Positions 1 through 64,000 of a DNA stretch of 64,000 nucleotides are shown here, in pieces. This DNA comes from Octopus bimaculoides (Eukaryota): NCBI RefSeq assembly GCF_001194135.2, contig NC_068985.1, forward strand, positions 13,174,151 through 13,238,150, read 5' to 3'. The number at the start of each line of letters is the position of its first letter. The stretch's first letter is position 1. The notes beneath the pieces were generated by a model. That model had not been told where the DNA came from and did not search any database. It was given only the letters and a program-made list of their open reading frames with translations. The translations under genes were made by a program, and so were the position numbers.

Positions 1-13418: not shown

Positions 13419-13452
<34 letters not shown>

Positions 13453-13695
13453 CATATATGTGTGTGTGTGTGTATGTGTGTGTTTGTGTGTGTGTGTGTG
13501 TGTGTTTTTGTGTCTGTGTTTGTCCCCCCTACTATTGCTTGACGACCGATCCTGGTGTGTTTGCGTCCCACATAATTTAGCGGTCCGGCAAACGACACCG
13601 ATAGAATAAGTTCTGGGGTCGATTTGTTCGACTAAAGGCGGTGCTCCAGCATGGCCGCAGTCAAATGACTGAAAGAAATTAAAGAGTAAAGGAGT
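13245..13695 (+). mobile_element. SINE family B
   Basis: Same head, internal microsatellite and tail as 12249. Confidence 0.8.
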
Positions 13696-15123
13696 AAAAT
13701 ATATACATATATATGACTGTATTTGTACATATGTACTTACATGCTTACATCTATATATGTCTACATATATATATATATANNNNNNNNNNNNNNNNNNNNN
13801 NNNNNNNNNNNNNNNNNNNNNNNNNNNNNNNNNNNNNNNNNNNNNNNNNNNNNNNNNNNNNNNNNNNNNNNNNNNNNNNNNNNNNNNNNNNNNNNNNNNN
13901 NNNNNNNNNNNNNNNNNNNNNNNNNNNNNNNNNNNNNNNNNNNNNNNNNNNNNNNNNNNNNNNNNNNNNNNNNNNNNNNNNNNNNNNNNNNNNNNNNNNN
14001 NNNNNNNNNNNNNNNNNNNNNNNNNNNNNNNNNNNNNNNNNNNNNNNNNNNNNNNNNNNNNNNNNNNNNNNNNNNNNNNNNNNNNNNNNNNNNNNNNNNN
14101 NNNNNNNNNNNNNNNNNNNNNNNNNNNNNNNNNNNNNNNNNNNNNNNNNNNNNNNNNNNNNNNNNNNNNNNNNNNNNNNNNNNNNNNNNNNNNNNNNNNN
14201 NNNNNNNNNNNNNNNNNNNNNNNNNNNNNNNNNNNNNNNNNNNNNNNNNNNNNNNNNNNNNNNNNNNNNNNNNNNNNNNNNNNNNNNNNNNNNNNNNNNN
14301 NNNNNNNNNNNNNNNNNNNNNNNNNNNNNNNNNNNNNNNNNNNNNNNNNNNNNNNNNNNNNNNNNNNNNNNNNNNNNNNNNNNNNNNNNNNNNNNNNNNN
14401 NNNNNNNNNNNNNNNNNNNNNNNNNNNNNNNNNNNNNNNNNNNNNNNNNNNNNNNNNNNNNNNNNNNNNNNNNNNNNNNNNNNNNNNNNNNNNNNNNNNN
14501 NNNNNNNNNNNNNNNNNNNNNNNNNNNNNNNNNNNNNNNNNNNNNNNNNNNNATATATATATGTTCATGCACACACATACATATATGTATGTATAATTGT
14601 GTGTATATACGCTGACAAAGAGACAGAGCGAGGTGGAGAGCGATGGTGAGATAAATAGATAGATATTGATGGATGGATGGATGGATGGATGGATGGATAC
14701 AACCTTACACATGTATACAGGGAGAGAGAGTGTGTGGGAGAGAGAGTGTGTGGGAGAGAGATATAGGGGTTAAATTTTGTAATTTTTACGCCTAGAGGGT
14801 TCACGAAACCTATATATTTATTTAAACAGTTGAAAACTATACAATATTTGTTCCTGTTTCATATGCAAATTTAGAATGAACATTTTAGTAGAAAGGAAGG
14901 GAAAAGTGTGCGTTAATGGCTACAACCTTTGGGCTGAAACATAAAGTATTTAAAGAATAAAAGAATATTTACAATTTTTATATGCCATCTATTTGAGAAA
15001 CTCAAAACACATTTACTCTTTTTATTTTACTAATTTTAAATATACGTTTCAAGGGGAATTCAGTAAAGAATGATTTGAAAACCTTATATTGAGATTTATA
15101 ACGGTGGTTAATTCTTTTCCATT

Positions 15124-15306
15124 TTAGGCACCAGGCCCGTAATTGTTTTGGAGAGGAGGCCAGTCGATTAGATCGAACCAGTATGCAACTCGTACTTAAT
15201 TTATCGACACCGAAAGGATGAATGGCAAAGTCGACCAGGGCGGAATTTGAACTCAGAACATAAAGACAGACGAAAATATCGCTCAGCATTTCGCCCGGCT
15301 CGCTGC
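15124..15306 (-). mobile_element. SINE family A monomer
   Basis: Reverse complement of the family A core (cgaaaggatgaatggcaaagtcgacc...ggaatttgaactcagaac). Confidence 0.75.
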
Positions 15307-15382
15307 CCTATAACGCTAGTCAATTGAGAAACACATGATAACGTTTAGTTTCTTATAATACATCAATATAAAACTAAATTAA

Positions 15383-15818
15383 AGGCGGCGAGCTGGCAGA
15401 AACGTTAGCACTCCGGGCGAAATGTTTAGAGGTGTTTCGTCTGCCGTTACATTCTGAGTTCAAATTCCACCGAGGTCGACTTTGCTTTGATCCTTTCGGG
15501 GTCTATAAATTAAGTACAGGTTTTTGCACTGGGGTCGATGTAATTGACTTAATCTCTTTGTCTGTTTTGTTTTTTTTGTCCCCTCTATGTTTAACCCCTT
15601 GTGGGCAATAAAGAAATAAGAAACGTTAGCACGCTGGGTGAAATGCTTAGCTGTATTTCGTTTGTCTTACGTTCTGAGTTCAAATTCCGCCGAGGTCGAC
15701 TTTGCTTTTCATGCTTTTGGACGTCGATAAATTAAGTGCCAGTTGTGTATTGGGTCGATCTAATCGACTGGACCCCGACCCCAAAATTTCGGTCCTTGTG
15801 CCTAGAGTAGAAAAGAAT
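15383..15818 (+). mobile_element. SINE family A dimer with 15-bp TSD
   Basis: Two tandem monomers with the junction caataaagaaataaga|aacgttagcac. TSD aatataaaactaaat at 15365-15379 and 15816-15830. Confidence 0.85.
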
Positions 15819-17164
15819 ATAAAACTAAATGAAATACGATGAGCACGTTTACTTAAAAATTATAAAGATAAATTGCAGAGATATATTATCAAGATGAAAG
15901 TGAAGCCTTAAGAAGTTTAGTCATCGGAATTTTCAATTCCTTTCAACAATTTCCTTATTAACTACTTTTCTTTCTTCTTTTTATACAAACATTAAAATGG
16001 CAACCGAAAAACGTGTCGAATTTTAATAAACCGACAGTAAGCTTGTACAGTTGGCTATTGCATGTTGCTTTCGTTATTGCATTATTTCGCTGCGAACTCA
16101 CTATAGAAAAAATGTCAGCTTTGTATCGATTGAAAGTTTGATGTTTCTTTAAAGAAAAAATAATAATAATAAAAGATGGAAAATATTCAGCAATGATAGA
16201 ATTTAAGCAGCCAAAGGTCACTTTCTACGAGAGACATTCCGCGTGAGACATTGGTTTATGATCAACTAGGTCGCATGAGACATGGTTTGTCATCTGGCGG
16301 GTCGCATTTCTTTGATTTTTTAACGAACATTATTTTCCTCGGGAAATTTGACGTGTCGTTCAGAAAGCCCAGTTGGCTTTAGTTTTCCCGTAACTGATTT
16401 AAAGAATAAGAATAATCATAAATAAACCATTTCAGGTTTGGCCTCAGACAATCAATAATGCATCCATGTAATACATTTATTCTTTTTTTCTACGTAAATA
16501 TGCTCAATATACCTCTCTTCTATTTCTTATTCTGAGAAAGAATACTAAAGGGAATATATAAAATATTGTTTCTCAAAATAAAATCCTTTATAACTACAGA
16601 TATATCACCTTTAAGGACATTTTTATATTATCTTCCCTTGTACTTTTCACGCGTTCGGTTTGACTTTTATATAATTTGAAGCTTCGTCTTTACACGTTCA
16701 GAGGTCTGCCGTTTGCAGCACTATATACGTGTATATATGTATGTATATAAGTATGTATGTATGTATGAATGTACGTATGTATATATGTATGTATGTATGT
16801 ATGTATGTAGGTATGTATGTATGTACATACTTACATATACACTTACGTACATACATGTGTTAATGCTTGCATCTATGGCGACTTATAATTTAAAAAATAT
16901 ATTAATTCTATAGAATTCGAAGTTTCAGCTTGAGTAGCCATCAGTTGACTATCCGATCAAGGTTATTAGCTGGCTGAAACTTCCAAGTTACCATCAAGAC
17001 TATTCGTAGTAAATAATAATATATCCGTGCGTATATATGCATACATGCATATACATATATACACAAATAAAATTCAGTTACATGCACACACACACACACA
17101 CACATATATATATGCCAACATACATGCATGTGTATGCGTTTCTAAATGTGTGTGTGTGTGTATG

Positions 17165-17214
<50 letters not shown>

Positions 17215-17844
17215 TGTGTGTATACATACCTAAACCGTAACAGTAATACAGAGACGAAAGAATGTTGTGTGACTACATGTTGTATCTGCTGGGAGTGGTG
17301 TAAGTAACATCTACCATGCAGAGAAAATGAGACAAAACACAAAAGAGTGTCTGAAAGTAAAATTGATTGAGAGAGACGGCGATAGAGTAAACTGCATCCA
17401 TAGATTTTATAAGCAAATAGATAAAGAGAGAAAGAGAAGAGGAGGCAGAGAGAGTTTAATATTTATGAAAATATAATAAATTTCCAATAAAGCTATCTAT
17501 TTCAACATTGGAGTGCATTCTTTTTAGTCTTTTGCATTTCATTGATTTTGTTACTTTGTAATCGATATATTTCGCTTTGAAATTCCCTTGCGAGAAATTC
17601 AGGTAAATATTTTTAAAACATTAAAAACAAATTTCGCTTAAATATTGTTTAACTTAATATTGAGAGTGGATTGATTGTGGAGGATGAGGGATTTATGAAA
17701 GATCTGCGGCTTATTAAAGAATTTATTGCTTAAATCAGCAGCGACGAAAAATGGATGGGCAATTTAATAATTGCCTCGCTCTTTTAAATTTTTTCTTTTG
17801 TCATTAATGTTAATGTAAACAAACTCAATACTTTATCTCGCACA

Positions 17845-18118
17845 ATGGTGACGATGATAACGATGATGGTGATGATGATGATGATGATGATAAGGAGGAG
17901 GAGGAGGAGGAGAAGGATGACGACGACGATGACAACGATGACGTCGATGGCGTTGACGACCTGGAGTACGGCGGCAGAGACGAGAAAGGAGATGGTAAGT
18001 AATCACAATAGACATGATATAGATTGATGACGACAGACGACAACATTTATGATAACAATCGTCGATAACGATCTTGAATTTTAAGACGATGATGATGATG
18101 ATGATGATGATGATGATA
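17845..18118. repeat. Compound (GAT)/(GAG)/(GAC) trinucleotide tract
   Basis: Seen directly. Confidence 0.9.
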
Positions 18119-18335
18119 TCAGAAAATTTGCAGTAAATTGTTCTAATCCAAGTGTAATTAATTGTAACACAATAATTGACCATTAACACAGGCACCGTGT
18201 CGCGAAACACTGGGGGCCGGTTAATGCAACTGAAATACAAATAAGTTACGGTGGATTTGTACACCAATCGCGAAGAAAAAGAAGTACTGCATGCAATTTG
18301 TTCCACCTCTCTAGCGTTTTGGCCAATCCACTATC

Positions 18336-18409
<74 letters not shown>
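18336..18409. repeat. (ATT)n microsatellite
   Basis: Seen directly. Confidence 0.95.
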
Positions 18410-18633
18410 GTTCAGTAGTTTCATTTTTATAACGTGCTTTCACTTCTCTACCGAGCGCAGCTCTGTGCGCCTTGGGTATGTGCTGTGGTTTGCTGTGATG
18501 CTCTTATGGTTACTGTATTGAANNNNNNNNNNTAACGTGCTTTCACTTCTCTACCGAGCGCAGCTCTGTGCGCCTTGGGTATGTGCTGTGGTTTGCTGTG
18601 ATGCTCTTATGGTTACTGTATTGAAAGCTATTA

Positions 18634-18693
<60 letters not shown>

Positions 18694-19211
18694 GCATTTT
18701 CTTTCAATTCTGTTTCCATTTCTTGCCGAGTGTCTTCCTGACACTCAGGGCAGAGAAACATACTGTATACATTGGTAGGCCATTAAAACAAACACACCAG
18801 ATTGTTCATTTACAGAGTCATGTCTTAGAGTAAAAAGGGAAGACAGAGAGAAAAAGGAGAAATTAATAAAATAGAAAAGTAAACAAATAGAATAAAAGGG
18901 GGAAAAGGAAAGAAAATTCACAGAGACAATGCTCTTCTCAATACGTGTGACGTACCAGTTAAGACAATCTTTTGCACATCCTGCATGGATAGTAAGCCTG
19001 GGATCATTCTGAAATAATTTTCAATTCCATTTTTTTATCATTCCAAGAGCTCCGACAATCACTAGTATTGTAACGGTCTTGAGATTCCCCATCTTTTTGA
19101 TTTCGATTAGCAAATCCTTATTTTTTCTGAGTTTATCAAATTCTTTTACCGGGATATTATGATCACAGGGTATTCTCACGTCAATCAATAAACAGATTTT
19201 TCTTCTTTCAT

Positions 19212-19430
19212 CATTATTATTATTATTATTAGTTTGTTTTGGCTCAGGTTCGGTCTTATTCTTGGTAGGATTTATGTGGGTAGGGTATTACTACCTGTAA
19301 CTTCAGGTATCCACCAATTTCCACCTGTCTTCCAAGTGCATAGAACGCTCCTGATAATCCTTGCTGGCTCTAAGATACAAACTTTCTGTTGGAGCTCTCT
19401 TTTAGCCATTTGTCTATATCTTTATATTGA
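19212..19430 (-). mobile_element. R4/Dong LINE extreme 3' end of another subfamily
   Basis: The minus strand encodes LQQKVCILEPARIIRSVL, followed by a UTR and a (TAA)n tail at 19231-19212. Confidence 0.6.
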
Positions 19431-19445
19431 ATTATTATTATTATA

Positions 19446-19617
19446 GTTCAAGAAGTGATTTTAAATTCTCAAACGCAGGATAATGCTCATAATATAGCCT
19501 GGACAGGATACGCTACCCTATTTTGCAGAAAAAGGTGTAGGTTGTTAGCTATGATACTCAAACTCACACCTCCGTGATTACGCGTCGCGGTGCTCTGACC
19601 GATTGAGCTAAACTCTC
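19446..19617 (-). mobile_element. Candidate SINE: tRNA-Thr(CGT)-like head plus R4/Dong LINE tail plus (TAA)n
   Basis: Head TAGCTCAATCGGTCAGAGCA-CCGCGA-CGCGTAA-TCACGG-AGGT-GTGAGTTTGAGT at 19617-19551. The segment 19540-19446 aligns with few mismatches to the LINE 3' UTR at 19854-19757. Confidence 0.6.
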
Positions 19618-19756
19618 CCACTACAGATTCCTCTGCAAATTTCAGATGTATAGAAATCTCGCTTTATGAGACGCTATCATATGCTGAATTCAAATTACGA
19701 TAAACGTAAACAAACAAACGAAGTTTGCTTTTAGAAGCGCTGAGATGTCTTAGAAA

Positions 19757-19990
19757 GTTAAAGAAGTGATTTTAAATACTCAACCGCAGGATAATACTAA
19801 TAATATAGCCTGAACAGGATAAACTACCCCTATTTTGCAGAAAAAAGTGTGGGTGGCGCACAGCAGATTAGACTGTTAGAAAAAAATTCTAACATCGGGC
19901 TACCTTAGATGCCAAGAACGCTCCTGAATATCCTAGTTTTCTTCTGGAGCTGTACTAAACTGGGTTTTATCTCTATTTCCTCTATCCATT
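19757..19990 (-). mobile_element. R4/Dong LINE extreme 3' end
   Basis: The minus strand encodes IEIKPSLVQLQKKTRIFRSVLGI* (TAA at 19907-19905), a variant of the terminal LQKxxLLGTARILRxVL motif, followed by a 3' UTR. Confidence 0.65.
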
Positions 19991-19999
19991 ATTATTATT

Positions 20000-20940
20000 T
20001 TTAGTGTTGTCATTGGTTTTATTGTTCTAGTTGTTGCTGTTGTTATTTATTTTTAATCTGCATGTTTGTTACAAACACTTGTCGAGACACAGCCAGCGTC
20101 CTGGGGCGAGTGAAGGATAATATATGTTACCGTTTGACTGAAAGCTTGGGGATGGGAAGTAGCAGGGGCAGTAGCGAAATATCTTCATGTAATACAACAC
20201 AGATATTTAAATTGATGGGTTTTTTTCTAAGGATGTGAGAAATACTTGTCTGCACAATCTTTGGGATTTCTTTGAGACATGTTTCTCCTGGGATGTTATC
20301 TAGATGTTGCTAACATCGCTTTTATACCTAGGGCACCTACAACATCAGTAACATTTTTCGCTTTACGATCCCACATATTTTGTATTTCAATTTCCAGGTA
20401 CTTATATTTATTTAATTTGCCAAATACCTTTACAGATATAGTTTTTTATCAGTGGGAACACTTACATCTATTAATCTACAAGTATTTTCGTCCCTGATTA
20501 TTCTGCCCGTGCCAAGGAGGCAAAACTTTTGTAATAGTTCTACTGGGCACTCTATTCCGATCTCTTTATATTCCTGTTGATGCTTTCTGATACTGTCCCC
20601 AATGTTTGTGGACTTCAACGATTTGTATGATATTACAGATGCTATCCAAATATGTGCTACGAATGATCATAGTGTTCGCATTGTTCAAACTAACTTTATC
20701 AATGCGATTATATATTTTTTTCAAGAGGAAATGTTCGTGTTCACATTTCTACGTTTGATCAATTATCACAGGGTCCTTATATTTTTTATCTTTGTTAAAA
20801 TGTCGCAAGCTGCTTTCTTTTGTTTTTCTTTTTTCTATTTTTTTTCCTCCTTTATCATCACTAAGGCTTCTCCCACTAATATGACAGTTACCTTTGATGA
20901 TTACTATTGACGCCACATTGAAAACACAAAGAAAATGCAA
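20000..20940 (-). mobile_element. R4/Dong-clade LINE 3' fragment (RLE domain plus 3' UTR), chimeric
   Basis: The minus-strand translation gives TCRLIDVSVPTD, KYKYLEIEIQ.MW, VVGALG and an embedded IGIECPVELLQKFCLLGTGRIIR. The 3' UTR ends in an AAC/AAT-rich tail near 19990. Confidence 0.75.
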
Positions 20941-21224
20941 ATGGCCACTGAATCAAGAAAACATACAGTTAAAACAATGTAAAAGCGAAACTATCTCCAT
21001 TCCAGCCTGGACCTGGGTGGTGGCGTAAACAACTTAAGCTAAAACGTTTCTGTTAGTATTGCACGACAAATTGAAAACCAAAGAGAAACTACATTTTCAT
21101 CAAGTTTTCAAAATAAAAACCATTTTCAAAGCAAGCGCGCTATTAAAACGTGTCCACTTGGATATTGATTCGATGATGACGACGACGACGACGACGACGA
21201 CGACGATGATGATGATGATGATCC

Positions 21225-21440
21225 TTTCTACTATAGGCTCGAGGTCTGAGATTTGGAGGGAGGGAGCCAGCCGATTAAATCGACACCAGTACGCAACTAG
21301 TATTTAATTTATCGACCCCCAAAGGATGAAAGGCAAATTTAACCTGGGAGGAATTTGAACTCAGAAGAACGTAAAGACGGACGAAATACAGCTAAGCATT
21401 TCGCCCGACGTGCTAACGTTTCTGCCAGCTCACCGCATTA

Positions 21441-21510
<70 letters not shown>

Positions 21511-21720
21511 GTTTCAAATTTTGGTACAAGGTCAGCAATTTTCAAGGAGAGGTTAAGTGGATTAATTTTACCCTAGTGCTCAACTGGTACTTATTTTATC
21601 GACCCCGAAATGATGAAAGTCAAAATCGACCTCAGCGAAATTTTAACCCAGAACGTAAAGATGAACGAAATGCTACGAATCGTTTTGCCAGATATTTTAA
21701 TGATTCTGGTAACTGGGTGC
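21225..21720 (-). mobile_element. Two family A SINE copies separated by (AAT)n (21440-21508)
   Basis: The family A core appears twice in reverse orientation. Confidence 0.75.
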
Positions 21721-22169
21721 CATAAAAAAACAGCAACAACAACGAAAACAACAACAACAACAACAACAACAATAATAATAATGAATATTGATGCTAGTGA
21801 TGATGATGATGATAATAATCACAACAACATCAATAGATGTAACAATAATTGTTTCAATTATAGGTACAGTCGTTTTAGTATTTGGCAAAGAGACAATTTA
21901 TCAAAAATACGAACGTCATAGTATGCTTAGAAAATCAGCCCTGAGGGTTTGTGTTTTGTGTGTGTGTGTGTGTATACATGTGTGCGTGGTGCGACAGAGC
22001 GTATGTTTGCATGTATATATACATATGTATATAGATATGTATAAATGTGTGTGTGTGTAGCAGTATCATCGGTTCAAAGGGAACAACAGTGTCTAGGGGG
22101 TGTCAAACAATACCTGTCAGTATGAATACTGCTTTCACCTGTTATATATATATGTATGTAGGTATGTAT

Positions 22170-22370
22170 ATCTGTAAAAATATGTGGCACTTATTCTGTG
22201 GCCATGATAAAACTCCGAGTTTCGGATGCCGGGGTGGGAACATCTCTTCAGTTATCCGATTTTCAATGGCCGGATAACTGAAGAGATGTTGGCGTGGGGT
22301 CCCGCCCCGGCTTCCGAACCTCAGAGTTTTATCATGGCTCCCGAATAAGTGTCACATATTTTTTACAGAT
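22170..22370. repeat. 201-bp fold-back (long imperfect palindrome)
   Basis: The arms atctgtaaaaatatgtggcacttattc...gccatgataaaactc...cggatgccggggtggg match the reverse complement of the right end. Perfect 20-bp inner stem 22239-22258 / 22271-22290. Confidence 0.85.
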
Positions 22371-22449
22371 TAATTCCTCTATTTACATAATATCGATGTC
22401 TTTTTCTTTCTTTTGTTTTCCTCTCTATCAATATATATATATATATATA

Positions 22450-22625
22450 TAAGAGGGAAAAGGACATCAAAAACCAAAGAAGAACGAATAACAAGTCATT
22501 TAGAATATTTAATTAGATTAAGGTGAATATTAACTAATTAATTAATTTCACCTTACTCTAATTAAATGTTCTAGATGACTTGAGATACACGTCCTGCCTT
22601 GGTTTTGTTGTCCTTTCCCCTCTAA
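22450..22625. mobile_element. MITE-like palindromic element in a (TA)n tract
   Basis: Termini agagggaaaaggacatcaaaaaccaa / ttggttttgttgtcctttcccctct, with an inner palindrome caagtcatttagaatatttaattaga..aaggtgaa / ttcacctt..tctaattaaatgttctagatgacttg. Confidence 0.7.
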
Positions 22626-22779
22626 TATATACCTGCTAACTCGGAAGCCTACTACGGATCCCTAGCCCCAGCCTCAGAGCTGTGAACTTAGAACCTAATG
22701 GATGACCAATTATAGCATTTACGCAGCGTATCTGTTCGTTTAGATCACCAGTGAACTAAACCTCTCGTATTCGTTGTTC

Positions 22780-23660
22780 TGAAAAAAGTTCGTTTTCTAT
22801 GATTTCGTATTTATGTTTTCGTTTCTCATTCTGTTTAAGGTTTTTTTTTATGTCTTGTACCCATATATGCATGTATATATACATATATATGTAGGTATGT
22901 ACATATATGTATGTATATATGCTTATATTTATATATTATTTATATTATTATATGATCGAAAGCCACGCATCCTTTTCCAAGTAAGTTTTATCTTAATAAT
23001 TACGATGCGCACTCTTCTTCAATCTCTACTATCTCTTCTCTGTCTATCTCTCTCACACTCTTGTTCTTCATCCTTTCTGTTTTTTTCTCTCCCACCATTT
23101 CCATTTTCTTCTCCTCTCCCCTTCACCGTTCCCCCTCTTTCTCACTCTTCTTCCTTGACTCTCTCGTCGCTGACACGTGACGAAAGGGGATCTATCTTTC
23201 TGTCCATTTCTTTCCTAAAGAAAAGACGTGCCTTTGCCAGTCTCCTCTCTTGGCTCGTTCTTCTTGCGTTCATAATATTTTTTCTATCGTCTTGGCTCAA
23301 CAGCCCTCACCGTTTGTTTTTACTGTCTTGTTCTCACTGTTCTGTTCTTATTACCACTTTCAACCTCCGCAAGGAATCCCAAATTTTATTCAATTTGCTT
23401 TGCGGGAAGGACTGTTTCAACGAAGTCGCGTATTGTCCTTACCTTCGAAACGCGGAGTAGATGAAACAGGGACAACGGACGAAGGGGTATACTCTTTATG
23501 TTACATGACTCGCTTCCCTGTTTGTTTTTTTCGCTGTTCGAAAAAAAGTTCGTTCGCTATGTTTTCGTTTCTCATTGTGTTTAAGGTTTGTTTTATGTCC
23601 TGTACCCATATATGCATGTATATATACATATATGTGTATGTATGTACATATATATATATA
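22780..23660 (+). repeat. Direct repeat pair of about 125 bp (22780-22905 and 23535-23660)
   Basis: Both read aaaaaagttcgtt...tatgttttcgtttctcatt.tgtttaaggttt...ttatgtc.tgtacccatatatgcatgtatatatacatatat. Confidence 0.75.
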
Positions 23661-38239: not shown

Positions 38240-38820
38240 ATAACTCCTTATTTTGTAAAATCGACTTGAATTTCTGTACTAGTTAATTTATCTGTTCCAC
38301 TCGGTTTGATTTTCCAGACGCTATGGTGCCTTTCTTGATGTTATCATATCACGGAAGTCTTTAAAAAAGCAAATCTCTCTATGCTCCACCCATCATTGTT
38401 TTCTAGGGATATCATGTTGGTTCTCATATTATTTCCTCTGGCCAGGGACCAAGCACTTACCTGCTAAAAGCTTATAGGAATTATATTTTAAAAGTCTTTC
38501 TTCATAATTTCTGACAATGTGCCCAAACCTGAGAAGCCAGATCCCCAGTTGAATTTAAGAGGTGGTTTTGGCTGTGCTTGCTGTAAACAATCCACGTCTC
38601 TTTGACATATTCAGTCGTTGGCAGAACTACAATTTTAATTTCTTTGACTCTCTTCCACGTGCAGGCATTATGGTAATGTCCACTGGAATGATCGATGCTT
38701 TGACAATTCTACAATAAATTGCACCGACGATGTGAACGATATTTCAGAGAATATTCTTAACGTCTTTGCATATTGTTGTATCCTATCTCAGATTCCCAAT
38801 CTTCATTGAAATCGAATCTA
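38240..38820 (-). mobile_element. Possible decayed Tc1/mariner transposase C-terminal region
   Basis: Weak, frameshifted resemblance to the FQQD.APAH and PDLNPLDY regions. No intact motif. Confidence 0.22.
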
Positions 38821-39179
38821 TAAGAATTAATATGCAACTATTTTGTTAGGTTCAGCATGTGACAAAATCTAGTGTCATAATTTTGTACCACTGTATGAGA
38901 ATTCAAATATTTAAAACTAAGTTATACGACCAGATGTAGGTTCGCAAGTACACAAGTCCATTCATGTGAGGGATGGCTCTACAGTTTCTTTCAAAGAAGA
39001 CCTAATCATAAATATTATTCAACGCATGGCTTTAAGAAGTGACTTGCCTAAAGTTCCGTGTAGTTCGGATTAAACGCAGACTCAATTGGTTGCAAAACGT
39101 GTCTTTCCCACAATTCAATGCTTGCACTTATTTCCCAAATACATTTTTTTAACGCCAAAAAAGCAACCCAGCGGAGATA

Positions 39180-39612
39180 TTCTTTCTACTCTAGGCACAA
39201 GGCTCGAAATTTTATGCGGAGGGAACCAGTCGATTAGATTGACCCCCAATACGCAACTGGTACTTACTTTATCGACCCCGGAAAGATGAAAGGCAAAGTC
39301 GACCTCAGCGGAATTTGAACTCAGAGCGTAAGAACAGACGAAATACCCCTAAGCATTTCGCCTGGCGTGCTAACATTTATTACTTCTTTATTGCCCACAA
39401 GGGGCTGAACATAGAGGGGACAAAAAAGGACAGACAAAGGGATTAAGTCGATTACATCGACCCAGTGCGTAACTGGTACTTAATTTATCGACCCCGAAAG
39501 GATGAAAGGCAAAGTCGACCTCGGCGGAATTTGAACTCAGAACTTAATGGCAGGCGAAATACCGCTAAGCATTTCGCCCGACGTGCTAACGATTCTGCCA
39601 GCTCGCCGCCTT
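39180..39612 (-). mobile_element. SINE family A dimer with TSD
   Basis: Full dimer in reverse orientation, with gcggagatatt repeated at 39171-39181 and 39619-39629. Confidence 0.85.
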
Positions 39613-40560
39613 AGCCCCGCGGAGATATTACCGCCAAACGTAAAGAAATTAAACCAACTAGCGGCAACTGTTGGTGGCACTTTACCATTTTTACTACTTA
39701 TCTTCTGCAATAATCTTCCGTTTTGACAAAGGGACTAGCCCACAAAAATAGTTCCCAGTATGCAATTGGAACTTAACCACCCCCTCTTAGAATATGAAAA
39801 TAAAGATTGGGTGAGTTTTTAATTCAGAATTCAAATAGTGTGGGTTGTAATAAAATACCGCAAGTCGTTTTACGATGTTCTGCCGATGCTGCCTCTTCAC
39901 AACTTTTATCCTTCTTATAAATATTGATTAGTGCTTTCACTAAAATCCAGTAAGAATGAAACTTCAGTTTTCAAAGTGCAAATAAGTATTATTTGAAACA
40001 AAAGAGCAGTTGAAAGTATAAGAAACGAACTATTTTGTACAAATTCCTATAATTTCTACATTCAACAATCTTTTGTATACTATTTAAGTTTAAAAGCACT
40101 ACTTATTTCCTCCATAATATTTGCTAGGAAGAATCTAATCGAATATATTTATTGCCGTGTTTCAATTATTTTTTGTGTGTCCGTTTGGTTGCTTTTTTAT
40201 CTTTCTTTTTTGCTGAAATTTATTTGATATTTTTGTTGCTCTTTTTTTGTTTACTGATTTCTTTGTTTGTGTGTTTTCAAGTAAATTCCCGTTATTTGTC
40301 ACAAAACAAAGTGTTTCGTTTTTTAAAGCAAAAAAAAACAAAGCAATGAAATACAAAAAACAAAAGTAATCCAAACATCACATACAATATGAATATTCAG
40401 TTAGTTTTATTTTATACTAACTCTCACAGCATTAACAAGAAAACGAGAAAAGCTCCATGAACAATACGCAGACGAAGAGATATAAGCATAAAGAAAAGAG
40501 GAAATTTAGATCATAAAATACAAACACTTACATACATACATATATATGAGTGTGTATACG

Positions 40561-40621
<61 letters not shown>

Positions 40622-41619
40622 GTATGTATATTGCTCACAAAATAACAGAACTAATAAACATCAACGTGAAGTCGTTTTTACATTCAAAGAATTTTTCTAT
40701 ATATACACACATGTTTATGTACGTGTGTGTGTGTGTGTTATCGTGTGTGTATGTGTGTGATCGTGTGTGTAAACGTGTGTGCGTTCATGCGTGCGCGCGC
40801 ATGAGCGTGTCTGCGTGTGTGTGTGTGTGCTTTATATTCATTCTTCGCCTCCACACTGGTCGAAACAGTAATAATTTTCTTAAGATTATAAACTAGCTTT
40901 CAGCATTAAAAAGAAAACACCCACACACACGTACACACATACACACATACATTCACGCCCCTTATTCCCATACATATCTGTGTGTGCATAGAATTATATA
41001 GCATGTATAAATATCTGTGCGTGTAAGTGAATGCTTGTGTGTGTGTGTTTAAGCATTAAATCTATTTTCTTTGTCTAACATATATGCTACATGAAACTAA
41101 TTGAATCTGGCTCATAAAAAACAACATAAATAATAGCGTAGGCAACATAACTAACAATATCAGAAATCAACAGCAAAGAAAATAGCAAATTTTCTTTCAA
41201 TCTAATTATTTAGTTATGTATATGTTTTACCCAAAGTAATATACCACAGGCAAATCTGAGAAATGTAAGGAAAGAAAAATGTGTTGTAAATTTCGTGATT
41301 TTTTCCCCGATTATGTTTATTAGGATATATTATTTGCGTAGATTAAGGGTCGAAGGTCTAAATTCTTACAGTGTAGTAATAATGTTGCTCCAGGTATATA
41401 CTGTCCCTCTCAAAATGAAGAAAGTAGAACATACTGCAATATGTAGCGTTTTATTACTTGTTATGCATTTTTAGATATTTGGATATTCTATGTCTGCTGT
41501 AATGTCTAATCAGATTTTGTATATCATTTAATTTTTTTTTTTTTACATTGTTAATCAGCCTCAGGCCACTTCTGACATGGCACCTATATGAAAGCTGTTT
41601 ATCACATGAATATATCACT

Positions 41620-42080
41620 TGTATGTACACTTATATCATAGTGTGTCCCACATTTTGTCTGCACAGTAGAGCATGACTTTCGTGTAATTTGGTAGCTATT
41701 TCTAACTGCTCAAATGGTGGTATGGAAACGTTCTCTTTAGCTAATACTTTCAAGAGATAACACGGAGAGCAAGGACAAATACGAACTTTTCTGTTCTTTT
41801 CCATATGAGCTTTATGATGCTTAATTTCATCGATGCAAGAGGATATTCCAGGCGCTGGCTTATGCAAATCAAGGAAGTTGTCCGTGAATCTTCACATGGA
41901 AAGCTCTCTCTTAGACACAAGGAATGGCATGAATTTTTGTGGAACACCAGAAGTTGGTAATACAAGATATCTCCCGTATCAATATCATCGACGCTTTCCA
42001 AGCCAAATGAAAGATCCTAGAAAGCTTTACATCAATCTTATAATGGAGCTCATGTCATTGAGAGCTGGTCACTTATAATT
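41620..42080 (+). mobile_element. Possible decayed mariner transposase
   Basis: CVPHF at about 41643 resembles WVPHEL, with weak colinear later motifs. Confidence 0.22.
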
Positions 42081-42988
42081 TTGTCTGAACTTCTAACAGT
42101 TTTCTAATCTTAATAAAAATTTTGTTAATCAGCAATATCTCCATTGTAGCTCTACTACCATTAATAATATTCTATTGTCCGACACAAGGCATCATACATT
42201 GATTTGTTTGTTATAAGAAGATTATATAATATTCATTTGTTTCCTGAGAATATTAGTCAAATAAGTAAAAGATTTGATGTTAGAGAAGCAGATTAAAACC
42301 AAGTTGAAGGACTTGGTTTATGAAGATGTTATACTTTATAGTATTCGTTTATTTACAGCTGAAAAGGCACTTGTTTAGAAGTATGATCAACCAGGATTAG
42401 CCTGGGGTTAAACAACAAGTATCGTTGGCGAAGTTGAGGGACGCTATTTGCGGTTAGTTCTATAAACAGCTCCAAATTTACTTCCAATCTCATCGTAGAG
42501 TCTTAAGAATGAAGTGCACTTTTGTAATCTATTGGTCATGGCTGGACAGCTTTTGGTCATAAGGCTTTTAATTCAGAGACGCCCTAGATCTAAAGAACAA
42601 CACGAACAATAGCAACAACATGGCCACCCACATTTCCAGCATCGTTGTTAACGCTGATATTGCCAAAGCTGTTGTTGCAGATGATGGTATTGTTTATGCT
42701 GTTACCATAGTTAGATATTGTCTGTTACTGCTGATATTGTTGTTTTTAGCAGGTATTTGCTTGCAGTATTGTCAGAGGGTCAATTGTTACTTTAATTCGG
42801 TGTTGCTGTAACTAATTAACTATTGATAACAACGAATTGCAATAAAGGAATAATTTCTCATTTTTTGTTTATTTTTTCGTTTGAAAAGAAAATGTGTAAT
42901 GATGTAATTTATTTTGGTTGTCTAAACATTACCGACCGTTGATTTATATTCTTTTTTCTTTCCTGATTTATTTCAGATATTTTGCGCC

Positions 42989-43646
42989 ATGACTCCAAGC
43001 AGTATGTGGATGAAGGTACTTTTCTGTAGTATCCTACTTCACCTATACGTTGCTCAATACACAAGATCTCTAGAAACACATTCCGAAGATGACAGCGAAT
43101 CCGACAAACGAAGTATTATAGATGACGATTTCAAATCACTAGATCCAACATATTATCCTTCAGGCCTAGATAAACGACAACAACAATATTCAAAATTGGG
43201 CAGAAACATTCGTGTCATTGCACGTGGAATGGATCCCATGATGTTCGGTAATCTAGGAAAACGAATGGACCCCAACATGTTTGGATCATTGGGAAAACGA
43301 TTCAACACGGACGGTAGAGAAAAGCAAGATAAGAAAATAGACCCATATATGTTTGGTAGCCTTGGAAAGAGAATGGATCCTGCAATGTTCGGATCTCTTG
43401 GGAAACGAATGGATCCAATGCTGTACGGTAGTTTAGGAAAACGCATGAGCCCCGACTACATCAACTATGCCGGTAAACGATATGATCCAGTGTTATTCGG
43501 AGGTTTAGGGAAAAGAATGGACCCCATGTTATTCGGTGGTTTAGGGAAAAAGATGGACCCCAATATGTTTGGAACCCTAGGAAAACGTATGGACTCTATG
43601 ATGTTCGGTCACCTCGGGAAAAGAGATGTATCTGGAATCAAAGTAG
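42989..43646 (+). CDS. AstA: Allatostatin-A/buccalin-type neuropeptide precursor, main coding exon (exon 42977-43646, ends in a phase-1 intron)
   Basis: Acceptor ttttttctttcctgatttatttcag|atat at 42976/7, gccATG at 42989, and a hydrophobic signal peptide (MTPSSMWMKVLFCSILLHLYVAQYTRS). An acidic spacer is followed by repeated units GMDPMMFGNL, MDPNMFGSL, IDPYMFGSL, MDPAMFGSL, MDPMLYGSL, YDPVLFGGL, MDPMLFGGL, MDPNMFGTL and MDSMMFGHL, each followed by G-KR/KK (amidation plus dibasic cleavage). Canonical donor AG|GTAAGT at 43646/7. The xDPxxFGxL-amide pattern matches molluscan buccalin/AstA peptides. Confidence 0.93.
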
Positions 43647-44039
43647 GTAAGTCAAAACATTTATTCGTTCACTTTTTACGCCTGCAACTTATCGAACACT
43701 CACTATAAGCTTTACGCAGGAACCGAAAAGATCATAAACGGGCGAAAAATATAAAACAATATATAAGTTCTGTGGGGCGGGGTGTTTTGTTTTTCGAGCG
43801 GTAAATGTCCAAGCATAATATTCGGTTTAAACCCTTTTGGATAGAAAAATGGAAGGTTATCTATAATATATCTTCGTTCGATGCGTCAAATATTCAAGCC
43901 ACCATCGAGATATATCTACGAGTGTATGCATATATATTGATAGAAAAGACAACAATAGAAAGAAAGAGACCTCGATAGTATGTAAATAGAGGAATTTATG
44001 TCACATAGTATATATATATATAGATAGATAGATATATAA

Positions 44040-44210
44040 GGCGCTGAAAAGTCTACGACCCCAGTGTTCCACTGGTACTTATTTCATCGACCTCTAAAGA
44101 ATGAGTGTCAAAAATTGACGCTGGCGGAATGTGCACTCGAAACGTAATGATGGACTGAGTGCTGCAAAGAATTTAGACCGGTATACTAACGAGTCTGCCA
44201 GTTCCTCTCT
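44040..44210 (-). mobile_element. Diverged family A SINE in the precursor intron
   Basis: ccccagtgttccactggtacttatttcatcgacc...ggcggaatgtgcactcgaaacgtaa. Confidence 0.6.
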
Positions 44211-44461
44211 CCAACCACAATTTGATATTATAAAGTAATTATTAGTTCCATTTCATTAAAAATATCGTTGGTAAGAGCCATGGCCCAAGAGGCGAAGTTC
44301 TGGTCGGGATGCTAAATCGCATTACTTACATCGCTAATTTTGTTCAGAAAATAATTAAAGAACTTCATTCTTAGTTTGAATACCGTCATATACAATTACC
44401 CTGAGGCTGTTATTTTGTAGTCATTGTTTCCCTGCTTTTCCTTCTCCCATTCACTGCCTAG

Positions 44462-44490
44462 ATTTTGCACAAAAACATGTTCCTCCATGA
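44462..44490 (+). CDS. Candidate terminal coding exon of the precursor (adds DFAQKHVPP*)
   Basis: Long polypyrimidine tract tgtttccctgcttttccttctcccattcactgcctAG at 44460-44461, 815 nt after the donor. Phase-1 joining gives G|AT TTT GCA CAA AAA CAT GTT CCT CCA TGA. No transcript evidence. Confidence 0.4.
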
Positions 44491-44504
44491 TCAGATATTG
44501 TCAG

Positions 44505-44720
<216 letters not shown>

Positions 44721-44887
44721 CCACTCCCAACTGAAACACGAACACTGCTGTAGGTACAAGAAAGCGGTATTTCCAGCAAACATTTGAATATATTTTCAGC
44801 ATATTTGACCTGTGCAATGGCCGTATCGACTGTTGTTTACGTTGAGACGAATTTTCCCTTTCGGCAATTGGTGTTAAAAAAAATCTG

Positions 44888-44936
<49 letters not shown>

Positions 44937-46689
44937 GACAAACTGGCAGATAGAGAGACTTAGAGAGACAATAGAATTTATTTTAAAACTTTATTGAATG
45001 TTTTATTAATAAGTCACTCACGCCCCTTTCTGAATAACACACCCAACCAAATTATTGACATTCCTTCCGCACCAGTGATGCGTTCGGAGACCATCAGAGA
45101 TACTAGCGGAGGTCGATAGGTCGAACTCAACTGACATCGCGCAGAATTAATGACACATAGATAGTGGGTTTTTATTATCGCTTAGCTTCAAATCAGTTCT
45201 CATCGAGTTCTAAAAATGGAGGATGTTCTAAACGTAACCTTTCTTTGTTGTATAAATTGGAAAATATGTACTGGCCTTTTTGAAAACAGACTTGAGTGTT
45301 ATATGAGGCATTTTTCAGCAAATCGATCGATAAGATAGTGACGAATTTATTGGGTTTATCGAGCGAATCGAAACCATTTATACATTTACTTTGTAGATAT
45401 TCTATGATATTGAAAACATGAGAAACACCTTATACAATTCGACAACTAGTATGGAACGTACTTCGTACATTAAAGTTATAATCTCTCCTGCCCAGAGATT
45501 TTAATCATGGTATCTTATTAATTGTCATTTTATTTCACAACTTATAATCTACAATAAATCGATAAATTACATTTAGTGTTTAGCTATTTCTTATGATAAC
45601 TGTAATTTGTAGAAGTCTTAATAAATTAGTTCAATGACATTGTGTAGCACTCATTTGCTACAGAGTTATCAGTTAAACTGACAAACGTTGATGGGAGCTC
45701 AATATACGCTGGTGATGGCGTTTATGAAGTAAACATCTGACTAAGTTTATACAACCATTACAGCTTTTCATTCGCTGCAAAACCGTTCGAGGTAATGAAT
45801 AAGTTTCGTTATCTCACAAATTCCCAGAAATTATAGCGAAATATAGCCTCTCCATATCATGCCCTGTATTTTAAGCAAGGATACATTATATAATTATTTT
45901 TGAAATTCGTAAAGAGACTTAAGCGTCATAACTAGAATATCTCCGATCAGAGTTTTGCTCAAACTAGGACAAGTTTTGGCGAAACAAACGATCTGTGGTC
46001 AACCAATTTGTTATACATATATTAAGCTGAAATATCTCGAATATATTCCACAGGGAAATGAATCAATCTTCTGTGTAAATATTTTCCTCAGAAATACTTT
46101 AGTATTTAACCCGGTGCTTCTTGTGTTTGAGGCACTGCTATATGAGAGCTCCTTTAAGTTTAAAACCTGCTGGGGTATGACACAAAATAACAATGTATTG
46201 CAACTTGATTTTCTGCTTCCTTTCCACCCAAACCACTTTAATCGTTTAACTAAAATTCATAAAATGGAAAATCACTCATACAATAGATGTCATTTCTAGA
46301 TTGGACAAAATGCCGCGAATTTCTTGGAATATTTAGCTGTCGACTAATTCGAAGCCGAAAAATTGTTACAAGTTGAAAATAACAGCAATGCTGTGACATA
46401 AAAGGCGATAGCAAAGTCAAAGCGGATAATTATCAAATGGAACTGCTCTGCGATGATGTTTATACCTACGGACTATAAATGTATGACAGGTGTGTTGTCC
46501 CTGAAGGTTTAGGGCATCATTAAGTCAGGTAGATTCAGGATTATAAGGATGCCCTCTATTCCTGACGATATTAAGAGTGATCCTTTCAACGCTATTGTTG
46601 ATTCAGTCCTTCTGAACGGTTCTTCAGCATGGATACGGAGCGAGAGATGTGAATAGAAGCTTGAAGGTACATACACGTGCATGTTTCAA

Positions 46690-47450
46690 TCTTTCTTGAT
46701 AGCAACACCCAACAAAAGAACTAATGGCAGTCTTCCTGCCATCACCTCCGTAATCACAGAAAGATTAGACCATCATGCTGAAGAAACAAGAATGAAATAT
46801 CCATCGCTCCCTTTCTCTGGAAATCATGCGTGGACATGCAATTATTGGCTGACCAGGAAGAGAATAAATCGATCAGCTTGCAGAAGACAATGGATATTAC
46901 GTTGCGAATATGAAGACTGCTATGGACGATCGAGACATCTATTATGGAAGAGTTGTAACGTTCTAGACAAATCGTCTAGCCATATAAGTAGAAGTTTTGT
47001 TGAATAAACTTCATGTAATGGCGACAATTATCTCATACCACATGTTTCTGCTGAAGGAGTGTCTCTGAAAATTTTAATATTTTCTGGAGACAAATATATC
47101 GATTTTATTGCAATAGAGCTAACCAATGCCTTTATTGACTGCATTTCATAAAATTAGATGTCGTTAGTATAATCTCATCAGAATTCTAGATGAAAGAGGG
47201 CAGAGATATTGCATTTTCACCGGCCTTTGATCCCAACGAGTGACGTTGCAATCAACAAATACCTTTAATTTTGTTCTGAGTGAATGCCAATAATTTCTTA
47301 TAATACCACGAAGTGGTTTGACAGATGCTAAGGATATGATAACCTTGGGATCCTGGAAAAGCTAAACTTAGGAGTTAGAAGTATTTCGAAAGCTAAGTTG
47401 GCTGTTGTTATAGAGCTCTGTGAGTGGATGTTTTCAATTGTAATGGGAAG
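46690..47450 (+). mobile_element. Very decayed R4-like RT remnant
   Basis: Colinear fragments ITSVITERLDHHAEE, DCYGRSRHLL, NIFSGD and YDNLGILEK recall LTSIITERL..H, G..GCKDQLL, GIFQGD and YKYLGILE. Confidence 0.35.
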
Positions 47451-48216
47451 TGATTAGAGAGAATACCTGACCTTTTTGAAAGTATTACGTTAGTTATGGC
47501 ACGGTTAGGAATTTTGATTACTATAAACTGGTAGTTTCTAAACGGTAACTTTCAAGTTATATGGTGGGGATGGGGGGGGGGGGCGTTATACCAAATCGAT
47601 TTCCTATACTGCTGTCTACGCCGTCAGTGTAATATTTACCGCTTCTTCCATATCCTCAATATAGGCGGCCTGTAAATGGTGTTCCTGTCTAAAGACTCTT
47701 CTGCCTACTCATATAAGGAGATAAATAATTATTACTGATGACGTTTATAATTTATAGAGATGTGTAGAATCTGTTCAGGTCTTTTGCACTTCTAAGATTT
47801 GCTGGTTGCCTAATCTAGCAACATCCAGTAATTTGGGTATCTTATATTTAGCAAAGGAGATGATGCATGACCAGAATTCCTCATATATTCCTACTAAACC
47901 ATTTCTAAACCCATCCCTACTATATCCTTTCTTAATGTTTGAAAGTATGAAATTGCTAAGCATTTATCTTTGTACAGTGAGTAGATATTGGATGTTATGA
48001 TTTCTGAGATAACAACGATAAAGAGATCTCCTAAGATATAGCCGTCTAAGTCACAGCGTGTCATCACTAGGTAATATGACCAAAGGACATTCGTCTAATT
48101 TCTCTCTAGAAACGATACGACCAAAACGAAAATATTATATGTTATAATTAAAATACAGTGTAACAGGTGCAATTTTTGTTGTATATACATATAATATATA
48201 AACATGTATATATGTG

Positions 48217-48259
<43 letters not shown>

Positions 48260-48461
48260 AACATACATATACGTACATATCGAATGAGGACAAAACACAC
48301 ACGCACACGCAGACACCCACGATCATGAGCGTGCACACACACACACACACACACTGTGTATGTGTGCGTGTGAGCATATATGTGTGTGTGTGTTTGTGTT
48401 CGTGCGTGTGTGTGTGTGTGTGTGTTTGTGTTCGTGCGTGTGTGTGTGTGTGTTTGTGTTC

Positions 48462-48497
<36 letters not shown>

Positions 48498-49534
48498 GTA
48501 AAATTTATGAGATCACTCTCGTAGTTATTGGAATAAAATTTAAAAATCGGAAACAAAAATACCTTGTGGATAAAGTTGTTTATTCAACCATAGAACATAT
48601 ATTCGAAGCATGAATTTGTACTCATATTCTCTGTATTGTCGTTGTTGCTTCTGTTTTTCTGAATAACATTAGTATTAATATTATTACCATCATTTTCAGG
48701 ATCATCATCATTATTATAATAATAATTATTATTATTAACCTTATTACAAAATCCTAATCTGTCTCATTATAACATTCTAATCATGTTCTCTCTTCAAAAA
48801 TGATTATTTTGTTATTTTCCTTCAATGTACACTTTGATAATATTTTCATATTTGCCAGAGATTATCTTCTTCAAACTGTTCATTTCCCTACAGACTTTCC
48901 TGGTGGAGTCGATCTTCATGTATCGCTTGCATTTTATCCATACCGAATAGACTTTGATTTTTAAAAATAATCAAACAGTTGTTTTGCTATCGAATACCGA
49001 TTCCTAATTCCATTGTTGTTTGCACTGAAAAGAAGAAATCATTTCTATCAGCTGTAGTTAGTTATACACACAGGAGACGCACGCTTATACATATATTCTA
49101 GTTATCCTGTAATACAAACGATGGTGTACAATTGCTATTATAGAAATGGTTTCGTTACAAAGTGATCGATGAACTGTTGCATCTGTTACACTGTATAACT
49201 GAAACATTTAACTGCCCATTAACCAAATGCATGAGTTCTCTAAACTGTTATTTATCACACATCTCTTAAAATATGGCTTTAATTGTTGAACTATTAGTAA
49301 ATGGTTATTGATATATAAGAATGCTTTAGTATATTTCTCAATTGTTTATTTATCATGAGTAAATATCTCTGTCAGTTTAAATGAAAACACATCTTGACTC
49401 ACCGTCTCTTTGAAAGTTCACGATACTTGTTATTAGTATAAACAGGGAATGTGAGCTTAGTTTTTTTTTTTTTCTCATCGTTGATGAATGCTGCGGTCTA
49501 TGAACTATTAGGCCTTATGTTATGAAAATTCTAA

Positions 49535-49740
49535 CGGACACTAAATATCCTTTTCTACTCTAGGCCCGAAGTTTTTGTGGAGGGGGCCAGTCGATTAGAT
49601 CGAACTCAGTGTGCAACTGGTACTTAATTTATCGACCCCGAAATGATGAAAGGCAAAGTCGACCTCGTCGGAATTTGAACTCAGAACGTAAAGACAGACG
49701 AAATAGCGCAAAGCATTTCGCCCGACGTGCCAACGTACTA
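49535..49740 (-). mobile_element. SINE family A monomer
   Basis: cgaccccgaaatgatgaaaggcaaagtcgacctcgtcggaatttgaactcagaacgtaaagacagacgaaat. Confidence 0.8.
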
Positions 49741-50321
49741 AGACAGAAAAAGCAGGAGTTTATTTAACTTACGACGGCTACCATGAATAGGTGTTAAGTT
49801 GGAAGGTAATTTACGGTACAGTGACAAAGATCCAATTATCAGCTTCTTTGGTGATAATGGTATCTTCGGTCGGAGATGGAGGGAATGTGGCAATTTCACC
49901 TTAAATGATATTGAGGGAGTTTGCATACTTTCGAGATCAAAGAGGTTTAATGCGCGATGGCTGAAGACTTTGTACCTGTCGAAGACAATTACCTGATCAA
50001 AGCTAGGTTTGAAGTGTGATGGGTGGCAAAAGAGTTAAGCGATGGTATAGTCAATATTAGAAGCCGGTGGTATGCTGTAAAAATAAGTACAGAGTTTTGT
50101 GGAACGGACGTTTTGTTTGGTGAATCTGTGGGCCTGGCAATCGCCATTATATGGAATGAAAGTTATGGTGCAAAAGCCCTATTGAGGGGTGGCCAATCAA
50201 AAGGCAGATTAACGATGACAGAGCGGAGAAGTGTAGCAGTTTATGTTGAATGTAGGGGTTATGAAGTATGCGAGGTGGTGCCCCAGCATGGCCGCAGTCA
50301 GGTGGCTGAAACGAGTAAAAG

Positions 50322-50374
<53 letters not shown>

Positions 50375-51414
50375 GCACATGCTTGAATATATGTGAATAT
50401 TTGTGGGTGTGCATGTGTGTGCATAGTCACCAAGCAGTGCTCAAAGAGATCGAACTCTCAAATTTCACCTTCTTAATCAGGTTGAGGTCATCCTGATGTA
50501 GAATAGATGGCTAGAAGAACGACCAAAATCGAGTATATTTCAAACAGGAGCGGCGGATAGAGTTGCTGGCGTCAGGAATGCTTTATATGGAAACGTATGT
50601 TTTACAAATGTAAGCAAGTCCTATCTTTAGAGTTGATTCAAATAATTTAACAAATGGTTGATATAGCAAGGCATAATATATAGACAACTCTATTATTGGG
50701 GTAATATTTCGATTAAACATAAAACAAATATAGTATCTAAAAGCACGAATATTGATATGCGATTATCTTCGTGCGGCGATGTAGCGACATAATTTTCTAA
50801 AGTCTTAAAAGCAAATGCACCTAGCGACGTAAACTTTACAAAAAGATTGACGTCCATAAATTAAGGAGAGAAGTAGTAGAGAGGTTATAGTTGAAGGTAC
50901 AGAAATAGAGAGAAGATATGGACGAGAAAATGTGAAAATGTGTTAATAATTAGGAGAGAAGTGTTGCTTTAGAAGCAGGTAGGCAGTATGTGGAGGAATA
51001 AAACTGTATTTCTATAGCTCTGTCTGCATTACTTTCAAATATGATACTATGTGGCTTGACTTCGTTGTAAAACATATTGTTACTGTAGGAACATCTCACT
51101 TTCTCCCTTCCGTGTACCGTACATCGGTATGACCAAGTGTTAAAAATCTACTTTTTCTAATCATCCTTCGTTTAAAACACTTCAATACATCCATCGCCAT
51201 TTTACACTGAAGCACTGTAGAAAAATTTGGAGAGATACTTTTCACAAATGACTAATTATTTTACAACAATCATCGATATTGTCTCATGAGATTTTCGAGA
51301 TATCTGTCGTGCTATGATGGGTCAGATATGAATTTCTACTTCCTTATCTATAATAAGTTTCCAGACTTTAGATGCACTATCTACGCTCCATTTAGGTCAG
51401 TTCTTTATGATGAA

Positions 51415-51416
<2 letters not shown>

Positions 51417-51448
<32 letters not shown>

Positions 51449-51461
51449 CATTATTATTATT

Positions 51462-51498
<37 letters not shown>

Positions 51499-51599
51499 AT
51501 TCGGAGTCGATGGAATGAATACCAGTTGAACACTGGAGTCGATGTAACCGACTCATCCCCTTCCCCAAAATTGCTGCCCTTGTTGCAAATTTTGAAACA

Positions 51600-51671
<72 letters not shown>

Positions 51672-51675
51672 GTTA

Positions 51676-51739
<64 letters not shown>

Positions 51740-51755
51740 CATTATTATTATCATA
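51417..51755. repeat. (ATT)n/(ATC)n tracts interrupted by a family A SINE 3' fragment (about 51500-51598)
   Basis: Seen directly. Confidence 0.9.
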
Positions 51756-51799
51756 TGGTTAAAAATTTGTTGGCTAATTTATGTAGCCAGTCTAACTAC

Positions 51800-52010
51800 C
51801 TGTGCACAGCCATCCGCCATGATTGACGACTAGATAGCTACAAAAGTTTTTTTTTATTCTGTCTCTATTTATTTCCACATGTTCCTTTCTGTTGAAGAGC
51901 ATAGGCTCGAAACGTAAAAGATTTTTACACCTTCCCGATCGTTAAACTAATACACCTGTTTGTTGTTCATACACTGTCTTTGTTTTTTGTTTTTCTATCA
52001 GTTTCAACTA
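51800..52010 (+). mobile_element. Hammerhead-bearing short repeat (Penelope-terminal-repeat-like)
   Basis: Homologous to the reverse complement of 53120-53330 (gttaaactaatacacctgtttgttgt, gaaacgtaaaaga). Confidence 0.6.
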
Positions 52011-52584
52011 TAAATATATAGCATTTATAGTTCTAGGTTCTATGTGCGTAAACACCGTGAGATATTAGAAAGATATACACCCCACCTTTGTTTTTCTAGC
52101 GTATTCTACAATGTAGTGGAGTGTAATTATGAAATGCAATGATTTTATCTTTAGATTGATTCCAGTGTATCAGATACTTAAACTCTCTTTGGAGTATTCT
52201 ACGTTGTGAAGTAATGTTTTCAAGAGGGGAAAATATTATTATCTATTAAAAAGAAGCTTATCCAGATGCCATAGTTGAGTAATTAAGAAAATGTAATTTA
52301 CAACATCCTCTTGAAAATAACGACCAATTATTGATTGTATAAAGCGAGAAAGTCTGTTTTGACAACGTTACACGCTCAGCGAGTAATGTATTTTAATGGC
52401 TACTTCACATCTACTTGAATATTGAATAAATACGCAAAAGTAATTTCCCAAACACAAGCTCAGAAAACACGCATGTACACATTGACATAAATTTACGTTT
52501 ATATTTACTGACGTTTCCACCTTACAAAATATTGCTGGCTGTCAAAGGCACATACAGATTCTCAACAGAACTCATACATGTGTG

Positions 52585-52634
<50 letters not shown>

Positions 52635-52889
52635 NNNNNNNNNNNNNNNNNNNNNNNNNNNNNNNNNNNNNNNNNNNNNNNNNNNNNNNNNNNNNNNNNN
52701 NNNNNNNNNNNNNNNNNNNNNNNNNNNNNNNNNNNNNNNNNNNNNNNNNNNNNNNNNNNNNNNNNNNNNNNNNNNNNNNNNNNNNNNNNNNNNNNNNNNN
52801 NNNNNNNNNNNNNNNNNNNNNNNNNNNNNNNNNNNNNNNNNNNNNNNNNNNNNNNNNNNNNNNNNNNNNNNNNNNNNNNNNTATATATA

Positions 52890-52925
<36 letters not shown>

Positions 52926-53119
52926 TGTATGTATGTATATGAATATATATATGCATATATATATATATATATGAATATATATATACATATATGCATATTA
53001 TATAGATATACACACATAGATATATCCCCATACACATACCTAAATATAAGTATATATCTATATATGTATGTGTATACATATTCATACATACATGAATATA
53101 TACATATATGCATTATATA

Positions 53120-53350
53120 TAGGCAGAATTCAGAAAAAAATAAACAAAAGACGGAAGCAGGTGGTGTAGACAACAAACAGATCTATTAGTTTAACGCTCG
53201 AGAAGTGAAAAAGTCTTTAACGTTTCGAACCTACGCCCTTCCGCAGAAAGAAACAAGGAGAGAAAATAAAGAATGTGTAGCGGCTAGCGATCTATCATGA
53301 CGAATGCCGGACAGAAGGGTCACACAGGAGAGCTAGGAAGAACGGGAGTT
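53120..53350 (-). mobile_element. Hammerhead-bearing short repeat, inverted copy
   Basis: The reverse complement contains ctttCTGCGGAagggcgtaggttcGAAACGTTaaag. Confidence 0.6.
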
Positions 53351-54030
53351 AATGTAGTCGTGGTGATCCCTAAAGAAAGGTGCACGTACGTACATACATA
53401 CATAGATACATACATACATACATGCTTACGCATTAAATAGCTTATGGCATAGGCACAAGGTATGAAGTCTGGAACGGTGTTAATTGCTAACAACAACCAA
53501 ATACACTGCTACATGATTTTATCGAACTCGAAGGGCGAAAGGCAAAGTTGTGTACTTCAGAATTTGAACGCAAAGAGAAAGAACTTTGGAAGAAACTGCA
53601 GCAAGGCGTTTTAAATGAAATACTGGAAATTCTGTCGCTTGACTTGGATTTGGTTTACCATTATAGACTTCACTGTTACGCTAAACATAAAATCCATGGC
53701 AGCTTGAGGTTTCTGTCATTCTAATATGCTAAGAGCATGTATGAATGGTAAATTAAAATAAGTGTTTCACTGGGAAACAGTGTACAAGTCCAAGAGCCAG
53801 TTGCACCTGTGCTTAATGCATTTTGGCAGTACAAGCAAAATCGTACATGAACAAATAATAGATCACTGCACAAGTATTCACATACACAGGTGCACACAGA
53901 CACTTAGAGAGAGATACAGAGAGACAGAGACATACATACATATATATTTGTATGAATGTATGGATTATGTATGTGTATGTATACATATGCTCACACACAC
54001 ATAGACACTCACACGAACATATATTTATAA

Positions 54031-54090
<60 letters not shown>

Positions 54091-54092
<2 letters not shown>

Positions 54093-54294
54093 CTTTTACA
54101 CTTTTACTTGTTTCAGTCATATGATGACTGTGGCCATGCTGGAGCACGGCCTTTAATCGAGCAAATCGACCCAGGACTTATACTTTGCAAGCCTAGTTCT
54201 TATTCTATCGTCTCTTTCGCCGAACCGCTAAGTTACGGGAACGTAAACACACCAGCATCGGTTGTCAAGCGATGTTGGGGTGACAAACTCAGAG

Positions 54295-54351
<57 letters not shown>

Positions 54352-54480
54352 CATACATATGACGGGGTTCTTTCAGTTTCCGTCTACCAAATCCACTCAC
54401 AAGTCTTTGGTCGGCCCGAGGCAATAGTAGAAGACTCTTGCCCAAGGTGCCACGCAGTGGGACTGAACCCTGAACCCGGA
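54091..54480 (-). mobile_element. SINE family B
   Basis: Reverse complement of the tail, internal (CA)n and CORE-like segment. Confidence 0.8.
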
Positions 54481-54687
54481 ATGTATATNNNNNNNNNNNN
54501 NNNNNNNNNNNNNNNNNNNNNNNNNNNNNNNNNNNNNNNNNNNNNNNNNNNNNNNNNNNNNNNNNNNNNNNNNNNNNNNNNNNNNNNNNNNNNNNNNNNN
54601 NNNNNNNNNNNNNNNNNNNNNNNNNNNNNNNNNNNNNNNNNNNNNNNNNNNNNNNNNNNNNNNNNNNNNNNNATAATATACATAAAC

Positions 54688-55005
54688 TGGCACTCCGTCG
54701 GTTACGACGACGAGGGTTCTAGTTGATCCGATTAAAAGGACACCTTGCTCCTGAAATTAACATGCAAGTGGCTGAGCACTCCACAGATACGCGTACCCGT
54801 AAAGGAGCTCCCAGAGAGAGTAAGCGTAACACAGAATGTGACAAGACTGGCCCTTTTTCAAATACAGATACAACTTATTTTGCCAACTGAATTAATTGGA
54901 GCAACGTGAAATAAAGTGTCTTGCTGAAGGGCTCAAAGCATCGCCGGGAATTGAACTCATGATCTTACGATCGTGAGCCGAATGCCCTAACCACTAAAGC
55001 ACGCA
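54688..55005 (-). mobile_element. SINE related to family C (same 3' tail, different middle)
   Basis: Shares ggcactccgtcggttacgacgacgagggtt...gaaattaacatgcaagtggctgagcactccacaga with 9305. tRNA-like head at about 54940-55005. Confidence 0.7.
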
Positions 55006-55128
55006 TGTTGGCAGTACAAGCAAAATCATACGTGCGAACATGATCAAAGAAACAGACATACGTTGACTCGAACACTGCACACGTATACACACACAGAAAG
55101 GTGCGTACTGGTAGATAGAAAGATAGAT

Positions 55129-55137
<9 letters not shown>

Positions 55138-55186
<49 letters not shown>

Positions 55187-55348
55187 TGATACAGACAGAC
55201 TGATACAGACAGACTGATACAGACAGACTGATACAGACAGACTGATACAGACAGACAGACGGATACAGACAGAGACAGACAGACAGACAGACAGACAGAG
55301 ACAGACAGACAGACAGAGACAGACAGACAGAGACAGACAGACAGAGAC
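55138..55348. repeat. (AG)n/(ACAG)n with a 14-bp higher-order unit acagacagactgat
   Basis: Seen directly. Confidence 0.9.
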
Positions 55349-55781
55349 ATATTACGTATATACATATACATGCATATATATGATCAGTAAATCACAAATC
55401 GGAAAAGAGAAGCACACCTGTTTCTCAGTCTATGCGTATGTGTGTGAACAAGAGTTAGTACACAATGCTGCAAGTAGAGTCATATATGTTGTATTTTATT
55501 CCAGAAATGTTTACTTCGTGTTATACTTTTCCCAGTCGTAGCAGGATTAGTGACAATGGAAACATAACATAAGATACTTAAAATTACATACAATCGTGAT
55601 AACTGTATATCCAGGGGAGTTCTGACTAAGCTGAAATGAAACACGATGTTTAAGACAGGAAATGTATTCCCTGAGCATATACATGTGGTACGTAATTCAA
55701 ATGAAAATATTAGAGAATGGAATAAGGCGAGCAATAGAGAGAAAAACGAAACGTGTTGCTGGAAACAAAGCACAAACACAA

Positions 55782-55886
<105 letters not shown>

Positions 55887-56549
55887 CATATATATGTAGN
55901 NNNNNNNNNNNNNNNNNNNNNNNNNNNNNNNNNNNNNNNNNNNNNNNNNNNNNNNNNNNNNNNNNNNNNNNNNNNNNNNNNNNNNNNNNNNNNNNNNNNN
56001 NNNNNNNNNNNNNNNNNNNNNNNNNNNNNNNNNNNNNNNNNNNNNNNNNNNNNNNNNNNNNNNNNNNNNNNNNNNNNNNNNNNNNNNNNNNNNNNNNNNN
56101 NNNNNNNNNNNNNNNNNNNNNNNNNNNNNNNNNNNNNNNNNNNNNNNNNNNNNNNNNNNNNNNNNNNNNNNNNNNNNNNNNNNNNNNNNNNNNNNNNNNN
56201 NNNNNNNNNNNNNNNNNNNNNNNNNNNNNNNNNNNNNNNNNNNNNNNNNNNNNNNNNNNNNNNNNNNNNNNNNNNNNNNNNNNNNNNNNNNNNNNNNNNN
56301 NNNNNNNNNNNNNNNNNNNNNNNNNNNNNNNNNNNNNNNNNNNNNNNNNNNNNNNNNNNNNNNNNNNNNNNNNNNNNNNNNNNNNNNNNNNNNNNNNNNN
56401 NNNNNNNNNNNNNNNNNNNNNNNNNNNNNNNNNNNNNNNNNNNNNNNNNNNNNNNNNNNNNNNNNNNNNNNNNNNNNNNNNNNNNNNNNNNNNNNNNNNN
56501 NNNNNNNNNNNNNNNNNNNNNNNNNNNNNNNNNNNNNNNNNNNNNNNNN

Positions 56550-56598
<49 letters not shown>

Positions 56599-57369
56599 GA
56601 CTCAAAAGAACATTACAAATGCTCATTAGGTTCTGAAAACAAACCGGTGATGTTTCTATTTGAAGATTTGAAGACTGTGGACGCCATGTTTTGATTATTG
56701 CCACTAGAAAAATAATTATGAAAGATAGCAAATAAATTTAGCCAGAGAATGCATGTAGGAGAAGACATTCCAAGTGATTTTACATGCATATATGTGTCTG
56801 TGTCCTTGTCTTTTTCTTAGTTTATCTCTATGTGTCTGCATGTGTGTGTGTATGCATGCACGCGGGCGTGTTTGTGTGCATGTGTGTTCTAGATTTTTAT
56901 TTTTCGAATTTCACACCAATGTAGAGAGAGCCCAGGAACAAGGCGCTTTCCTTGGAATTTGCAGAATAACAAGTACTTAGTTGTGCATACATACACGCAT
57001 GCGTGCATGTATATAAGCTTATCTATATGCATACGTATGTTTATGTGCATTCTTTGATCTCGTTGCATACGTGAATCTCTGCATTGACGTATGAATGTGT
57101 ACACATGTATACCTGTGCATGTCTACACATGTACACTAGCAGATACTTATTGAATAAACTACTTCACTGTTTACATATTAAACAATGCTGTTTAATAGTT
57201 TGTATCTTTGATTTTCAATATCGCAATGAAATTCAGGCTTTGTGAAGTCCATTTTATGAAACCGATGTGAGGCATGTAATTACATATCTAAAGTCCTCAA
57301 TATATGTGCGTTTGTGTGTATGTGTGTGCGCGTGTGTGTATGACTATGTAAATATATATATATTTGTAT

Positions 57370-57555
57370 CTTATTTCTTTATTGCCCACAAGGGGCTGAA
57401 CATAGAGGGGACAAACAAGGACAGACAAAGGGATTAAATCGATTACATCGACCCCAGTGCATAACTGGTACTTAATTCATCGACCCCGTAACGGCAGACG
57501 AAATACCGCGAAGCATTTCGCCCTCCGTGCTAACATTTCAGCCAGCTCACCGCCT
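57370..57555 (-). mobile_element. SINE family A, internally deleted left monomer
   Basis: ttatttctttattgcccacaaggggctgaacatagaggggacaaac...ccagctcaccgcct. Confidence 0.7.
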
Positions 57556-59599
57556 GTATCTATGCCTATGTATGTATATGTATGCATATATATGTATATA
57601 NNNNNNNNNNNNNNNNNNNNNNNNNNNNNNNNNNNNNNNNNNNNNNNNNNNNNNNNNNNNNNNNNNNNNNNNNNNNNNNNNNNNNNNNNNNNNNNNNNNN
57701 NNNNNNNNNNNNNNNNNNNNNNNNNNNNNNNNNNNNNNNNNNNNNNNNNNNNNNNNNNNNNNNNNNNNNNNNNNNNNNNNNNNNNNNNNNNNNNNNNNNN
57801 NNNNNNNNNNNNNNNNNNNNNNNNNNNNNNNNNNNNNNNNNNNNNNNNNNNNNNNNNNNNNNNNNNNNNNNNNNNNNNNNNNNNNNNNNNNNNNNNNNNN
57901 NNNNNNNNNNNNNNNNNNNNNNNNNNNNNNNNNNNNNNNNNNNNNNNNNNNNNNNNNNNNNNNNNNNNNNNTATATATACATGCATATATGTGTGCGAAT
58001 GTGTGTGTGTACGCGCGCGCGTCGTTATTTAATTTCATTTCAGGATTTCATGCGAATGGAGGAGTAGTTTTCTAACCTACATCCAAGGCTCCTTCATTAG
58101 AATTTCAATTTGAACAGGATATTTTTCTTTGTATGTATGTACATATGTATCCTTGTATCTATGTAAGTGTGTGTATATGTATGTATGTATGTATATATAT
58201 ACGTATGTATATGTGTACATTTGTATGTTTTGTTTTATGCATGTATCTTCATACATATACCTGCACGTCTAGACATGCCCGTATATAGTTAAATGATAAA
58301 CGTCTAAAAAAGTTTTACAGACTTTCACTTTTCCAATGATGGCTTAGATCTGTAGTCTTCGAACCAGCATTTTCCTTTCTGGTTTTGAGAAGCCTAATTT
58401 CTCAAGATTCGTATTTAGGTAGTGTGTTACATATCGTAGAGATTCAATAATTACAGCTATCAAGCCGAACATGTAATCTGGGTAGAGTAACTGTAGACTT
58501 CTCAACAGTTCGGGAAATGTATTTATGTATGTGTGTGTGTGGATGTGTGTGTGTGTGTGTGTGGATGTGTGTGTGGGTGTGTAGATATATATATATATAT
58601 ATATATNNNNNNNNNNNNNNNNNNNNNNNNNNNNNNNNNNNNNNNNNNNNNNNNNNNNNNNNNNNNNNNNNNNNNNNNNNNNNNNNNNNNNNNNNNNNNN
58701 NNNNNNNNNNNNNNNNNNNNNNNNNNNNNNNNNNNNTACATACAATGCTAGGTTGGGTTAAGTAAGTACGGATCTCTCATTAAGTCTGTACAGATGTTTG
58801 CTAGAAAAACTTTATCGCTTTCAAAATCTACAGAGATATTTATTTTCACTACTAAAGACAATTTCTATACCCCAATCAATTGTTTCTTTGTCAATTTAGT
58901 CTGTATTTTACCGACGTCTTGCCATGAACACTGCATATGTACTTTTTATGTTAGAAGTAATTATGCCCCCTACATTACTCTAGATCATTCCAGGTATAGC
59001 CTCGCAAATCCTCTTTCTGTGGAGGTGTAACAAGTGATGCTTGGGAGACATCTTGCTCCATGTATACTTTATAATGACAGTTTCAGACAGAGTTATAGCT
59101 CTCTGCCTTTATGTATATATGTTCGCATGTAACTAAGCATATATTTATTTAATAGATATGCATACCTGCATATATAAAGAAGTGTGTGTGTAGAACATTC
59201 TGCGGTTTGTTGGGCTTTCCTTGGTATTTTTCAGCATTTGCATTGAAATGAAATAGGGAAGTGTGTTCACACTGACTTTGTCCAACGTTTTGGACATTAT
59301 GATGAAGCATGCCTATAGATCACCAACTGATGCAGTTTATCCTCATAAGAGATCCAAAATGGAACCAGCTAAGCTTATAAACACACGCACACACACACAC
59401 TTGTCTTAACCGATTATGTGAGCATACAGGCATAGTTCTTCAACCAAATTTACTGCAATCTTCCACCGTAGTGGATTTTGACGGATTATTTATTAATTGA
59501 ACTCTTAATAATTGTAGATGTGTATTTTGGGGGTATTTCATGCTTCATCGCTTTATACAGGGTGCGAGAGGTATTTGAGGACATATTTGGTCGTTTTAT

Positions 59600-60150
59600 A
59601 AAACAACTTTTATCTAGCAAAAACGAAAGATATGTTAATAAAAATATTCTCGAAAAATATTCTGATCAGATATTTATGAGTCCCCTTCCAACTTCGAAGG
59701 CCATATCAAAGCAGGAGCAGAATCCCTGACATACCTGCACTAAATGATCCTTATTTATTTCGGACATTACCTGGACAATGCCCCTCTTTCAACAGCAAGT
59801 TCGGAGTCTACAAATTTTGTGTTATATGACTGTAAAGATTGTTGTACATACAATGTTGCCATATATGGGCTTTGTGAGAAAGTGCTCAATTTTGTTGAAA
59901 CACGTATGATCTTCTATTATGTTCTTTATCCATCCAAGTTTAAGTAACTCTCTCCAGCAAATCAGAAGCTATAATTCTAACACCATGTGGAAAACTGTGA
60001 GGTGGTACGACATGACCTTCTTTACACACCACTCTCAAAACCATCACAGTTGCTGGAAAATCAGTGTACATCACTCTGAGGACATCAGAAGGATGTGCAC
60101 AGGAGCACTCATCATTTCTCCAGTTAGGCCTATGATCTTAGTCGACGTTT
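59600..60150 (+). mobile_element. Possible decayed RTE-like RT
   Basis: EDIRRMCTGALIISP weakly resembles IxRGVRQGDxISP. Confidence 0.2.
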
Positions 60151-60555
60151 TTCTTCTCTTACTTATGGGAGAAGAATGAAAGTGAGCAATATTCACTTGG
60201 CTCGGAACAAGCGGTTTTCTGACATCTTTGCATATATAAACTGATTAGAAACTTAAATGTTATCAGCGATAGCCCTCATTGATTTTACAGGATCACCGTC
60301 TATGTTTTGACCGTTGAATTAACTACAGTCTTTAGAGTGTCCAACCTTTTAGAGTGTTTGTTTCCTTCTTTTTCGTATCAGAGGCAGTTGGAGCTTTTTT
60401 GCCTGCAAGAGGCCTCCAATCGCAGCCGAAATAAGAATACAAAAGATCTTACAGCATTCAAATAGTTGTCAAGTTCTAAATTGCAGAGATAGAACTTTTT
60501 TAATTAGGTTGAAAAGAGTAATAATACTAATAATTAAATGTATTCAAATACACTT

Positions 60556-60624
<69 letters not shown>

Positions 60625-60660
60625 TATATATATGTATGTATGTCTGTATGTATGTATTAC

Positions 60661-60696
<36 letters not shown>

Positions 60697-60852
60697 CTAA
60701 AACAGTTTGAAGGAGACGGGTTTCTGTTATAGTCCTACGTATCCTTAAGTCACATAGAGCCGAATGAAACTGTAAGAAATAATAATACTTGTGAATCCTA
60801 CTAAATGTGTTGAGTGCATTGTTTTGTTTCTCCACTCACTTGCATATACAAT

Positions 60853-60905
<53 letters not shown>

Positions 60906-61363
60906 TATGCATATGCACACATAGATACGTAGAGATAGATAGATACATAGATAGAGAGACAAACAGTCAGACAGAGAGAAAGAAATTTTTGTTGGCACAT
61001 CATGGCGAAATGGTTCAAATTTTTGCATTGAGTGCGCAAGATCCCATGATCAGTGACGCTGCATATCATCTGGGACAAATTTCATTGTCTATAGACTTGG
61101 ATTGAACACATTTTCCCTAGCCTTGGCTTGAGTGAAATTGGGAAGAGAGAGAAACCGAGAAGAAACTAGTTGACTGGAATGTACTTGTTATTTTAGACGT
61201 ACAGCTTTGGCTGTTCGCTTTGAACCACGCTGATCAAGAGCATTCAACTCTGTGAAAGTACATGCTACACCAGCAGGCGCTGATTCAGTTCATCCAACAA
61301 ATTAATTCTCCTCGTCTAACAACAGATAATTCACTGCCATCTCCCGCCATATCCATAACTATA

Positions 61364-61431
<68 letters not shown>

Positions 61432-61848
61432 CGTATGTATATGCATATGTATATATGTATGTATATTGAGTACTTTGTATCTCTCGGTTAATACCTTACA
61501 ATTCTCATCTACATAAGCTGATATTACACATACTTTTGAATTACTGTTTATTATAGCTAATCACTATTCAAAACACGGAAATCTATGTTTGTGAATAGAC
61601 ACACTCACACAAACACACGCATGTATTTATGTATAAAAGTGTGTATATATGTACGTACATATTTAGGACCTCACACACACATAGAACACAATACACATAC
61701 ACCCAACATAGACACATATATATACTTATAAATGAATATATATTTAATACATATAGGCATAAATAAACGTGTATATATATGTGCACATATATATATATGC
61801 ATACACATGTAAATATATACATACTTAATATATATCTATCTATATATT

Positions 61849-61927
<79 letters not shown>

Positions 61928-62299
61928 ACATATACGGACATGGATACAGAAATCACACATGCTAAAGCTAAAGTAAATATTATTCATACAATGTCTCTGC
62001 ATACGTGAACATGTAAGCAAGCGTCCACATGTTTACCTGTTACCTAGAGATAAAAAGCTCACGTATATATGTAGACAGAGAAGCACCAAAATTCAATATG
62101 AAGCTTTAACAAACTGTCCTTTTTAACTCTGCAGTATATTCCGATAACAATTACTGTTTATCAATGTTTGATCAGTGTCTAACATCACATTTCGATAGAT
62201 TCCAGATATCAATCATAGCAACTCTGTCAAAATTCTTCGTTCTGTAATAACTTTCTCGATGATGGCCTTCTCAGGGGAAGTATAAAATATACGCAAGTC

Positions 62300-62585
62300 T
62301 TTCGTAATTCATAATCATAATCGTCATGGACATCAGTATTAGCAGCAACAACATCGATAAACGGGATGGAAGCAGAAGCTGCAACAAATATCATATAAGT
62401 AGTAGCAGCAGCGGGTGTATAGTAAAATGTATGCTGCTTATCTTCTTTCTCGTCTCTTTCATCATTGTCAATATTATAACCATCATCATCGCCATCAGTA
62501 ACCTGATTGGTATTATCAACGTCTTCAGCTATCACATTTTCATGATCGCTATCTCCATTGTCAACATAGTCATTTAATGATCGCT

Positions 62586-62637
<52 letters not shown>

Positions 62638-62661
62638 CCATCACCACCACTATAATCATCC

Positions 62662-62692
<31 letters not shown>

Positions 62693-63190
62693 GACCAGTG
62701 ACCTACCACTGCTACCCGCACCACCATCACCATTCTCACCGCCACCCCCACTAACATAGCCATCGTCTGCAACACCACTGCGATAACCATCATTATTACC
62801 ACCACCATCCTCATCATCATCATGAACATTCTCAACATCATCATGACCATACTAAGCAACCCCCCCCCACCACCACCACCACCTTCACCGTTATAATCAT
62901 CGTTATTACCAAGTCATCATCATCAGCATCATCATTATCATGATCTTCTTCATCATCACCCGGAAACGCCGCCATCATATACACCAACATTGCACTTTTC
63001 ATTTTTTATCATCATCATCATCTACAAGGACATCTTCAGCATCAATATAACAATCACCATCATTATCCTCATCACCATCATAACCGCTATTTCCCTCACC
63101 AACACCACCACTTCCATCATCACCACCATCACCATTATCACCATCTTCATCATCAATCATCAACCCCACCACCACCATCATACCCTCCTG
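62300..63190. repeat. Degenerate (CAT)/(CAC)/(CGT) low-complexity region
   Basis: Seen directly. Confidence 0.9.
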
Positions 63191-63344
63191 GTAACTTTAT
63201 AATGAGCCTCATCGGTTTGTTCATATTTTTCATTAATATTGTCATGCTCAGCCAGCGACTCATGTTCTCATTTATACAACCATATGATATCCATTTTTTC
63301 CCTCACATTCCATTTATTTCGTTATCTCCTTCCCCACTCCCTCA

Positions 63345-63410
<66 letters not shown>

Positions 63411-63962
63411 TTCTCATCTTCTTTACTTTATTTTCTTGTTTCCTTTTAATGTCTTACAACCATTTTCATTCCTGATTGATTTCCATACAAGAATAACCGT
63501 TTCCTCTCTTCTCTCCGAAGGGAAAAATATAGGCTAGAGATACTTATTGTAATGTCATTGTGATTCCGGCTTTGATCTGAGCCTTCATTTCATTTCTCTT
63601 TTCTTCTTTGCATGTCTCTGTGGCTTTTAACTGTTCAAATGCCATTACGCATCAACTGTACTACAATATTGGTCCGAATGTGTAAACTAAAAATGATATC
63701 TTCAACAATACATTTTGGCTTCATTTATTTTCTTTCTTTATAAATACTTTTGTATTCTCTTTTCCTGGATCTGTCTGTGTCTCACTCTCCCTCTATACGT
63801 CTCTTCGTCTCGCCACATCTTTCTTGTGTACATAGAAACGTGCATACATGCACACACATACACATATTTCTCACACTCTTTATTTTCACATATAAATGTG
63901 TGAGCGTATGTGTATGCATGTACGTATACACCACACACATACCTACTCAAACACACATATAC

Positions 63963-64000
<38 letters not shown>

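What the first reader, a model, noticed from the sequence alone, without database searches (positions are those of the whole stretch)
19431..19617. Candidate new SINE: tRNA-Thr(CGT)-like head fused to an R4/Dong LINE 3' tail
Seen on the minus strand: a tRNA-like head with an intact D stem (GCTC/GAGC), anticodon arm CCGCGA-CGCGTAA-TCACGG (CGT followed by AA) and a degenerate T arm. A 10-nt linker follows, then about 95 nt that align closely with the 3' UTR of the R4-type ORF end at 19854-19757, then (TAA)n. Established: SINEs borrow the 3' tail of their partner LINE; the partners I know of are mostly L1, L2, CR1, RTE and I-type. Inference: a SINE mobilised by a sequence-specific RLE LINE would be unusual and should itself be microsatellite-targeted. 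Alternative: 19990-19431 is one LINE whose 3' UTR holds a tRNA-like module between direct repeats, since the upstream copy lacks a TAA tail. Only one copy is visible here.
Basis: partly seen in the sequence, partly recalled or inferred. Interest (0 to 1): 0.75.

Follow-up and report, generated by a model that had tools for sequence, protein, structure and literature searches.

The report
tRNA-like head on Dong-LINE tail
In an octopus genome window, a decayed tRNA-Thr-like sequence is joined to the last ~98 bases of a neighbouring TAA-repeat-targeting LINE plus a TAA repeat, which is how a SINE is built, but only one copy could be examined, so a mobile family and a one-off retro-copy both remain possible.

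Summary
On the minus strand, 19617-19543 is the only credible tRNA-like sequence in the window (Rfam tRNA 25.2 bits, full length, just below the gathering score; anticodon CGT). It abuts 98 nt (19542-19445) that are 89% identical to the 3' end of a 5'-truncated LINE 214 bp upstream (19854-19756), and (TAA)n follows. There is no real linker: the "linker" is the acceptor 3' strand.

The LINE is a restriction-like-endonuclease element that ends in and inserts into (TAA)n, which is Dong-type behaviour. The locus is a same-strand chain of at least five such insertion units.

The SINE reading is only partly supported. The head occurs once in 64 kb. No octopus DNA was reachable in any collection, so copy number is untested. 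Locally, the stretch from LINE-A through a 138-nt unique spacer, the tRNA-like head and the second tail copy behaves as one unit bounded by (TAA)n. No TAA lies after the first tail or before the head.

My estimates: member of a Dong-mobilised SINE family 0.45, one-off template-switch chimera 0.25, LINE 3'-UTR or composite feature 0.18, chance juxtaposition 0.07. If real, it would be a new variant of a known kind, of moderate interest.

The parts
19543..19617 (-). tRNA-Thr(CGT)-like head, 75 nt, decayed cloverleaf
   Evidence: Rfam RF00005 25.2 bits, model 1-71. ARAGORN finds it at the 90% threshold, with the structure shown. It is unique in the window.
19599..19610 (-). Box A-like TAGCTCAATCGG
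   Evidence: Read directly from the sequence. It fits TRGCNNA..GG; the consensus is from memory.
19553..19565 (-). Degenerate box B-like GAGTTTGAGTATC (C56 position is T, at a former CpG)
   Evidence: Read directly from the sequence and from the T arm.
19445..19542 (-). Tail copy 2: the last ~98 nt of the LINE 3' UTR, starting directly after the tRNA discriminator base. It contains a T5 run at 19533-19529.
   Evidence: 88.9% identity to 19854-19756, E=1.6e-31. Alignment. Coordinates.
19431..19444 (-). (TAA)n terminal repeat / target microsatellite
19618..19755 (-). 'mid': 138 nt of unique sequence between tail copy 1 and the head
   Evidence: No TAA repeat, no LINE protein similarity, no Rfam match and no other copy in the window.
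19756..19854 (-). Tail copy 1: 3' end of LINE-A's 3' UTR, not followed by (TAA)n
19905..19988 (-). LINE-A: 5'-truncated ORF remnant (27 codons, '..LVQLQKKTRIFRSVLGI*'), starting right after (TAA)4
   Evidence: Translation. Weak blastx hit to the C-terminal end of LINE proteins. 20-nt match to LINE-B's ORF end.
19988..19999 (-). (TAA)4 at the 5' boundary of the composite unit
19232..19430 (-). LINE-B: the next 5'-truncated Dong-type insertion, with a different 3' UTR, ending in (TAA)6 at 19231-19214
18694..19213 (-). LINE-C: 5'-truncated copy starting in the RLE domain ('LIDVRIPCDHNI..'), with its own 3' UTR, ending in (TAA)19 at 18693-18637

Best explanation
The segment 19617-19431 (minus strand) is a retro-copied, RNA-level fusion. 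A tRNA-Thr(CGT)-derived sequence is joined at its discriminator base to the last ~98 nt of the 3' UTR of a Dong-type LINE, and the LINE's (TAA)n follows. The LINE carries a restriction-like endonuclease and inserts into (TAA)n.

I read it as a decayed copy of a simple tRNA-derived SINE that parasitises that LINE. The proposed mechanism:
1. Pol III transcribes the element from the A and B boxes of the head (inferred).
2. The LINE's reverse transcriptase recognises the borrowed 3' UTR end in trans. This is inferred from 'stringent' 3'-end recognition in other LINEs (PMC3747384).
3. The endonuclease nicks a (TAA)n microsatellite, and the (TTA)n strand primes on the RNA's (UAA)n end (target-primed reverse transcription, inferred).
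4. The copy lands in a TAA array. This is shown only as: it lies in a chain of Dong-type insertions and is followed by (TAA)n.

The 138 nt upstream of the head and LINE-A's tail without TAA are best read as a 5' extension. After reaching the 5' end of the SINE RNA, the enzyme would have jumped to further templates, ending on a LINE RNA positioned at its UTR end.

My confidence that the head-tail junction was made at the RNA level and inserted by the LINE machinery is about 0.85. My confidence that it belongs to a multi-copy SINE family is 0.45, and that is the figure given.
For: - The tRNA model covers the head end to end, and tail homology starts at the next base. Both ends of the tRNA-like part coincide with junctions.
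- The tail is the extreme 3' end of a LINE UTR. In LINE-A it ends about 150 nt after the stop codon, within the 85-240 nt range of other UTRs of this LINE group.
- (TAA)n follows the tail, as it does after LINE-B, LINE-C, unit D and the homologous LINE in L003.
- The partner type is abundant and recently active in Octopus: 5 Dong-R4 families with 1129 recent insertions, alongside 893 unclassified recently active SINE families (PMC13282606). A full-length Dong exists in the O. bimaculoides library (PMC9115989).
- The head's decay is of the same order as the 11% divergence between the tails. I count at least 6 departures from a clean cloverleaf in 75 nt. So the head could have been a good tRNA-like promoter when it was inserted.
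- Base-rate argument (inference): a random 64-kb window is more likely to hold a member of a multi-copy family than a unique event.
- 5' extensions on full-length SINE copies have a precedent in SINEU-2, where they are attributed to template jump or 5' transduction (PMC4494074).
- Internal T runs do not disqualify it. An abundant SINE subfamily in this window has T6-8, and mollusc SINEs with T4-5 are known (PMC4758252).
Against: - There is only one copy of the head in 64 kb, whereas the window holds at least 15 copies of another SINE.
- No (TAA)n lies directly upstream of the head. Tail copy 1 lacks its (TAA)n. So 19987-19445 behaves as one insertion unit.
- The adjacent LINE fragment has the same tail family, while B, C and D have different tails. 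This suggests the two tails are linked by one event.
- Box B is degenerate, position 33 is G, and a T5 run lies 9 nt after the head. This copy is unlikely to be a source gene.
- The tail shows no conserved or unusually stable fold.
- Copy number, independence from the LINE ORF and Pol III transcription could not be tested at all.
Confidence: 0.45

Rival explanations
1. One-off chimeric retro-copy. During target-primed reverse transcription of a Dong-type LINE RNA at this (TAA)n, the enzyme copied about 98 nt of the 3' UTR and then switched to a cellular tRNA-Thr or its precursor. It then moved on to other templates ('mid', then a second LINE RNA). The product was dead on arrival and never amplified.
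For: - The structure (complete small RNA, then 5'-truncated LINE 3' end, then terminal repeat) is that of the template-switch chimeras made by L1 with U6 and other small RNAs, as cited in PMC4494074.
- End-to-end template jumping is a documented property of the related R2 enzyme (Bibillo and Eickbush 2004, cited in PMC4494074).
- The same chain holds a LINE-LINE fusion without TAA at 20493/20492. This suggests switching or nesting happens here.
- There is a single copy in the window.
- The head's decay is compatible with a genuine tRNA at the time of insertion.
Against: - It needs three switches, and the first is from an internal position of the LINE RNA.
- There is no CCA between the discriminator base and the tail. 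The donor would therefore be a precursor or a gene-like sequence, not a mature tRNA.
- A unique event is a priori unlikely to be met in a random window.
Confidence: 0.25
2. LINE feature or composite LINE copy. 19987-19445 is a single 5'-truncated insertion of a LINE variant whose 3' region holds tail box, 'mid', tRNA-like module and tail box. This could arise from an internal duplication, or from read-through (3' transduction) of a master copy into a downstream tRNA-like-plus-tail element.
For: - (TAA)n flanks the unit only at 19999-19988 and 19444-19431. None lies after tail 1 or before the head, whereas every other unit boundary in the chain has (TAA)n.
- Both tails are of the same family, while the neighbouring units have different tails.
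Against: - The 3' UTR would be about 460 nt, against 85-240 nt in the other LINEs of this group seen here.
- Tail 1 ends where a normal LINE 3' end is expected.
- The tRNA-like module has complete, exact ends, which an internal UTR module does not need.
- No second copy of 'mid' or the head exists next to any other LINE fragment in the window.
Confidence: 0.18
3. Chance juxtaposition. A tRNA-Thr pseudogene, with 'mid' as its native 5' flank, happened to lie at the edge of a (TAA)n array. A severely 5'-truncated LINE (98 nt) inserted next to it.
For: - Very short truncated LINE tails do insert in this array: unit D is about 125 nt, between two (TAA)n runs.
- 'mid' is unique sequence.
Against: - The truncation point would have to fall exactly at the tRNA discriminator base.
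- A real tRNA gene is normally followed by its own flank and terminator, not by a microsatellite.
- It does not explain why LINE-A lacks a TAA.
Confidence: 0.07

Closest known systems
tRNA-derived SINEs with a partner-LINE 3' tail (the 'stringent' type, e.g. the eel SINE/LINE pair tested experimentally; reviewed in PMC3747384)
   Same: A tRNA-like head with A/B boxes, then a tail identical in kind to the last ~100 nt of a LINE 3' UTR, then the LINE's terminal short repeat. Total length is about 170 nt.
   Different: The partner here is a Dong-type LINE with a restriction-like endonuclease that targets (TAA)n. The pairs I found in the literature are L2, CR1, RTE, I, Nimb, Vingi and Tx1. For bivalves only Nimb and CR1-Zenon were among the named partner clades I saw (PMC11481361). 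Family status is unproven here.
SINEU / Tx1-Mar in crocodilians (PMC4494074)
   Same: A SINE that shares the target preference of a sequence-specific LINE partner. Some full-length copies carry 5' extensions ascribed to template jump or 5' transduction, which is a model for 'mid'.
   Different: The heads are from U1/U2 snRNA, not tRNA. The partner has an APE-type endonuclease. The target is a DNA transposon, not a microsatellite.
EhSINE1 / EhLINE1 of Entamoeba histolytica (PMC1635306, PMC3118788)
   Same: A short non-autonomous element mobilised by a LINE that encodes a restriction-enzyme-like endonuclease.
   Different: EhLINEs/EhSINEs lack targeted insertion (PMC1635306). From memory, there is no tRNA-derived head.
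R2 SIDEs (short internally deleted elements; mentioned in PMC11481361)
   Same: Non-autonomous riders on a target-specific RLE LINE that keep its 3' end.
   Different: They arise from the LINE itself by internal deletion. They have no small-RNA head and are specific for rDNA.
Template-switch chimeric retrocopies (U6-L1 type; Buzdin 2002, cited in PMC4494074)
   Same: A complete small RNA fused at its 3' end to a 5'-truncated LINE 3' part, made in a single retrotransposition event.
   Different: Those are made by L1 and end in poly(A). Each is a unique event. Here the enzyme would be a Dong-type RT.
Dong (Bombyx mori), DongAg, DongBg (Biomphalaria glabrata): TAA-microsatellite-targeting LINEs (PMC3812793)
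   Same: The partner LINE here ends in (TAA)n and sits inside (TAA)n arrays in one orientation, also in a mollusc.
   Different: Placement of the octopus LINE in the R4/Dong clade was not tested phylogenetically. Only its architecture and target were checked.

Membership tests
tRNA-derived SINE (SINE2 type) | 5' head derived from a tRNA | tested here: met
   Rfam tRNA model matched end to end, 25.2 bits, E=0.0054. This is below the gathering score of 29, as expected for a decayed copy. ARAGORN gives Thr(cgt) at the relaxed threshold.
tRNA-derived SINE (SINE2 type) | Internal Pol III promoter (boxes A and B) intact | tested here: inconclusive
   Box A-like TAGCTCAATCGG is present. Box B is degenerate (GAGTTTGAGTATC, with T at the conserved C). 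A T5 run lies 9 nt after the head. These changes may postdate insertion.
tRNA-derived SINE (SINE2 type) | 3' tail shared with the 3' end of a partner LINE, plus the same terminal repeat | tested here: met
   98 nt at 89% identity to the 3' UTR end of LINE-A, E=1.6e-31, followed by (TAA)n.
tRNA-derived SINE (SINE2 type) | Many dispersed copies, unlinked to the LINE ORF | not testable with these tools
   One copy in 64 kb. No octopus DNA in the searchable collections: pattern scans gave 0 hits, including a control with the window's most abundant SINE. The protein routes failed.
tRNA-derived SINE (SINE2 type) | The copy begins at the head's 5' end, with target sequence directly upstream | tested here: not met
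   Upstream of the head are 138 nt of unique sequence and then a LINE tail. No (TAA)n lies between them. This holds for this copy only.
tRNA-derived SINE (SINE2 type) | Transcribed by RNA polymerase III | not testable with these tools
   No expression data were available.
Dong / R4-clade LINE (the partner) | Single ORF with RT followed by a CCHC motif and a C-terminal restriction-like endonuclease | tested here: met
   Met for the window's longer copy at 29511-30820 and for homologue P0001: RT C-terminus, 'CRICG..H....C', 'KPD..IID..D..K'. LINE-A itself keeps only 27 codons.
Dong / R4-clade LINE (the partner) | Ends in (TAA)n and inserts into (TAA)n microsatellites | tested here: met
   A same-strand chain of units separated by (TAA)n at 20640-18338. 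(AAT)19 lies before the 29.5-kb copy. L003 ends in (TAA)n. Same-orientation chains occur in L001, L002 and L004. Dong's TAA target is stated in PMC3812793.
Dong / R4-clade LINE (the partner) | Phylogenetic placement of the RT within the R4 clade | not tested
   No reference Dong/R4/Rex6 sequences were at hand. Database hits carry no clade names.
Template-switch chimeric retrocopy | Full-length small RNA joined at its 3' end to a 5'-truncated LINE 3' part | tested here: met
   The tRNA model 1-71 is followed directly by the tail homology.
Template-switch chimeric retrocopy | Unique event (junction not shared by other loci), and the small-RNA part equals a host tRNA gene | not testable with these tools
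   Needs the host genome and its tRNA gene set.

The most novel reading that the evidence does not exclude
Octopus genomes hold a family of simple tRNA-Thr-derived SINEs whose tail is the 3' end of a Dong-type LINE. Such a family would home into (TAA)n microsatellites. It would be the first described pairing of a tRNA-headed SINE with a microsatellite-specific LINE that carries a restriction-like endonuclease.
Probability: 0.4. Interest if true: 0.5.

Novelty: new variant of a known kind. Interest (0 to 1): 0.35.

Why it matters
If it is a family:
- It would extend the SINE/LINE "common tail" rule to a target-specific LINE clade with a restriction-like endonuclease.
- It would give a natural short substrate for asking which part of a Dong 3' UTR the enzyme recognises.
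- It would help classify some of the hundreds of "unclassified SINE" families reported in Octopus (PMC13282606).
- It would mean that part of octopus TAA-microsatellite growth and clustering is driven by non-autonomous riders as well as by the LINEs.

If it is a one-off chimera, it is still a natural record of template jumping by a Dong-type reverse transcriptase. That is the step thought to create new SINEs.

Either way this is an incremental result for transposon biology, not a new kind of system.

Tried and rejected
Searches for more copies (all negative):
- Self-BLAST, relaxed BLAST and nhmmer in the window found the head and 'mid' once each, and the tail twice.
- Searching a translation across 'mid', head and tail against 5.8 billion proteins found no candidates.
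- Exact look-up of 10 window ORFs found none in the collection.
- DNA pattern scans for the tail gave 0 hits in JGI metagenomes and IMG/VR.
- As a control I scanned for the conserved core of the window's most abundant SINE. It gave 0 hits in the metagenome, viral and GTDB genome collections. So octopus DNA is simply absent there, and the negatives say nothing about copy number.
- The LINE protein search returned only relatives at 73% identity or less. One comes from a jellyfish metagenome, and named hits are from corals and a sponge. None of the fetched contigs holds the head or tail.
- The buccalin-like gene identified Octopus vulgaris as a close relative at 96% identity. Its locus is not on record in the contig index, and the gene lies 23.5 kb from the element anyway.
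- A full-text search for the sequence motifs found nothing relevant.

Other checks that led nowhere:
- The whole-window Rfam scan in E-value mode was swamped by TG/TA-microsatellite 'miRNA' hits and added nothing.
- Folding of the tail and of the whole element gave z=0.1 and no covariation with two sequences, so nothing can be said about a recognition hairpin.

Ideas rejected:
- Assembly duplication as the source of the two tails: they differ at 11% of positions.
- The T5 run as a decisive argument against a SINE: abundant SINEs here and in other molluscs carry such runs (PMC4758252).
- 'mid' as LINE coding or a known RNA: no blastx or Rfam support.

Full report
**What is there**

Read on the minus strand, the region is laid out as follows:
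- (TAA)4 at 19999-19988.
- A 27-codon ORF remnant ending '..LVQLQKKTRIFRSVLGI*' at 19988-19905.
- A 3' UTR whose last 99 nt lie at 19854-19756 ('tail 1').
- 138 nt of unique sequence at 19755-19618 ('mid').
- A 75-nt tRNA-like sequence at 19617-19543.
- A second copy of the tail at 19542-19445 ('tail 2').
- (TAA)n at 19444-19431.

**The head**

- Rfam's tRNA model matches 19617-19543 end to end (model 1-71) at 25.2 bits. The gathering score is 29. E is 0.0054 when 501 nt are searched against all 4227 families and 0.026 for 2.4 kb. Rescaled by me to one family over the whole window, this is about 1.6e-4.
- ARAGORN finds nothing at default settings. At a 90% threshold it reports only this site in 64 kb, as tRNA-Thr(cgt). 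That setting yields 17 hits in 40 shuffled windows, so the Infernal score carries the statistical weight.
- The cloverleaf has a perfect D stem. It has two acceptor-stem mismatches, one anticodon-stem mismatch, G at position 33, one T-stem mismatch and a T loop of TTTGAGT.
- That is at least six departures in 75 nt. This is the same order as the 11% difference between the two tails.
- The 'linker' is the acceptor 3' strand plus discriminator. The tail homology begins at the very next base.

**The tail**

- The two tails match at 88.9% over 99 columns (E=1.6e-31; z=51 against shuffles).
- No other pair of segments in the region is related, apart from a 20-nt stretch of the ORF ends of LINE-A and LINE-B.
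- At 89% identity this is not an assembly duplicate. A near-identical duplication around the 10-N gap at 18523-18532 is one.
- Folding gives no signal: z=0.1, and no covariation is possible with two sequences.

**The LINE**

- The window holds a longer copy of a LINE of the same general type at 29511-30820(+), preceded by (AAT)19. It has the C-terminal part of an RT, a CCHC motif and a PD..D..K restriction-like endonuclease.
- Its best database relatives are 66-73% identical and carry no informative names.
- One of them (L003) shows an intact ORF end '..LLGTARILRRVLEK*', an ~85-nt UTR and then (TAA)n.
- In the window, the minus strand from about 20640 to 18338 is a head-to-tail chain of 5'-truncated copies. 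The units are E1|E2, A (with mid, head and tail 2), B, C and D. They are separated by (TAA)n arrays of 4 to 24 units.
- Units A, B, C and D show no similarity between their 3' ends.
- Loci of the same LINE group from other animals show the same one-orientation chains separated by (TAA)n. One of these loci comes from a jellyfish metagenome.
- Ending in and inserting into TAA microsatellites is the published hallmark of Dong, including in a snail (PMC3812793).
- Dong-R4 LINEs are abundant and recently active in Octopus (PMC13282606, PMC9115989).
- I did not test phylogenetic placement in the R4 clade.

**The organism**

- A buccalin/allatostatin-A-type neuropeptide ORF at 42989-43708 is 96% identical to a predicted Octopus vulgaris protein.
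- The window carries at least 15 copies of an abundant tRNA-derived SINE.
- The window therefore comes from an Octopus species close to, but not identical with, O. vulgaris.

**Is it a SINE?**

The defining test is many dispersed copies that begin at the tRNA 5' end and are unlinked to LINE coding sequence. I could not run it.
- The head and 'mid' occur once in the window, also at permissive settings.
- No octopus DNA is reachable. Tail patterns gave 0 hits. So did a control pattern from the window's most abundant SINE, in all three DNA collections.
- The protein-based routes returned nothing from Octopus with DNA attached.
- These negatives are therefore uninformative about copy number.

**What the local anatomy says**

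For an RNA-level fusion:
- Both ends of the tRNA-like part are exact junctions.
- The tail is the natural end of a LINE UTR. Tail 1 ends about 150 nt after the stop codon, within the 85-240 nt range of the other UTRs.
- The LINE's own terminal repeat follows.

Against a simple free-standing SINE insertion:
- No (TAA)n lies between tail 1 and 'mid', or between 'mid' and the head.
- Every other boundary in the chain from A to D carries (TAA)n.
- The adjacent LINE fragment has the same tail family, whereas B, C and D do not.
- So 19987-19445 most simply entered as one unit.

Three readings fit this:

(i) SINE RNA plus template jumps.
- A SINE RNA was copied to its 5' end.
- The enzyme then jumped to further templates, ending on a LINE RNA held at its UTR end.
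- 5' extensions of this sort are described for SINEU-2 and attributed to template jump or 5' transduction (PMC4494074).

(ii) One-off chimera.
- The same chain of jumps started on a LINE RNA and passed through a cellular tRNA.

(iii) LINE variant.
- The 3' region of a LINE variant contains the module between duplicated tail boxes.

A LINE-LINE fusion without TAA at 20493/20492 in the same chain shows that composite units occur here.

The degenerate box B, G33 and the T5 run 9 nt after the head make this copy a poor source gene. The changes sit partly at CpG sites and may be later decay. T runs are tolerated in an abundant SINE subfamily of this window and in other mollusc SINEs (PMC4758252).

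**Weighing**

- A random window is more likely to contain a member of a repeated family than a unique accident.
- The partner LINE type is active in a genome with hundreds of uncharacterised SINE families.
- Reading (i) needs only end-to-end jumps.
- Against that stand the single copy and the composite context.
- My estimates are: SINE family 0.45, one-off chimera 0.25, LINE or composite feature 0.18, chance juxtaposition of a tRNA pseudogene with a truncated LINE 0.07.

**Comparison with what is known**

- The build is that of a classical tRNA-derived SINE with a partner-LINE tail (PMC3747384).
- Target-specific SINEs already exist: SINEU with Tx1-Mar (PMC4494074).
- Short riders on LINEs with restriction-like endonucleases also exist: EhSINE/EhLINE, which lack targeting (PMC1635306), and R2 SIDEs.
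- I found no report of a SINE with a Dong/R4 tail. The bivalve survey names other partner clades (PMC11481361). The octopus repeat papers do not assign partners (PMC13282606, PMC8967140).
- My literature access is incomplete: Repbase and Kojima and Fujiwara 2004 were not readable.
- If real, it is a new variant of a known kind.

**Verdict**

Interest is moderate (0.35). One BLAST against an octopus assembly would settle it.

Noticed in passing
window 20640-18338, minus strand: A head-to-tail chain of at least five 5'-truncated Dong-type LINE insertion units (E1|E2, A, B, C, D) in one (TAA)n microsatellite. Arrays of 4-24 TAA units separate them, and units A-D have unrelated 3' UTRs. It is a clear example of repeated homing into one array.
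   Followed up: partly
window 20493/20492, minus strand: LINE-LINE fusion without TAA. One copy stops three codons before its ORF end ('..LLGTGRIIR'). It is joined directly to another copy that starts in the endonuclease domain ('DENTCRLIDVSVPTD..'). This is either a template switch or a nested insertion.
   Followed up: partly
window 18636-18410, minus strand: Unit D: a ~125-nt element between (TAA)19 and (TAA)24 with no ORF and no small-RNA-like head. It is either an extremely truncated LINE tail or another short non-autonomous rider. It is partly duplicated around a 10-N gap (18523-18532), which looks like an assembly artefact.
   Followed up: no
window 42989-43708, plus strand: ORF with a signal peptide and about 12 repeats of the form MDPxxFGxLGKR. 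This is a buccalin/allatostatin-A-type neuropeptide precursor. It is 96% identical to a 'Hypothetical predicted protein' of Octopus vulgaris and distantly similar to bivalve buccalin-like proteins.
   Followed up: partly
window, e.g. 39597-39443(-), 21708-21510(-), 1853-1998(+), 15655-15813(+), 31490-31342(-): An abundant tRNA-derived SINE (GGCGAGCTGGCAGAATCGTTAGCACG...GGTCGATAAATTAAGTACCAG) with at least 15 copies in 64 kb and at least three different 3' tails. The copy at 21.5-21.7 kb ends in (ATT)23 and has (ATT)n/(GTT)n upstream. Part of this family may therefore also ride a TAA-type LINE. One subfamily has an internal T6-8 run.
   Followed up: partly
window 29450-30820, plus strand: The longest Dong-type LINE copy in the window. 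It is preceded by (AAT)19 and carries the RT C-terminus, a CCHC motif and the endonuclease region, with one in-frame stop and frameshifts. Its 3' end shows no TAA run.
   Followed up: partly
L001, L002, L004 (ENA ERZ25066843); L005 (jellyfish metagenome): LINEs 66-68% identical in protein to the octopus one occur in contigs from other animals. One contig comes from a jellyfish metagenome. In L001, L002 and L004 they form the same one-orientation chains separated by (TAA)n. Several short units between TAA arrays there lack LINE coding similarity.
   Followed up: partly
window 282-409, plus strand: A 128-nt near-perfect hairpin, scored as a plant miRNA family at 60 bits (below gathering). It is most likely a MITE-like inverted repeat.
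   Followed up: no
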